Positions 1 through 64,000 of a stretch of 64,000 bases of DNA are shown piece by piece. The translations under genes were made by a program, and so were the position numbers. A model generated the notes under the pieces. It had not been told where the DNA came from. It did no database searches and saw only the letters and a program-made list of their open reading frames with translations. The DNA comes from Vicinamibacteria bacterium (lineage in GTDB: Bacteria; Acidobacteriota; Vicinamibacteria; Marinacidobacterales; Marinacidobacteraceae): positions 192,001-256,000 of the forward strand of contig CBDATA010000001.1 in the NCBI GenBank assembly GCA_965199715.1, read 5' to 3'. How positions within the stretch are numbered: position 1 is the first letter of the stretch; every line of letters starts with the position of its first letter.

Positions 1-165
1 CGGCGAGGCGAGCAGGACGAGCCAGACCTGGAGGTAGCGGGCGAGCTCCTCGGTCCAACTCGGCGGAGCGCCGAGGACGTAGCGGGCGCCCACTTGCCAG
101 ATGACGAGGCCGGCCATGAGCGCGAGCGCGAGGGCGGCCGCGCTCTCGAGCGAGCGCCAGATCAA
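1..165 (-). CDS. TRAP transporter small permease (DctQ-like), 5' part; runs off the window start
   Basis: Manual minus-strand translation from TTG at 165: LIWRSLESAAALALALMAGLVIWQVGARYVLGAPPSWTEELARYLQVWLVLL, with the typical DctQ RY..W.EELARY motif. Confidence 0.8.
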   Translation of the reverse strand, partial: MIWRSLESAAALALALMAGLVIWQVGARYVLGAPPSWTEELARYLQVWLVLLASP

Positions 166-166
166 G

Positions 167-769
167 CTACGGGGCGCGCCGGACCCCGAGGATGCGCACC
201 GGATCGGTCAGGATCTGCCCGCGCACGACCTCGGAGTAGGCGGGAGCGTCGGTCGGGAGCCGGTGGATCGCGTCCAGCACCTCCATCCCCCGGATCACCC
301 GCCCGAACGTCGAGTACCCGAATCCGTCGCGGGTCGGATCGCCGGCGTCGGTGTCCAGCACGAAGTTGTCGCCGACGTTGAAGAAGAACTCGGAGTTCGC
401 GGTGCCGGGCCCGCCCCGGGCGTAGGCGAGGGTTCCGCGCTCGTTGCGCACGCCGGTGACATGGGTGGTCTCGTGCGGGATCGGCGGGAACGGCGGCTCC
501 GCCTCGGCCTCGCCCTCGTCCCCGGCGACGATCGGCAGGCTGCGCAGCCCGCCCTGGATCACGTCGTGCGCGTCGCCGTTCGCCGTGTGCGTCGCCCGGT
601 AGAACGCCGCTCCGCCGTAGTGCCCGCCATCGACGTAGCGGAGGAACTGCGCCGTCGAGATCGGGGCCCGGTCGGGATGGAGCGCGACCTCGATCTCGCC
701 GAGGGAGGTCTCGAGGACGACGTGGACCGGCTGAGACAGGAGCGCGAGGGAGAGGAGGAACCGGATCAT
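167..769 (-). CDS. Cyclophilin-type peptidyl-prolyl cis-trans isomerase, exported
   Basis: Signal peptide MIRFLLSLALL; motifs LETSLGEIEVAL, FYR, VIQGG, GTLAYAR, ANSEFFFNV, FGRVIRGMEV. Confidence 0.88.
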   Translation of the reverse strand: MIRFLLSLALLSQPVHVVLETSLGEIEVALHPDRAPISTAQFLRYVDGGHYGGAAFYRATHTANGDAHDVIQGGLRSLPIVAGDEGEAEAEPPFPPIPHETTHVTGVRNERGTLAYARGGPGTANSEFFFNVGDNFVLDTDAGDPTRDGFGYSTFGRVIRGMEVLDAIHRLPTDAPAYSEVVRGQILTDPVRILGVRRAP

Positions 770-779
770 GGCCGGGCCG

Positions 780-789
780 AGGATACCCT
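780..789. promoter_or_regulatory. Overlapping divergent -10 boxes (AGGATACCCT)
   Basis: Minus-strand TATCCT lies 10 nt before ATG 769 and plus-strand TACCCT lies 8 nt before ATG 798. The boxes share the TA dinucleotide and no Shine-Dalgarno (SD) is visible. Confidence 0.5.
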
Positions 790-797
790 TCGGGATC

Positions 798-1664
798 ATG
801 CGGATCGCACTGATGGCGCTCGCGCTTCTCGCGGGCGGACAGGAACCGGGGCCGAAGGTCTTCATCTCCGTCGACATGGAGGGGCTGAGCGGGATCGCCC
901 ACGGCGAGATGACGTCGGCGGCGGGAGCCGAGTACGCCCGCGGGCGGAACCTGCTGATGAGCGACCTGAACGCCGCCATCCAGGGCGCGCTCGACGCCGG
1001 CGCGAGCGAGATCCTCGTGAACGACAGCCACGGCAGCATGCGGAACGCGCGCATCGAGCAGATGCTCGCGCCCGCCCGGCTCATCAGCCACAACTCCAAG
1101 CCGTTCGGCATGATGCAGGGGCTGACCGCCGACTTCGACGCGGTCTTCTTCATCGGCTACCACGCGCGCGCCGGGAATCCGGACGGCCTGATGGCCCACA
1201 CCGGCTCGGGAGCGAAGATCCGCGAGATCCGCGTCCACGGGGAGCCCGCCGGCGAGGGCGACATGAACGCCGCGCTCGCCGCCCACTACGGCGTGCCAGT
1301 GGCGCTCGCGACCGGCGACGACGCCTTCGTGGAAGAGCTCGGGGAGACGCTGCCGAACGTCGAGTTCGTCTCGGTGAAGCGGGCCATCCGCCGCACCACG
1401 GCCGAACTCCACCACCCCGAGGCGACGGCGGGATGGATTCGGGAGGCCGCCGCCCGCGCGCTGCGCTCCCTGCCCGCCCCCGAACCGGCGCCGGAAGAGC
1501 CGGTCGCCGTCGAGATCCAATACACCCGCCCCGACCTCGCCGAGATCGCGTCGCTGCTGCCGGAGATCGAGCGGACCGCGCCCGACACGGTGCGCTTCGA
1601 GGCGGCGACGATGCCCGAGGCCTACGCGATCATCCGGGTGCTGTACCGGAACCTGTCGGAGTAG
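798..1664 (+). CDS. Peptidase M55 (DppA-like D-aminopeptidase) with N-terminal signal-like segment
   Basis: KVFISVDMEG, VNDSHGSMRN, FFIGYHARAG, MAHT, TGDD motifs. Confidence 0.9.
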   Translation: MRIALMALALLAGGQEPGPKVFISVDMEGLSGIAHGEMTSAAGAEYARGRNLLMSDLNAAIQGALDAGASEILVNDSHGSMRNARIEQMLAPARLISHNSKPFGMMQGLTADFDAVFFIGYHARAGNPDGLMAHTGSGAKIREIRVHGEPAGEGDMNAALAAHYGVPVALATGDDAFVEELGETLPNVEFVSVKRAIRRTTAELHHPEATAGWIREAAARALRSLPAPEPAPEEPVAVEIQYTRPDLAEIASLLPEIERTAPDTVRFEAATMPEAYAIIRVLYRNLSE

Positions 1665-1835
1665 GTCAGGTCGGGCGGAGAGAGAATCTGCTCGCCTGCG
1701 GCCAGTCTTGCCCCGAGGGCGTGGAGGCTCACGAGGTGCGCCAACAACTGCAATCCAGGCCAGTGGCGGTGACTTGGGACGTGAAGGCCAAGGCGACACC
1801 CCTATGCCAGGGTTTCGGAGTGGGCCATTGTGGAT

Positions 1836-1916
1836 TCAGTCCGCTGCGTGGAGCCGCACCATGAAGCGCTCGCCGTCCGCGACGAGGTCCGGATCGGTTC
1901 CGGTGTGTTCCTTCAT
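1836..1916 (-). pseudogene. Short C-terminal remnant resembling the end of AlbA_2/HATPase_c_4 ATP-binding proteins
   Basis: MKEHTGTDPDLVADGERFMVRLHAAD*; similarity is recalled from the family C-terminus, not searched. Confidence 0.35.
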
Positions 1917-2941
1917 GTAGCCGACCCTCGCGCAGCCGCGGCCAGCGCCGTCCGCCCGAGCGCCGTGGCGAACGCAGGCGGGACCGCATTCCCGATCCAG
2001 CGCGCGATCTCCCGCTGGGTTCCGAAGAACTCGTAGTCGTCCGGGAACGTCTGGAGCGCCGCCGCCTCGCGCAGGCTGATCGCCCGATCCTGCTGCGGGT
2101 GGCCGAAACGTCCGTCGGAGAGGCGGTTGCGCCGGCTGGTCAGCGTCGGCGCGACCCGGTCCCACCACATCCGGCCGTGCACGTCGCTGCAACCGGTGCC
2201 GATGGAACGGCGGCGCGGAAGGCCGAGACGCTCCGGCCAGTCCCTCCGGCTGCCCCCGTCCGGCGGCGTGGCGCGGACCCGCACCAGGTTCGCGGGGGCG
2301 AGGTTCGCCGCGGAGTGGTTGGGGATGCCGGCGTGCGTCTCGCCGGCCTCGATCCGGGGAAACCGCTCGATCGCCGTACGGACCGAGGCGTCGGCGCCCC
2401 TCGCCTCCGGCTGCCGCGCCCGACCCTTCGCGGCGGCGAGCAGCGCGTAGCGCCGGCGGTGCTGCGGCACGCCGAAGCCACGGGCGTCGACCCCCGCGTC
2501 CCAGGAGTAGCCCAGATCGGCGAGCGTCTTCAGGAAGCGCCGCAAGGGACCGGAATTGGGCGTCGCCGCGATTCCTGGGACGTTCTCCATCAGGACCGCG
2601 CCGGGACGCGGGGCGCGCACGAGCCGCCCGAACTCGTCGAGCAGCGCCGCGTCCGACCGTTGGCGAAGTCCTCGTCGGCGGCGCTGCTCGCTGAACGGCT
2701 GGCAGGGAGCGCAGCCAGCGAGGAGCCGCTCGCGGCGGGGCACGTCCGGGACGAAGTCGCGCAGGGTCTCGGCTTCAACGGCCTGCACGTCGGCGGCGAG
2801 GAACTGCGTTTCGGGGTTGTTGGGGCCATGGGTCGTGGCCGCGGCGCCATCCGCGTCGAGCCCCGCGACCACGTCCCAACCCGCCCGGCGCAGCCCGAGG
2901 GTCAGGCCGCCGGCGCCGCAGAACGGATCGATGGCCTTCAT
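1913..2941 (-). CDS. DNA (cytosine-5)-methyltransferase, orphan, possibly decaying
   Basis: Motif I DPFCGAGG, motif IV CAPCQPFS, motif VI MENVPG, motif VIII GVPQHRRR, motifs IX/X REAAALQTFPDDY and IGNAVPP. Confidence 0.88.
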   Translation of the reverse strand: MKAIDPFCGAGGLTLGLRRAGWDVVAGLDADGAAATTHGPNNPETQFLAADVQAVEAETLRDFVPDVPRRERLLAGCAPCQPFSEQRRRRGLRQRSDAALLDEFGRLVRAPRPGAVLMENVPGIAATPNSGPLRRFLKTLADLGYSWDAGVDARGFGVPQHRRRYALLAAAKGRARQPEARGADASVRTAIERFPRIEAGETHAGIPNHSAANLAPANLVRVRATPPDGGSRRDWPERLGLPRRRSIGTGCSDVHGRMWWDRVAPTLTSRRNRLSDGRFGHPQQDRAISLREAAALQTFPDDYEFFGTQREIARWIGNAVPPAFATALGRTALAAAARGSAT

Positions 2942-3369
2942 GGTCGAGCCACCAACTGGGCAAGCCGGTCCGTCACGTCGAAGTCGGGCGTGCCCGGGCG
3001 GCCGGCGACACTCGGATATGCCCACGAGACGACTTCGCGGAAGGGACTGTCAGTGGAGGCCACGCGCTCGGGCCGCCACGGTCCGTCGAACGGCCCGAGC
3101 AAGCGTCGAGTCCGCTCCCGCCTGCGCCCCCCTCGATCTGGGCGCGCAGCGCGTGAACGGAGTCCCGAAGCGCTTCGCGGATGCGGGCATCGCAGTCGGC
3201 ATGTACGCCGCGAATCATCCCTGCGACCGGCTCGAACGCCTCAAGGCGCTCCGATACTTCCCTGTCGGAGTCTGACCCCTTCTTTACCGTCTGCACGAAG
3301 GCGTGCGGAACCGCCTCCCACCGTTCGACGAAACCGGAATGGACGACGACTGGACAGAACCAGTCCTCC

Positions 3370-3750
3370 CTGATCGACCTGACCGGAGAACAGGTGCGCC
3401 GTGGCGGGGTCGAATTCCACAGGGACGATCTCGGCCTTCTCGACGGTCTGGTTGACCCTCGAGGACAGCGCGAACGGGACGAGGCCGTCGGACTTGAAGA
3501 CGCCCCAACCGCCCTCGATCCCGAAGGAGCCGAACCGAACCCGCGCGCCCGCCCCGATGGCGGGCGGGTAGGTCGTGGCGGAGGAGGTGCGCTCCTCGAA
3601 GGCCTCCTCGTCGAAGCCGGTCGCGGTGAGGGAGGCGGTGGAACTGGCCGACAGGCCGAGGATGGCGGGGCGAGCGAAGAACTCGAACGTCGTTCCGCGT
3701 CGGGAGCTGGCGACTGCTGCGTCCCGGCGGCCGCGAGCCCCGCCGCCGGC
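3370..3750 (-). pseudogene. Truncated fragment of a probable outer-membrane beta-barrel protein
   Basis: Amphipathic beta-strand-like segments (TTFEFFARP, AIGAGARVRFGSFGIEGGWGVF); no clean start or end. Confidence 0.3.
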
Positions 3751-3791
3751 GCCCAGTATGCTCGGTCGCTGCCATCCCCGGGAGTCCGCCA

Positions 3792-5210
3792 ATGGTCCGC
3801 ATTCTTCTTCTCGCCTGCCTGCTCGCCGCCGGCCCCGCCCGGGCCCAGGACGACGTCGAGATCATGGACGACTTCCTGAACGCCCAGCGAAGCGACTTCA
3901 ACGAAGTCGCGATGCGCATCTGGGAGTGGGCCGAAGTCGGGTATCAGGAGGAGCGGAGCTCGGGCCTCCTCCAGGAGCAGCTCGCCGCGGGCGGATTCCG
4001 GGTGGAGGCCGGCGTGGCGGGCATGCCGACGGCGTTCATGGCCGAATGGGGCGAGGGCGGCCCGGTGATCGGGATCCTCGCCGAGTTCGACGCGCTTCCC
4101 GGAGTGAGCCAGGACGCGGTTCCCGAGCCGATGGCGCGCGACCATGTGGAGGCGGGCCACGCATGCGGGCACCACCTCTTCGGCACCGCTTCCGTGGCCG
4201 CCGGACTCGCCGTCCGGGAATGGCTGGAGCGCACCGGGACTCCGGGCCGCATCCGGGTCTTCGGCACGCCCGCCGAGGAGGGCGGCGCCGGCAAGGTCTA
4301 CATGGTGCGGGAGGGGATGTTCGCCGACGTGGACGCGGTGCTCGCGTGGCATCCGGGCGACCGCAACGACGCGAGTCCCGGCGACTCGCTCGCGAACCTG
4401 TCCGCCAAGTTCCGCTTCCGGGGCGTGTCCGCGCACGCCGCGGGAGCGCCCGACCAGGGCCGGTCGGCGCTCGACGCGGTCGAGGCCATGAACTTCATGG
4501 TCAACCTGATGCGGGAGCACGTCCACGAGCGCAGCCGCATCCACTACGTCATCACCCGGGGCGGCGAGGCCCCGAACGTGGTGCCGAACTTCGCCGAGGC
4601 GTACTACTACAACCGGCATCCGTCGGTGGAGGTCGCCCGCGACAACTGGAGCCGCATCCTGAAGATCGCCGACGCGGCCGCGCTCGGCACCGGGACGACC
4701 GTCGAGCACGAGATGATCCACGGGATCTACAACCTGCTCCCCAACGAGACCATCGGGCGCCTGCTGCACAAGCACCTGACCGACGTCGGCGGGTTCGCCT
4801 ATGACGACGAGGAGCGGGCGTTCGCCGAGGCCATCCAGGAGCACCTCCAGCAGCCGAGACCGATCGGCTCGCAAGAAGACGTGGCGCCGTGGAAGCGCAC
4901 CCCCGCCGGCGGCTCGACCGACGTCGCCGACGTGAGCTGGGTCACCCCGACCGCGCAGTTCCGCGCCGCGACGTGGGTGCCGGGCACGCCCGCGCACAGT
5001 TGGATGGCGGTCGCCGCCGGCGGCACGTCCATCGGCCAGAAGGGGATGCACATCGCCGCCCGCGTGCTCGCCCGCACTGCGGCGGAGCTCCTCACCGATC
5101 CGGCGCCGCTGGAGGCGGCGAAGGCGGAGCTGGAAGCCGCCCGCGGTCCCGACTTCGCGTATGAGCCGCTGCTCGGCGACCGGCCGCCGCCGCTCGACTA
5201 TCGCCGTTAG
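3792..5210 (+). CDS. M20 family amidohydrolase (AbgB-like) with signal peptide
   Basis: LAEFDALPG, GHACGHHLFG, GTPAEEGG, WHPGD, GGSTDVADVSW, PAHSW. Confidence 0.9.
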   Translation: MVRILLLACLLAAGPARAQDDVEIMDDFLNAQRSDFNEVAMRIWEWAEVGYQEERSSGLLQEQLAAGGFRVEAGVAGMPTAFMAEWGEGGPVIGILAEFDALPGVSQDAVPEPMARDHVEAGHACGHHLFGTASVAAGLAVREWLERTGTPGRIRVFGTPAEEGGAGKVYMVREGMFADVDAVLAWHPGDRNDASPGDSLANLSAKFRFRGVSAHAAGAPDQGRSALDAVEAMNFMVNLMREHVHERSRIHYVITRGGEAPNVVPNFAEAYYYNRHPSVEVARDNWSRILKIADAAALGTGTTVEHEMIHGIYNLLPNETIGRLLHKHLTDVGGFAYDDEERAFAEAIQEHLQQPRPIGSQEDVAPWKRTPAGGSTDVADVSWVTPTAQFRAATWVPGTPAHSWMAVAAGGTSIGQKGMHIAARVLARTAAELLTDPAPLEAAKAELEAARGPDFAYEPLLGDRPPPLDYRR

Positions 5211-5383
5211 CGCCGCTCCGCGCGGGGCGCAGGCGGCCCGGAAAAAAGTTTTCCACAAACGGGCCGTTTCGCGGTTGGTCTTGCGATTTGCCGCGTCTTG
5301 ACCATGCACGGGCGAACTCCATCCCGACGCCGCCGGCGTCCAGACCCTCCCGAACTCCGCCGCTCGCGCCCATGCTTCTCCCG

Positions 5384-5771
5384 ATGGGAGAGGAGGCGAA
5401 CCAGCGACCGGCGACGTCACCCGAGCCAAGCAGGCTGAGGCCGATTCGCGCTCGGAGCAGTTTCTCCTCAAGGTTCTCATCGGCATGATGAAGGTCAGGT
5501 TGAGCTCGAGTTCACCCAGATCATCGTCCTGACTCGCCAAGTGGGGGTGTTCGAGACCCGGATGGTCGGGGAGATCGGTGCGCTCCGGGCCGAGGTGCAT
5601 GCGGAATTCGCCGCCCTCTCCGAGCGGGTCGCCCGGATCGAGACCATCCTCATCGATCGCCTTCCGCCGCCGGGCGACCGCAACGGCCCCCGGCGCCCGT
5701 TCGCCGTGCGGGCGGGTCTCCCGTACACTGGGCAGTTCCCGGAGGTACCCCCATGGCCAGGACTCTTCTGA
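5384..5771 (+). pseudogene. Frameshifted small membrane-anchored coiled-coil protein
   Basis: Pieces in different frames: SEQFLLKVLIGMM / FTQIIVLTRQVGVFETRMVGEIGALRAEVHAEFAALSERVARIETILIDRLPP. Confidence 0.4.
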
Positions 5772-7117
5772 TCGCCGGCGCGCTCCTTTTCGGAATCGCC
5801 TCGCAGTCCCTCGCCCAGGATCGCTTCACCATGGCGCTCACCGGCGACTCGATCATCACCCGCAAGCTGAGCGTGTACGACGAGCCGGAGTTCCTGCGGA
5901 TGATCGACCTCATGCGCGAGGCGGACCTCGCGTTCACCAACGTGGAAGTGCTCTTCCACGACTGGGAGTCGTATCCGATGAGTTCCAGCGGCGGCACCTA
6001 CATGCGGGCGCAGCCGGAACTGGTCCAGGAGTTCGTCTGGGCCGGCATCGACATCGGATCGCTCGCCAACAACCACTCCGGCGACTACGGGCCGCCCGCG
6101 ATGCTGCTCACCGAGAAGTACATCCGGGAAGCGGGCATCGTGGCCGCGGGCGTGGGGCGCAGCCTCGCCGAGGCCCGCGAGGCCAAGTTCATCGAGACCC
6201 GAAACGGCCGGGTCGCGCTGATCTCGCTCGCGTCCACCTTCCCCGACCACTCCCGCGCGGGCAAGTCCCGGGACGACATCCCCCCGCGTCCGGGACTGAA
6301 CCCGCTGCGCTACGTCACGACCTACGAGGTCACCCGCGACCAGTTGGAGCAGGTTCGTCAGACGATGCGCGACCTCAAGATGAACCCGCCCGAGTCCAGC
6401 GACCAGCTCCGCTTCCTCCGCAACCGGTTCGAGGTCGCCGACTCCCCGGGCGTGCGGACCGAGCCGCACGCCGAAGACACGGCCGAGATCGCCGCGATCG
6501 TGCGCAACGCGCGGCGCCAGGCCGACTACGTGATGGTCACGATCCACGCGCACGAGGGCGCTCCCGGACCGGACAGCCGGATGGTCCCGGCCCAGTTCCT
6601 CGAGACCTTCGCCCGGGCGATGGTGGACGCCGGCGCGTCGGCGTTCGTGGGTCACGGCCCCCACGCGCTGCGCGCCATCGAGATGTACAAGGGCGTCCCG
6701 ATCATGTACAGCCTCGGCGACTTCATCTTCCAGAACGAGACGCTCCAGCGGCTGCCCTACGAGAACTACCACGGGGTCGGCCTCGCCGAGGACGCCGGCC
6801 TCGCCGACTTCAACGACGCCCGATACGACAACGACACGCGGGGCTTCCCCGCGATCCCGGAGATCTGGGAGGCGGTGATCGCCGTGCCCGAGTGGAGCGG
6901 GCAGCAGCTCGTCGAGCTCACCCTCCACCCGATCAGCCTCGGCTTCGGCCAGCCCCGGCACGTGCGCGGGCGGCCGATGATGGCCGAGGGCGCGCTCGCC
7001 GACAAGATCCTGAACGACCTCGTCCGCATCTCGCAGCCCTACGGGACCGAGTTCGTCGTCCAGGACGGCGTGGCTCGGGTCGTGCTCGGCGACGAGACCA
7101 CCGACGCCCAGCAGTAG
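5753..7117 (+). CDS. CapA/PGA_cap family metallophosphoesterase-fold protein, exported
   Basis: LTGDS, FTNVE, SLANNHSGDYG, TIHAHEG, VGHGPH, YSLGDFIFQ; SD GGAGG upstream. Confidence 0.88.
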   Translation: MARTLLIAGALLFGIASQSLAQDRFTMALTGDSIITRKLSVYDEPEFLRMIDLMREADLAFTNVEVLFHDWESYPMSSSGGTYMRAQPELVQEFVWAGIDIGSLANNHSGDYGPPAMLLTEKYIREAGIVAAGVGRSLAEAREAKFIETRNGRVALISLASTFPDHSRAGKSRDDIPPRPGLNPLRYVTTYEVTRDQLEQVRQTMRDLKMNPPESSDQLRFLRNRFEVADSPGVRTEPHAEDTAEIAAIVRNARRQADYVMVTIHAHEGAPGPDSRMVPAQFLETFARAMVDAGASAFVGHGPHALRAIEMYKGVPIMYSLGDFIFQNETLQRLPYENYHGVGLAEDAGLADFNDARYDNDTRGFPAIPEIWEAVIAVPEWSGQQLVELTLHPISLGFGQPRHVRGRPMMAEGALADKILNDLVRISQPYGTEFVVQDGVARVVLGDETTDAQQ

Positions 7118-7122
7118 CCCGG

Positions 7123-8160
7123 ATGCGCCTCCTCGCGGCGCTGCTCGTCGTCGCGGCGTCGGCGGCGGCGCAGCCGCTCCGAGTGGACCTCCACGCCCAT
7201 CCATCGCGCTTCCACCGGGCGAACGTGCCCCGGATCGCCGACCGCGAGATCGCCCGGTACCTCGACCGCGGCATGGACGCGGTCGTCGCCACGATCAGCA
7301 CCGACACGCCGTGGCGCGGCGGCTACGTGCTGCGCGACGGAACGCGTATCGAGGGCGGGAACCGCCGGCCCGATCCCGAGGAGCCGTGGGAGTACACCCT
7401 CGACCGCTTCGAGCGGCTGACGCGGACCGCAGCAGAGGGGAACGCCCGCTTCGTCCGGACCCCGGCGGAAGCCCGCGCGGCGCGGGCGGCCGGCGAACTC
7501 GCCATCCTCCCGGCGGTCGAGGGAGCCGACTCGCTGGAAGGGAAGATCTGGAGGCTCCGGCAGCTTCACCGAATGGGGCTCGCGCTCGCCCAGATCGTCC
7601 ACTTCCGGCCCAACGGAATCGGGCACATCCAGACGTGGCCCTACACGCCGGGCGGACTCACCGACTTCGGGCGCGAGGTCGTGCGCGAGTGCAACCGGCT
7701 CGGCATCGTGATCGACCTCGCCCACGCCAACCCGGAGACGATCCGCGACACGCTGGCGGAGTCCCGCCATCCGGTGATCTTCAGCCACACCGGCGCATTC
7801 GCGCTGGACGCAGCGGATCGCCACCTGCGCGATTCCGAGATCCGCGCCATCGCCGAGGGCGGCGGGGTGATCGGCATCTGGCCGAACGGAAGCAGGTTGC
7901 CCACAGTCGCCGACATGGCCCGCCACGCCCGACACGTCGCGACCCTCATGGGCACCGCCGAGAACGTCGGGATCGGCAGTGACCTGCGCGGGATGTCCTC
8001 GTACAGCGAGGGGTTCGGCGAGGAGGCCGATTTCCTCGGGATCGCCGAGGCCTTCCGGGAGGCCGGATTCACGGCGGACGAAGTGGACGGGATTCTCGGC
8101 GGCAACTTCGAGCGCGTCTGGACCGAGGTCACCGAGGGCGTCCGACCCCCACTCCAATGA
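7123..8160 (+). CDS. Membrane dipeptidase (peptidase M19), exported
   Basis: Signal peptide; DLHAH, VEGAD, GLTDFGREVVRECNRLGIVIDLAH, FSHTG, GIGSDL, ILGGNFERV. Confidence 0.9.
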   Translation: MRLLAALLVVAASAAAQPLRVDLHAHPSRFHRANVPRIADREIARYLDRGMDAVVATISTDTPWRGGYVLRDGTRIEGGNRRPDPEEPWEYTLDRFERLTRTAAEGNARFVRTPAEARAARAAGELAILPAVEGADSLEGKIWRLRQLHRMGLALAQIVHFRPNGIGHIQTWPYTPGGLTDFGREVVRECNRLGIVIDLAHANPETIRDTLAESRHPVIFSHTGAFALDAADRHLRDSEIRAIAEGGGVIGIWPNGSRLPTVADMARHARHVATLMGTAENVGIGSDLRGMSSYSEGFGEEADFLGIAEAFREAGFTADEVDGILGGNFERVWTEVTEGVRPPLQ

Positions 8161-9384
8161 CCCCTCTCTCCCCGGGCGCCCGCCGCCTGCCGACGCATCA
8201 CGTCACGATGCGCGTCCCCTGGCACTACGACGGCTGGGCGGGCACGGTCTGCAATCGGCCGGCGGACAATACGAGCTGTCCAATCCTTCCGCGAATCAGC
8301 GAGGCGAAGAAGGACGAGAAGGAGGCTCAGTAAGGGGGCCAACGGTTCGACACGCCAGCCGCCGAGAATCGCCCCCCATGCGTCGGCGAACGCGCGTCCT
8401 TCATGGCCCCATTGCCCTTGACGCGCTCCACGATTCATCCGTACAAGGAGTGGGCCGAAACCCACCAGCACTTCGAGGCTACGCGAGTCGTCCAGGAGGC
8501 GTACTCGGCTGCATGCGTCCCGTTTCGATGGATGCTCCGGGAAACGGTCGAGGGAAGCGCAAGGAGCAAGGACATCGGTCTCGCGGCACGACTGCGACTC
8601 GGATACATGCCGGAACAGGAGCCGGACGTACGGGATCGCCAAGGCAAATCGCACGACACGAACTGGATCCAGGAGCGTGAGAATCAGCTCGCCTTGCCGG
8701 ACACGTTCTTCGGCGCCATGCAGCCAGCGGAGTCGCTGTGCTTCTTCTGCGCCAAACGGACGCCGTTGTCCGAGCAGTCCCGGCGCCTGTTGGCTCTTGT
8801 CGCGCGAGCTCCTGTACACGGCGTTGACCAGGCAGACACGGAGGTTGGTCGTCCTGCATCAAGGCCCGCTCGCCGATCCTCGCAAGTTCGCGCACGCCGA
8901 GAATTCCGAAGTCGCGCGCCGGATGACGAACCGGTTCGCGGATCCAATCCCCTGCGCCGTCGAGAGCGGGAGTCGCGAGACCTTCCTGGAACGAGGCCTT
9001 GTCCATCGCACGGAGCGGGGAGAAATCGTACGTTCCAAATCCGAGATCGTAATCGCGGACAAACTGTATGGCCGAGACGTGGATTGCACCTACGAGCGTC
9101 CGCTCAGGATTGGAGGTGGCCGGACTCGTTATCCGGACTTCACGATCGTGGACGACGACCAGGGGAAGACCTTCTGCTGGGAGCATCTCGGCCTGCTCCA
9201 CGATTCCGGATACCGCGAACGGTGGGAACGGAAACGGGCGGAATACGTCGAGTACGGGATCAAGCCCTACGAAGAGCGCGGTGGGCCCCCGGGGACGCTC
9301 ATTGAGACTCGTGACGATCCGAACGGCGGATTGGACGCCGGTGAGATCGCACGCCTGATCGACCGAGAGATTCTGGGGGACTGA
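8157..9384 (+). pseudogene. RecD-like SF1 helicase/nuclease pseudogene with an internal stop and a large internal deletion
   Basis: N-terminus from ATG 8157 (HVTMRVPWH.DGW.GTVC..P..NTSC), TAA at 8331-8333, then a frame switch near 8795 straight into helicase motif VI (SRELLYTALTR) and a nuclease-like tail (VRSKSE, YPDFTI, WEHLGLL). No Walker A motif is present. Confidence 0.8.
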
Positions 9385-9459
9385 GCGGCCCGGGCTCCCG
9401 CACGGCCCGGTGCACCGACCCGAAGGGGCGACGGCCTCGAGGGGTCTAGAGTTACGGTC

Positions 9460-11499
9460 ATGATCCGCTGCGCGGCGCTAGCCCTGGTCGGGCCATTCTC
9501 CGCCGTTCTCGCGCTCGGCGCGCAGGCCCCGCTCCCGCTCTCCGACGAGCACGAGACGTGGCTGGAGCGGGACGTCGCGTACATCATCAGCGACCGGGAG
9601 CGGGACGCCTTCCGCAACCTGATCTCGGCGGCGGAGCGCGACGCCTTCATCCGGAGCTTCTGGTCGCGGCGCGATCCGGAGCCGCTCACGCCCGAGAACG
9701 AGTTTCGGGCCGAGCACTACGAGCGGATCGAGTACGCGAACCTGCGCCTCGGCGGCGAGACCGCCGTCCCCGGCTGGATGACCGACCGCGGCCGCGTCTG
9801 GATCCAGCTCGGCGAGCCGGACGAGCGCACCAACTTCAACTCGGTTCCGGGCCTCTACCCCGCGGAGCTGTGGTTCTACCTCGCCGACGACGAGAAGCTG
9901 CTTCCCCCGATCTACGTGCTCTTCTTCCGCGAGTACAACGCCGGCCCGTACATCCAGTACAACCACCTGATCCACCAGCCGGAAGAGCTGATGCCGGCCC
10001 GTTCGTTCTCGGTGGACGAATCGCGGATGGAGGCGTACGCGCTGCTCTCCGAGATCGCGCCCGAGCTCGCGCACGCGAGCATCACGATGCGGGCCGATCG
10101 CGGTGTCTCGGCGAGCCTGCTGCAGCCCGAGATGGAGATCCTCCAAACCCAGCAGGTGCTCTCCGACATCAACCGGGCCCCGTACCGCCTGCTGGACACG
10201 AACTGGGTCGCCGGAGCCGACGCGCGCGGGTTGGTCGAGAGCGACTACCTGTTCAACTTCGTGCCGAGCGCCGGAATCGTCCGGGTCTTCCCCGGCCCCG
10301 ACCCCGGGACGTTCTTCGTCCACTACGCGATCGAGATCGAGCCGCAGCACTTCACGGTCGCCCGGGAGGAAGGCGGCAGCGAGTACTTCACCCGCTTCGA
10401 GATCACCGGCGAAGTCGTGGACGCCGAGGATCGCGTGGTCCACGACTTCGCGGTCGAACCGTTCCTGCGCCTGACCGAGAGTCAGTTGCAGGACGTGGGC
10501 GCGCGGCCCTTCGCCTACCGGGGCTCGTTCCCGCTGATTCCCGGCGACTTCCGGATGCGGGTGATCCTGCGGAACGCGGCGCGCACCGAGTACACGCTGT
10601 TCGAGGACGAACTGACGGCGGGCGGGCCGGCGTCCCGCCCGGTGCTGCTGCACGGCCCCCCGCGCGAGGCCGAGGGCCCCGGGCACCGCGCGTGGGGCCT
10701 CGGCGACGAGCTGCTGGTTCCGAACGCGCGGGGCGTCGCGACGCTCGGCGCCCGCGTCCAGGCGATCGCCGCGGTTCCTGGCGGCGATCGCGCGACCTTC
10801 CGGGTGGCGCCGTGGCGGGCCGACGGCGCCGGCGCCGCGCCGGTCGCGGAAGAGGAAGTGGCGGTCGAGAACGGGATCGCGTTCTGGTCGGTCGGAACGG
10901 CCGACTGGGAGACCGGGCGCTACGTCGTGTCGCTCGAGGCGGGCGGCGAGGAGCGCGGCGTCACCCTCGACCTGACGGCCCGCAGCGCGGTGGCCGTCCC
11001 GTGGGGGCTCAGCGACTCGTTCGCGATGGAGGCCCCCGGCGCGTTCGATTCCGCTTTGGCCGAGCAGTGGCTGCGGGCCGAGAAACCCGATCGCGCCCGG
11101 CGGGGCTTCGCGGCGGCGCTCGCCGAGAATCCGAACCTCGGCCGGGCGCGGCTCGCGCTTGGGCGGTTCGCGCTTGACGACGGCGCGGCGCGGGAGGCGG
11201 TGCGGCTCCTCGAGCCGGCGCTCGCGCAAGCGCCCGAGGACGTGGCGGTGCTGCGGGTGCTCGGGGACGCGCACCGGGAATCCGGCAACCGCGCACGGGC
11301 GGCGGAGCTCTACGAGCGCTCCCTGCCGCTGGCCGCCGCCGATCCGGCGCTCCTGAACGCGCTGGCGCTGTCTCTCGCGGCTTCGGGGGAGCGGAGCCGC
11401 GCGGCGGACTACCTCGAGCAGTCGCTGGAGCTCGCTCCGGAGCAGCCGGAGGTGCGCGAGCTGCTCGCGACCTTGCGCTCGGCGGCCTCGCCGCGCTGA
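9460..11499 (+). CDS. GWxTD domain-containing protein with C-terminal TPR repeats
   Basis: FWSRRDP, NEFRAEHYERIEYAN, PGWMTDRGRVWIQLGEPD; TPR-like helices at the C-terminus; signal peptide. Confidence 0.9.
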   Translation: MIRCAALALVGPFSAVLALGAQAPLPLSDEHETWLERDVAYIISDRERDAFRNLISAAERDAFIRSFWSRRDPEPLTPENEFRAEHYERIEYANLRLGGETAVPGWMTDRGRVWIQLGEPDERTNFNSVPGLYPAELWFYLADDEKLLPPIYVLFFREYNAGPYIQYNHLIHQPEELMPARSFSVDESRMEAYALLSEIAPELAHASITMRADRGVSASLLQPEMEILQTQQVLSDINRAPYRLLDTNWVAGADARGLVESDYLFNFVPSAGIVRVFPGPDPGTFFVHYAIEIEPQHFTVAREEGGSEYFTRFEITGEVVDAEDRVVHDFAVEPFLRLTESQLQDVGARPFAYRGSFPLIPGDFRMRVILRNAARTEYTLFEDELTAGGPASRPVLLHGPPREAEGPGHRAWGLGDELLVPNARGVATLGARVQAIAAVPGGDRATFRVAPWRADGAGAAPVAEEEVAVENGIAFWSVGTADWETGRYVVSLEAGGEERGVTLDLTARSAVAVPWGLSDSFAMEAPGAFDSALAEQWLRAEKPDRARRGFAAALAENPNLGRARLALGRFALDDGAAREAVRLLEPALAQAPEDVAVLRVLGDAHRESGNRARAAELYERSLPLAAADPALLNALALSLAASGERSRAADYLEQSLELAPEQPEVRELLATLRSAASPR

Positions 11500-11766
11500 G
11501 GCGGGTCGCGTTCCGCTTTTCCTTCTGGGGAATCCGGCGTACGCGTTCTGGTTCCGACGCCGGGTGGAGTCGGATTCAGCCTCGCAGGATGAACTCGTCG
11601 CGTCGAGTCTCGGGGACGAGGATGGAGCCGGAGCCGGGGCCGTTCAACGAACCGGCGAGTTTCTACGGGCCGTTGGAACGCCCGGGGACCAGCGTCCGTT
11701 CCACCCGATCCCCAAGTCGCTGATAGAAGATAACTTGCGGTAGCGGTTGGGATCGCGCCCCGTCCA

Positions 11767-11782
11767 TGGCATAATCCTTGCC
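11767..11782 (+). promoter_or_regulatory. Sigma54 (-24/-12) promoter, overlapping a sigma70-like TTGGGA-N17-CATAAT
   Basis: TGGCATAATCCTTGCC has GG-N10-GC with TGGC and TTGC cores; about 80 nt upstream of the TonB receptor start. Confidence 0.65.
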
Positions 11783-11861
11783 CCGAACCTCGCAACCCGC
11801 GGCCACGGAGACTCCCGGGCCGCTCCACCGACACCCCACAACCCCTTTCCAAGGAGGAATC

Positions 11862-14800
11862 ATGCGGAAGTCCACTTTCGCGCTGCTGCTCGCGGCGGCC
11901 ATCGCTCTTCCGGCGCTCGCGTTCGGACAGGGCGGCGACTCGAGCATCCGCGGCACGGTCACCGACGACACCGGAGCGGTGCTTCCCGGCGTCACGGTCA
12001 CCGCGATGAGCCCGGCGCTCATCGCCCCCGCCACGGCGGTCACCGACGGTCAGGGCGGCTACCGGCTGCTCAACCTGCCGGTCGGCGAGTACGCCATCGA
12101 GGCCGCGCTCTCCGGTTTCGCCACCTACCGGCAGGAAGGCGTCCTGCTGCGGGCGAGCACCAACATCGGCGTGGACCCGGTGCTGTCGATCAGCACGGTC
12201 CAAGAGACGGTCACGGTCACCGCCGAGACCCCGATGCTCGAAATCTCGCGGCCCGGCAACATCCTGACCATCGAGGGCGATCTCCAGCGGGACCTCCCGA
12301 TTCAGGCCCGCGGCAACTGGAGCGACTTCCTCGAGATGACTCCCGGCGTCAACGCCCGTCCCTTCGACGACGGCTCGGGCCGGATGGTCTATTTCGGCCA
12401 CGCCACCGAGCACTTCGCCCACGTGATCCAGCTCGAGGGCATGGCGGCGGCCGGTTACACCGACTCGCAGGTCACCTACGTCGGCATGAACGCCGACATG
12501 ATGGAGGACATGTCCGTCAAGACCGGCGGCGCCGAGGCCAAGGACCCGATGGGAACCGGCCTCATCATCAACGTGGTCACCCGCAGCGGCGGTAACGACC
12601 TCGCCGCGTCGGCCGCCTACGACCTCCAGTCGTTCGACTGGGGCACCGGCGACGAAGCCGGTTCGGGCGGGTTCTTCGGCGACAACGAGCTGCCGGACAA
12701 CTTCAACCCATTCTCCAGCGAGAAGTCCAATTTCGAGTCGCTGGGCGTGTACAGCCCGCCGGAGGGTCGCGCCGCGGCCGCCGGCACCCCGACTGCGCAT
12801 CAGGTGCGCCAGGCCGACTTCTCGTTCGGCGGCCCGATCATGCGCGACAAGGCGTGGTTCTTCGCTTCGTACCGGTATGCCGACCTCGCCGCGCGGATCA
12901 GCCGCGGCTCCACCGACATCGAGCGCCTCAACGCTCTCGGCGGACTCTCGCTCGGCGGACTCGGCACCACCCCGGTGTACAGCGAGTTCTACAACACCAC
13001 GAAGAGCCACCAGCCCTACGTGAAGATCAGCTCCCAGGTCGGCGTCGGACACGAACTGAACGTGTACTACCAGCGCGACACCACCGAGAACACCTCGAAC
13101 CGGGAGTACGACCTCGCGCCGCGCTACACGGTGCAGACGGGCGGCAACCTCTACGGCGCCAAGCTGACCTCGGTCTTCGGGGCCGCGACGACCGGCCAGT
13201 TCACGCTGTCCTACAACGACAAGGCCTCCCAGCGGCCGCTGGACATCCAGCCGCAGCTCGACAGCGTCGTCCCCTACGTGGAGATCCACGCCGGCTACTC
13301 GGTGAACGACAGCGGCACGATCAGCCGCGGCGGACGGATCGCCGCGCTCGGAACCGGAAACGGTTCGGACCGGCCGGCGCGCCTCGTCCTGTTGCGGGCC
13401 GACATGACGCACTACCTCGACGACGTGGCGGGATCCCACGAAATCGGCTTCGGCGTGTACGCCGCCCCGTGGAACACCTACCCGAGCACGACGGTCTATG
13501 CGACCACCAACGGCTGGGGCACGGAGTACCACACGCCGGTGGACGCGAGCGGCAACCCGACCAGCGATCCCAACCTCGCGGCCGGCACGCGCTGGTTCGA
13601 GCGCCGCCGCACCGGCGACCAGAACGGTCCGATCGACTCGCTCAAGACGATCGACGCGCAGGACAGCGACATCGGCGTCTACCTGCAGGACTCGTGGAAG
13701 CCGATCGACCGGCTTACCCTGAACCTCGGCGTCCGCGCCGACTTCGTGCGCCGTTACGACAACATCCAGGACTTCGAGCGGATGAACACGCTCGCTCTCG
13801 GTCCGCGGGCCGGATTCGCCTACCAGCTCACCGAGGATGGCCGCAACATCCTGCGGGGCAACGTGGGCCGAGTCCATGAGCAGATGAACGGCCGGGACAA
13901 CATCACCCGGGTGCACGGCGCCTCCTCCGTGGGCAGCTACGTCCAGTACGACCACGACGGCGACGGACTGGCCGACCACGATCAGTACACGCCGCCCTCC
14001 GCCGGGATTCCGCGCGAGTACCTGTTCGACGGCGACATCGGTCAGCCGTTCGTGGACGAGGCCATCGTCGGCCTGCGCCGGCAGTTCCAGGGCCAGTTCG
14101 CCATGGACGTCGCGCTGGTGCACCGCCGCTACACGGACAACTACGCGCTGCTCGAGCAGAACGGCGTCTATCCGTCGGTTCCGCCGTCGTTGCCGCTCGG
14201 CGAGTTCCAGTTCGGCGCAGTGGACATCGACTACGGCAACATCAACCAGCAGACCAACAACAGTTGGAGCAAGCTGGTGTACACCGCGCTCGAGATCACG
14301 TCCACCCGCCGCACCGAAAGGATGTCCGCCACGCTGAACATCAGCCGTCAGTGGCAGCACTTCGCCGGCGACTGGAACCCGAACGACCCCGCCCGGTACA
14401 TCCAGCCGGACAAGTTCGATTCCAACAAGGCGCTGTACATGCCCCGCGGCAACAACGAGCAGAACACGCTTCGCGACTCGAGCAACCTGTCCTACGCCCC
14501 GACGTGGCGGCAGTACTCGATCCGCGGCGGCATGAGCTACCTGATGCCCTGGGACGTCACCGCGGCGCTCAGCTACACCGCGAACGCGGGACCGTGGTCC
14601 GGTCCGCCGATCAGCCGGCTCGCCGCCGACGATCCGCAGGTGACCCAGTACGGCCCGGGCTCGGCCAACAACGGCCGTACGAACCCGCTGGCGACTCGCT
14701 ACCGCATCGTCGGCGCGGACCGCGGCGAGCTTCAGGTCCAGGCCCCGACGGTCCACACGGTCGGCCTCTCGCTTGGAAAGATCATTCCTCTCGGGCCGGC

Positions 14801-14963
14801 CTCCTTCGAGATCTCGGGCCAGGTGTTCAACCTGTTCGACGCCTACAACCACAACCAGTTCACCTATAGCGGAGCGAACCGGACGTGGAAGGCGGCCTTC
14901 CTCGAGCTTCGGAGCCGGCAGAACGCCCGCACCATGCTCCTGCGGGGGACCCTCCGCTTCTAG
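11862..14963 (+). CDS. TonB-dependent receptor with N-terminal carboxypeptidase-regulatory-like domain (Oar type)
   Basis: SD AAGGAGG; signal peptide; IRGTVTDDTGAVLPGVTVT, GGPIMRDKAWFFASY, YLQDSWK, LTLNLGVR; C-terminal Phe. Confidence 0.92.
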   Translation: MRKSTFALLLAAAIALPALAFGQGGDSSIRGTVTDDTGAVLPGVTVTAMSPALIAPATAVTDGQGGYRLLNLPVGEYAIEAALSGFATYRQEGVLLRASTNIGVDPVLSISTVQETVTVTAETPMLEISRPGNILTIEGDLQRDLPIQARGNWSDFLEMTPGVNARPFDDGSGRMVYFGHATEHFAHVIQLEGMAAAGYTDSQVTYVGMNADMMEDMSVKTGGAEAKDPMGTGLIINVVTRSGGNDLAASAAYDLQSFDWGTGDEAGSGGFFGDNELPDNFNPFSSEKSNFESLGVYSPPEGRAAAAGTPTAHQVRQADFSFGGPIMRDKAWFFASYRYADLAARISRGSTDIERLNALGGLSLGGLGTTPVYSEFYNTTKSHQPYVKISSQVGVGHELNVYYQRDTTENTSNREYDLAPRYTVQTGGNLYGAKLTSVFGAATTGQFTLSYNDKASQRPLDIQPQLDSVVPYVEIHAGYSVNDSGTISRGGRIAALGTGNGSDRPARLVLLRADMTHYLDDVAGSHEIGFGVYAAPWNTYPSTTVYATTNGWGTEYHTPVDASGNPTSDPNLAAGTRWFERRRTGDQNGPIDSLKTIDAQDSDIGVYLQDSWKPIDRLTLNLGVRADFVRRYDNIQDFERMNTLALGPRAGFAYQLTEDGRNILRGNVGRVHEQMNGRDNITRVHGASSVGSYVQYDHDGDGLADHDQYTPPSAGIPREYLFDGDIGQPFVDEAIVGLRRQFQGQFAMDVALVHRRYTDNYALLEQNGVYPSVPPSLPLGEFQFGAVDIDYGNINQQTNNSWSKLVYTALEITSTRRTERMSATLNISRQWQHFAGDWNPNDPARYIQPDKFDSNKALYMPRGNNEQNTLRDSSNLSYAPTWRQYSIRGGMSYLMPWDVTAALSYTANAGPWSGPPISRLAADDPQVTQYGPGSANNGRTNPLATRYRIVGADRGELQVQAPTVHTVGLSLGKIIPLGPASFEISGQVFNLFDAYNHNQFTYSGANRTWKAAFLELRSRQNARTMLLRGTLRF

Positions 14964-14987
14964 GAAGCTCGCTTCCTGGAGCTCTCA

Positions 14988-15015
14988 GGCGCCCGTCCCC
15001 TCGGGGGCGGGCGCC
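14988..15015 (+). terminator. Hairpin between convergent genes, probable intrinsic terminator
   Basis: GGCGCCCGTCCCC-TCG-GGGGCGGGCGCC followed by GCTTCTATTT. Confidence 0.6.
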
Positions 15016-15019
15016 GCTT

Positions 15020-15529
15020 CTATTTCCGGAGGCGTCCGGTCCGCACGAAGCGACGGAACGAGTCCTGCCGGAAGCGCAGCATCCCCGCTCCGCCGCAGTT
15101 CTGGACCCCCGCCCGGCGGCAACGCTGGACGAGGCGAATCCCCGACTCCGCGCGCACGACGACGAAGGTGGGCTGCGGGCTCGCGTCGCCGAGCGGGACG
15201 TTCATGTCCGCTCCCGGCTGCCCGTCGCCGACGCCGAGCGGCTCGCTCGCGAGCGAGGGGCCCGCACACCCGGCGGACCGGCGCAGCAGGCCGCCGTCAC
15301 GGCAGTAGTAGTCGCTCTCGCCCCTCAGCGCCTCGATGCGATCCCGAGTGACGACCACGTCGTCCGGGTATTGATAGCCCGAGTGCCGGCGGATCCACGT
15401 CTCGGCGCGCGCCCATTCGAGGGCGCACTCCCCGACGCAGGCGACGGGCGGCTCGTCACTCTCGACGACGAACTCCCGGGCGGTCACGCACCCGGTGAGG
15501 ACGGCCGCGAACAGCGCAAGGCGCTTCAT
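15020..15529 (-). CDS. Hypothetical Cys-rich lipoprotein
   Basis: MKRLALFAAVLTGC lipobox; six more Cys residues; TAGGGT box 8 nt upstream. Confidence 0.7.
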   Translation of the reverse strand: MKRLALFAAVLTGCVTAREFVVESDEPPVACVGECALEWARAETWIRRHSGYQYPDDVVVTRDRIEALRGESDYYCRDGGLLRRSAGCAGPSLASEPLGVGDGQPGADMNVPLGDASPQPTFVVVRAESGIRLVQRCRRAGVQNCGGAGMLRFRQDSFRRFVRTGRLRK

Positions 15530-15570
15530 GGTTCCCAACCCTACCGGGATTCGGGGATACCCTTGCCCGG

Positions 15571-17574
15571 ATGATCCTCCGACTCGCCGCCACGCTCCTC
15601 GTCCTCGCCGCCCCGCTCGCCCTCGCCCAGGACCAGCGGGCCATGACCGTCGTGGACATGCTCGAGGTTCCGCGGATCGGCGATCCCCGGCTCTCGCCCG
15701 ACGGGACGGCGCTGCTGTACACGCGCACCGACGCCGACTGGGAGGAGAACCGCCGGGTCACCCACATCCACCGGATCGGCGCGGACGGGACCGGCGACGT
15801 CCGGCTCACGAACGGCGAGCGCGGCGAGTCCAGCCCCCGCTGGTCCCCCGACGGCTTCCGGATCGCGTTCCTCGCGCGGCGGGGCGAGACCCGCCAGATC
15901 CACGTCATCCCGGCGAGCGGCGGCGAAGCGGAGGCGCTCACCGACTTCGGAAGCGCGATCCGCTCCTTCGAGTTCGCCCCGGACGGGTCCATCTTCTTCA
16001 GCGCCCCGGAACCGAAGACCGCCGACGAGAAACGGCGCGAAGAACGCGGCCACGACGTGTTCGCGTTCGACGAGGACTACCGCCAGATCCACCTCCACCG
16101 GGTCGGGGCCGACGGCGAAACCGAGCGGATCACGAGCGGCGACTTCTCGGTGATCGCGTTCCGCCTCTCGGGCGACGGCGGGCGCGTCGTGCATTCCCGG
16201 GCGCCGACGTCGCTGCTCGACAACTCCGACGAGGGCGAAATCTGGATCATGGACGCGAACGGCGGGAACGCCCGCCAGCTCACCGACAACGCCGTCGGCG
16301 AGCGGGGCGGCCAGCTTTCGCCCGACGGGACCGAAGTGCTCTTCACGTCGGCTTCGAGCGCCGAGTTCGAGACCTACTTCAACGGCAACGCGTTCGTCGT
16401 TCCCGCGGCGGGAGGGCCGGCGCGCATCCTGTTCGAGGACTTCCCGTACGACGTGAGCCGCGCCGAGTGGGCGCCCGACGGCTCCATCCGGATGCTCGTG
16501 AACACCGGCGTGCGGAGCCAGATCTTCCGGGCCGTCGAGGGAGACGCGCCCGAACCGGTCACGTCGGGCGACCACTCGGTCGCCGGTTGGCACTTCAACG
16601 GGGACGCGCACGCGCTCGGAATCAATACGCCGACGAACGCCGGCGACGTCCACCTGCTGCCCGACGGGGGCGGCGAGCCGGCGAAGGCGACCGCCGTCTT
16701 CGACTACCTCGCCGACGCGTTCCGCCTGCCCCGGCAGGAAGCCGTCCAGTGGGAGGGCGAGGACGGCGTCATGGTCGAGGGCCTCCTGTACTTTCCCCTC
16801 GGTTACGAGGAAGGAACCCGCTACCCGCTCGTCGTGCAGACCCACGGCGGTCCCCGGTCCTCGGACAAATTCGGGTTCGGACGCTGGAGCAGCTACGTGC
16901 CGGTTCTGGCCGCCCGCGGCTACATGGTGTTCAAGCCCAACTACCGGGGCAGCACCGGCTACGGCGACGAATTCCTGCGCGACATGGTGGGCCACTACTT
17001 CAACCAGGCGCATCTCGACGTGATGGCCGGGGTGGACCACCTCATCGAGCGGGGCCTCGCGGACGGCGACCGCATGGCGAAGATGGGCTGGAGCGCCGGC
17101 GGCCACATGACCAACAAGATCATCACGCACACCGACCGGTTCAAGGCGGCGAGTTCGGGGGCCGGCGCGGTCAACTGGATCTCCATGTACGGACAGAGCG
17201 ACGTGCGCTTCCCCCGCACTCCGTGGTTCGGCGGCACCCCTTGGCAAGAGGATGCGCCGATCGACGCCTACTGGGGCAACTCGCCGCTTAAGGACATCTA
17301 CCGGGCGACGACCCCGACGCTCGTGCTCGTCGGGGAGAACGACGCCCGGGTCCCGATGGCGCAGTCGGTCGAGCTGTACCGCGCGCTCCGGACGAACGGC
17401 GTGGACACCCACCTGTACGTCGCGCCCCGCGCCGGCCACGGCTGGTCCGAGCTCCGGCACGGCCTGTTCAAGGTGAACGTGGAGCTCGACTGGTTCGAGC
17501 GGCACGTGCGCGGCAAGAAGTACGTCTGGGAGACCGCGCCCGGCGACGAGACTCCCGAGGAGGAGACCGAATGA
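15571..17574 (+). CDS. S9 family (acylaminoacyl-peptidase-like) serine peptidase, exported
   Basis: Beta-propeller (W/L)SPDG repeats; HGGP, PNYRGSTGYG, GWSAGG nucleophile, GENDARVP, GHG. Confidence 0.93.
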   Translation: MILRLAATLLVLAAPLALAQDQRAMTVVDMLEVPRIGDPRLSPDGTALLYTRTDADWEENRRVTHIHRIGADGTGDVRLTNGERGESSPRWSPDGFRIAFLARRGETRQIHVIPASGGEAEALTDFGSAIRSFEFAPDGSIFFSAPEPKTADEKRREERGHDVFAFDEDYRQIHLHRVGADGETERITSGDFSVIAFRLSGDGGRVVHSRAPTSLLDNSDEGEIWIMDANGGNARQLTDNAVGERGGQLSPDGTEVLFTSASSAEFETYFNGNAFVVPAAGGPARILFEDFPYDVSRAEWAPDGSIRMLVNTGVRSQIFRAVEGDAPEPVTSGDHSVAGWHFNGDAHALGINTPTNAGDVHLLPDGGGEPAKATAVFDYLADAFRLPRQEAVQWEGEDGVMVEGLLYFPLGYEEGTRYPLVVQTHGGPRSSDKFGFGRWSSYVPVLAARGYMVFKPNYRGSTGYGDEFLRDMVGHYFNQAHLDVMAGVDHLIERGLADGDRMAKMGWSAGGHMTNKIITHTDRFKAASSGAGAVNWISMYGQSDVRFPRTPWFGGTPWQEDAPIDAYWGNSPLKDIYRATTPTLVLVGENDARVPMAQSVELYRALRTNGVDTHLYVAPRAGHGWSELRHGLFKVNVELDWFERHVRGKKYVWETAPGDETPEEETE

Positions 17575-18662
17575 CCCAAAATCCCATGATCCGAACGACG
17601 ACACTCGCGCTTGCGCTCCTCGCCGGCTGCGCCGGCGAGCCAACTCCGCCGCCCGCCGATCCGTGGGCGGACCTCCTGAACGAGGCGCGGGAAGCCGCGG
17701 GCAGCCCGGGGCTCTCGGCCGCGGTCGCGATCGACGGCGAGATCATCTGGACCGGCGCGTCCGGCCTCGCCGACGTGGAAAACCAGGTGCCCGCGACGGC
17801 CGAGAGCGTGTACCGGATCGCCTCCATCTCGAAGCCGATCGCCTCCACCGCGATCATGCAGCTCGTCGAGCGCGGCCAGCTCGACCTCGACGACACGATC
17901 CAGACATGGTTCCCGGCGTTTCCGGAGAAGGAGCACGCGGTCACGATCCGGCACCTGATGACCCACACGTCGGGGATCCGCCACTACCTCCCGGGCGAGA
18001 TGGACATGAAGGACCACTTCGACACCCTCGAGGAGGCCATCGAGATCTTCAAGGAGGACCCGCTCCTGTTCGAGCCGGGGACCGACTACTCCTACTCTTC
18101 GTACGCCTACAACCTGCTCGCCGGCGTCGTGGAGACGATCTCCGGGCAGTCCTTCGAGGACTACCTCGTCGAGAACGTCTGGGCGCCGGCCGGGATGACG
18201 ACGACGTACCTTGAGCACCAGGGGCCCCTCGTTCCGCACCGGGTGCGTCAGTACGTCAAGGCCGACACTCCGGATCTCGTCGCCAACGCGCCCTTCGCCG
18301 ATCTCTCCATCAAGTGGGCGGGCGGGGGCATGATCTCCACCGCCCCGGACCTCGTCCGCTTCGCGCTCGCGATCGACGACGAGACGCTCATGGCGCCCTC
18401 GACGCACGACATGATGACGACCCGCTACGAGCTCGCCGGCGGGACGGTCAGCGACTACGCGCTCGGCTGGCGGATCGCCGACGACGAGGCGGGGACCTGG
18501 GTCGCGCACTCGGGCGGCGCCACCGGCGGGACGACCCACCTGCTCCGGCTGCCGGCCCGGGGGCTCGCCGTCGCCCTCACGGCGAACGTGCAGAGCGGAG
18601 GGGGGCTCCCCGAGACGGCGCGCCGGTTCGCCGATCTGGCGCTCGGCGGCGCGACGCCCTGA
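17571..18662 (+). CDS. Beta-lactamase-like serine hydrolase (S12), lipoprotein
   Basis: LAGC lipobox; RIASISK (SxxK), HLMTHTSGI, YSYSSYAY, HSGG. Confidence 0.9.
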   Translation: MTQNPMIRTTTLALALLAGCAGEPTPPPADPWADLLNEAREAAGSPGLSAAVAIDGEIIWTGASGLADVENQVPATAESVYRIASISKPIASTAIMQLVERGQLDLDDTIQTWFPAFPEKEHAVTIRHLMTHTSGIRHYLPGEMDMKDHFDTLEEAIEIFKEDPLLFEPGTDYSYSSYAYNLLAGVVETISGQSFEDYLVENVWAPAGMTTTYLEHQGPLVPHRVRQYVKADTPDLVANAPFADLSIKWAGGGMISTAPDLVRFALAIDDETLMAPSTHDMMTTRYELAGGTVSDYALGWRIADDEAGTWVAHSGGATGGTTHLLRLPARGLAVALTANVQSGGGLPETARRFADLALGGATP

Positions 18663-18676
18663 TCTCTACCCGATCT

Positions 18677-19081
18677 CTATTCGTCGGACGCGCCGGGATA
18701 GACCCGCTCGCCCTCGTAGTCCCGGAGGCCGCAGAAACCTGAGACCTCGAATCCGTTGGCAGTCAGCAACTCCGCGGCACGCGCGGCTCTTCCGCCCCCC
18801 TGTCAAGCAGTGAGGATCGGGACTCCCCGGGGCAGCTCGCCGAGCCTCCCCTCGAGCTCGTCGATCGGGATGTGGACGAAGCCGTCGATCGTGCCGTGCT
18901 CGGCCAGTTCCTCGGCCGTGCGCACGTCGAGCAGCAGCGCGCCGTCCTGAAGGGCGCCGTCGATGTCGGCGGCCTCGACGCGGGGCGCCGCGTCGGGAGC
19001 GTCGGCCTCCTGCTCGCCGGCGCCGCATCCGAGCGCGAGCAGCAGCAGGCCCGCCGGGACCAGTGTCCGAACCATGGTCAT
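18677..19081 (-). CDS. Rhodanese-domain lipoprotein, probable selenoprotein (Sec at TGA 18803-18805)
   Basis: LALGC lipobox; LLDVRT..E...GTI.G..HIP; PILTA-TGA-QGGGRAARAAELL continues in frame to TAG 18677-18679. Confidence 0.85.
18772..18787 (-). promoter_or_regulatory. Candidate bacterial SECIS hairpin
   Basis: GCCGCGCGUGCCGCGG starts 15 nt after the UGA; CCGCG/CGCGG stem with a CGUGC loop; identical to the element in the upstream paralog. Confidence 0.65.
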
Positions 19082-19428
19082 GCCTCCTCGGGCAGCGGAC
19101 GGTACTCCCGTTCGCCGACGTAGTCCTTGAGACCGGAAAAGCCGATCACTTCCCGGCCGGCCCGTTGGAGAATCGCCGCGGCACGCGCGGCCCGGGGGCC
19201 GACCATTCAAGTCGTGAGGATCGGGCGGTCCGTCGGCACCTCGTCCACGCGGTCCGCCAGCTCGCCCAGGTGGATGTGCAACGCCCCCGGAATCGTGCCC
19301 GACTCCGCTAGTTCGACCGCGGTGCGCACGTCCAGCAGCACCACGCCGGGACGGGAGCGGACCTCGTCGATCCGGTCGGCCGCGACGAAGGGGGCGCGAG
19401 TTCCGAGGACCCGTCCGATGACGCTCAC
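19078..19428 (-). CDS. Cytoplasmic single-domain rhodanese, probable selenoprotein (Sec at TGA 19207-19209)
   Basis: LLDVRTAVELAESGTIPGALHIH; PILTT-TGA-MVGPRAARAAAILQRAG continues in frame to TGA 19078-19080, which overlaps the next start (ATGA). Confidence 0.85.
19176..19191 (-). promoter_or_regulatory. Candidate bacterial SECIS hairpin
   Basis: Same 16-mer GCCGCGCGUGCCGCGG, 15 nt after the UGA. Confidence 0.65.
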
Positions 19429-19449
19429 GGGAGCCGGATGGTATCCGAC

Positions 19450-19722
19450 TCAGACGCGGACCCTGCGCGCGTGCGCCCGCGGCGGCAGCACGTCGGCGAG
19501 CCGCAGTCCCCGTCCCTTCACGTACGCGAGCAGGCCCTTCTTGTCGATCGTCCGCAGGGCGCGAGCGGACAGGCGCAGGCGCACCGACCGGCCCAGCTCG
19601 GGCACCCACACCGACTTCCACTGCAGGTTGGGAAGCTGGCGCCGCTTGTTGCGGTTGTTGGCGTGGCTGACCGAGTTCCCGGTCAGCGGGCGCTTGCCGG
19701 TCAGCGGGCAGGTGCGGGACAT
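19450..19722 (-). CDS. rpmB: 50S ribosomal protein L28
   Basis: MSRTCPLTGKRPLTGNSVSHANNRNKRRQLPNLQ. Confidence 0.96.
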   Translation of the reverse strand: MSRTCPLTGKRPLTGNSVSHANNRNKRRQLPNLQWKSVWVPELGRSVRLRLSARALRTIDKKGLLAYVKGRGLRLADVLPPRAHARRVRV

Positions 19723-19740
19723 GGGAACGGTTAATTTAGC

Positions 19741-22337
19741 TCAATTCAGGTCAAGTCCCTCGACCGTCGCGCCGTTGATCGCGTTCAGGAACAGCTTGTA
19801 GGTGCCCCGGGGCTGGCCGCGGAACTGGGGCCGGAACCCGAAGAGCACGATCTCGCCGGCGCCCCGGGGAATCCGGGCCATGGCGATCTTGCCCCCGATC
19901 GCGTCCTCCTCGCCGTATGCCCAGCCGCTCATCAGCAGATCCTCGTCGGCGTAGCGGGCGACGACCTCCACGTTCGGCGGCGGCTGCGCCGGCACGGTCT
20001 CCGCCCCGCCCTCGCGGGTGCGCGGGAGCGTGACGGCCTCGAACGCGCGGCTGCGCACGAACTGGGTCGCCACCTCGGGGCGCATCCCGAAGGCCAGGGG
20101 ATGCGTCGAGTCCACGTGCGCCCGGATCAGCGAGCCGGGGATGAAGAACCGGTCGTCGGCGAGGTTCGCCGTGGTGTTGCGCAGCGGGAGCCCGAACTGG
20201 GCCACGACGAAGTCGCTCGCCGCGTCGAGCGCGATGAGCGTGCCGCCGTCCTCCACGAAGCGGGCGAGCGCCAGCGAGCCCTCGAGGCCGATCCCGCCGA
20301 CGTACTGCTCGGGCATCGAGCCGGGGGCGTGCCCGTTCAGGATCTGCGCCGGGCTCTGGTGCGGCAGGATGATGACGTCCAGCCCCGAGAGCTCGCCGTC
20401 CCGGACGTCGTCGTCGTGGAGCGTCCGCAGGTCGTATTCGTAGCCCTCGAGGAGCCAGCGGGTCCATCCTTCGTCCATGCTCGCCACCCACGACTTGTAG
20501 AGGCCGACCCGCGCCGGCTCGAGCGGCAGCAGCGCCGCGCCCGGCGCCTCCGCGAGGCCGGCGACGTCGAGGCCGAGCTCGGTCGCGATCCCCTCCACGT
20601 CGGCGTCCGTCCCCCGGATCACGAGTGTCCCCGCCGGGAACTCCTCGTCCCCGGAGCGAAACGAGGCGCCCGCCCAAGCCACCTCGGCGCCGGCGGCGAG
20701 GAGCCGGTTCTGCGCGAGGATCGCCGCGTTCGGGCGATGCGAGACGGCGTAGCCGAATCCGGGGCTCCCCGAAACCGCGCCGTCGGGCGCCCGCACCGGG
20801 CCCCGAACCGGATCCAGGGAAACGCCGGGAACGCCGGGAACGACCTCGACGTCCACCCCCATCTGCATCGGGAGCGTCCAGCCGGCGAGGTCGTAGGGCG
20901 GATCCGGCGGGCCGTCCGGCGTGCGGCGCCGGTCCGGATACGCCTGCGGCTCGAGGAGATCCTCGGCGTAGGCCCGGAACGCCTGCGTTCCGGCGATCAC
21001 GTACGAGCCCGCGCCGAAGCTCTCGCCGCCCGCCTCGAAGTCCTCGGCGGCGCGCCCGATCTCGATCCCGCCGTCGAGCAGCACGTTCACGAGCGCGGCG
21101 GCCTCGCCCGGGTCCCACTGCTCCGCCGGAATCACCCAGCTCGTCCCGCTCTGCTCGATGGCGTCGCGGCCCATGCGCCAGATGTCGAAGAGCCACTTCT
21201 CGCGCAGGTCCGCGGCGACGTCGAGCACCGCGATCGAGGCGGTGAGCGTGTAACGCACCGGATCCGAGAAATGCGACGGGCCGCCCGGCCACGGGTACGG
21301 GTAGAAGACGTCCGTCCCGTCGGTCGGCGCCGCCTGCCCCCGCCGGGGGTTGCCGACGAAGCGGGGGCGATCCTCCGGTTCGTACGTCCTCGGCGAGGCC
21401 GAGGCGTGCGAGGTCTCGGTGAGCAGGCCGATCATGTTGTGGAAGTACGGCACCGTGCGCATGCCCCCGTTCCACCACATCGAATAGATCATGTCGGACA
21501 CCGCGCCCGGCATGCGCTTCATGGCGAAGCGGTTGGACATCGCCGAGCCGATGAGGTTCACCGACGTGGTCACGCCCGGGTGGATGCGCGGGTTCACCGG
21601 GTCGGCGAACGGCGGCAGGAAGATGCGCGCCCACGCCGGACCCGTCTGGTGGTGGTTGTACACGATCTGCGGGAACCACTCCCGGTACAGCTTCCGGCTC
21701 ACCGCGGCCGTCTCCGGCATGTTGTTCATGAACCAGTCGCGGTTGTTGTCGTGCCCGACGTAGTGATGGTAGAGCTCGGGCGGGCGGGTGTTCTCCCACT
21801 GCGTCTCGCGGTTGCGGTGGTACCACGAGGCCACGATGTCGAGACCGTCGGGGTTCATGCAGGGCATGAGGATCAGCACCACGTTCTCGCGGATGTTCTC
21901 CATCTCCGCCGATTCCTCGGTCGCGACCCGGTGGGCCAGCAGCGGCGCCATCTGCGCGGGAGCGACCTCGGTGGCGTGGAGGCCGGCGTCGATCCACACG
22001 ACGGCCTTCCCGTCGGCGGCGAGCCGACGCGCCTCGTCCTCCCCGATGCGGGCGTTCGCGAGCCGCGACGCCGTCTCCTTGTGCGCGTCGAGCGAAGCGA
22101 GGTTCTCCTCCGACGAGATGTACAGCACGATCAGGGGCTTTCCCAGCACCGACTGGCCGATCTCCTCGAGCTGGACCCGGGGCGAGGCCTCGGCGAGGCT
22201 GCGGTAGTAGTCGAGGAGCGGCTCCCAGAGCGCGAGCTGGTAGTCGTCGCCGGGCGCGAAGCCGAGCGCCGACGCCGGATCGGGGACCTGCGCCGCCGCC
22301 GGGCTCGCGAGCAGCGCGAGCGAGAGAACCGCGGACC

Positions 22338-22341
<4 letters not shown>
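19741..22341 (-). CDS. M14 family zinc carboxypeptidase-like protein with C-terminal GATase-like domain, exported
   Basis: Signal peptide [17 protein letters not shown]; GLHATE, NPDG, GHDNNRD, NHHQ; start overlaps the ilvC stop. Confidence 0.88.
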
Positions 22342-23351
<1,010 letters not shown>

Positions 23352-23422
23352 TCCCTGCCCTCCCGCAAGCGGACCGCCCGGGAACGCGGGCGGAAAACGG
23401 GCGGAAAGCCTACCAGCCGCGA

Positions 23423-23998
23423 TCAGCCGTCCGATCCGGCCTCGACTTCCTCGGGATTCACCGGCGCGGGGGCGGCCCGCAGGCGCGGATCCGTCATCGC
23501 GCTGGCCCGGCCGCGGGTCATTCCGACGAGTCCGGTGCGCACGATCTCGAGAAGTCCGTAGCTGCGCAGCACCTCGAACAGCCCGTCGATCTTCTCCGGC
23601 GCGGCGGTGGCCTCGAAGACGAGCGACTCGGGCGCCACGTCCACGAGTCGGGCGCCGGTCGCGCTGGCCAACTGGATCAGGTCGCTGCGGGTGGACTCGT
23701 CCGCCGACACCTTGAACATCGCCAGTTCCTTGCGGATCATCGGCCCGTCGTGGAGCGCCTCCACCCGGAGCACGTTCACGAGCTTGTAGAGCTGGGCCGC
23801 GATCCGCACCGCGCCGGTGCGGTCGGTCAGCACGACGATGGTCATCCGCGAGATGCCGGCGGTGCGGGCCGGCCCGACGGTGACCGACTCGATGTTGAAA
23901 CCGCGCCGGCGGAACAGCGAAGTGACCCGGTTCAGGACGCCGGGCCGATCCTCGACCCACAGCGCGAAAACCCTGGGCTCGACGCGCTCGTCACTCAC
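23423..23998 (-). CDS. ilvN: Acetolactate synthase small (regulatory) subunit
   Basis: [24 protein letters not shown]; EIVRTG. Confidence 0.95.
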
Positions 23999-25725
23999 CA
24001 CTCGCGCTCCCGCTCGAGCGCTCCCTCGGGCGCTTCTTCGGGGCGGCGGATCATCTCGTCGAGCTCCCTGCCGCTCGGAACCATCGGATAGACGGTGTCC
24101 TCCGGCTCCACCCGGAAGTCGAGGACGGTGGAACGATCCTCCGCCCGCGCCCGCTCCACGGCCTCCCGGGCCTCCTTCCTCGAGGAGACCGTCGCGGACG
24201 CGAGCCCGAAACTCTCGGCCAGCCTGGCGAAGTCCGGGCTCAGGAGCGGAGTTCCCGAATAGCGGCCCCGGTAGAAGAACTCCTGCCACTGGCGGACCAT
24301 GCCGAGATAGCCGTTGTTGATGATCGCGACGTGGAGCTTGATCCCCTCCTGCGCGATCGTGGCCAGCTCGCACATGGTCATCTGGAAGCCCCCGTCGCCG
24401 ACGACCGCCCAGACCTCCTCGTCCGGACGGGCCACCTTCGCCCCGACGGCCGCCGGGAGCGCGAAGCCCATGGTCCCGAGCCCGCCCGAAGTGATGAGGC
24501 TGCGCCGCCCCTCGTGCCGGTAGTACTGGGCCTCCCACATCTGGTGCTGCCCCACGTCGGTGACGACGATCGCCTCGCCGCCGGTGATCCGCCAGATGTC
24601 GTGGATCACGTGCGCAGCGTGGAAGTGGCCCGTCTCGGGGAGGTTCTGGATGTCACGCACCGCGCTGTCGCCGCGCATCGCGCGGATGCGGTCGTTCCAC
24701 GGGACGTGGCCGGCGGGGGCCACCGACGGCAGCAAGCCGTCGAGCACCGCGGCCAAGTCCCCGGCGATCGCGACGTCCACCCGCACGTTCTTGTGGAACT
24801 CGGACGGATCGATGTCGATGTGGATCTTCTTCGCCTCGGTCGCGTAGCGCGCCGGGTTGCCGGTGACCCGGTCGTCGAACCGCATGCCGAGCGCGATGAG
24901 GAGGTCCGCCTCCTGGATCGCCCGGTTCACCCACGCCTCGCCGTGCATTCCCATCATCCCGAGGTTGAGCGGGTGCGACGCGGGCACCGCGCCGATGCCC
25001 AGCAGCGTCATGGCCATCGGGATCTGCGCCCGCTCCGCGAGCTCCAGCACGTGGCGGCGCGCGCCGGAGAGCTCGATCCCGCGTCCGGCGAGGATGAGCG
25101 GCCGCTCCGCCCGGGCGATCAGCCGCGCCGCCCGCGCGAACGCCGCCTTCGAGGGGGTCGGGGCCGGGTCGTAGCCGGGAAGGTCGATCGCGCCCGGATC
25201 CCAGCGCCCGCAGGTGGTCGCCTCCTGGGCGTCCTTGGTGACGTCCACAAGCACGGGCCCCGGCCGCCCCGACCGGGCCACGTGAAACGCCTCGTGGAGG
25301 GCGGGGGCGATCTGGTCCACGTCGGAGACGAGATAGTTGTGCTTCGTGATCGGCAGCGTGATCCCGGTGACGTCCACTTCCTGGAAGGCGTCGGTGCCGA
25401 TGACCTTGCTCGGGATCTGGCCGGTGACGCACACGAGCGGCGAGGAGTCCAGCATCGCGGTGGCGATTCCGGTGACCATGTTCGTCGCGCCGGGACCCGA
25501 CGTGGCGACGGCGACCCCGACCCCGCCGCTCGCCCGGGCGAAGCCGTCGGCCATGTGGGTCGCGCCCTGCTCGTGACGGACGAGCACGTGGCGGATGGGG
25601 TAGTCGAGCAGCGCGTCGTAGGCCGGCAGGATGGCGCCGCCCGGATATCCGAACACGGTGCGCACACCCTCGGCGAGGAGGGTCTCCCAGAGGATCTGCG
25701 CGCCGCTGCGCGTCGCGGCGGTCAC
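23995..25725 (-). CDS. ilvB: Acetolactate synthase large subunit
   Basis: VFGYPGGAILP, VRHEQGA, TSGPGATN, DVGQHQMW, GDGGFQM. Confidence 0.96.
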   Translation of the reverse strand: MTAATRSGAQILWETLLAEGVRTVFGYPGGAILPAYDALLDYPIRHVLVRHEQGATHMADGFARASGGVGVAVATSGPGATNMVTGIATAMLDSSPLVCVTGQIPSKVIGTDAFQEVDVTGITLPITKHNYLVSDVDQIAPALHEAFHVARSGRPGPVLVDVTKDAQEATTCGRWDPGAIDLPGYDPAPTPSKAAFARAARLIARAERPLILAGRGIELSGARRHVLELAERAQIPMAMTLLGIGAVPASHPLNLGMMGMHGEAWVNRAIQEADLLIALGMRFDDRVTGNPARYATEAKKIHIDIDPSEFHKNVRVDVAIAGDLAAVLDGLLPSVAPAGHVPWNDRIRAMRGDSAVRDIQNLPETGHFHAAHVIHDIWRITGGEAIVVTDVGQHQMWEAQYYRHEGRRSLITSGGLGTMGFALPAAVGAKVARPDEEVWAVVGDGGFQMTMCELATIAQEGIKLHVAIINNGYLGMVRQWQEFFYRGRYSGTPLLSPDFARLAESFGLASATVSSRKEAREAVERARAEDRSTVLDFRVEPEDTVYPMVPSGRELDEMIRRPEEAPEGALEREREW

Positions 25726-26162
25726 GCGGCGTCCTCCGCCGCCAGCGCGTCGCGGATGGAGCGCGCCATGTCCTCGCCGTCGCGCTGGCCGAGCGAGCCG
25801 GGCCGCCATTTGAGCGAGAGCCCGCCCCGGCCTCTCGGCCCCGGATGGGGAATGACGTGGAAGTGCACGTGGGGCACCGACTGCCCGGCGGGAGCGCCGT
25901 TGTTCTGGAGGACGTTGCAGTGCGGGGTTCCGGCGGCGGCCGCGACCGCCCGGCAGATGCGCGGGAGCGCGCGGCCGATGGCCGCGGCCGAGTCGTCGGA
26001 GAGCTCGCCGAGAGTCGCCCGGCTCTCCCGGGGGACGACGAGAACGTGCCCGGGACTCACCGGAGCGATGTCCAGAAACGCGAAGACCATGTCGTCCTGA
26101 TATACCCGGTGGCTCGGAATCTCCCCGCTCGCGATGCGATCGAAGAGCGTGGGCGCGGGCAC
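25722..26162 (-). CDS. HIT family nucleotide hydrolase
   Basis: TLFDRIASGEIP, AFLDIAP, GHVLVVP, AGQSVPHVHFHVIP. Confidence 0.92.
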   Translation of the reverse strand: MPAPTLFDRIASGEIPSHRVYQDDMVFAFLDIAPVSPGHVLVVPRESRATLGELSDDSAAAIGRALPRICRAVAAAAGTPHCNVLQNNGAPAGQSVPHVHFHVIPHPGPRGRGGLSLKWRPGSLGQRDGEDMARSIRDALAAEDAA

Positions 26163-26220
26163 CGGCGGCAACCCTAGCAGCACCGGGCGATTCCCGGTCG
26201 CTGCCATACACTTCGCGCCG

Positions 26221-27228
26221 ATGAAACGCTGGGTTTTCCATCGCTTCGGGGCGGACGCCCTCGCCTTCGAGGAGGCGGACCCGCCGGCGCCCGGCCCCGG
26301 CGAGGCGCTGGTCCGGCTTCGTGCGGCCTCGCTCAACTATAGGGACGTGCTGGTGCTCGACGGCCACTACAACCCGCGCCTGCCGCTCCCCCAGGTCCCG
26401 GTCAGCGACGGCGCCGGCGTGGTGACCGAAGTCGGCGAGGGAGTTTCCCAGTTCGCTCCCGGCGACCGGGTCATCACCCATCCGGTGGTCGGTTGGGAGG
26501 ACGGGCGCATCCGGCGGGCGTACGGGCGGGCGACGCTCGGCGGACCGGGTCCGGGGATGGCGCAGGAGTTCGTCGCGCTGTCCGAGGCGGCGCTTTGCCG
26601 CGCCCCCGAGGGCTGGTCCCACGAGGAGGCGTCCACGCTTCCCATCGCCGGGCTGACCGCGTGGAGCGCGCTCGTGACCGAGGGACCGGTCTCCTCCGGC
26701 CAGACCGTGCTCACGCTCGGAACCGGCGGCGTCTCCATCTTCGCGCTCCAGATCGGCAAGGCGCTCGGGGCGCGGGTGATCGTCACCTCGAGCTCGGAGC
26801 GAAAGCTCGCCCGCGCCAGGGAGCTCGGCGCCGACTTCGGGATCCATCGGCTGGAGGAGCCCCGGTGGGACGCGGCCGTGCGGGAGTGGACCGGCGGCGA
26901 CGGCGTGGACTTCGTCGTCGAGAACGGGGGCGCGGGGACGCTCGGCCAGTCGCTGCGGGCGACCGCGCCCGGGGGCACGGTGGCGCTTCTGGGCGCGCTC
27001 ACCGGGCTGTCGGCTCCGGTGGAGCTCGCTCCGGCGATCATGCGCCGCATCCGGATCGCCGGGATCATGACCGACTGCCGGCGGGCGCTGCGCGACCTCG
27101 TCGCCTTCGTCGAGGAGCGCGGCCTCCGGCCGGTCGTGGACCGCGCGTTCCCGCTGGATGCGCTTCCAGAGGCGTTTTCGACGATGCGCGCCGGAGCCCA
27201 CTTCGGCAAGATCGTCATCAAGATCTGA
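26221..27228 (+). CDS. NAD(P)-dependent MDR-family oxidoreductase (zinc-type ADH-like)
   Basis: ASLNYRD, SDGAG, GTGGVS, HFGKIVI. Confidence 0.9.
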   Translation: MKRWVFHRFGADALAFEEADPPAPGPGEALVRLRAASLNYRDVLVLDGHYNPRLPLPQVPVSDGAGVVTEVGEGVSQFAPGDRVITHPVVGWEDGRIRRAYGRATLGGPGPGMAQEFVALSEAALCRAPEGWSHEEASTLPIAGLTAWSALVTEGPVSSGQTVLTLGTGGVSIFALQIGKALGARVIVTSSSERKLARARELGADFGIHRLEEPRWDAAVREWTGGDGVDFVVENGGAGTLGQSLRATAPGGTVALLGALTGLSAPVELAPAIMRRIRIAGIMTDCRRALRDLVAFVEERGLRPVVDRAFPLDALPEAFSTMRAGAHFGKIVIKI

Positions 27229-27229
27229 C

Positions 27230-28228
27230 GTGTCGGACGCGATCCCGCCCGCGCGGGCCACCTTCCTCGTCACCGGCGCCGCCGGCTTCATCGGAAGCCG
27301 CTTCGCCGAGCGGATCCTCGAGCGGCGCCCCGGTTGCCGGGTGATCTCGGTGGACAAGCTCACCTACGCCGGATCGCTCGCGAACCTGGCGGGAATCCTC
27401 GACGACCCCCGGCACCGCTTCGCGCAGGCGGACATCTGCGACCGCGACGCGATGGAGCCGCTCGTCGCCGAGGCCGACGTGCTCGTGAACCTCGCCGCCG
27501 AGACCCACGTGGACCGGGCGATCGAGGACGGCGTGGACTTCGCCCGGACCGACGCCGTGGGCGCCGCGGTGCTTCTCGAGAGCTTCCGGCGCGCCGGACG
27601 CGGGCGGTTGTTCGTGCAGGTCTCGACCGACGAGGCGTACGGCCCGATCCACGAGGGAACCGCCGCCGAGGACGCGCCCCTCGCCCCGGCGAACCCGTAC
27701 GCGGCCAGCAAGGCGGGCGCGGATCTGCTGGCGCTCGCGTGGGCCGCGACCCACGGGCTGCCCGTGGTCGTCACCCGGGGGGCGAACACCTACGGCCCGA
27801 GGCAGCACCCGGAGAAGATGATCCCGGCGTTCACCCGGGCGGCGCTCTCCGGACGCCCGCTGCCGCTGTACGGCGACGGGCTGCAGGTGCGGAACTGGCT
27901 CCACGTGGACGACCACTGCGCCGCCTTGGATCTCGTGGTCGAGCGAGGCGAGCCCGGACGGATCTACAACGTGGGGAGCCGGGACGAATCCACGAACCTC
28001 GCCATGGCCCACCGCATCCTCGAGCTCGTGGAGGCGCGCACCGGGCTGCGGGGGCGGATCGCGCACGTCGAGGACCGGCCCGGGCACGACCGGCGGTACG
28101 GGCTCGACAGCGGGCGGCTGGAGGCGCTCGGCTGGCGTCCCCGCGTGGACCTCGACGCCGGGCTCGAGGCCACGGTGGAGTGGGTCGCGGAGCGGTTCTC
28201 AGGAGTGCGCGAGGTCGCGACGGTCTGA
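27230..28228 (+). CDS. rfbB: dTDP-glucose 4,6-dehydratase
   Basis: VTGAAGFIG, DKLTYAG, AAETHVDR, STDEAYG, PYAASKA, DRPGHDRRY. Confidence 0.9.
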   Translation: MSDAIPPARATFLVTGAAGFIGSRFAERILERRPGCRVISVDKLTYAGSLANLAGILDDPRHRFAQADICDRDAMEPLVAEADVLVNLAAETHVDRAIEDGVDFARTDAVGAAVLLESFRRAGRGRLFVQVSTDEAYGPIHEGTAAEDAPLAPANPYAASKAGADLLALAWAATHGLPVVVTRGANTYGPRQHPEKMIPAFTRAALSGRPLPLYGDGLQVRNWLHVDDHCAALDLVVERGEPGRIYNVGSRDESTNLAMAHRILELVEARTGLRGRIAHVEDRPGHDRRYGLDSGRLEALGWRPRVDLDAGLEATVEWVAERFSGVREVATV

Positions 28229-28927
28229 TTTCTCCGGCCGCCACGGCTCGAGCCCGAGCCGCTCGCGGACGAACCACACCGCGAGATAGATCAACGGCGT
28301 GTCCACGACGGCCACCATCCACTTGAACACGACCCCGTTCGCGATCAGCATCGGGAGCCGCTCCCAGGTCAGCTCCTCGACCCCGAAGCCCGCGAGCAAC
28401 GAGTTCACCAGGATCGTGTCCACGAGCTGCGAGGCGAAGGTCGAGGCGTTGTTCCGAAGCCACAGGTGCCGCCCCCCGGTGACCCGCTTCCAGAAGTGGA
28501 ACATGCGGATGTCGAGGTACTGGGCGCCGAGGTAGGCCCCCATCGAGGCGGTCAGCATGAGCGCCTGGAGCCCGAAGACGCGAGTGAACGTCGCGTCGTC
28601 CACCTCGCTCCAGCTCGCCGCGGGGACCGCGTCCGAGACCGCGATGAGCGCCCCCACGAAGACGCTCGCGACGAGGCCGGCGGTGACGAGCCGACTGACG
28701 CGCCGCCGTCCGAAGAATTCGGAGAGCAGGTCGGTGCAGATGAAGGTCACCGGATAGGCGAGAATCCCGACCGAGAGCTCCATCCGGGGCTCGAGGCCGA
28801 GGAACGCGAGCGCCGGAATCTCCCAGACGAAGAACTTGCGGAAGATGAGGTTGCAGGCCACCAAGGCGGCGAGGAAGACGCCCCCCACATACAGGAACAC
28901 CTGATCGGCGCGGTCTTTCGGGTTCAC
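28199..28927 (-). CDS. Queuosine precursor transporter (YhhQ/Vut_1 family)
   Basis: Multi-pass membrane protein; YPVTFICTDLLSE, HLWLRNNAST..SQLVDT. Confidence 0.88.
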   Translation of the reverse strand: MNPKDRADQVFLYVGGVFLAALVACNLIFRKFFVWEIPALAFLGLEPRMELSVGILAYPVTFICTDLLSEFFGRRRVSRLVTAGLVASVFVGALIAVSDAVPAASWSEVDDATFTRVFGLQALMLTASMGAYLGAQYLDIRMFHFWKRVTGGRHLWLRNNASTFASQLVDTILVNSLLAGFGVEELTWERLPMLIANGVVFKWMVAVVDTPLIYLAVWFVRERLGLEPWRPEKSDRRDLAHS

Positions 28928-28928
28928 G

Positions 28929-29789
28929 TCAGGCGGGGGCGACGCCGAGCAGGCCGCCGTAGGTTTCGACCCGCCGGTCGCGCAGGAACTGAAGCAGCCG
29001 GCGGGCGTCCGCGACGCTTCCGAAGTCGAGGGTGGCGGTCACGAGCTCCGGCCGGTCGCCGGCGCGGGCGAGAACCTCGCCCAGCGGACCCGCGAAGAAG
29101 CTGCCGCCGTAGAACGCCGCATCCCCCTCGCGTCCGACCCGGTTGGCGGCTCCGACGAAGACCCCGTTGGCGATGGCGTGGGCGCGCATCGCCGTCCGCC
29201 AGGCGTCCTCGGAGGAGTACCCCGGCCGGTCGGGTTCGGAGCCGATCGCGGTCGGGAAGAGCAGCAGCTCGGCGCCCCCGAGCGCAAGCGCCCGCGCCGC
29301 CTCGGGAAACCACTGGTCCCAGCAGATGCCGACGCCGATCCGTCCGAAGGCCGTGTTCCAGACCGGATAGCCGAGGTCGCCCGGCGTGAAGTAGTACTTC
29401 TCGTGGTAGCCCGGACCGTCGGGAATGTGGTTCTTGCGGTAGCGCCCGAGGAGCGAGCCGTCGGCGTCGAAGACGAGCGCGGTGTTGAACGCGACGCCGG
29501 GCGCCGCCTCCTCGAACACCGGAACCACGAGCACGAGGCCGAGTTCCCCGGCGAGTCGGCCGAGTTCGAGCGCTCTGGGCGACGGCTGGGGCTCGGCGAG
29601 GCCGCAGCGCTCGACCGAGACCTGCGCGGGGAAGTAGGGCAGGTCGTAGAGCTCCGGCAGGCAGACGATGCGGGCGCCGCCCGCGGCGGCCTCGCGCACC
29701 GCCGCGACCGCGACCCGGTGCGCCCGGTCGCGGTCCGGCTCCACCGCCCGCTGGACGAGAGCCGCCGTGACGGCGGAGCGGGAGCTCAT
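28929..29789 (-). CDS. aguB: N-carbamoylputrescine amidase (nitrilase family)
   Basis: LPEL, YRKNHIPDGPGYHEKYYFTPGD, GICWDQWFPEAAR, PTAIGSEP. Confidence 0.9.
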   Translation of the reverse strand: MSSRSAVTAALVQRAVEPDRDRAHRVAVAAVREAAAGGARIVCLPELYDLPYFPAQVSVERCGLAEPQPSPRALELGRLAGELGLVLVVPVFEEAAPGVAFNTALVFDADGSLLGRYRKNHIPDGPGYHEKYYFTPGDLGYPVWNTAFGRIGVGICWDQWFPEAARALALGGAELLLFPTAIGSEPDRPGYSSEDAWRTAMRAHAIANGVFVGAANRVGREGDAAFYGGSFFAGPLGEVLARAGDRPELVTATLDFGSVADARRLLQFLRDRRVETYGGLLGVAPA

Positions 29790-29799
29790 GGCGGGCGGG

Positions 29800-30984
29800 T
29801 CAGTATAGGGGCGCGGCGACGGGCTCCTGCTGGATCATGCAGTGGATTCCGCCGCCGCCGAAGTTCGCCGCGAGCGGGTCGAATCCGACCACTTCGCGCA
29901 CCGGAAACGCCGCCCGGAGCACGGCTTCCGCGGCCTCGTCCTTCTCCCGGACCGCATGCGGAAGCCCCGGCTTCCAGTAGCGCGGCGCCAGCACCAGACC
30001 GTTGGTGATCTGGAAGTTGAGATAGCTTGCCGCCGCGACCACCGGGACCGGCCCGGCGATGCGCGAACCGTCGCGGAACCGGACCCGGCGCAGCGCCTCG
30101 TACACGCCGTCGCCGGGGCCGACCTCGGCGAGGATCGGGTCGGGAACCGGCGCCCGCAGAATGCGGAAGGGCCGTCCCCCGGCGTCGCGGGCCGCCCGGA
30201 GCCGGACGAGGTTCTCCTCGAGCCGTTCGCGGGCGATCGCGGCGAGATCCCCCGGTTCCCCGGGGGCGACCTCCGCAAGCAGGACGGTGCGGGGATCCGC
30301 GAACCGGGCGAACTCGTCCGCGTGTCCGCCGGTGCCGATGGCGGTGAAGGCGCCGCCCGGCAAGGGCCCCAGCGTCGCGTGGTCGTCCTCGGGAACCCCG
30401 GCGGCGAGCCACACGATGCGGGTCGCTCCGAGGACGCGGCGGTATTCCGCCTCGATGGCGGCGAGGGTCCAGTCCGGGTTGCGCTGGCGCTCCACCGCCT
30501 CGACCAGCATCAGGACGCCGGCTCCATTCGACTCGCGGGCGCCTCCCTCGCTGACGAGCGGCGACCGCACGAGGGGGATTCCGAGCCGCTCCGCCGCCCG
30601 ACGCGCAATCGCGCCGTCGAGCCGGGACGCGGGGGAGTCGGGGCTCTCGTAGCCCCACCTGCTGAAGCGGAATTCGGCGATCCGCAGCCCGCCCCGGTCC
30701 CCGACCAGAAACGTCGGGCCGAAGTCGCGCATCCACACGTCCCCGTGCGGGATCCGGTGGACGCGCGCCTCGGGAGCCCGGGCGGAGAGGCGCTCGGCCT
30801 CGGCGGCGTCCTCGACGAGGAGCTCCGTTTGGACCCGGCCCCGCGCCGCCTCGAGGATCCGGAGAGTCAGGGGATCCGTGGGGTGGCCACGCCGGTTCTC
30901 GTACCGCGGCCACGCGAGCCACAGCGCCCGCTGGGGTTCGAACTCCGCCGGAAGCCGGAAGCGCTCGTCGCTCCCGGAGTCCAT
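29800..30984 (-). CDS. aguA: Agmatine deiminase family protein
   Basis: LPAEFEP, WMRDFGP, EGG, GHADE, ASYLNF, GGGIHC. Confidence 0.9.
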   Translation of the reverse strand: MDSGSDERFRLPAEFEPQRALWLAWPRYENRRGHPTDPLTLRILEAARGRVQTELLVEDAAEAERLSARAPEARVHRIPHGDVWMRDFGPTFLVGDRGGLRIAEFRFSRWGYESPDSPASRLDGAIARRAAERLGIPLVRSPLVSEGGARESNGAGVLMLVEAVERQRNPDWTLAAIEAEYRRVLGATRIVWLAAGVPEDDHATLGPLPGGAFTAIGTGGHADEFARFADPRTVLLAEVAPGEPGDLAAIARERLEENLVRLRAARDAGGRPFRILRAPVPDPILAEVGPGDGVYEALRRVRFRDGSRIAGPVPVVAAASYLNFQITNGLVLAPRYWKPGLPHAVREKDEAAEAVLRAAFPVREVVGFDPLAANFGGGGIHCMIQQEPVAAPLY

Positions 30985-30991
30985 GCGGCTC

Positions 30992-30999
30992 AATATACT
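30992..30999. promoter_or_regulatory. Overlapping divergent -10 boxes (AATATACT) flanked by inverted repeat GCGGCT/AGCCGC
   Basis: Minus-strand TATATT lies 7 nt before aguA ATG 30984; plus-strand TATACT lies 8 nt before GTG 31008; the intergenic gap is 23 bp. Confidence 0.6.
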
Positions 31000-31007
31000 C
31001 AAGCCGC

Positions 31008-31280
31008 GTGCGCGACTTGGACCCGAGAGACATGGAGTCGCTGGCCGAGGTGCGGCTCGTGCGCGAAGACGGCGAGGCGGATGCGGGGGCGGCGTGGAAC
31101 CGCCTGGCCGCCTTCGGCGAGCGCGTCACGCGAGCGCCTCCCGAGGCGTCGCGAGAACGCGTGGTCCCGGTGAGCGCACTGAGGACCGACGAGGCGCGGC
31201 CGGGCCTCGAGCCGGGTTCGCTCGAACGGGTCGCTCCCGAGTTCCGGAACGGCCTGCTGCTCGTTCCCCGCGTTCTTTGA
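31008..31280 (+). CDS. gatC: Divergent Asp/Glu-tRNA amidotransferase subunit C-like protein
   Basis: C-terminal LRTDEARP.L...L...AP....G.LLVPRVL; about 90 aa; directly before a gatA-like gene. Confidence 0.65.
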   Translation: MRDLDPRDMESLAEVRLVREDGEADAGAAWNRLAAFGERVTRAPPEASRERVVPVSALRTDEARPGLEPGSLERVAPEFRNGLLLVPRVL

Positions 31281-32683
31281 ACCCCGCCGTCGCGGGACCG
31301 GAGCTGCGCGCGCTCGGCGCACGGCTCTCCGAGGGAACGATCGGGGCCGAGGATGCGGCGCGGGTCGCCTTCGCCCGCATCCGGGAGGTCGAACCCGGCG
31401 TCCGCGCCTTCTTGCATCTCGCCGAGGACGAGGCGCTCGACCGGGCGCGGGAGATCGACGTCTCGCCGCCCGGCGAGCGCGGGCCGCTCGGCGGCATGCC
31501 GATCTCGATCAAGGACAACATCGCGGTGCGCGGGATGCCGCTCACCTGCGCGTCGGCGATTCTGGACGGCTTCGTCTCCCCGTACGACGCGACGATCGTT
31601 CGGCGGCTCCGGGACGCCGGCGCGGTGATCGTCGGAAAGACGAACCTCGACGAGTTCGCGATGGGGTCGAGCACCACTAGCGGCTGTCGGGGCGCGACGC
31701 GCAATCCGTGGGACGCGGGCCGGGTGCCCGGAGGCTCGTCCGGCGGGGCGGCGGCGTCGGTGGCGGCGGGGATGGCGGTCGCCGGGATCGGGACCGACAC
31801 CGGAGGTTCGCTCCGCCACCCCGCCGCGCACTGCGGGCTCGCCGCCATCCGGCCGACGTGGGGCCGCGTGTCCCGATTCGGGATCACCGCCTACGCCTCC
31901 TCGCTGGATCAGGCGGGGTGCGTCGCGTGGGACGTCGCGACGATCGCGCGGGTGCTCGGGGCGATCGCCGGACACGATCCGAGCGACGCGACCAGCGGTC
32001 GCGAGCCGGTTCCCGACTTCGAGGCCGCCGCCCGGTCTCCGGAACTGCCCGCCAGCGTGGCCGTGCCCGAGGACGCGAATCGCCCGGCGCTGGCCCCGGA
32101 AGGCGAGGAGGCGTTCGCCCGCTGCGTGGACCGGCTCGAGGCGGCCGGGGTCCGCATCCGACCGGCGCCGCTGCCCGACTGGGACCTGGCCGTCGCCACG
32201 TACTACGTCGTCGCCTGCGCCGAGGCGAGCTCCAATCTGGCGCGGTTCGACGGAGTGCGCTACGGCCCCCGCCGCGCCGGCGTGCGCGAATCCCGGTCCT
32301 TCGGCTTCGGGGCCGAAGTGCGCGAGCGGCTGCTGCTCGGCGCGGCGTGCCTGTCCGCCGGCTACGAGACCGACGTGTACCGGTCGGCGGTGCGCCACCG
32401 GAGCGCCTTCCGCCGCCGGATGCTCGATCTGCTGCGTGAGCACGACGCCCTCGTGCTTCCAGTGGCCGTGGCGCCGCCGCGACGCCTCGCCGACACGGAC
32501 GCCGCCCGGAAGGAGTACGAGCACGACCGGTGCAACATGGTGGCCTCGCTGGCGGGGCTCCCCGCGCTCGCGGTTCCGGGCGGAAGCTGGGGCGGCCTGC
32601 CCTTCGGGGTCCAGTTCGTCGGGGCGCCGTGGCGGGAGGACCGGCTGCTGAAGTTCGGCGCGGCCTTCGAAGCGCTCGCCTGA
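31277..32683 (+). CDS. gatA: Amidase signature protein, GatA-like
   Basis: IKDNI, GKTNLDEFAMGSS, PGGSSGG, GTDTGGS, EASSNLARFDGVRYG, GFGAEV. Confidence 0.85.
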   Translation: MNPAVAGPELRALGARLSEGTIGAEDAARVAFARIREVEPGVRAFLHLAEDEALDRAREIDVSPPGERGPLGGMPISIKDNIAVRGMPLTCASAILDGFVSPYDATIVRRLRDAGAVIVGKTNLDEFAMGSSTTSGCRGATRNPWDAGRVPGGSSGGAAASVAAGMAVAGIGTDTGGSLRHPAAHCGLAAIRPTWGRVSRFGITAYASSLDQAGCVAWDVATIARVLGAIAGHDPSDATSGREPVPDFEAAARSPELPASVAVPEDANRPALAPEGEEAFARCVDRLEAAGVRIRPAPLPDWDLAVATYYVVACAEASSNLARFDGVRYGPRRAGVRESRSFGFGAEVRERLLLGAACLSAGYETDVYRSAVRHRSAFRRRMLDLLREHDALVLPVAVAPPRRLADTDAARKEYEHDRCNMVASLAGLPALAVPGGSWGGLPFGVQFVGAPWREDRLLKFGAAFEALA

Positions 32684-32684
32684 C

Positions 32685-33602
32685 TCAGCCGAGCGCGTCC
32701 CAGCCGCGGGCCTCGAGCGGCTCCTCGCCGTCGGCCGTGACGAGCCGCAACCCGGGCTCCGGCGTGATCCGGCCGATGCGGGCGACGGGCTGGCCGGCGC
32801 GGCGGGCGGCGGCCTCGGCCACGGCGGGGTCGGCCGACGTGAAGAGCAGCTCGTAGTCCTCGCCGCCTCCGAGCGCGGCCTCCAGGTCGCCGTCGGCCGG
32901 GATCCGCGAAGCCTCGACGACCGCGCCGACGCCGCTGGCGCCGGCGAGGCGCCCCAGATCCAGCGCGAGCCCGTCGGAGAGGTCCATCGCCGCGGACGCC
33001 GCGCCCGCGAGCTCCCGGCCGAGCCGAAGGCGCGGCTCGGGGTCGAGGTGGCGCTCAACGAATCGCCCGCCGGTCGCGCCTCCCCGGAGCGCGCGCAATC
33101 CCAGCGCCGAGCCGCCGAGCGATCCGCTCACCCAGATCCCGTCGCCGGGCCGCGCCCCCGATCGGGTCAGAGGTCGGATCCCCGCCGCCATGAACCCGAG
33201 CGCCGTGACGTGCACGGCGAGCCGCGCCCCCCGGGTCAGATTGCCCCCGACCACCCGCGCTCCCAGTTCGGCGGCGCGTTCGCCGGCGGAGGCGGCGATC
33301 TCCCGCGCGTCGGCGCCGTCGCCCTCGGGGACGACCTGCGAGAGCAGGATCGCCGCGGGCGACCCGCCCATCGCCGCGACGTCGCTGACGGCCGCCGCGA
33401 CCGCCCGGCGGCCGACGCTGCGAATCGGATGCAGACCGCGCTCGAAGTGGACCCCCTCCTCGCAGGCGTCGGTCGTGAGCAGCAGCCAAGCCCCGTCCGG
33501 CGCGCGCACTCCGGCGGCGTCGTCCCCGGGACCGGGGAACCCGACGGCGCCTCCGGGAAGCCCGTCGAGGATCCGGCCGAGGAGCTCGTCCTCCCGGATC
33601 AC
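32685..33602 (-). CDS. thiL: Thiamine-phosphate kinase
   Basis: GDDAA, TTD, SDVAAMGG, MDLSDGL, GGEDYELLFT. Confidence 0.93.
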   Translation of the reverse strand: MIREDELLGRILDGLPGGAVGFPGPGDDAAGVRAPDGAWLLLTTDACEEGVHFERGLHPIRSVGRRAVAAAVSDVAAMGGSPAAILLSQVVPEGDGADAREIAASAGERAAELGARVVGGNLTRGARLAVHVTALGFMAAGIRPLTRSGARPGDGIWVSGSLGGSALGLRALRGGATGGRFVERHLDPEPRLRLGRELAGAASAAMDLSDGLALDLGRLAGASGVGAVVEASRIPADGDLEAALGGGEDYELLFTSADPAVAEAAARRAGQPVARIGRITPEPGLRLVTADGEEPLEARGWDALG

Positions 33603-33892
33603 GCCGGGGGCGCACCCTCCGAACGGGCGACCCGCTGCTCGACCTCGCGGAACCGGGCGCGCACGGCCTCGACCGCCTCAGTCACGGCCTCGCGCTCACG
33701 CAGCAGGTCGGCTCCCACGTTGAGCGCGGCGAGGATGGCGGCCCGCTCGGTGGAGATGTCGGGAACGGCGGCGCGGATCGCGTCGATGTGCTTCTCGACC
33801 AGCTCCGCCACCTCGGTCAGGTCCGGGCCGTCCTCGTCGGCGACGAGCCGGTAGGAAGCGCCGGCGACCCGAATCTCCGCCTCGCCCTTCAC
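33599..33892 (-). CDS. zapA: Cell division protein ZapA
   Basis: IRVAGASY, RAAILAALN, C-terminal coiled coil. Confidence 0.85.
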   Translation of the reverse strand: MKGEAEIRVAGASYRLVADEDGPDLTEVAELVEKHIDAIRAAVPDISTERAAILAALNVGADLLREREAVTEAVEAVRARFREVEQRVARSEGAPPA

Positions 33893-34263
33893 GCTTCGCC
33901 CTCCGGCTTGCCGGCCAGCTCCTCGAGGAGCGGCCGCATCTCCCTCCGCTCCTTGCGAAAAACGTTCAGTTTCGCCTCGGCGTCCTCGCGGGCGCGGCGG
34001 AGCGCCTCGATCTCGGCCTCGGCGCCCTTCAGCTTCTCCGCAAGCGAGTCGGCCCGCTGCGCCGCGTCGTCGCGGGCGCCCTCCAGCTCCCGCGCGGCCG
34101 CCTCCTGACGCGCCTCGGCGGCGTCGGCGCGCTTTTGATGGGTCCGCGCTTCGAGCAGCGCGGCCTCGAGGTCGGCGGCCTCGGCGCCGCTGCGGGCGTC
34201 GAGGCGCGCCGCGATGCGGTCGAGATCGGCGTTGAGGCCGCGCACCAGTTCGGACGACCGCAC
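33889..34263 (-). CDS. Coiled-coil protein upstream of zapA (ZapB-like)
   Basis: Heptad-rich Ala/Glu/Arg sequence and position before zapA; start uncertain. Confidence 0.6.
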   Translation of the reverse strand: MRSSELVRGLNADLDRIAARLDARSGAEAADLEAALLEARTHQKRADAAEARQEAAARELEGARDDAAQRADSLAEKLKGAEAEIEALRRAREDAEAKLNVFRKERREMRPLLEELAGKPEGEA

Positions 34264-34271
34264 CGGGGACC

Positions 34272-34646
34272 TCAGCTCGCTCCGGGACGGTCCTCGAGCG
34301 CCTGCTTCGACACTTCGACGAGCCGGTCGAACGCGCCCGGATCGTGCACCGCGAGTTCGGCGAGCTGCTTGCGGTTCACCGCGACGCCGGCCAGCGCGAG
34401 CCCGTGGGCGAACTGGCCGTAGGGGAGGTCGCGCTCGCGCGAGGCGGCGCTGATCCGGGTGATCCACAGGCGGCGGAAATCCCGCTTCCGGTTGCGGCGA
34501 TCCCGATAGGCGTAGGACAGGGCGCGATCCACCGCCTGCTTCGCATGGCGGTAGAGCTTGCCCCGCATCCCGCGGTAGCCGCGGGTCAGTTTCAGGACCC
34601 GGCGGCGCTTGTCGCGCCGGTGGGTTCCTCTCTTCACTCGTGACAT
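34272..34646 (-). CDS. rplT: 50S ribosomal protein L20
   Basis: MSRVKRG, YAYRDRRNRKRDFRRLWITRI. Confidence 0.97.
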   Translation of the reverse strand: MSRVKRGTHRRDKRRRVLKLTRGYRGMRGKLYRHAKQAVDRALSYAYRDRRNRKRDFRRLWITRISAASRERDLPYGQFAHGLALAGVAVNRKQLAELAVHDPGAFDRLVEVSKQALEDRPGAS

Positions 34647-34661
34647 GCCGTGGTTCTCCGG

Positions 34662-34856
34662 TCAGCGGAGGAGGCGGGCGATCCGCTTCTCGTCACCGGC
34701 GGCGACCCAGCCGGCGCTCCGCAGCTTGCGGCGGCGGCGGGGGGACTTCTTCGTGAGGATGTGGCTGCCGAAGGCGTGGTTCCGACGGATCCTGCCCCTC
34801 GCCGTCTTCCGGAAGCGCTTCGCCGCTCCCCGGTGGGTCTTCATCTTGCCGCTCAT
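34662..34856 (-). CDS. rpmI: 50S ribosomal protein L35
   Basis: [19 protein letters not shown]. Confidence 0.97.
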
Positions 34857-35500
34857 GGGTTCTCCTGCGGTGCGTCGGGTTCCCCGGCCCCGGACTCCGA
34901 CGGGGAACGCGGAGGCTTGCGAACGCGCGGAGCCGGAGTCTCGGCCCGGGGGCCGCGAATACGTTCGGCCCGGCGCTCCTCGGCGAGGCGGCGGCTCGGG
35001 GAGAGCATCATGCTCATCTGGTTGCCGACGATGTTCGACCGGGACTCTACCGTAGCCATGCCCTTGAGCGCCTCCGCGACGGAGTCGAGGATCCGGTCCC
35101 CGATCTCCCGGTGGCTGCGCTCCCTTGCGCGCTTGAACCAGATCGTGGCCTTCACCTTGTGGCCCTCGCGCAGGAATCGCTGGATGTTCCGCATCTTGGT
35201 CGCCCGGTCGTGCTTGTCGATGATGATGCGGAACTTGACTTCCTTGACCTGGTTCTGTTTCTGGTGCCGACGCGCTTCCTGGGACTTCTTGCTCTGCTGG
35301 TACGTGAACTTCCCGTAGTCCATGATCTTGCAGACCGGCGGGACCTGGTTCGGGCGGATCTCCACGAGATCCCCGCCGTGATCGCGAGCGATCCTGCGGG
35401 CGTCGAGGACCGAGTACTCGCCGAGCCGCGCCCCCGCCTCGTCGATCAGGAGAACGATGGGCGCGCGAATGCGTTCGTTGATCCGAAGGGAACTATCGAT
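34853..35500 (-). CDS. infC: Translation initiation factor IF-3, non-canonical ATC start
   Basis: GGAGGTGAGGC-ATC start, then [45 protein letters not shown]. Confidence 0.93.
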
Positions 35501-35577
35501 GCCTCACCTCCCGGTGATGGTTGGGGCCGGCGGATTATCGCCGCTCCCGCATGGGGACGCCACTGGCCGGCGGGCGC

Positions 35578-37479
35578 CTACGGAGTCACGGAGCGGGAAC
35601 GCACGAGTTCGGAGAGCTCCTTCAGGAACTCGTCGAGCGCGACGGTCCGCTGCCCCTTCGTCCCCCGGGTGCGCAGCGAGAGGTGCCCGGTCTCCTGCTC
35701 GCGGTCGCCGATCACGACCATGAAGGGTATCCGCCGCAGTTCCGCCTGGCGGATCTTGTAGCCCACTTTTTCCCGGCGTTCGTCCAGCTCGACCCGGAAT
35801 CCGGCCTCGCGGAGCCTCCGGGCCACGCCCGCTGCGTGCTCGGCGTGGCTGTCCGAGATGGGGATGACCGACGCCTGCGTCGGAGCGATCCACACCGGGA
35901 AGGCGCCCGCGGTGTGTTCGGTGAGCAGCGCGAAGAAGCGCTCCACGGAGCCGAGGATGGCGCGGTGGATGACCACCGGGCGCATCCTCCCGCCGGAATC
36001 GTCGGCGTAGTGCAGGTCGAACCTCTCGGGCTGGGAGAAGTCCACCTGGATCGTGGCGCACTGGTGGTTGCGCCCGAGCGCGTCGCGCACGTGGAAGTCG
36101 ATCTTGGGGCCGTAGAACGCCCCGTCGCCGGCGTTGAGCGCCCAGCGGACCCCCGACTCCTCGAGCGCGCTCCGCAGCGCCTCCTCGGCGGTCTCCCAGG
36201 TCTCGTCGGTTCCGACCGACTTCTCCGGCCGAGTGGAGAGCTCCACCGACAGCTCCCCGAAGCCGAACTCGGCGTACACCTCGGCGACCAGCTCCATGAG
36301 CTGCCCGATCTCGTCCCCGAGCTGGTCGAGCGCGCAGTAGATGTGCGCGTCGTCTTGGGTGAACGCCCGCACCCGGGTCAGCCCGGAGAGGACGCCTGAC
36401 GGCTCGTGGCGGTGGCAGTGACCGAACTCGGAAAGGCGCAGCGGGAGATCGCGGAAGGACCGGATCGCCGACCGGTACACGAGCGCCGCGCCCGGGCAGT
36501 TCATCGGCTTGAGGCCGCTGCGGTTCCCCTCCGACTCGACGAAGAACATGTTCTCGCGGTAGTGGTCGAGATGCCCGCTGCGCGCCCAGACCTGCTCGTC
36601 GAGGATCAACGGCGTGCGGATCTCCTCGTAGCCGCGGCGGTCCAGCTTCTCCCGCATCGAGTCCAGCAGGATGTTCACGATGCGCATCCCGGCGGGGAGC
36701 CAGAAGACCTGGCCGGGAGCCTCGCCGAGGATCAGGAACAGGCGCTGATCGCGCCCGATCCGGCGGTGGTCGCGCCGCTTGGCCTCCTCGATGCGGGCGA
36801 GATGTCCGGCCAGCTCCTTGCGGTCGGTGAAGCTCGTCGCGTAGATCCGCTGCATCGGAACCCCGGCGCTGTCGCCCTTCCAGTAGGCGTTCGAGCTGGA
36901 CATCACCTTCAGCGCTCGGATGACCCCGGTGTGGGGGACGTGCGGTCCCTCGCAGAAGTCGAAGAAGTCGCCGACCCGGTAGCAGGAGACGGCGTCGCCG
37001 CCCTTCTCCCGGATCAACTCCACCTTGAAGGGCTCGTTCTGCGCCTCGAAGATGCGGATGGCCTCGTCCTTGTCGAGGATCTCGCGCTCGAACGGCTGGC
37101 GCTTCTTCACCAGCTCGCGCATGCGCTTCTCGATCTTCTGGAGGTCCTCCGGCGAGAATGGCTCGTCCACCCGGAAGTCGTAGTAGAAGCCGCCGTCGAT
37201 CGGGGGGCCGATCCCGTACTGCGCGTCCGGGAACAGCTCCTTGACCGCCGCCGCCAGCAGGTGCGCCGAGCTGTGCCGGAAGACGTGGAGCCCGTCCTCG
37301 TCGCCCGGCGTCAGGAACCGCACCTCGCCGTCGGCCTCGGGACGAGCGGCGAGATCCACTGCGCGCCCGTCGAGGATGGCCGCGACCGCGCCGCGCGGCG
37401 CCACCGACGAGAGCGGCGCCCCCGGTTCCAGGTCGATCGCGCGGCCGCCTTCGGAAACGAGGCGAATGGGAGCGTGCAT
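35578..37479 (-). CDS. thrS: Threonine--tRNA ligase
   Basis: RHSSAHLLA, GPHVP, RDHRRIG, KPMNCP, GAFYGPKID, HRAILGSVERF. Confidence 0.97.
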   Translation of the reverse strand: MHAPIRLVSEGGRAIDLEPGAPLSSVAPRGAVAAILDGRAVDLAARPEADGEVRFLTPGDEDGLHVFRHSSAHLLAAAVKELFPDAQYGIGPPIDGGFYYDFRVDEPFSPEDLQKIEKRMRELVKKRQPFEREILDKDEAIRIFEAQNEPFKVELIREKGGDAVSCYRVGDFFDFCEGPHVPHTGVIRALKVMSSSNAYWKGDSAGVPMQRIYATSFTDRKELAGHLARIEEAKRRDHRRIGRDQRLFLILGEAPGQVFWLPAGMRIVNILLDSMREKLDRRGYEEIRTPLILDEQVWARSGHLDHYRENMFFVESEGNRSGLKPMNCPGAALVYRSAIRSFRDLPLRLSEFGHCHRHEPSGVLSGLTRVRAFTQDDAHIYCALDQLGDEIGQLMELVAEVYAEFGFGELSVELSTRPEKSVGTDETWETAEEALRSALEESGVRWALNAGDGAFYGPKIDFHVRDALGRNHQCATIQVDFSQPERFDLHYADDSGGRMRPVVIHRAILGSVERFFALLTEHTAGAFPVWIAPTQASVIPISDSHAEHAAGVARRLREAGFRVELDERREKVGYKIRQAELRRIPFMVVIGDREQETGHLSLRTRGTKGQRTVALDEFLKELSELVRSRSVTP

Positions 37480-37511
37480 CGAATCCTCGCGGGGTCTTCG
37501 GGGAGCGCCGG

Positions 37512-37586
37512 TGGTAGGCGCGGGCGGATTTGAACCGCCGACTTCTACCGCGTCAAGGTAGCGCTCTCCCCCTGAGCTACGCGCCT
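37512..37586 (-). tRNA. tRNA-Val(GAC)
   Basis: AGGCGCGTAGCTCAGGGGGAGAGCGCTACCTTGACGCGGTAGAAGTCGGCGGTTCAAATCCGCCCGCGCCTACCA folds as a cloverleaf with anticodon GAC and encoded CCA. Confidence 0.96.
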
Positions 37587-37701
37587 TCCGGATCGGGAAG
37601 CCGGCAGTCTAGCAGTCGCCCGAGACGGCCCGATTCGACTTCTTTTCCACAATTCGACGATTTCGTGCACGGAATTCGGCTGGCGTACGTGTTGACTATG
37701 C

Positions 37702-40668
37702 ATGACTCACGAAGCCGAAACCCACGCCCACCCGATTCGCGACGTGCTCGCGGTCCTCCGCCGCCACGGCCGGCTCCCCGACGGCCCGTCCGAGACGCTC
37801 CGTCGGATCGAGTCGCTTCCGGCTTCGGAACACGAGGCGGCGCTCGTCCGGGAAGGATTCGTCTCCGAGGAGGACGTCGCCCAGACGGTCGCCCTCGACG
37901 CCGGCCTGCCCTGCCCGACGATCCACGCGGCGGATCTCAGCCCCGAGGTCGTCACCGGAATCCTGCCGGCGCCCTACGCCCGCAAGAACGCGATCTGCGC
38001 CCTCTCCCGCGACGGGGATCAGGTCACCGTGGCGGTCGCGAACCCCTACCGCCGGGACGCGATCAAGGAGCTCGAGCGCACGCTCGGGATCGAGGTGCGG
38101 GTCGTCGTGGCGACGAGGTCCGAGATCAGCGGGGTCAACGGAAGCCTCTACAACCTGAAGACCTCGCTCGTGGCCGCGGCCACCGAGCTCGAGGACGAGA
38201 GCGCCGGAATCCCCGACGCGCCCGCCGGCTCGTGGGAGCTGGTCTCGGCGGCCGACGACGAATCCGACCTGACGCCCACGACCCGGCCGGTGGTGTCGGC
38301 GCTCGACAGCATCCTGCGCCAGGCGCTGGAGCACCGCGCTTCGGACATCCACATGGAGCCGAAGCGCGACCACGCCGCGGTCCGCTTCCGGGTGGACGGC
38401 GTGCTGCACGACATGCACCGCTTCCCCCGCATCGTCTATCTGGCCGTGGTGAGCCGACTCAAGATGCTGAGCGGGCTCGACATCGCCGAGAAGCGCCGGC
38501 CCCAGGACGGCCGCTTCAAGCGGGTCGAGCCGGACAAGGAGATCGAGTTCCGGGTCTCGACGATGCCGACCGTGTTCGGCGAGAAGGCCGTGCTGCGGAT
38601 CTTCGATCCCGAGGCGGCGGTTGCGACGCTCGACCAGATGCGGCTGCTGCCCGACGAACGGGATCGGCTCGAGACGATTCTCGGGAGGCGCGAGGGCCTC
38701 GCGCTCGTGACCGGACCCACCGGCAGCGGCAAGACGACCACGCTGTACTCGGTCCTGCGGCGGCTCGCCACGCCCGAGGTGAACGTGATCAGCATCGAGG
38801 ACCCAGTGGAGATGGTCCATCCCCAATTGAGCCAGGTGCAGGTCAACCCGAAGATCCGGCTCTCGTTCGCCGCCGCGATCCGCAGCGTCCTCCGGCAGGA
38901 TCCGGACATCGTCATGGTCGGCGAGATCCGCGACGGCGAGACCGCGGAAATGGCGGTCCAGGCGGCCCTGACCGGCCACCTCGTCCTCTCCACCCTGCAT
39001 ACGAACGACGCCGCCTCGACGGCGACGCGCCTCGCCGATTTCGGCGTGCCGCCGTTCCTGATCGCCTCGACGCTGATCGGGGTCGTGGCGCAGCGGCTCG
39101 TCCGCGTCGTCTGCGACCGGTGCGCCGCGCCCGCGGTCGTCGCCCCCGCCGAGGCGCGCCGGCTCGGCGATCCCTCGCTCGCGGGCCGCCGGACGCGCCG
39201 CGGCGCCGGTTGCGCCCGCTGCCGTCAGAGCGGCTACCGGGGCCGGCGCGGGGTCTTCGAGATCCTGCCCATCGACGCGGAGGCGGCGGGCGCCATCGCC
39301 CGCGGCGCGACCGCGGGGGAGATCGCGCGGGGCGCCCGGCGGCGCGGCCTTCCCGGTCTCCGCGAGACCGCGATCCGGCACCTGCTCGCCGGCGAGACCA
39401 CCGCCCTCGAAGTGCTGCGGGTCACCGGCGAAGCCGTCCCGCCCGGATCAGGCGCCGGCGGCCCGGGAGAGAACGAGGATCACGCCCGGGACGACGTAGA
39501 ACACGCCCACCACGTACGCGATGGCGAGCAGGCGGCTACGGACCGCGAGACGGGCGAGCCAGCGGGCGCCGGCGAGCGGAATCCGGCGGACCGCCGGGAT
39601 CGGATACACGATCAGGATGCCGATGAGGTTGAAGAGCAGGTGGACGACCGCGATCTGGAATCCCCAGTGGGCGTTCGGGCCGGAGACCGCGAGCGACGCG
39701 AGGAACGCGGTCAGGGTCGTGCCCACGTTCGCGCCGAGGGTCACCGGGAAGGCGTCCTCCAGCAGCAGCAGCCCGGCGCCGGCGAGGGGCACGAGGGTCG
39801 AGGTCGTGACCGAGCTGGACTGGACCACCATGGTGGCGAGCGCCCCGATGCCCATGGCGACGATCGCGCTCTTGCCGAGGACGCGGTGGACGGACTCGCT
39901 GGCGCCGGAGCCGGTGAGGCCCTTCAGCGTGCGCACGAGGAGCATCAGGCTGACCACGAGGAGCGCCGCGGAGAGCAGCGCGAGCACGCCCCCCGCGGCG
40001 GGACCGGAGCCCGCGACCTGGCGCGCGAACCAGGCGAGCGGCGCGGGGACGAGGGCGATCACGTCCCCGAGCGGATTCGCGAAGGAAGTCCCCGCGCCCA
40101 CGAGTCCGCCGAGGCCGCCCGCGATCGAGCTGGAGAGCCGCGCGAGGAACCCGGTGAAGACCTCCAGCGGAAGCAGGATCAGCACGGCGAGCAGGTTGAA
40201 GACGTCGTGGCAAGTGGCCACCTCGAAGGCCCGGCGGACCGAGTCGGAGTCGTCCACGTCGGCGAGGGCGACGAGCGTGTTCGTGACGGTCGTGCCGACG
40301 TTGGCCCCCATGACCATCGGGATCGCGCTCTCGAACGGGAGCGGGGACGCGGGCGCGGCGACGAGCGCCACGATGAGGGAGCTCGTGACCGAGGAGCTTT
40401 GGACCAGCGTCGTGGCGAGGACTCCGGCGAGGAATCCCGCGACCGGGTTCTCGAAGGCGATGAAGAAAGCGTCGAGAAGGCCGCTGCCGAGTCCCTTGAA
40501 GCCTTCCCCGAGCCCGTCGATCCCCCCGAGAAAGAGGAGGAAGAGGCCCGCTACGGCGAGCGCCCGCAAGCCCTGGCGGCCGGGGAGAGCGGACGGGGAC
40601 AACGCCGGGGGGAGTCGGGTGAGGGGGAACGGCCTCCCGGACCGACGGTCTTCGAGTTCGAGGACTGA
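37702..40668 (+). CDS. GspE/PilB family secretion ATPase; homology ends near 39430 and the frame stays open to 40668
   Basis: ASDIHMEP, RRPQDGR, GPTGSGKTTTLY, IEDPVE, LRQDPD, GEIRD, TGHLVLSTLHTND, CxxC..CxxC, EVLRVT. Confidence 0.88.
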   Translation: MTHEAETHAHPIRDVLAVLRRHGRLPDGPSETLRRIESLPASEHEAALVREGFVSEEDVAQTVALDAGLPCPTIHAADLSPEVVTGILPAPYARKNAICALSRDGDQVTVAVANPYRRDAIKELERTLGIEVRVVVATRSEISGVNGSLYNLKTSLVAAATELEDESAGIPDAPAGSWELVSAADDESDLTPTTRPVVSALDSILRQALEHRASDIHMEPKRDHAAVRFRVDGVLHDMHRFPRIVYLAVVSRLKMLSGLDIAEKRRPQDGRFKRVEPDKEIEFRVSTMPTVFGEKAVLRIFDPEAAVATLDQMRLLPDERDRLETILGRREGLALVTGPTGSGKTTTLYSVLRRLATPEVNVISIEDPVEMVHPQLSQVQVNPKIRLSFAAAIRSVLRQDPDIVMVGEIRDGETAEMAVQAALTGHLVLSTLHTNDAASTATRLADFGVPPFLIASTLIGVVAQRLVRVVCDRCAAPAVVAPAEARRLGDPSLAGRRTRRGAGCARCRQSGYRGRRGVFEILPIDAEAAGAIARGATAGEIARGARRRGLPGLRETAIRHLLAGETTALEVLRVTGEAVPPGSGAGGPGENEDHARDDVEHAHHVRDGEQAATDRETGEPAGAGERNPADRRDRIHDQDADEVEEQVDDRDLESPVGVRAGDRERREERGQGRAHVRAEGHREGVLQQQQPGAGEGHEGRGRDRAGLDHHGGERPDAHGDDRALAEDAVDGLAGAGAGEALQRAHEEHQADHEERRGEQREHAPRGGTGARDLAREPGERRGDEGDHVPERIREGSPRAHESAEAARDRAGEPREEPGEDLQRKQDQHGEQVEDVVASGHLEGPADRVGVVHVGEGDERVRDGRADVGPHDHRDRALERERGRGRGDERHDEGARDRGALDQRRGEDSGEESRDRVLEGDEESVEKAAAESLEAFPEPVDPPEKEEEEARYGERPQALAAGESGRGQRRGESGEGERPPGPTVFEFED
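39448..40602 (-). CDS. Na+/phosphate cotransporter (NptA family)
   Basis: Two QSSSVT repeats, two GANVGTT repeats, HDVFN, HLLFN. Confidence 0.92.
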   Translation of the reverse strand: MSPSALPGRQGLRALAVAGLFLLFLGGIDGLGEGFKGLGSGLLDAFFIAFENPVAGFLAGVLATTLVQSSSVTSSLIVALVAAPASPLPFESAIPMVMGANVGTTVTNTLVALADVDDSDSVRRAFEVATCHDVFNLLAVLILLPLEVFTGFLARLSSSIAGGLGGLVGAGTSFANPLGDVIALVPAPLAWFARQVAGSGPAAGGVLALLSAALLVVSLMLLVRTLKGLTGSGASESVHRVLGKSAIVAMGIGALATMVVQSSSVTTSTLVPLAGAGLLLLEDAFPVTLGANVGTTLTAFLASLAVSGPNAHWGFQIAVVHLLFNLIGILIVYPIPAVRRIPLAGARWLARLAVRSRLLAIAYVVGVFYVVPGVILVLSRAAGA

Positions 40669-40708
40669 CTGCCTGCGGGGGGCGGGATGCTAGCAGTCCC
40701 CCGCGCCC

Positions 40709-42235
40709 TCACTCCCCGTCGGGCATCTCCACGATCGCGAAGCTGCGGGCCCACTCGGCCTGGCCGGTCGGGAACGCGAACCAGACGGCGAAGCTCGCTC
40801 CGGCGGGGATCGGGGCCAGCGCCGCGGCGAGATCCTCCACGCCGCGCACCTGCTCCCCGTTCACTTCCGTGATGACGTAGCCCGGCTCGATTCCGGCGAG
40901 CGCCGCCGCCCCATCTCCCGCGACCCGCCGCACGAGCACGCCCTCGAAGTCGGCGCCGACCTGCCCGGCCAGCCGCGGCGTGAGCGTCTCTCCGGCGATT
41001 CCGAGCCGGCCCCCCGGGTCGGATTGCGGCTCGGCCGGCTCCTCGCCCCCGCCCTGGATCGGCGCCGCCTGCTCGAGATCGCGCCGGGCGAGCACGACCG
41101 GGAGCTCGAGGGTCTCCCCGCCGCGGAGGATCTCGACGCGCGAGGTTTCCCCCGGACGGGCGTCCGCGACCGCGAACTGGAGGTCCCGGCTGTTCTCGAC
41201 GACCCGGTCGTTGAACCGCACGATCACGTCCTGCCGGGCGAGTCCGGCCTTCTCGGCCGGCGAATCCGCCCCGGAGAAATCCACGATGACCGCGCCCCGC
41301 ACGCTCTCGTCGAGGAACAGCGCGCGGGCCACCTCGGCGTCCACCGGGCGCACCGACACGCCGAGCCATCCGCGGGTGACCTCGCCCTCGGTCGCGAGCT
41401 CGTCGTACACCCGCCGGGCGAGATTGGACGGAATGGAGAACCCGATCCCGATGTTGCCGGCGGCGCCGCCCATCTGAGCCAGCGTCTGGATGACCGAGTT
41501 CACCCCCACGAGCTGCCCGTCGAGGTTCACGAGCGGCCCGCCGGAGTTGCCCCGGTTGATCGCGGCGTCGGTCTGGATGAAGTCCTGGTAGTCGCCGCCC
41601 AGCACCCGGCCCTTGGCGCTCACGATGCCGGCCGTGACCGAATGGCTGTTCCCGAGCGGGTTCCCGATCGCGAGCACCCAATCCCCGACGCGAACCTCCT
41701 CGGAGTCGCCGATCGGCAGCCACGGGAAGGCCCGATCCTCGGCCTGGATGCGCAGCACCGCCAGGTCCGTCGGCGGATCGGCGCCCACGACCGTGGCGGT
41801 CCACTCGCTGCCGTCGGCCATGACGACCCGGATCCGCGCCGCGTCCTCGATGACGTGGTTGTTCGTGAGGATCAGCCCCTCGGGGTCCACGATCGCCCCG
41901 GAGCCGCGACCGGCCGACGGCCGCTGGGGACCGCCCCGGAACATCTCGGGAAGATCCGCCGCCGGGCGCGACCGGTGCTCCACTTCCACGCTCACGACCG
42001 CCGGGGTGGCCACCCGCGCCACTTCGGCGAACGCGTCGGAAAGCGTGCGCGCCGCGGCGGTGGCGGCGGGATCGGGAGCCTGCTGCGCCGGCGGCGGGGT
42101 CGGCGGCGAGGTTCGGGGGGGGGCCTCCCGGGGAGCGGCCGGCTCCCGCGCGGGCTCCGCGAACGGCTCGACGAGGCAGCCGCCCGCGAATAGCGCGAGC
42201 GCGAGCGTCGAAAGGGGAACCAGTATGCGGTTCAT
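40709..42235 (-). CDS. HtrA/DegP (Do family) serine protease with two PDZ domains, lipoprotein-like
   Basis: LTNNHV, TDLAVL, IQTDAAINRGNSGGPL, RGWLGV; SD AGGAGG. Confidence 0.93.
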   Translation of the reverse strand: MNRILVPLSTLALALFAGGCLVEPFAEPAREPAAPREAPPRTSPPTPPPAQQAPDPAATAAARTLSDAFAEVARVATPAVVSVEVEHRSRPAADLPEMFRGGPQRPSAGRGSGAIVDPEGLILTNNHVIEDAARIRVVMADGSEWTATVVGADPPTDLAVLRIQAEDRAFPWLPIGDSEEVRVGDWVLAIGNPLGNSHSVTAGIVSAKGRVLGGDYQDFIQTDAAINRGNSGGPLVNLDGQLVGVNSVIQTLAQMGGAAGNIGIGFSIPSNLARRVYDELATEGEVTRGWLGVSVRPVDAEVARALFLDESVRGAVIVDFSGADSPAEKAGLARQDVIVRFNDRVVENSRDLQFAVADARPGETSRVEILRGGETLELPVVLARRDLEQAAPIQGGGEEPAEPQSDPGGRLGIAGETLTPRLAGQVGADFEGVLVRRVAGDGAAALAGIEPGYVITEVNGEQVRGVEDLAAALAPIPAGASFAVWFAFPTGQAEWARSFAIVEMPDGE

Positions 42236-42333
42236 GAAACGAGAGCCTCCTGGGGCGCGGGTTCGCAAGCCTCTCGAATATACCGCGGGGCCGGCGCCGG
42301 AGTCCCCCCCGCCGTCGGCGCACCGATCGCCGG

Positions 42334-42350
42334 CTGGCACAACGATTGCG
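42334..42350 (+). promoter_or_regulatory. Sigma54 (-24/-12) promoter
   Basis: CTGGCACAACGATTGCG is a near-consensus TGGCAC-N5-TTGC, 70 nt upstream of the beta-barrel gene. Confidence 0.7.
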
Positions 42351-42420
42351 GGTGGCAACGCCTCGGAACCGGGTCGGCAAGGCCGACGCAGCGCGCCGCA
42401 CCGGCGAAAGGAACCGCATC

Positions 42421-43224
42421 ATGATCCGACACGGACTGGCCGCGCTCGCGACGAGCGCCCTCGTCGTCGTCGCCGGCCCCGCCGCCGCGGAGCAGCCGGC
42501 GCGCGAAGCGCCGGCGACGGCCCGCGGCGCGGACGAGGCCGTCCAGCCCCCGTACCGGGGCGGCGGACGCCGGGCGCGACGGCAGGCGGCCCCGCGCGTC
42601 TCGACGCCCAGGTGGGGATTCGCGGTGTTCGGCGGCGCGAGCGCCTTCCTGCCCGACGGCGACCTCTGGGCCGACAACGAGTACGACTTCGGCACCGACA
42701 ACGGCGACCTCGCGAGCGGGCGCTTCGGCGTGGACTTCCACTACGCGGTGAACCCGCGCGTAGAGATCCTCGCCGGCTTCGAGGGCGGCGGGACCGACTT
42801 CGTCACCAGCTACATCGACTACGTGTTCGAGGACGGAGACGAGATCGCCCACTACACCGAGTACACGTTCCTGGATTTCACCCTCGGCCTCCGGCTGCGC
42901 CTGCTCCCCGCGGGCGACGGATTCTCGCCGTACGTGTTCGGCGGGGCGATGGGGAGCTTCTACGACTACCGCGAGTCGGGGGACTTCGTGGACTTCGGGA
43001 GCGTCCACCAGGACATCGTGTACGACGCCTACCAGGAGTCCAGCTTCCTGCCCGGGTTCTTCGCGGGAGCCGGAGCGGAGTTCGCCGTCTCTCCCAACGT
43101 CGGCTTCTTCGCCGAGTGGCGCCTGCACCGCGCCGAGGGCGCCCACCAGGACGACTTCGCCGGATACGGAGACTTCGCGGCGCTGCGCAACGGGGGCGTG
43201 GTCGGAGTGCGGCTCCAGTTCTGA
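42421..43224 (+). CDS. Outer-membrane beta-barrel protein
   Basis: Signal peptide, alternating beta-strands, SPYVFGGAMG, C-terminal GVRLQF. Confidence 0.8.
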   Translation: MIRHGLAALATSALVVVAGPAAAEQPAREAPATARGADEAVQPPYRGGGRRARRQAAPRVSTPRWGFAVFGGASAFLPDGDLWADNEYDFGTDNGDLASGRFGVDFHYAVNPRVEILAGFEGGGTDFVTSYIDYVFEDGDEIAHYTEYTFLDFTLGLRLRLLPAGDGFSPYVFGGAMGSFYDYRESGDFVDFGSVHQDIVYDAYQESSFLPGFFAGAGAEFAVSPNVGFFAEWRLHRAEGAHQDDFAGYGDFAALRNGGVVGVRLQF

Positions 43225-43230
43225 CGAAAG

Positions 43231-43264
43231 GGGACGGGCCGCTACCCGGGAAGCGGCCCGTCCC
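43231..43264. terminator. 13-bp hairpin between convergent genes
   Basis: GGGACGGGCCGCT-N8-AGCGGCCCGTCCC. Confidence 0.6.
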
Positions 43265-44051
43265 GGTGCGCCGCGATCAGGTCGAGCAGGCGGCCGTGCA
43301 GCGCCCCGTTCGAGGCGACGATGTGGGGTCCGCCGTTCACGAACGTCTCGCCGTCGAAGTCGGTGACCGTTCCGCCGGCTTCCCGGACCATGAGTTCGCC
43401 CGCCGCGGTGTCCCAGGCGGAGAGCGTCTCCTCCCAGAATCCGTCGAACCGCCCGGCCGCCAGATTGCACAGGTCGAGCGCGGCGGACCCGGCGCGGCGC
43501 ACGCCCCGGGCCTCCCGGATGATCCCGAAGAACAGCCGCAGCGCCCGCTCCATGGCGTCGCGGGCGTAGGGGAACCCGGTCGCGAAGAGCGCCCGGTCGA
43601 GCCGTTCGGCGCTCGAGACGCGGATCGGCTCGCCGTTGAGGCGCGCTCCCTCCCCTTCCTCGGCGGTGAAGAGCTCCTCGCGCGTGGGGTCGAGCACCGC
43701 ACCCGCCCGCACCCGGCGCCCCTCCTCGTAGGCCACCGAAACCGCGAACACCGGAAATCCGTGGCTGAAGTTGGTCGTTCCGTCGAGCGGATCCACGATG
43801 AACCGGCACCCGGACCGCGCGCCCGCGACCTCTCCGCCCTCCTCGGCGAGGATGGGCACGTCCGGCTGCTCGCGCCGGAGCGTCTCGATCACGCGCTCCT
43901 CGGCCGCCCGGTCGACTTCGGTGACCAGGTCGATGCGCCCCTTGTACTCCATCGAGAACGCTCGGGATCCGCGCTGGCCGTGCGCCCGGCGGACGATCTC
44001 CGCCCCGGCGCGGGCGGCGGCGACGCAGGCGCGGCCTTCCGGGGTGCGCAT
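43242..44051 (-). CDS. suhB: Inositol monophosphatase family protein
   Basis: DLVTEVD, VDPLDGTTNFSHG, RRAGSAALDL, WDTAAG. Confidence 0.92.
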   Translation of the reverse strand: MRTPEGRACVAAARAGAEIVRRAHGQRGSRAFSMEYKGRIDLVTEVDRAAEERVIETLRREQPDVPILAEEGGEVAGARSGCRFIVDPLDGTTNFSHGFPVFAVSVAYEEGRRVRAGAVLDPTREELFTAEEGEGARLNGEPIRVSSAERLDRALFATGFPYARDAMERALRLFFGIIREARGVRRAGSAALDLCNLAAGRFDGFWEETLSAWDTAAGELMVREAGGTVTDFDGETFVNGGPHIVASNGALHGRLLDLIAAHRDGPLPG

Positions 44052-44476
44052 CACGCCCGAATTTCGGGCGGGCGCTTGCGCAGCGTCACCCGCGTCCCTC
44101 CGCCCGGAGCGCGATCCCACGCCACGTCGTCCATGAACTGCCGCATGAAGAAAATGCCCCGTCCGCTCTCCTTGAGCAGGTTCTCCGCCTTGAGCGGATC
44201 CGGGACCGAGTCGGCGTCGAACCCCTCGCCCTCGTCCTCGACCAGAACCTCCAGCGGCCCGCCGCCGTCCGAGCCCGCGATCCGCACGCGCAGCCGGCGC
44301 GAGCGTTCGAGGCGGTTCCCGTGCAGCATCCCGTTCGTCACCGCCTCGCGCACCGCCGCCCCCATCCAGTGCGCGGTGTCGGCGTCGTAGCCGCCGTCCT
44401 CGCAGGCGCGGGCGAAGATGGACATCACGAGCTCGACCCACTCGATCCGGGTCTCCAGATCGAGATACGCCCTCAA
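44051..44476 (-). CDS. Anti-sigma factor kinase (RsbW-like HATPase)
   Basis: REAVTNGMLHGN, DEGEGFD, DPL..ENLL..SGRGIFFM..FMD. Confidence 0.88.
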   Translation of the reverse strand: MRAYLDLETRIEWVELVMSIFARACEDGGYDADTAHWMGAAVREAVTNGMLHGNRLERSRRLRVRIAGSDGGGPLEVLVEDEGEGFDADSVPDPLKAENLLKESGRGIFFMRQFMDDVAWDRAPGGGTRVTLRKRPPEIRA

Positions 44477-45978
44477 TCGCGGCCCCCTTCCCCGCCCGCG
44501 ACGACGGCGACCGGCTCCGGCGGGGGCGCCGCGGCCTCGCGCTCCAGCGCGTACGGGCCCTCGGCCGCGTTCAGCGACTCCTCGATCCGGACCTCGCCCG
44601 GGATCGCCTCGCGCAGTTCGGCGAGCGCCGGAGAGGATCGCAGCGCGGCGGCGAGCGTGGGCGTCGCCCGGATCAGGAGGCCGCCCGGCTCCCGCGCGAA
44701 CCGGCGCCGGGCCTCGTTCACGATGTCCCGGCACGCCGCCGGCAGCGAGCGGACTCGCCCCTGCCCCTTGCACTCCGGGCACGGCGCCAGCAGCGAGAAA
44801 TCGAGCGACTCGCGCTCCCGCTTGCGGGTGAGGATCACGAGCCCGGCGAGGGCCTCGGGCGGGCTCACCTTGGTGAGCGCGGGGTCGCGCCTCAGGCGCC
44901 CCTCCAGCGCCCGGTGGACCCGATTCCGGTTGCGGGCCTCCTTCATGTCGATGAAATCGATCACGATGATCCCACCGAGGTCCCGCAGCCGAACCTGCCG
45001 CGCGACTTCGGCCGCCGCCTCGAGGTTCGTCGCCGTGTTCGTGTCCTCCCGGCTGGCCCCGTCCCCGGTGTAGCTGCCGGTGTTCACGTCCACCGCCTTC
45101 AGCGCCTCGGTGTGGTCGATCACGATGGAGCCGCCGGAGGGGAGTCTCACCCGTCGCCGGAGCGCGTTCCGGAACGCGGCCTCGACCCCGTACTCGTCGA
45201 AGATGGGGAAATTGCGCGAGTAGTACCGCACGTTGTGCTCGAGGCCGGGCAGGTACATGCGCACGAAGTTCACGAGCGCGTTGTAGAGCTTCTCGGAGTC
45301 CACCCGGATCGCGCCGAAGCCGGCGAACAGCGCGTCCCGCACGTAGCGGAAGACCATGGACGGCTCGGCCCGGAGGCACGCGGGCGGACCCGAGGCGCCC
45401 TGCCGGCGGATCTCCTCGAAGTCCGCGCCCAGCCGGACGAGGTCGTTGCGAAGCGACTCCTCGTCGCGCTGCTCCGCCGAGGCGCGGGCCATCCACTCGC
45501 CCGGCGGCGCGGCGGCGCCCTGCATGAGCGCCCGCAGCCGCAGGGCCTCGCGTTCCCCCTCGATTTCGCGGGCCACCCGCGCCGCGTCGCGGGAGAAGGG
45601 CCGATAGTCGAAGTAGCGCCCGGTGAGCCGAAGGAAGCCGCTCACCTTGTATCCCTTGTCGCCGAGCGGCTCCCGCGTCACCTGCACCAGAACCGGCTGG
45701 CCGACCTTCAGGACGCCCTCGATCCGGCCGGCGTCGGCGCCGGCCTCCCGTGGCACCTGCCCCGCCTGCAGGTAGCCGTTGCGGGCGAGGCCGAGGTCCA
45801 CGAACGCGGCCTGGGTGGCGGGCACGATCCGCTGCACCCGCCCCCGATACACCCCGTGCAGCGCGTTCGCCCGCTGGGTGGACTCGACCCCCAGCTCGAC
45901 GACCTCCCCGTCCTCGACCAGCGCCATCCGCGTCTCGTCGGGAAGGCTCGCGACGATCAGTTCACGCAACGCGGCCAC
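44473..45978 (-). CDS. Rne/Rng family ribonuclease (RNase G-like)
   Basis: S1 domain (AAFVDLG), LPSGGSIVID.TEAL..VDVNTG, RLRDLGGIIVIDFIDM, CPECKG. Confidence 0.92.
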   Translation of the reverse strand: MAALRELIVASLPDETRMALVEDGEVVELGVESTQRANALHGVYRGRVQRIVPATQAAFVDLGLARNGYLQAGQVPREAGADAGRIEGVLKVGQPVLVQVTREPLGDKGYKVSGFLRLTGRYFDYRPFSRDAARVAREIEGEREALRLRALMQGAAAPPGEWMARASAEQRDEESLRNDLVRLGADFEEIRRQGASGPPACLRAEPSMVFRYVRDALFAGFGAIRVDSEKLYNALVNFVRMYLPGLEHNVRYYSRNFPIFDEYGVEAAFRNALRRRVRLPSGGSIVIDHTEALKAVDVNTGSYTGDGASREDTNTATNLEAAAEVARQVRLRDLGGIIVIDFIDMKEARNRNRVHRALEGRLRRDPALTKVSPPEALAGLVILTRKRERESLDFSLLAPCPECKGQGRVRSLPAACRDIVNEARRRFAREPGGLLIRATPTLAAALRSSPALAELREAIPGEVRIEESLNAAEGPYALEREAAAPPPEPVAVVAGGEGGRD

Positions 45979-46033
45979 GCTTCATGAGTCGGTTCCGAAA
46001 GGTACCACGCAGTTTCGGCGCCTCGTCCCGGGG

Positions 46034-47128
46034 TCAGGACAAGAACGTGTGGCGGCGCACGGCGGCCACGAGCCCGACGGCGGCGCCGCTCACGAGGAGG
46101 GAATTCCCGCCGTAGCTCACGAGCGGCAGCGGGAACCCCTTCACCGGAACCAGCCCGGCCACCATGGCGATGTTGTATCCGGCCTGGAGGAAGAGCATCA
46201 GGAACACGCCGCCGCAGATCATTCCGCCCAGCGTGTCCCGCGCCTGGGCCGCCGCCGCGCCGATGGTCAGGATCGTGTGGCCGAGCCACGCGAAGAGGCC
46301 GATCACGAGGACTACCCCGAGAAAGCCGGCCTCCTCGGCGAGCACCGCGAACACGAAGTCGGTGTGCGGCGCCGGCAGGAATTCGTACCCGGTCTGGGAG
46401 CCCCGCAGCCATCCGGCGCCGGTGAGCTGGCCCGACCCGACCGCGATCGCCGCCTGGACCGACTGGTAGGAGGCTCCGAGCGGATCGCTCTCCGGGTTCA
46501 TGAACGTGAGGATCCGCTGCTTCTGGTAATCCTGCAGGCCGAAGATCCACAGCAGCGGCAGCGAGAGCGCGAGGAGCCCGCCGCCCTGCAGGACGCGTCT
46601 CCACGCCGCGCCGGCGAGAAACACCATGCCGACCGCCACGCCGACAAGAATCGCGGCGCTGCCGAGATCGGGCTGCGTCGCGACGCCCAGCACGAGCGCG
46701 AGGGTGCAGGCGATCCAGGCCGCCGCGGCCTTGGCGTCCAGCCGGTCGCGCGCCGCCTGGCGGAGGAGGTGCGCGAGCAGCAGCACGAGCGCCAGCTTCG
46801 CGAATTCGGCCGGCTGCAGGGTCGCGAGCCCGATGTCCAGCCAGCGCCGCGTGCCGGCGCGCAGCCCGGCCGCGACGGTGGAGAACACGCTGAGCGCGAG
46901 GACCGAAACGAACAGGATGGCCGACAGGCGCGAGAGCCGGCGATAGTCGAGTCGGGAGATGAGCACGCAGGCGGTCGCGGCGATGGCGAACCGGACGAGG
47001 TGGTCGGCGATGGAGATGCCGGCGACGCCCTGAAGGGCGCTCGTGAGGACCGGGAGCGCGACGAGGCTCAGGAGCGCCGCGCTCGCGAGCAGCCCGCCGT
47101 CAGTCTCTTGAAGCCACTTGGCGAACAC
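46034..47128 (-). CDS. rodA: Rod shape-determining protein RodA
   Basis: RRW, QPAEFAK, QPDLG, YQKQRI, HTDFVF, LPLVSYGG; follows mrdA. Confidence 0.93.
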   Translation of the reverse strand: MFAKWLQETDGGLLASAALLSLVALPVLTSALQGVAGISIADHLVRFAIAATACVLISRLDYRRLSRLSAILFVSVLALSVFSTVAAGLRAGTRRWLDIGLATLQPAEFAKLALVLLLAHLLRQAARDRLDAKAAAAWIACTLALVLGVATQPDLGSAAILVGVAVGMVFLAGAAWRRVLQGGGLLALSLPLLWIFGLQDYQKQRILTFMNPESDPLGASYQSVQAAIAVGSGQLTGAGWLRGSQTGYEFLPAPHTDFVFAVLAEEAGFLGVVLVIGLFAWLGHTILTIGAAAAQARDTLGGMICGGVFLMLFLQAGYNIAMVAGLVPVKGFPLPLVSYGGNSLLVSGAAVGLVAAVRRHTFLS

Positions 47129-48932
47129 GTTCCGCCCCTCCTGCTTCCTTCGCCCGGAACCACGCGTCGAAGATCGAGCGCGCGATCGGCGCCGCGTAGG
47201 TTCCGCCGCCGCCCACGTGCTCCACGATCACGGCGACGGCGATCTCCGGATTCTCGTGGGGCGCGTACCCGACGAACCAGGCGTGGGTGCGGAACTGGCG
47301 GGGCCGGTCGGCGTTGTTCCGCGCGACCCGCGAAAGGGCGGCCACCTGCGCCGTGCCCGTCTTGCCGCTCACGTCGATCCCGTCGAGGCCGGCGCGGCGC
47401 GCCGTGCCGCGCGTCACCGCCGCCCGCATTCCCTCGCGGATGAGCGCGAAGTGCTCCGGAGTCACCTCCGCGACCGGCCGCGTCGCTTCGCTTCCGACGA
47501 GCCGGGGCTGGAAGACCGTTCCCGAAGTCGCCACCGCGGCGACCATCCGGGCCATCTGAATCGGAGTCGTCTGCAGCGGCCCCTGCCCCACCGCCAGCGA
47601 GACGGTCTCGCTCGCGTACCAGCGGTCCCCGTGGACCCGCCGCTTCCAGTCGCGGGTGGGCACGAGCCCGGCGGTCTCGCTCGTCAGATCGACCCCGGTG
47701 CGGGAGCCGAGCCCGAGCGCGCGGGCGTAACGGGCGAGGACGTCCACGTCGAGCCGGGCCGCGAGCCGATAGAAGAACACGTTGCACGACGCCGCGAGGG
47801 CTTCCACGAGGTTGAGCGAGCCGTGCCCCTCGCCCCGGTGGCACGCGAACGTCCGGCCCGCGACCCGGGCGCGTCCCCGGCACGTGTGGCGCGTGTTCTC
47901 GTCCACGAGACCCTCGCCGAGCGCAGCGGCCGCGGTCACCAGCTTGAAGGTGGAGCCGGGCGGGTACTTCCCCTGGATGGCGCGATTCAGGAGCGGCTTC
48001 ATCGGGTCGTTCATGAGCGTCCGCCACTCCTCCCGCATCCGGTCGAGTCCGCCGTCGAAGGACGGGTAGCTCCCCAGCCCGAGAATCCCGCCGTCGCGCA
48101 GGTCGAGCGCGACGAACGCGCCGCTCTCCTCCCCGAACGCCTCGTACGCCGCCTGCTGGATCGCGGCCATCGCGGAGAGCTGCAGGCTGCGCCCGCGCAC
48201 CGCTTCCCGCCGTCCGGCGCCTCCGGGGACGAGCACGCGCTGGCGGCTGTCCACGACGCTGCGGATCACTCCGTCGGCGCCGGCGAGGGCGTCGTTGTAC
48301 ACGCGCTCCAACCCGTCCTGCCCGACGTGGTCGCCGGCGCGGTATTCGGAGAACTCCTCCAGCAGGAGCTGCGCCCCGGTCACTTCGCCGACGTGCCCGA
48401 GCAGGTGCCCGGTCGCGGGACCGAGCGGATAGCTGCGGGCCGGGACGAAATCGACGCGCACGTCGGAGAGCTCGCGTCGCCGCGCCGCGTACCAGGCCGC
48501 CTCCTCGAAATTGATGGGCCGCACCACCGCCGGCCGCCGCGCCGCCTCGCGCCGGAGCGCGACCAGCTCCTCGGGCCCCGCCTCGAGGCGGCCGATGGCC
48601 TCGAGCTGCCGAAGCCCCTCCGTCCCGGCGGTCAGCAGGAACGAGGGCCGGGTCTGGGCCAGAACCTGCCCGTCGCGGTCGGTCACGAGGCCCCTCGGCG
48701 CGCGGGCGCGTTCCGACGACACGTAGTTGTTGCGGGCGCGTTCGGCGTACTCCTCGCCCCGGACGATCTGGAGATTCCAGAAGCGCACCAGAAGAAGCGC
48801 CGCCGCCGCCCACAGGGCGACGCGCGCCAGCGCCAGCCGGGAGGCGACGCGGCGGCCGCGCCCGAGATCCAGAAACCCCACGGACTGAGAGCGACGGTAG
48901 CGGGGCCGCGCGCGCGTGCCGACGAGTTTCAT
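47100..48932 (-). CDS. mrdA: Penicillin-binding protein 2
   Basis: APRG..DRDG, YPPGSTFK, SCNVFFY, GKTGTAQV. Confidence 0.94.
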   Translation of the reverse strand: MKLVGTRARPRYRRSQSVGFLDLGRGRRVASRLALARVALWAAAALLLVRFWNLQIVRGEEYAERARNNYVSSERARAPRGLVTDRDGQVLAQTRPSFLLTAGTEGLRQLEAIGRLEAGPEELVALRREAARRPAVVRPINFEEAAWYAARRRELSDVRVDFVPARSYPLGPATGHLLGHVGEVTGAQLLLEEFSEYRAGDHVGQDGLERVYNDALAGADGVIRSVVDSRQRVLVPGGAGRREAVRGRSLQLSAMAAIQQAAYEAFGEESGAFVALDLRDGGILGLGSYPSFDGGLDRMREEWRTLMNDPMKPLLNRAIQGKYPPGSTFKLVTAAAALGEGLVDENTRHTCRGRARVAGRTFACHRGEGHGSLNLVEALAASCNVFFYRLAARLDVDVLARYARALGLGSRTGVDLTSETAGLVPTRDWKRRVHGDRWYASETVSLAVGQGPLQTTPIQMARMVAAVATSGTVFQPRLVGSEATRPVAEVTPEHFALIREGMRAAVTRGTARRAGLDGIDVSGKTGTAQVAALSRVARNNADRPRQFRTHAWFVGYAPHENPEIAVAVIVEHVGGGGTYAAPIARSIFDAWFRAKEAGGAERVRQVASRD

Positions 48933-49441
48933 CGGATGCCGGGTCCGTCCCCGGGCGCCGGATAGCGGGAGAGCGCCCGCACGTGGGCGCACGCGGCGTG
49001 CAGGAGGCAGCCGTAGAGCGCCGAGACCGGGACTCCCAGAAGGAACGCTTGGACGGCGCCGCCGGTCGGTGCGCCGCCCCCGGCCACGAACTGGGCGAGG
49101 GCGTACAGGAGTCCGTCGGCGAGCGCCGCGAGGACGGCGATGAGGCCGAAGGCCGCCGGCGGAATCGGCGGCCACTGCGCGGACGCGTTCTGGAGCGACC
49201 GGCACACGACCAGCTTGGAGATCCCGTTGAGTCCGACGTAGCCGGACGACAGGGCGTCCTTGAGCAGTCCGCCGGCGGCGGCCCCGCCGAGCGCCGGGGC
49301 CGCGCGGCCGGTCACGGCGAGGGTCGCCACGGTGGCCAGCACGAAGTCGGGGGCGATCGTCGCCCGGTCCACGACTTCCGCGAACAGGAATTCCAGCAGG
49401 AAGGCGAGCAGGAGAAGGACCGGGATCAGGACGCCCGCCAT
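48929..49441 (-). CDS. mreD: Rod shape-determining protein MreD
   Basis: Hydrophobic; PDFVL, GLLKDALS..G..G; lies between mreC and mrdA. Confidence 0.85.
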   Translation of the reverse strand: MAGVLIPVLLLLAFLLEFLFAEVVDRATIAPDFVLATVATLAVTGRAAPALGGAAAGGLLKDALSSGYVGLNGISKLVVCRSLQNASAQWPPIPPAAFGLIAVLAALADGLLYALAQFVAGGGAPTGGAVQAFLLGVPVSALYGCLLHAACAHVRALSRYPAPGDGPGIR

Positions 49442-49451
49442 CGCTCGCCGC

Positions 49452-50288
49452 CTAGCGGGAGGCCCACGGGCCGCCGGGCGGAACCGGCGGCAGGATGAAG
49501 ACGCGCTCGAGACGCTCCATGTCCACGAGCGGCTCGACCCAGATCTCGACGAGCATCGCGTTTCCCGAGTCGATGGCGCTCACGACCCCGATCGGGAGCC
49601 CCTTCGGGAACAGTCGGTCCGCGCCGCTCGAGATCACGGTCTCGCCCACGGCGACGCCATGCCCGATCGACACGTAGTCCAGCGAGAGCGCTCCTCCCGC
49701 ATCCGCAGGGGCCGCGCGGACGATCCCCGGCGAGCGGCTGGACGCGGTCAGCGCCGCCACCGCCGACTCCGGAGCGGTCAGGAGATCCACCTGGCTCGTC
49801 CTCGGGGCCACGCGGACGACGCGGCCCACGAGTCCCTCCGCGGCCATGACCGGCGCGTCGCCGAACACGCCGTGATCCGACCCCCGGTTGAGCGTCAGCG
49901 ACCGGTCGAACGGACCGGCGCCGAGCCCGGCGATCTCCGCCTCCAGCGGTTCACCCACGTCGAACAGCTCGCGATCCAGCGTCGTGAACCCGCGCGCCCG
50001 GTCCAGCAGGCCGCGCTGGACCGTGAGCTCCCACTCGAGCCGGGCGATCCGGTCGCGATACCGGTCGCGCTCGGCGCGGACCCCCGCCGGATCGAGCGCG
50101 GCGTCCACCCGCACCCGCAGCGAGCCGGCGAGGGAGTGGACCGCGTTCCGGCTCCCGGCGAGAACCGCCGCCGCGCGGTCCGCGCCCGGCAGCCCCCTCG
50201 AGTCGATCCGCACCCGCCACGTCAGGACGGCGAGGTTCCCGAGCAACAGGACCGCGAAGAGCCCCCTCGCCGAAGGCCCCCGCGACAC
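49452..50288 (-). CDS. mreC: Rod shape-determining protein MreC
   Basis: N-terminal TM and coiled coil; NRGS..GV, GLVGRV, SSG...FPKGLPIG. Confidence 0.92.
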   Translation of the reverse strand: MSRGPSARGLFAVLLLGNLAVLTWRVRIDSRGLPGADRAAAVLAGSRNAVHSLAGSLRVRVDAALDPAGVRAERDRYRDRIARLEWELTVQRGLLDRARGFTTLDRELFDVGEPLEAEIAGLGAGPFDRSLTLNRGSDHGVFGDAPVMAAEGLVGRVVRVAPRTSQVDLLTAPESAVAALTASSRSPGIVRAAPADAGGALSLDYVSIGHGVAVGETVISSGADRLFPKGLPIGVVSAIDSGNAMLVEIWVEPLVDMERLERVFILPPVPPGGPWASR

Positions 50289-50306
50289 GGAACGCAGCCC
50301 CGTCGG

Positions 50307-51335
50307 TCAGCCGGCGAGCGCCACCCGCCGCAGAAGGGGGATCTCTTCCAGAATCTGGCCCGCTCCGAGCACCACGCAGTCGAGCGGCTTGTCGGCGCGG
50401 CGCACGTCGAGCCCGGTGCTCTCCGAGATCACGTCCGCGAGCCCCTTGAGCATGGATCCGCCGCCGGTGAGGAGAATACCGTTGGGGATGAGGTCGGCCG
50501 CCAGCTCCGGCGGCGTCTGCTCGAGCACGTTGTGGACTTCCTGGACGAGGCGCTTCACCGACCGTTCGAGGCCCTCGAACACGTCCGACTCCGAAAGCGT
50601 GATCGAGGTGGGCGTGCCCCGCGTCAGGTGCCGTCCCCGGATCTCCATCGTGTCGCCCTCGCCGATGTCGTTCGGGCGGGCCGAGCCGATGCGCATCTTC
50701 ACCCGTTCGGCGGTGCGGTCGCCGACGAGGAGGTTGTGCTGCCGGTGCAGGAACACCCGGATGGCTTCCGTGAACTGGTCCCCCGCCGTCGTGACCGAGG
50801 CGCCGGCGGCGATCTGGGCGAGGGCGATCACGGCCACGTCGGTGGTGCCGCCCCCGATGTCCACTACGCAGTTCCCTTCGGCGCTGCGGACGTCGATCCC
50901 CGCCCCGATCGCCGCCGCCATCGGCTGGTCGATCAGGAAGACCTCGCTGGCCCGCGCCCGCAGGATGCTGTCCCGCACCGCGCGCTTTTCGACCGGGGTC
51001 ACGCTGAGCGGCACGCCGACGACCATGCGGGGGGCCGCCCAGCGCCGCTTGAGCGCCTTCTGGGCGAAGATGCTGATCATCCGCTCGGCGGCCTCGAAGT
51101 CGGCGATCACTCCGTTTTGCATCGGCCGGATCACGTTGACGTCCGCCGACGTCTTGCCGATCATGTTGTACGCCTCGCGCCCGACCGCCTCGACGCGGTG
51201 GGTCGCGTTGTTCATGGCGACGACCGACGGCTCCCGCAGCACGACCCCCTGTTCCTTGGTGTAGACGAGGGTGTTGGCGGTGCCGACGTCCACCGCAAGG
51301 TCAGCGGAGAAGAGGTTCAGCAGGGCTCGAAGCAT
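50307..51335 (-). CDS. mreB: Rod shape-determining protein MreB
   Basis: DVGTANT, EPSVVA, RPMQNGVIADF, DIGGGTT, LTGGG. Confidence 0.96.
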   Translation of the reverse strand: MLRALLNLFSADLAVDVGTANTLVYTKEQGVVLREPSVVAMNNATHRVEAVGREAYNMIGKTSADVNVIRPMQNGVIADFEAAERMISIFAQKALKRRWAAPRMVVGVPLSVTPVEKRAVRDSILRARASEVFLIDQPMAAAIGAGIDVRSAEGNCVVDIGGGTTDVAVIALAQIAAGASVTTAGDQFTEAIRVFLHRQHNLLVGDRTAERVKMRIGSARPNDIGEGDTMEIRGRHLTRGTPTSITLSESDVFEGLERSVKRLVQEVHNVLEQTPPELAADLIPNGILLTGGGSMLKGLADVISESTGLDVRRADKPLDCVVLGAGQILEEIPLLRRVALAG

Positions 51336-51487
51336 TCTTTGGGCGCGGGGAGAAGCCAGAACGTGAACTCAGGCAATGGACGGCACCACGCTATAGTATC
51401 TGGGTTGGGCGCCCGGATTGCAACGCCCCCGGGATCCGCCCCTCGATTGCGGCGCGATCGCCGCAAACGGTACGATCACGGGTTCTC

Positions 51488-53388
51488 ATGATTCTCGAGT
51501 ACTTCCGCGACCGGAGATCCGTGGGGTGGTCGCCGGCGCGGCGCTGCTGATCCTGGTGATCCTCGCGTTCATCGCGCTCTACATCCCGGATTTCCTCGGC
51601 GATCCCAATCAGGCGCTCAACAACCGGGAAGTCGCGTGGGTCGATGGCGAACCGATCCGGGCGAGCGACTTTCTCGGCCAGTACCGGCAGGTCTCGCGCC
51701 AGTACCAGGAGCAGATGGGGGACGCCTTCACCCCGACGTTCGCGCGTCGCATGGGGCTTCCGCTCTCGGTCGTGGGAGAGATGATCCAGCGCCGGGTGCT
51801 CGTCGCCGAGGCGCGCCGGCACGGGATCGAGGTCACCGATTCGGCGGTCGGCGAAGCGATCCGGACGCTGCCCGCCTTCCAGCGGAACGGGACCTTCATG
51901 GGCCGGGAGGCGTACCTCGACCTGCTCTCCATGAACCGGCTGACGCCGAGGGATTTCGAGGCCTCGGTGCGCGACGACCTATTGGTCGAGCGGCTGCGCG
52001 CCATGGTCACCGGGCCGGCCGCGGCGTCGGAGGAGGAGCTGCGCGACGAGTACCGCAAGCGCAACGAGAGCCTCTCGCTGGAGCTGTGGCACCTGCCCGG
52101 TTCGGCGTACCGGGGCGAGGTGGAGGTCGCCGTGGAGGAGGCGCGCGAGCGCTACGACGCGGATCCCGAAGCATGGGAAGTCCCGGCGCGGCGACGGGTC
52201 CGGTTCGTGACCGTCTCGCCGCAGTCGCTCGCCGAGGAAGTGAACGTGCTCCAGCGCGAGATCCGGCGGTACTACGACCGGAACCTGTTCCGCTACCAGA
52301 CCGACGCGGAGGCCGAGGCCAGCCACATCTTGCTGATCCCCGAGCCGGGCGAGAGCGAGGACGCGGTCATGGCCGAAGCGGCGGCGCTCGCGGAGCGCGC
52401 CCGCTCGGGCGAGGACTTCGCCGCGCTCGCCCGGGAGCGCTCGGACGACGTGGTCACCCGCGACTCCGGCGGAAGCCTCGGGTCGTTCGAGCCCGAGCAG
52501 TTGCTCCCCGAGCTCGCGGAGGCCATCTTCGCGCTCGAGGCCGGCGGGGTGACCGACCCGGTCCGCACCAGCGACGGCTTCCACGTCGTCCGGGTGGAGA
52601 GCCTCGTCGCGGCGGAGACCACCGCGCTCGCCGACGTCGAGGTCGAGATCGAGTCCATCCTGCGCGAGGAGAAGGCGCAGGAGCTCCTCGCCGACCGCAT
52701 CCCCGAACTCGCCGACCTCGCTCCGGGCGCGGACGGCCTCGACGAGATCGCCGCCCGCTATCCGCTGATGATCCCGCAGGAGAGCGGCCTGTTCGCCGCC
52801 GGGGAGATTCTCCCCGAGCTCGGCTCCGCCGCCGCGGCCGAGGTCGCGTTCGAGCTGGAGGCCGGCGAGGTGGGCGGTCCGGTCCGGCTCGCGAACGGCT
52901 TCGCGCTCGTGGAGCTCATCGAGGAGGAGGCCGCCCACGTCCCCGACTTCGAGGAGGTGCGCGAACAGGTCCTCGAGGACATCCGCGTCGGGCGGGCCGC
53001 CGGACTGGCCCGCGCGGCCGCAGGCGACCTGCTCAGGACGATCGCGGGCGGCGGGGCCCCGGACACGGATCCGACGCCGCTGACCGCCTGGGTGCGGGGC
53101 CGGCCGCTCGGCGCCGCAGGCGCGGTTCCGCTCGAGGAGGACCGGCTCTTCGCCGCCGAGCCCGGCGCCGCGGTCGGGCCGATCGCCACCGATTCCGGCG
53201 TCGCCGTGGTGCGGGTGCTGGAGCGCGCCGGGTACTCGGAGGGCGACTTCGCCGCCGCGCGGGACTCGTTCCGCGGCGACGTGCTCGCCGAGCGGCGCAA
53301 CCTGCTGTGGGCGGCGTTCGTCTCCGCCGCCGCCGAGCGCCATGACGTCCGGATCGACGAGCAGGCGCTGAACGGGCTCATCGGCTGA
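51488..53388 (+). CDS. PpiD-like SurA N-terminal/parvulin foldase, probable 1-nt frameshift near 51527
   Basis: TM anchor LVILAFIALYIPDF, ASHILL, GEDFAALARERSDD, GGSLG, GFHVVRV; the best start, ATG 51488 (MILEYFRDRR), is out of frame with the body. Confidence 0.82.
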
Positions 53389-53389
53389 C

Positions 53390-53773
53390 ATGCAGCTCGA
53401 TCTCAGGCAGCGCGGCGACGTGAGCGTCCTCGTGCTCGAGGGCCGGCTGGTCGAGGGGCCCGGCAACCGCCAGCTCGGCGAGGCGGTGCAAGTGCTGCTC
53501 GAGTCCGACCGGCTGCGGCTCGTGGTCGATCTGAGCTCGGTCACGACCATCGACAGCGGCGGCCTCGGCGAGCTGGTGGCTTCCGCGCAGCGGCTCACGC
53601 AGGCCGGCGGGCGGCTGAAGGTCATCAACCCGCCGGACCGGGTGGCGCGGGTTCTGGACGTCGCGCGGGTGCTCCCGCTCTTCGAGGTGTTCGAGACCGA
53701 GGACGACGCGGTGCGCAGCTTCGCGAGCGACGACGCCGGCCCGGCGCCGCCCACCAACTCGCATCCGGTCTAG
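53390..53773 (+). CDS. Anti-sigma factor antagonist (STAS domain)
   Basis: VVDLSSVTTIDSGGLGELV, GGRLKV. Confidence 0.9.
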   Translation: MQLDLRQRGDVSVLVLEGRLVEGPGNRQLGEAVQVLLESDRLRLVVDLSSVTTIDSGGLGELVASAQRLTQAGGRLKVINPPDRVARVLDVARVLPLFEVFETEDDAVRSFASDDAGPAPPTNSHPV

Positions 53774-53781
53774 GGGACCGC

Positions 53782-55065
53782 GTGGTCCCGGTCGCGGACG
53801 CGCTCGCCTCCATTCTCCGGCTCACGCCGGAACGCGAGGTCGAGGAGGTCGGTCTCGGCGGCGCCTGCGGCCGGGTGCTGCTGGAGACGATCCGCGCCGA
53901 CCGGGACCAGCCGCCGTTCGACCGGTCGCTCGTGGACGGCTACGCGGTCCGCGCCGCCGATCTGAAGTCCGGAGGATCGCTGCGCCTCGTGGGGACGATC
54001 GCCGCCGGTCGGACCGCGGACTTCGAGATCGGCCCCGGCGAAGCCGCCGCCATCATGACCGGCGCCCCGATCCCGTCCGGCGCGGACGCCTCGATCCTCG
54101 TCGAGCACGCGAGCTCGGACGGCCGGACCGTCTCGTGGCCCCTGCCCGAGTTCGCCTCGCTCGCGCCGCTCGAGCCGGGCGCGAACGTCGCCCGACGGGG
54201 CCGGGACGTCCGGTCGGGGACGCCGCTGCTCCCGGAGGGAACCCGCATTTCCCCCGCAGGAGTCGGGCTGCTCGCGACCGTCGGCCGCACCCGGGTGCGC
54301 GTCGGGCGCCGGCCCCGGATCGCGGCGCTCTCGACCGGCGACGAGCTCGCCCATCCCCGCCGCCAGCGGCTCGGCCCCGCCGCGATCCGCGACGCCAACA
54401 GCCACATGCTCGCCGCCCGCTGCCGGTCGCTCGGGCTGCCCACGCGGCGGCTCGGAATCGCGAGCGACGCGCCGGACGCGCTGGAGCGGGCGATCGCGGA
54501 CGGGCTCTCGGCGGACGCGCTGCTCGTGTCCGGCGGAGTCTCGATGGGACGGTTCGACCTCGTGGAGGGCGTCCTCGAGAAGCTGGGCGCGAAGTCGCAC
54601 ATCGCCTCGGTCGCGATTCGCCCGGGGAAGCCGTTCGTCTTCGCGACCGTCGGCGATCCCGTCCGGCGCCTCGTCTTCGGGCTCCCCGGGAACCCGGTGT
54701 CTGCGCTCACGACCTTCGACGTGCTCGTGCGTCCGGCGCTCGACCGGTGGGAGGGACTCGCCAGCCCGGCGCGCCCGCAGGTCCGGGTCCGGGTCGAGGC
54801 CGGGATCGCGAACCCGGGGCCGCGCCGGGCGTTCCTGCCGGTCCGGGTGCGCAGCGGCTCCGGGGGCGAACTGACGGCGCGGCCGATTCCGATCCGGGGC
54901 TCGGGAGACGTCTCGGCCATCGCGCTCGCGAACGGGCTGGTCACATTGCCCGGCGCGAGCGCCCTCGACGCGGGGGCCCAGGCGACGGTCGAGCCGATCT
55001 CCGGATTCCCGGATCCCGATCCCGGCGCGTGGCGCGATCCCCGCGAGGAGGGGCCGCCGTGCTGA
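53782..55065 (+). CDS. moeA: Molybdopterin molybdenumtransferase
   Basis: PPFDRS.VDGYAV, IMTGAP, STGDEL, SGGVSMG, RPGKP, GLPGNPVS. Confidence 0.95.
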   Translation: MVPVADALASILRLTPEREVEEVGLGGACGRVLLETIRADRDQPPFDRSLVDGYAVRAADLKSGGSLRLVGTIAAGRTADFEIGPGEAAAIMTGAPIPSGADASILVEHASSDGRTVSWPLPEFASLAPLEPGANVARRGRDVRSGTPLLPEGTRISPAGVGLLATVGRTRVRVGRRPRIAALSTGDELAHPRRQRLGPAAIRDANSHMLAARCRSLGLPTRRLGIASDAPDALERAIADGLSADALLVSGGVSMGRFDLVEGVLEKLGAKSHIASVAIRPGKPFVFATVGDPVRRLVFGLPGNPVSALTTFDVLVRPALDRWEGLASPARPQVRVRVEAGIANPGPRRAFLPVRVRSGSGGELTARPIPIRGSGDVSAIALANGLVTLPGASALDAGAQATVEPISGFPDPDPGAWRDPREEGPPC

Positions 55066-55526
55066 GCCACCTCGACGCCGAGGGCCGGGCCCGCATGGTG
55101 GACGTCGGCGAGAAGCCGGTGACCGCCCGGGAGGCCGCGGCGGAGGCCTTCGTGACGGTGCGCCCCGAGGCGCTGCGGCTCGTGCGCGAGGGGAAGAACC
55201 CCAAGGGCGGCGTCCTCGAGACGGCCCGGATCGCGGGGATCCAGGCGGCGAAGGCCTGCTCGTCGCTGATCCCACTGTGCCATCCGCTTCCGCTGGACCA
55301 GGCCGACGTCGCCGCGACGCTGGAGGACGGCGGGATCCGGCTGCGCAGCCGCGTCCGCTGCCGCGCCTCCACCGGCGCCGAGATGGAGGCGCTGACCGCG
55401 GTCAGCGTGGCCGCGCTCACCGTGTACGACATGCTGAAGGCGGCCGACCGGGGGATGCGCATCGACGGCGTCCGGCTGCTGGAGAAGCGCGGCGGGCGCA
55501 GCCGAATCTGGAAGGCCGATGACTGA
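55059..55526 (+). CDS. moaC: Cyclic pyranopterin monophosphate synthase
   Basis: LSHLD..G.ARMVDV, LIPLCHPL, TGAEMEAL, LTVYDMLKA. Confidence 0.95.
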   Translation: MLSHLDAEGRARMVDVGEKPVTAREAAAEAFVTVRPEALRLVREGKNPKGGVLETARIAGIQAAKACSSLIPLCHPLPLDQADVAATLEDGGIRLRSRVRCRASTGAEMEALTAVSVAALTVYDMLKAADRGMRIDGVRLLEKRGGRSRIWKADD

Positions 55527-56349
55527 GGCGAAGCTGCGCCGCGCGCTCGTCGATCTCGATTCGGTGGTCGTGGCGCTCAGCGGCGGCGTGGACAGCGCGA
55601 CGCTCGCGGTGATGGCGCATCGCACGCTCGGGGCGTCGAGCCTCGCGGTCACCGGGGTCAGCCCGAGCCTCTCGGCGCACCAGCGCGGCCTCGTCGAGCG
55701 GGTGCTCGAGGTCGAGCCGCTCGCCCACGAGTGGATGCGGACCGACGAGATCGAGGATCCCGATTACGCGCGCAACGGCTCCGATCGGTGCTTCTTCTGC
55801 AAGCACGAGCTCTACGGCGCGCTCCGCTCCCTCGCCGACCAACGGGGCTTCCGGGCGGTCGCCGACGGGACGAACCGGGACGACCGGGGAGACCACCGCC
55901 CGGGCCGGAGGGCGGCGGCCCGCTACGGCGTCCGCGCGCCGCTGCTCGAGGCCGGCTTCGGCAAGAACGACGTGCGCGAACTCGCCCGCAAGCTCGGCGT
56001 TCCGGTGGCGGAGGAGCCGGCCTCGGCGTGCCTCGCCTCGCGCATCCCGAACCTCACGCCCATCGACGCCGGCCTGCTCGCCCAGGTCGAGGCCGGCGAG
56101 GCCCTGCTGCGGGAAATGGGGTTCCCGAGTTCGAGGGTGCGTCACCACGGCGATCTGGCGCGGATCGAGTTCCCCGCGGACGCGCTGGACCGGGCGCTGC
56201 GCCCCGACGTGTCCGTCCGCATCGCGTCCGGCCTCCGGCGGCTCGGCTTCGACCGGGTCGCGGTGGACCGGCGCGGCTACCGGCCCGCCGGTCTCCAGGC
56301 GCCCTTCCGGCCGGACCGGGACCTGATCGAGCTGCGCGCCGGGGACTGA
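55519..56349 (+). CDS. larE: LarE-family ATP-dependent sulfur transferase
   Basis: ALSGGVDS PP-loop, RCFFCK, DGTN.DD..DHRPG, ACLASRIP, RVRHHG. Confidence 0.88.
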   Translation: MTEAKLRRALVDLDSVVVALSGGVDSATLAVMAHRTLGASSLAVTGVSPSLSAHQRGLVERVLEVEPLAHEWMRTDEIEDPDYARNGSDRCFFCKHELYGALRSLADQRGFRAVADGTNRDDRGDHRPGRRAAARYGVRAPLLEAGFGKNDVRELARKLGVPVAEEPASACLASRIPNLTPIDAGLLAQVEAGEALLREMGFPSSRVRHHGDLARIEFPADALDRALRPDVSVRIASGLRRLGFDRVAVDRRGYRPAGLQAPFRPDRDLIELRAGD

Positions 56350-56352
56350 CCG

Positions 56353-57381
56353 GTGTCGGTCGAGATCACGATCCTCGCCGATCCGGACGCCGACGACGGG
56401 CGGACGATCGAGGTTCGCAGCCTCGCGCGTCCCTCGGGCGACCTCGACGCGCTCGAGGACGCGCGCTGGTTCGCCGGCGGCGATCGCGAGGCGATCGCGG
56501 CGTTCGTGCGGGAGCTTCTGGACCGCCACGGCGGCGGCCTTCGGGAGTGCCGCCGCTGCGGCGCGGTGCGCGACGGCTCGTCGGACCCCCGTTCGCCGTT
56601 CGTCTGCCCGGCGTGCCTCCCCGGCGAGCCCGGCCCCCGCCCCGAGCCGCCTCCCGGCGAAGGACTGGAAGCGCGCTTCATCGGGACCGGCGACGCCTTC
56701 GGCTCCGGCGGGCGCCGCTCGGCGGCGATCTTCCTGCGCGAGCGGGGCGCCCCGACCGGAGCGCTGCTGGACGCGGGCCCCGGTTGCCTCGCCGGGCTGC
56801 GCGCCGAGGGCCTCGGGAGCGGCGACCTCGGCGTCGTCATCCTGAGCCACTTCCATGGCGACCACTTCGGCGGCGTTCCGTTTCTCGAACTGGACCGCTG
56901 GAAGGACCGGGCCGACCCGATCCCGATCTGGACCCCGCCGGGCGGCGCCGACCGGCTCGGGGAGCTCCGCAACGCGCTCTACCCGGACTTCCCCGCGACC
57001 GGCGCGGTGCGCGAGTTCCTCCCCGGCGAGACCGGCGAGCTGCCGTTCGGCGGCCGCGCCGTCGCGTTCCCGGCGGACCACCAGAAGCGCGCCTGGGCGT
57101 ACGGCTGGCGGATCGAACTCGGCGGACGGACGGTGGTCTATTCGGGGGACACCGCGTGGAACCCGCGGATGATCCGCGAATCAGCCGGCGCCGACCTCCT
57201 CATCCACGAATGCACCTCCCGCGAGCCGCTGCCGGGGCATACCGGCCACTCCGACCTCGTGGAAGCGGCGGACGCGATCACCGCCCGTCGGGTGCTGCTC
57301 GTCCACTCCGGGCCCGACGTTCTCGCGCTCGCCGACCCGGTGTTCGACCGGGCGCACGACGGGCTGCGCGTCGTGATCTGA
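56353..57381 (+). CDS. RNase Z-like metallo-beta-lactamase with extra N-terminal Zn-ribbon-like domain
   Basis: GTGDAFGSGGR, LLDAG, SHFHGDHFGG, YSGDT, IHEC; N-terminal CRRC-x15-CPAC. Confidence 0.85.
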   Translation: MSVEITILADPDADDGRTIEVRSLARPSGDLDALEDARWFAGGDREAIAAFVRELLDRHGGGLRECRRCGAVRDGSSDPRSPFVCPACLPGEPGPRPEPPPGEGLEARFIGTGDAFGSGGRRSAAIFLRERGAPTGALLDAGPGCLAGLRAEGLGSGDLGVVILSHFHGDHFGGVPFLELDRWKDRADPIPIWTPPGGADRLGELRNALYPDFPATGAVREFLPGETGELPFGGRAVAFPADHQKRAWAYGWRIELGGRTVVYSGDTAWNPRMIRESAGADLLIHECTSREPLPGHTGHSDLVEAADAITARRVLLVHSGPDVLALADPVFDRAHDGLRVVI

Positions 57382-57384
57382 CCG

Positions 57385-57603
57385 CTAGTCGTCCTTCGCC
57401 CGGGAACTCGAGGCCTCGCTCTCCGACCCGGTGATCGAACGCATGGACTTGCGGAAATTCCGGATTCCCTCGCCGAGGCCCGCCCCGAGCTGCGGCAGCT
57501 TGCCGGCGCCGAACACGAGGATCACGATGGCCAGGATGATCAGGAGTTCCGTGGTGCCCAGCCCGCCGATCAGGAGCGGGAGCGCGAAGAGTGCGGAAGT
57601 CAT
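57385..57603 (-). CDS. tatA: Twin-arginine translocase TatA/E subunit
   Basis: [38 protein letters not shown]. Confidence 0.94.
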
Positions 57604-57612
57604 ACGGCCAGT

Positions 57613-58527
57613 TTATCCGGTGCGCTCGAGGACGAGGGCGGCGACGGCCATGTCTTCGGCGGCGATCCCCTGGGATTCGAAGAGCGCTCCTCCCGGCGCC
57701 GGGCCGCGTCCGGCGGCGACGACCTCGCCGAGCGTCTCCACGTCGTCCCACCGCAGCTCCCCGGCCTCGACCAGCGCCACGAGGTCCCCGCACTCGATCC
57801 GGGCCTGATCGCGGTCGTCGACCACGATCCGGCCGGCGCGCCGGATCGCGTCCTCGTCCAGCTCGCGCCGCTTCAGCGAGTTCCCGCCCGCCGCGGCGAC
57901 GAAGGCGCCGGGGGCGAGCCAGTCCCCGAAGACCACCGGCTCCCGGGCGCTCGTGACCGCGACCACGAGGTCCTTCTCCCGGACCGCGCTCTCGGCGCTC
58001 TCCGCCGGCAGCACGGGAATCCCGAGCTCGTCGCTCATCTCGCGGGCGAACCGCTCCCGCGCCTCGGGGTTCCGGCAGAAGACGCGCGCCTCCTCGACCG
58101 GTCGCACGCACGCGAGCGCCGCCAATTGGGTGCGCGCCTGGCGCCCGCACCCGATCATGCCCAAGCGGGACGCGCCTTCCGGAGCGAGCCAGCGGGCCGC
58201 GACGCCGGTCGCCGCGCCGGTCCGGATCTGGCCGAGCGCGTCCGCCTCGATCAGCGCGACCGGCTCCCCCGAGCCGGCGTCGAAAACCACCATGAGGAAG
58301 CTCGCGCCGTCGCGCCCGGTGCAGTAGGCCTTCAGCCCGAGCAGCCCGGCGCCGTCGCTCGCGGCGCTCATCGCGTGCAGCATCCGCCCGCCGGCCCGGA
58401 CCCGCTGGCGGGGCCGGTTCTGCGCCGCGCCCCGACCGAGTTCGCCGAAGACCCGCTCCACGGCCGCAAGGGCGTCGGGCATGGGCAGCGCCTCGCGCAC
58501 CGCCTCCTCGCGTATGTGCCGAATCAC
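57613..58527 (-). CDS. Ornithine cyclodeaminase/mu-crystallin family protein
   Basis: IRTGAA, IGCGRQA, RELD, FESQGIAAEDM. Confidence 0.9.
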   Translation of the reverse strand: MIRHIREEAVREALPMPDALAAVERVFGELGRGAAQNRPRQRVRAGGRMLHAMSAASDGAGLLGLKAYCTGRDGASFLMVVFDAGSGEPVALIEADALGQIRTGAATGVAARWLAPEGASRLGMIGCGRQARTQLAALACVRPVEEARVFCRNPEARERFAREMSDELGIPVLPAESAESAVREKDLVVAVTSAREPVVFGDWLAPGAFVAAAGGNSLKRRELDEDAIRRAGRIVVDDRDQARIECGDLVALVEAGELRWDDVETLGEVVAAGRGPAPGGALFESQGIAAEDMAVAALVLERTG

Positions 58528-58534
58528 CGGGCGA

Positions 58535-58544
58535 AGATTATTCT
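58535..58544. promoter_or_regulatory. Overlapping divergent -10 boxes (AGATTATTCT)
   Basis: Minus-strand TAATCT lies 7 nt before GTG 58527; plus-strand TATTCT lies 9 nt before ATG 58554; the boxes share TA. Confidence 0.55.
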
Positions 58545-58553
58545 TGCCGCGCA

Positions 58554-59339
58554 ATGGACTCCCCGAACTGGCCGCGGACGATCGGAATCGTGGGCGGCCT
58601 CGGCCCCCACGCCCACGTCGCCTTCGAGTCCTACCTTCTCGCCGAGGCGAGCCGGGCGGCGGGCAGACCCCTGTTCGACCAGGAGTACCCGCCGTGGCTC
58701 GTGTCCTCGCTGCCGCAGACGCCGTCCCGCGTGCGGGCGGTCGAAGAAGGCAGCGACGCCCCGGTTCCGATGCTGCTCGAGAGCGCGTCCCGCCTCAAGG
58801 CGGCGGACTTCCTGTGCGTGCCGTGCAATCAAGCGCACCTGTTCCTCTCCTGCCAGCGCGAGCGGCTCCCGCGCCCGCTGCTCGACATGGTGGACGAGAC
58901 CGTCCGCGAGGTGGGGCGCCGGCTCGTTCCGGGGGAGACCGTGGGGGTCCTCGGCGTGACCGGCACGCTGACCAGCCGGCTCTACCGAAACCGCCTCGCC
59001 CGCGCCTTGCCCGCGCTTCGCTCGGTCACGCTGCTCGATCTTCCCGGCGGGGAGCGGCTCCAGAACGACCTGGTGATGGAGCCGATCTTCGGGAAGGAGC
59101 GCCGCGGCCGCCGGACCGGCGGCATCAAGGCCGGCAAGCTCTACCCGCGCTATCGGCAGCGCCTCCTGCTCGCGGCCGAGCACCTGCGCCAGCACGGCGC
59201 GAGCGTCATCCTCACCGCCTGCTCGGAGATCCCGCTGATCCTCGGGCCGCGCCCTCCCGCCGACCTGCTCGACCCGGTCGCCGTGCTGGCCCGGGAGGCG
59301 ATCGAGGTCGCCGCGGGGCGGCGGCCGCTGCCCGGCTGA
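58554..59339 (+). CDS. Aspartate/glutamate racemase family protein
   Basis: IGIVGGLGP, VPCNQAH, TACSEIP (two catalytic Cys). Confidence 0.88.
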   Translation: MDSPNWPRTIGIVGGLGPHAHVAFESYLLAEASRAAGRPLFDQEYPPWLVSSLPQTPSRVRAVEEGSDAPVPMLLESASRLKAADFLCVPCNQAHLFLSCQRERLPRPLLDMVDETVREVGRRLVPGETVGVLGVTGTLTSRLYRNRLARALPALRSVTLLDLPGGERLQNDLVMEPIFGKERRGRRTGGIKAGKLYPRYRQRLLLAAEHLRQHGASVILTACSEIPLILGPRPPADLLDPVAVLAREAIEVAAGRRPLPG

Positions 59340-60793
59340 TGGAGCTTCTCCGACAATCCCGCGTCCGGGAGGCGGACCGGCGCGCGATCGAGGAGGCCGG
59401 GATCCCGGCGCGGGTCCTGATGGAGACCGCGGGCCGGGCGATCGGCGCCGCGATGCTCGAGGAGCTTCCCGTCGGGCGGGGCGTCCTCATCCTCTGCGGG
59501 CGGGGCGGCAACGGGGGCGACGGGCTGGCGCTGCTGCGCTTTCTGGCCGAGCGCGGCGTCCCCGCCCGGGCCGTCGTCTTCGCCTCCGAGGACCGGCTCA
59601 CCCCGGAGAACCGCGCGAACCTCGCATCCGCCCGCGCGCTCGGCCTTCCGGCGACCGTGGACCCGACGCCGGCGCTGGAGTTTCCCGAGGGCGGGGTCGT
59701 GGCGGACGCGATGCTCGGCGGCGGCGCCCGGGGGCCGCTGCGGGGGGCGTTCGCCGCCGCCGCCGAGGCTCTGGAGACGTTCTCGGGGACGGTGGTGGCC
59801 GTGGACATCCCCACCGGCCTCGATCCCGACAGCGGCCGCATCCCGGGGCCGGCCGCGCGAGCCGACCTGACGCTCGCGCTGGCCGCGGCCCGCCGTTGCC
59901 ATTTCGTCCACCCGGCGAGCGAGCGCTGCGGCCGCGTCCGGGTCCTCGAGATCGGGATTCCCGCCGCGTACCTCGCCCCCGATCCCGAAGACCGGGTGCG
60001 CCGGATCACGGCGGCCGACGTCGCGGACTGGCTGCCGCCCCCGCCCATCAGCGCCCACAAGGGAACCCGGGGAAAGCTGCTCCTCGTCGCCGGGTCGGCC
60101 CGGATGCCGGGCGCGGCGGCGCTCGCGGCGAAGGGAGCGCTCGGGGCCGGGGTCGGCCTCCTCACCGTGGCCGCCCCCGAAACGGTCCCCCTGCCCCCCG
60201 AAGCGATGCGCCTTCCCCCCGAAGCGGCTCTCGAAGCCGACGCGACCGCGCTGGCGGTCGGACCGGGGCTCGGGCGGTCGGAAGCCGATCAGGACAGAAT
60301 TCGGGCGATCGTGCGCCGCTCGGAACAGCCGCTGGTTCTCGACGCCGACGGCCTCTTCGCGGTGGAGGCGGGGGATCTTCGCGAAGGGCTCGTCCTGACG
60401 CCGCACGCCGGCGAAGCGGCGCGGCTCCTCGGCCGGGATTCGCGGACCGTCGCGGGAGCGCGCCTCGAGGCCGCCCGCGAGCTGGCCGCGCTCGCGAACG
60501 CCCCGGTCGCGCTCAAGGGGCCGGGCACGCTGGTTGCGAGTCCCGACGGCGAGACCCTCGTGAACCCCACCGGCGGACCCGAGCTCGCGGCCGGCGGGAC
60601 CGGCGACGTGCTCGCCGGCATGGTGGGGGCGTTCCTCGCCCGCGGCCTCGCGCCCCGCGACGCGCTCGCCGCGGGGGCGTTCCTCCACGGCCGCGCCGGC
60701 GAGATCGCCCGCGAGCGGCTCGGACCCGAGGCGGTCACGGCGTCCGCGGTCGCGGACGCGATCGGGCCGGCGCTTGGGAGCGCGCGGGCATGA
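59339..60793 (+). CDS. nnr: Bifunctional NAD(P)HX epimerase/dehydratase (YjeF)
   Basis: LMETAG, GGNGGDG, VDIPTG, HKGTRG, GPGLG, DADG, LTPHAGE, GGTGDVLAG. Confidence 0.94.
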   Translation: MELLRQSRVREADRRAIEEAGIPARVLMETAGRAIGAAMLEELPVGRGVLILCGRGGNGGDGLALLRFLAERGVPARAVVFASEDRLTPENRANLASARALGLPATVDPTPALEFPEGGVVADAMLGGGARGPLRGAFAAAAEALETFSGTVVAVDIPTGLDPDSGRIPGPAARADLTLALAAARRCHFVHPASERCGRVRVLEIGIPAAYLAPDPEDRVRRITAADVADWLPPPPISAHKGTRGKLLLVAGSARMPGAAALAAKGALGAGVGLLTVAAPETVPLPPEAMRLPPEAALEADATALAVGPGLGRSEADQDRIRAIVRRSEQPLVLDADGLFAVEAGDLREGLVLTPHAGEAARLLGRDSRTVAGARLEAARELAALANAPVALKGPGTLVASPDGETLVNPTGGPELAAGGTGDVLAGMVGAFLARGLAPRDALAAGAFLHGRAGEIARERLGPEAVTASAVADAIGPALGSARA

Positions 60794-61224
60794 AGACCGC
60801 GTGGCGGTCGGTCACCGAGTCGCCCGAGGAGACGCTGGAGCTCGCGGCGCGGGTCGCCGGCCTCTGCCGGGGCGCTTCGGCGTTCTATCTGGACGGGGAC
60901 CTCGGCGCCGGCAAGACCGTCTTCGCGAAAGGACTCGCCCGCTGCTGGGGGGTCGAGCCGTCGCAGGTGACGAGCCCGACCTTCGCGCTGGTGGACCGGC
61001 ACGGCGGCGGCGCGAGGCCGCTCTACCACCTCGATCTTTACCGGATCGAGCGCCCCGAGGAGCTGGACGAGCTCGGCGTCGAGGACATGGAGGAGGAGGG
61101 CGCGGTCGTGGTCGTGGAGTGGCCCGACAAGCTCGGCCGGTATCGGCGGGACGACGCGGTCCGGGTGCGCATCCGGGCGCTCGGCCCGGCGCGGCGCAGC
61201 ATCGACGTGGAGTGGGCCCCGTGA
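60790..61224 (+). CDS. tsaE: tRNA t6A biosynthesis ATPase
   Basis: GDLGAGKT, VTSPTF, HLDLYRI, VEW. Confidence 0.95.
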   Translation: MKTAWRSVTESPEETLELAARVAGLCRGASAFYLDGDLGAGKTVFAKGLARCWGVEPSQVTSPTFALVDRHGGGARPLYHLDLYRIERPEELDELGVEDMEEEGAVVVVEWPDKLGRYRRDDAVRVRIRALGPARRSIDVEWAP

Positions 61225-62369
61225 GGCGCCTGGCCGCGCTCGCGCTGCTCGCCGCCGCCTGCTCCGGGCCGGAGCCGCCGCCGGTTCCCGAGGCGGACCT
61301 GGTGCTCGTCACCGCGTCCGGGCTGCGCGAGGACCGCGTCGGGATCTACGGATACTCCGAGAACGTCACCCCGGCGCTCGACCTGCTCGCCGCGGGCGGC
61401 GCGATCTTCCTCGAGGCCCGGACCCCCTGGCCCGAGATCGGGCGGGCCGCGGCCGCGGCGCTGACCGGGATGGACCCGTCGCGGGCGACCGCGGTCCGGG
61501 AGGGACCGGCGCTGCTGGCCGCCGCGCCCCTCGCCGAACGACTCCGCGCCCACGGCTACCGGACCGTCGCCGCGACGGACCATCCGGCGCTCACCGAAGC
61601 GACTGGATTCGCCCGGGGCTTCGACGAGTTCGCCGAGCATTGGGACGATCCGGGGGAGTTCGAGGGCGCGTTCCCGGATTCGCCGTTCTTCGCATGGCTC
61701 CATTTTTCGCTGGACGGCCCGGCCGACGACTACGACGCCCGGGTCGCGGCGCTGGACGAGTCCGTCCGGCGGCTCCTCGCGCCGATCTCGAAGCGGACGG
61801 TCGTCATCGTCGCCGGCCTCCACGGGCGCTCCTTCGGCGAACGCGGAACGCCGGAGGACGCGCCGATGACGCTCTTCGACGAGATGCTGCGGATTCCGCT
61901 CGTCGTCGCGGTCCTCGGCGAGCCCGGCCCGCCGTTCCCGCCGGGAACCCGCTTCGCCGGGATGGTCTCGCTCGCCGACGTTCCGGCGACCGCGTGGGAG
62001 CTCATGGGCGGCGCTTCCGAGGAGACCTCGCTCGTTCCGGCGCTCAGGGGCCGGGATCCGCGCCCGCGCCGGAGGCTCCACGCGGCGAGCGACAGCGGCG
62101 CGACCGCGATCCTCGACGGACGGCTCAAGCTGCTGCGCATTCCGCTTCCCGGCCGGGACGACGCGGTCTTCGCCGCGTACGCGCTCGACCGGGACCCGGG
62201 CGAGACGGACAACCGCTACCACCTCGCCGCCCAGTCGATCGAGCCGCTGCGCGCCGAATTGGAGACGCGGCGCATCCAGTCCATCGCGTGGTCGCGGGAA
62301 GCGGAGCGGGACGCGCCCGCCGGGGCGCTGCCGCCGGATCTGCTGGAGGCGTGGGAGCGCCGCCGCTGA
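61221..62369 (+). CDS. Sulfatase-fold lipoprotein with degenerate catalytic motifs
   Basis: LAAAC lipobox; LVLVTASGLREDRVG.YGY, TPALD.LA..G..F, LAERLRAHGYRT, GFDEF, RIPLVV. Confidence 0.75.
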   Translation: MRRLAALALLAAACSGPEPPPVPEADLVLVTASGLREDRVGIYGYSENVTPALDLLAAGGAIFLEARTPWPEIGRAAAAALTGMDPSRATAVREGPALLAAAPLAERLRAHGYRTVAATDHPALTEATGFARGFDEFAEHWDDPGEFEGAFPDSPFFAWLHFSLDGPADDYDARVAALDESVRRLLAPISKRTVVIVAGLHGRSFGERGTPEDAPMTLFDEMLRIPLVVAVLGEPGPPFPPGTRFAGMVSLADVPATAWELMGGASEETSLVPALRGRDPRPRRRLHAASDSGATAILDGRLKLLRIPLPGRDDAVFAAYALDRDPGETDNRYHLAAQSIEPLRAELETRRIQSIAWSREAERDAPAGALPPDLLEAWERRR

Positions 62370-62394
62370 CCTAGACTTCGGGCGATCCCCCTCG

Positions 62395-63300
62395 ATGACC
62401 CGAATTTCGACCTCGCTCGCGCTGGTCGCCGGCTTGGCCGCGCTGCCGTCCTGCTCGTGGATCGCCGGTCTCGCGATGGGTTCGGTGGCCGGAGTCTTCT
62501 CCGACATGGAGACCGTGATCCGCGCCGACGACGATCTGGAGCTCGTCCAGCAAGCCATGGCGTTCAACCTGAAGACGCTGGAGACGCTTCTCGTCGGGAG
62601 TCCCGAGAACCGCGACCTCCTCCTCGCCGCGGCGCAGAGCTTCATGCTCTACTCCTACGCCTTCGTGGAGCCGGATATGTTCAACCTCGACTTCACCCAG
62701 TTCGAGGAGGAGCAGGAAGTCCGCCGGCGGGCGCGCCGCCTCTACCGCCGCGCGGTCGCCTTCGGGATGCGGGGCCTCGAGGTCGAGCATCCGGGGATCG
62801 AGTCCCGGCTCCGGCTCGATCCGGACGGGGCCGCGTCCGAGCTCGAACTGGAGGACGCGCCGCTCGCGCTGTGGACCGGCACCGCCGTGGGCGCGTGGAT
62901 CGCGACCGCCACCGACGACCCGGAGGCCACGGCGGACCTCGCGATCATGGGCGCATTGCTCCACCGGTCGCGCGCGCTCGACGACGCCGTGAACGACGGC
63001 GTGGTGTACGACTACCTGATGCTCTACGAGGCCTCGCGCCTCGGCGGGGACCTGGATCTCGCCCGCGGCTATTTCGAGACCGCCCTCGAACGCGGCCCGG
63101 AGCGCCGCCCGGTCACCTGGGCCTCGTGGGCCGAGACCGGCGCCCGCGCCGTCGGCGACCGCGCCGAGTTCCTCGACCTGGTGCAGCGCACGCTCGACTT
63201 CGACATCGACAGCGAGCCGGACGCCCGCCTCCTGAACCAGGTCGCCATGAAGCGGGCGGCGTGGCTCCTTTCCCGAACCGACGACTATTTCCTGGACTAG
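62395..63300 (+). CDS. TRAP transporter TatT-family component (lipoprotein)
   Basis: LPSC lipobox; DDDLELV..A..FNLK..E.LL..P, YSYAFV, RAAWLL; directly upstream of dctP. Confidence 0.82.
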   Translation: MTRISTSLALVAGLAALPSCSWIAGLAMGSVAGVFSDMETVIRADDDLELVQQAMAFNLKTLETLLVGSPENRDLLLAAAQSFMLYSYAFVEPDMFNLDFTQFEEEQEVRRRARRLYRRAVAFGMRGLEVEHPGIESRLRLDPDGAASELELEDAPLALWTGTAVGAWIATATDDPEATADLAIMGALLHRSRALDDAVNDGVVYDYLMLYEASRLGGDLDLARGYFETALERGPERRPVTWASWAETGARAVGDRAEFLDLVQRTLDFDIDSEPDARLLNQVAMKRAAWLLSRTDDYFLD

Positions 63301-63307
63301 ACCCGAA

Positions 63308-64000
63308 ATGCCACACACCACGCGGCGCGGCCGACGCCTCGCGCTCCTCCTCCTGGCGGCGGTCCTCGCCGGCGCCGCGCCGGCCGACGCGCGGGTGCAG
63401 TTCCGGCTGGGGAGCATCGTCCCGAACAACTCCGCGTGGCACCTGCTGCTGCGCAAGATGGCCGCCGACGTCGGCAAGGAGACGGACGGCGAGGTCCGGA
63501 TCCGGGTGATCTCCGGGGGCGCGGCCGGCGACGAGTCCGAGATGATCCGGAAGATGCGCATCGACCAGATCCAGATGATCGCGCTCAGCAACGTGGGCGT
63601 GGCCGAGCTGGTGCCCGGGGCGCTCGCGCTCTCCCTCCCGATGGTGTACGCGAGCCACGAGGAGTGGAACCACGTCCGGGCGAGCGTGAACGCCGGCTTC
63701 GACCGGAGCCTGCGCGACCTCGGCCTGCGGGCGCTCGGCTGGACCGGCATCGGCTGGGTCCACTTCTTCTCGACCGAGCCGATCGAGACGGTGGACGACC
63801 TCCGGGCGCTCCGGATGGCGGGCGCGACCGGCGATCCGACGACCACCGACCTGCTGCGCCTCGCCGGGTTCGACCCGGTCCCGATCAGCTCGGTGGAGGT
63901 CGTGAGCGGCTTCCAGACCGGGCTCGTGGAGGCCGCGCCGCTCCCCGTGGTGTACGCCGAGGGATCGCAGATCTACCGCAGCGCCAAGTACATGGCGGAT
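63308..64000 (+). CDS. dctP: TRAP solute-binding protein DctP, partial (runs off the window end)
   Basis: Manual translation: signal peptide, FRLGSIVPNNSAW, TDGEV, GGAAGDESEMIRKMR, GWVHFFS, LRALRM. Confidence 0.88.
   Translation, partial: MPHTTRRGRRLALLLLAAVLAGAAPADARVQFRLGSIVPNNSAWHLLLRKMAADVGKETDGEVRIRVISGGAAGDESEMIRKMRIDQIQMIALSNVGVAELVPGALALSLPMVYASHEEWNHVRASVNAGFDRSLRDLGLRALGWTGIGWVHFFSTEPIETVDDLRALRMAGATGDPTTTDLLRLAGFDPVPISSVEVVSGFQTGLVEAAPLPVVYAEGSQIYRSAKYMAD

Follow-up and report, generated by a model that had tools for sequence, protein, structure and literature searches.

Two adjacent genes on the reverse strand of a 64,000-nt stretch of Vicinamibacteria DNA (hereafter the window) code for small rhodaneses that each appear to end at a TGA in the middle of the active-site loop, which raises the question of whether these are broken genes or selenoprotein genes, and what a neighboring pair of selenocysteine (Sec) rhodaneses might do. 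When the TGA is read through, the first gene (rhd1; 19078..19428, GTG start at 19428, terminal TGA 19080-19078) is predicted to encode a 116-residue single-domain rhodanese selenoprotein, with Sec at residue 74 (UGA codon 19207..19209) in the loop U-M-V-G-P-R. The second gene (rhd2; 18677..19081, terminal TAG 18679-18677) would give a 134-residue rhodanese selenoprotein precursor, with Sec at residue 93 (UGA codon 18803..18805) in the loop U-Q-G-G-G-R. Translation of rhd2 was taken to start from the ATG at 19081, an alternative ATG being located at 19075, and in 16/19 rhd1 orthologues an ATG occupies the position equivalent to the GTG start of the window's rhd1. The pair had been pointed out in an earlier note made from the letters of the DNA, in which the two adjacent paralogues and their in-frame TGAs were placed correctly throughout and the read-through peptides, PILTT-U and PILTA-U, match the sequence exactly.

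Both read-through products contain the Pfam Rhodanese domain PF00581 (rhd1: residues 23-94, E 2.2e-10, 41.3 bits; rhd2: residues 39-112, E 3.6e-10, 40.6 bits; cut-off 22.2 bits), with the TGA inside the match in each case. They are 56% identical over 98 residues spanning the TGA (E 3e-29), a resemblance far beyond chance; the homology between the paralogues was said to continue past the TGA, and the alignment does cross this codon. Approximately 38 codons downstream of it are under purifying selection. In alignments with solved rhodanese domains the TGA falls on the column of the catalytic Cys (3icr, ...ITCQLGMRG...; 5ve3, ...TVCRAGGRS...), exactly where it had been proposed to lie. Sulfurtransferase rhodaneses have a six-residue active-site loop, C-x4-R/T, while the Cdc25/Acr2 phosphatase and arsenate-reductase types have a seven-residue one, C-x5-R; both loops of the pair are six residues long. 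Cys occupies the Sec column in 15/15 full-length single-domain homologues retrieved, Cys-containing homologues were found in other taxa, and the homologues P0175 (48% identical) and P0174 (54%) have Cys at the Sec column of rhd2.

The occurrence of the TGA was then followed across related genomes. In 41 such genomes, each of the 57 matches with E <= 1e-21 contains one in-frame TGA. The tandem pair itself recurs in one marine/sponge family of Vicinamibacteria (Acidobacteriota), 23 of whose 24 other genomes have it, and this is the conserved arrangement that the earlier note had suggested looking for. Within this family the TGA is kept in 19/19 orthologues of rhd1 and likewise in 19/19 of rhd2, and it stands at the same codon in every one of the 21 rhd1 orthologues extracted. 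In the class as a whole, the TGA form was found in 48/121 genomes, with TGA in 79 of the 82 match rows. Both TGAs were also unchanged in contigs from four further runs. The codons downstream of the TGA are under purifying selection: homologues are conserved past this codon with dN/dS of 0.14-0.16 (rhd1 0.156, rhd2 0.136; before the TGA 0.104 and 0.114, respectively), and such conservation was one of the points on which the earlier note had rested its case.

The machinery needed to insert Sec is encoded in the same genome. A tRNA-Sec (69.9 bits vs. a cut-off of 47; anticodon tca according to ARAGORN) was found together with SelA (401.9 bits), SelB (wing domain, 63.7 bits) and SelD (248.3 bits), i.e., the full selA, selB, selC and selD set for which a search had been recommended. 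SelA is present in 112/121 sampled genomes of the class and co-occurs with the TGA form in 47 of the 48 genomes that have it. These observations bear on the reading in which UGA is not Sec, the genes being truncated or decaying, the codon specifying one of the standard amino acids (Trp or Cys by near-cognate reading, or through a variant code), or rhd1 re-initiating at an ATG after the UGA. Such an ATG directly follows the UGA in 21/21 rhd1 sequences, and database gene calls end at the TGA, but rhd2 has CAG and not ATG at this place, TGA serves as the ordinary stop of rhd1 itself, and a rhodanese cut within its active-site loop would be left without the catalytic residue. Together with the complete Sec machinery, the constant position of the TGA in every close homologue across several families and the purifying selection on what follows it, this makes a non-Sec reading extremely unlikely. 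Judged from sequence, both are almost certainly true selenoprotein genes, in which UGA would be decoded as Sec and the catalytic nucleophile would be a selenolate in a U-x-x-G-x-R loop.

In this decoding, SelB and Sec-tRNA(Sec) would act at the UGA, directed by a short G+C-rich hairpin that starts 15 nt past this codon and has the loop CGUGC. The putative SECIS-type hairpin of rhd1 (19175..19191, reverse strand) has the stem GCCGCG/CGCGGC and that of rhd2 (18771..18787, reverse strand) the stem CCGCG/CGCGG, where an outer G.A is unpaired; the register of the hairpin does not change between the two paralogues, nor in single-copy homologues from other families. The constraints for bacterial SECIS elements, as set out in the legend to Fig. 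2 of a recent review (PMC13188914), comprise a stem of 4-16 bp, a loop of 3-9 nt with G within its first two positions, a UGA-to-loop distance of 16-37 nt and a minimum free energy <= -7.5 kcal/mol. The two hairpins have stems of 6 bp (rhd1) and 5 bp (rhd2), a loop G at position 2 and a UGA-to-loop distance of 21 nt, inside this range, and folded alone they gave -9.9 and -7.8 kcal/mol, respectively. Against dinucleotide shuffles of their G+C-rich sequence they show no extra stability (z -1.24 and -0.61 when folded alone), contexts of 44-60 nt had no excess stability either (z from -0.41 to +1.23), and the minimum-energy fold kept the stem in two of six longer contexts (four of 56-60 nt, two of 44 nt), the stem being shortened or replaced in the remaining four. 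Thermodynamic support for the hairpins was dropped on these grounds, and the SECIS call is drawn from conservation and not from stability, because the energies do not exceed those of the shuffles. In rhd2, the stretch from codon +4 to codon +11 past the UGA, in which a rare AGA codes for Arg, has the same base at every position in 19/19 orthologues; this gives 8/8 invariant codon columns in the hairpin vs. 7/53 elsewhere in the gene (Fisher p 2e-6). None of the eight hairpin codons of rhd1 is fully invariant; among its orthologues the stem has compensatory changes at two of six pairs and a G-U wobble at one, a covariation that is thin, with one sequence for each of the two compensated pairs and three pairs that never vary. 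The central claim of the earlier note, two Sec rhodaneses of which one lacks and one has a lipoprotein signal, is thereby backed by the machinery, the kept TGA, the purifying selection, the Cys homologues and the hairpin.

Rhodanese selenoproteins have been predicted before. A 2026 review of the prokaryotic selenoproteome includes rhodanese-like selenoproteins with UxxG, named 'form 2' and 'form 4' (rhodanese-related sulfurtransferase; PMC13188914), and 'COG0607' Sec-sulfurtransferases were predicted from marine metagenomes (PMC2398784). In the portions of these sources available to us, all are predictions that share the PF00581 domain, Sec at the catalytic position and U-x-x-G with rhd1 and rhd2, and the COG0607 forms are of marine origin, as here. 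The pair combines PF00581 with UMVG (rhd1) or UQGG (rhd2), a likeness to forms 2 and 4 in domain and motif, and on such features rhd1 and rhd2 belong to the already catalogued, predicted rhodanese selenoproteins with UxxG. Unlike for rhd1 and rhd2, a lipoprotein signal, a cytoplasmic/exported tandem and a second conserved Cys go unmentioned for these forms in the accessible text of the review, and a term search of PMC13188914 returned 0 occurrences of 'lipoprotein', 'periplasm' and 'Acidobacteri'. We found no measurement of selenium incorporation for any rhodanese selenoprotein in print, and the reviews, as far as their available parts show, class these proteins as predicted and point to no bench study of any of them.

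Other families were compared as well. NCBIfam NF041203 (rhodanese_LYCAU, 'form 3', CxU) is likewise a small rhodanese selenoprotein family and has an NCBI naming model, but identity with it was rejected, as rhd1 scored 18.2 bits vs. a cut-off of 115 and rhd2 gave no match at E <= 0.01; the CxU motif is absent, the residues being T-T-U in rhd1 and T-A-U in rhd2 with no Cys two residues before Sec. TsoB, a rhodanese/DsbD fusion-like selenoprotein (NF045694, UxxxxU), was rejected too (no match at E <= 0.01, one Sec per protein in the pair), and none of the NCBIfam naming models scored above its own cut-off for rhd1 or rhd2. Escherichia coli GlpE and PspE are stand-alone rhodaneses of ~100 residues, a cytoplasmic and an exported form in one organism, as here, but they use Cys in place of Sec. 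PspE is soluble and is not known to be lipid-anchored. The label GlpE/PspE-type, which the earlier note had given to the pair, suits it loosely; in the strict sense it fails, since the GlpE model NF001195 scores 18.9 bits vs. a cut-off of 102.

The two proteins differ in their predicted location. The N-terminus of rhd2 is a candidate signal peptide (19025..19081, reverse strand) with the lipobox L-A-L-G-C reported earlier, found at residues 15-19 and ending in Cys19. The classical lipobox pattern was passed by the window's rhd2 and by 19/31 rhd2-type and single-copy homologues, ten of the remainder carrying G-W-G-C. No lipobox-type motif was present in any of 21 rhd1 sequences, and the window's rhd1 is without a signal peptide. 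The AlphaFold2 model of rhd2 has a mean pLDDT of 86.4; averaged in blocks of 10 residues, the value is 95-98 from residue 31 to residue 130, and confidence is low for residues 1-30. Going by these N-termini, rhd1 is probably cytoplasmic, and rhd2 is probably exported and lipid-anchored via Cys19, with a short acidic linker as its tether. A single Sec form of the lipoprotein type occurs across the class, the exported form being found alone in other families of the same order and in other orders. In a tree of 95 columns with a midpoint root, the two paralogue clades had support of 100/96 and 99/93; the tree backs these two clades and does not speak to the direction of Sec/Cys changes. Of the two, the exported form is probably the more ancient and is the more widespread in the class, and the signal-less rhd1 would be a paralogue fixed before one family diversified.

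Opposite predicted compartments, a tandem kept in nearly the whole family and two old, well-supported clades are what might be expected of a coupled relay that moves sulfane sulfur or selenium across the membrane, as the earlier note had envisaged. However, no membrane carrier is encoded beside the pair, here or at related loci, and the exported form does without rhd1 outside the family. Ten neighboring ORFs were assigned by Pfam to TPR/GWxTD, a TonB-type barrel, an S9 peptidase, a beta-lactamase-family hydrolase, an M14 peptidase, KARI, dehydrogenases and Vut_1, with no sulfur-related or membrane partner among them, and no shared or sulfur-looking neighbor was seen at five single-copy loci (three of which had flanking ORFs passing the filter, read by eye without a family search). 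The ATGA in which the rhd1 stop overlaps the rhd2 start is present at 19078-19081, but the translational coupling built on it did not hold, as this overlap is confined to the window's genome and nine other pairs with assigned starts are spaced -1 to 64 nt. With no membrane or sulfur-metabolism partner nearby and an overlap that is not conserved, we consider the relay very unlikely.

As described earlier, the pair follows rpmB (ribosomal protein L28, 90 aa; 19450..19722, reverse strand; Pfam PF00830, 95.6 bits), which lies 21 nt from rhd1 and is given for context only; the gene upstream of the pair differs between genera. The TACCAT string proposed as the pair's own promoter exists, but a sigma-70 consensus scan of 18400-20000 returned 0 sites, and 0 terminators were found by scanning the same interval. 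Contigs of three metatranscriptome libraries from one study span the whole stretch; they are taken as evidence of presence and not of transcription, because DNA may be present in libraries of this kind and the contigs run across convergent genes.

As to the reaction, the best sequence matches among solved domains were 3nta and 3ntd (NADH-dependent persulfide reductase), 3icr (CoA-disulfide reductase-RHD) and 5ve3 (persulfide dioxygenase-rhodanese fusion), with E from 1.6e-9 to 1e-6, and the same domains were the best Foldseek matches (E 9e-8 to 6e-6, rmsd 1.2-2.5 A, 34-39% identity), the rhd2 model being closest to the rhodanese domains of CoADR-RHD, persulfide reductase and PRF. They share the catalytic residue column and the loop length with rhd1 and rhd2, but they use Cys and form the C-terminal part of larger flavo- or metallo-enzymes of the cytoplasm, whereas rhd1 and rhd2 stand alone, use Sec and include one exported form. 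Sulfane-sulfur chemistry is proposed as the most likely because these nearest characterized rhodanese domains are persulfide reductase and dioxygenase fusions. The products would be two single-domain rhodaneses with a selenolate nucleophile in the six-residue loop, which would accept sulfane sulfur from thiosulfate, persulfide or polysulfide, form a Se-S intermediate and hand the sulfur on to an acceptor such as a thiol, with one enzyme working on each side of the inner membrane. Reasoning from family membership, we give this acceptor and transfer chemistry, one enzyme per membrane side, about an even chance. The explanation as a whole, i.e., Sec decoding, separate compartments and sulfane-sulfur chemistry, appears very probable.

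A second conserved Cys in rhd2, Cys117 in GFCGL (18731..18733, reverse strand), 24 residues past Sec, is a hint that the chemistry might be of a redox type and not plain sulfur transfer. It is kept in 19/19 rhd2 sequences, in 9/9 single-copy Sec forms and in 12/15 Cys-form homologues, while the position is Ser in 15/19 rhd1 sequences. The selenolate and Cys117 could form a selenenyl-sulfide pair, which would make the exported form a periplasmic oxidoreductase, e.g., one that reduces persulfides, polysulfides, disulfides or peroxides, rather than a simple sulfurtransferase, a reading that agrees with the rhodanese domains of persulfide and CoA-disulfide reductases being the nearest solved relatives and with the thiol-redox nature of all other selenoproteins found in the genome. 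However, 3/15 Cys forms and most rhd1 sequences lack the second Cys and still keep the active-site loop, and no DsbD/CcdA-like electron donor is encoded nearby, and we regard the redox pair as a tentative possibility, on the unlikely side. Doubtful, in our view, is the more far-reaching idea that a lipid-anchored Sec-rhodanese with a second Cys represents a periplasmic selenoenzyme of a new kind with a selenenyl-sulfide mechanism, e.g., a persulfide or polysulfide reductase or scavenger of the envelope, with rhd1 as its cytoplasmic counterpart. If true, it would mean a two-compartment, selenium-based handling of reactive sulfur species in sponge-associated and marine Vicinamibacteria.

The wider selenoprotein set of the genome bears on yet another role. 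Besides the pair, five other TGA-containing redox genes (Thioredoxin_3, AhpC/TSA, OsmC, PCYCGC and CMD) have hairpins 11-14 nt past the UGA, which brings the TGA-containing genes to at least seven, in a genome-wide scan that overlooked rhd2 and yields a non-exhaustive selenoproteome. No molybdopterin enzyme was matched in the genome; therefore, the Sec machinery does not serve a formate dehydrogenase. Rather, it serves a group of small redox and sulfur proteins. Rhodanese-bound selenium can be used for selenophosphate synthesis in vitro. Given this heavy investment in Sec, rhd1 and rhd2 might be perselenide or selenotrisulfide carriers that deliver or detoxify selenium, e.g., by feeding SelD inside and scavenging selenite outside, but the genes are unlinked to selD, selA and selB, which lie elsewhere in the genome, and Cys-form homologues are widespread; such selenium handling seems quite unlikely. 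With one small domain occurring in a Sec and a Cys form, and with cytoplasmic and exported paralogues next to each other, the family offers a clean natural comparison of what selenium contributes to rhodanese chemistry.

Standard gene callers had been expected to cut both genes short, and this is borne out by database entries that end at the TGA. A collection of 5.8 billion proteins gave 228 matches to rhd2, of which the best 120 are all fragments of 80-111 residues ending there, unnamed or called hypothetical. With such fragment records and no NCBIfam model reaching its cut-off, a naming model for this family would correct hundreds of records.

Downstream of rpmB (19722-19450, -; Pfam Ribosomal_L28, 95.6 bits), two adjacent rhodanese genes occupy the minus strand: rhd1 (19428-19078; GTG start, in-frame TGA at 19209-19207, terminal TGA; 116 residues when read through) and rhd2 (19081-18677; ATG start, in-frame TGA at 18805-18803, terminal TAG; 134 residues), the start of rhd2 overlapping the stop of rhd1 as ATGA. 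The coordinates and peptides quoted for this pair in the earlier note were all right on re-reading of the sequence. Across the TGA the read-through proteins share 56% identity over 98 residues (E 3e-29), the Pfam Rhodanese match bridges it in both (E 2.2e-10 for rhd1, 3.6e-10 for rhd2), and in alignments to solved structures the rhd1 TGA shares a column with the catalytic Cys of 3icr (CoA-disulfide reductase-RHD) and 5ve3 (a persulfide dioxygenase-rhodanese fusion). Together with the evidence below, this makes rhd1 and rhd2 real, well-supported selenoprotein genes.

Searched in six frames, 41 genomes (own, same genus, family and order) yielded 57 matches at E <= 1e-21, all 57 with one in-frame TGA (one row also overran the gene end into a TAA). 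The tandem pair was present in 23 of the 24 other genomes of the marine/sponge family, the remaining one being 89% complete with withheld bases, and TGA occupied the same codon in 19/19 rhd1 and 19/19 rhd2 orthologues taken from 20 loci. Of 121 genomes sampled across the class, 50 had a match at E <= 1e-12, with TGA in 79 of 82 match rows and a TGA form in 48 genomes. A SelA match turned up in 112 of these 121 and in 47 of the 48 with a TGA form (the exception is 86% complete), a co-occurrence that is weak evidence alone, as SelA occurs nearly throughout the class. The 41-genome, 121-genome and SelA tallies take in one unpublished genome (G033; a single row, no TGA form) that bears on no claim. 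The stretch beyond the TGA is under purifying selection: over the 38 following codons dN/dS was 0.156 (rhd1) and 0.136 (rhd2), as compared to 0.104 and 0.114 upstream (mean pairwise Nei-Gojobori values of family orthologues, 168-171 pairs each), and many of these codons hold their amino acid via two to four synonymous codons. The codon straight after the rhd1 UGA (19204-19206, -) is ATG in 21/21 orthologues (loop U-M-V/I-G-P-R); this Met is conserved, and the ATG is also a possible re-initiation site.

Both genes carry a candidate SECIS hairpin starting 15 nt after the UGA, GCCGCG-CGUGC-CGCGGC in rhd1 (19191-19175, -) and, in rhd2 (18787-18771, -), the same 16 bases whose outermost positions (G.A) stay unpaired, and the same hairpin follows the UGA in the same register in single-copy homologues from two other families of the order. 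The limits given for bacterial SECIS elements in the Fig. 2 legend of a 2026 review (PMC13188914) are a stem of 4-16 bp, a loop of 3-9 nt, 16-37 nt from UGA to loop and <= -7.5 kcal/mol; both hairpins fall within them (stem 5-6 bp, loop 5 nt, 21 nt from UGA to loop; -9.9 kcal/mol for rhd1 and -7.8 kcal/mol for rhd2 when folded alone), and both loops have G at position two followed by U or G, as the SECIS constraint wants. The strongest evidence for a recoding signal is the constraint on synonymous sites: every base of rhd2 codons +4 to +11 (GGA AGA GCC GCG CGT GCC GCG GAG) is identical in 19/19 orthologues, and fully conserved degenerate codon columns number 8/8 in this stretch vs. 7/53 in the rest of the gene (Fisher p 2e-6; related sequences, but one tree underlies both column sets). 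The rhd1 hairpin is less rigid (0/8 invariant codon columns), its stem changing from C-G to U-G twice, and from G-C to A-U and C-G to U-A once each. Pairing holds in 93.2% of cells over 44 distinct rows, and two of the six pairs show a double change, a result matched by only 1/500 shuffles. Neither hairpin was found to exceed composition-matched shuffled sequence in stability, and the stem was kept in the minimum-energy fold in only two of six longer contexts; folding energy therefore adds nothing to the SECIS case in this ~70% G+C genome.

The genome itself (G000; 2.66 Mb in two contigs, estimated 93% complete, the window being G000:C2:192001-256000) has the complete Sec machinery that the proposal called for, namely tRNA-Sec (69.9 bits vs. 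a cut-off of 47; called tRNA-SeC, anticodon tca, by ARAGORN), SelA (401.9 bits), the SelB-specific winged-helix domain (63.7 bits) and SelD (248.3 bits). At L001 1498-1677 the tRNA-Sec gene and a tRNA-Ala (ggc) gene share a strand with 8 nt between them, and the SelD match (G000:C1:1232508-1233425, -, L012) sits inside a 767-residue open frame, which may be a fusion with another domain or merely a frame lengthened by high G+C content. Scanning the genome for every TGA with stop-free, GC3-rich frames on both sides gave 168 candidates, and 43 after demanding a hairpin 8-24 nt downstream; the scan missed rhd2 and is therefore not exhaustive. Among the 43, rhd1 and five further candidates have classic selenoprotein motifs, and each of the five hits a redox family over its TGA, which lies in frame inside the Pfam domain: Thioredoxin_3 (UPYC), AhpC/TSA (UPFC, signal peptide), OsmC, a PCYCGC family protein (T-U-P-I-C) and CMD/AhpD (C-H-Y-U), on G000:C1 around 131299 (+), 363627 (+), 364711 (+), 2327470 (-) and 1605936 (-) (loci L076-L079). 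In these five the hairpin starts 11-14 nt past the UGA with a GUC, GGC or GGGC loop, and thus the rhodanese elements occupy the organism's usual candidate SECIS place. This 93% complete genome gave no match to the molybdopterin oxidoreductase model (Pfam Molybdopterin PF00384), so that formate dehydrogenase, the commonest bacterial selenoprotein, was not found and is not why the Sec machinery was retained.

The region 18600-19800 is covered, both TGAs unchanged, by contigs of three metatranscriptome libraries and what appears to be a DNA library; all four runs come from one study and may include the window's source, and the contigs indicate presence, not transcription. They differ from the window at two sites only: two RNA-library assemblies have C>G at 18704, a synonymous change in rhd2 Arg126, and all four runs have A>G at 19564, inside rpmB.

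A profile of 21 read-through sequences was searched against 1.84 billion representative proteins, where multi-domain rhodanese repeat proteins dominate the top, and 16 short proteins were picked from the 150 matches listed. Fifteen are full-length, single-domain homologues with Cys in the Sec column, most with an N-terminal signal peptide, among them P0174 (54% identical to rhd2) and P0175 (…ILVACQGGGRASR…GYCGL…YPEG; 48%); the other is a 73-residue fragment ending at the rhd1 TGA position. The expectation that gene callers would truncate the pair was borne out, the best 120 of 228 protein-collection matches to rhd2 being 80-111-residue fragments that cover <= 69% of the query, i.e., up to the TGA; few of these 120 are named, and those as hypothetical protein.

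The N-terminus of rhd2, MTMVRTLVPAGLLLLALGC, passes the classical lipobox pattern of PROSITE, the Cys being residue 19, as do 19 of 31 rhd2-type and single-copy homologues; ten of the 12 non-passing ones have G-W-G-C after a charged, hydrophobic leader. Many orthologues have a Pro/Glu/Ala-rich tether after the lipobox Cys, and in the AlphaFold2 model of rhd2 (mean pLDDT 86.4) residues 31-130 reach 95-98 as means of 10-residue blocks, with no structure ahead of them. No lipobox-type motif occurs in any of 21 rhd1 sequences. From these N-termini, rhd1 would be cytoplasmic and rhd2 exported as a lipoprotein.

Predictions of rhodanese selenoproteins go back to the earliest surveys of prokaryotic and marine selenoproteomes (PMC1088965, PMC2398784), a 2022 review places them under 'Predicted', and the 2026 review distinguishes five forms, two of which (forms 2 and 4) share the UxxG motif with rhd1 and rhd2. 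The pair falls short of the NCBIfam model for form 3 (18.2 vs. 115 bits), and the NCBIfam model of TsoB gave no match. rhd1 and rhd2 are further members of an already predicted, still uncharacterised kind, and their type is possibly a new subfamily. The accessible text of the 2026 review does not mention Acidobacteria, lipoprotein or periplasm, and in a paper from a full-text search on rhodanese selenoproteins and Acidobacteria the word 'rhodanese' appears solely in a cited title; within these sources, just three features were not found described: the form made as a lipoprotein, the second Cys that is conserved, and the pairing of cytoplasmic and exported types throughout the family.

Close relatives are MAGs named Vicinamibacteria, Candidatus Marinacidobacterium, Candidatus Spongiisocius and Acidobacteria bacterium. 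A maximum-likelihood tree of 65 rows and 95 columns, midpoint-rooted just for display, has one clade of all rhd1 (100/96) and one of all rhd2 (99/93), so the duplication is older than the family's diversification; Sec and Cys forms interleave. Other families have the exported type only, in one to six copies. The 10-Mb genome G111 of the same order has six copies of the lipoprotein-type Sec-rhodanese on contig C1 (56-58% identical to rhd2; five in 155-residue open frames, one in a 144-residue frame), which may be a repeated or mobile cassette. A distinct rhodanese selenoprotein candidate (…TIVY-U-AVGGRSR…) occurs in three genomes of the order (L048, L050, L051 in G035, G037, G028), with a ~190-residue helical C-terminal extension and its own hairpin, GCAGC-CGGGUU-GCUGC, after the TGA.

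The active-site loops of rhd1 and rhd2 have six residues (U-x-x-G-x-R), the length of sulfurtransferases; seven-residue loops belong to the phosphatase/arsenate-reductase type. Rhodanese domains from persulfide reductases, CoA-disulfide reductase-RHD and the persulfide dioxygenase fusion, whose catalytic Cys carries sulfane sulfur, are closest in both sequence and fold. On account of loop length and these relatives, we give about an even chance to a reading in which the selenolate enzymes would transfer sulfane sulfur (from persulfide, polysulfide or thiosulfate) through a Se-S intermediate, one working on each side of the inner membrane. The main rival is that the exported enzyme could be a selenenyl-sulfide redox protein using Sec and a second Cys: a Cys 24 residues after Sec is found in every exported Sec form and 12/15 Cys forms, and its position is Ser in 15/19 rhd1. 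The gene neighbourhood (peptidases, a beta-lactamase-family hydrolase, a TonB-type barrel, KARI; unrelated neighbours at single-copy loci of other families) is no help in pointing to a function, and a cross-membrane relay, as first suggested, finds no support except adjacency. The ATGA overlap is specific to this genome (-1 to 64 nt spacing in nine other pairs with assigned starts), and the pair's own promoter found no support, with no sigma-70-like site found ahead of rhd1. No terminator-like hairpin was found between rhd2 and the convergent beta-lactamase-family serine hydrolase gene (17571-18662, +; Pfam PF00144, 254 bits), which ends 14 nt from the rhd2 stop.
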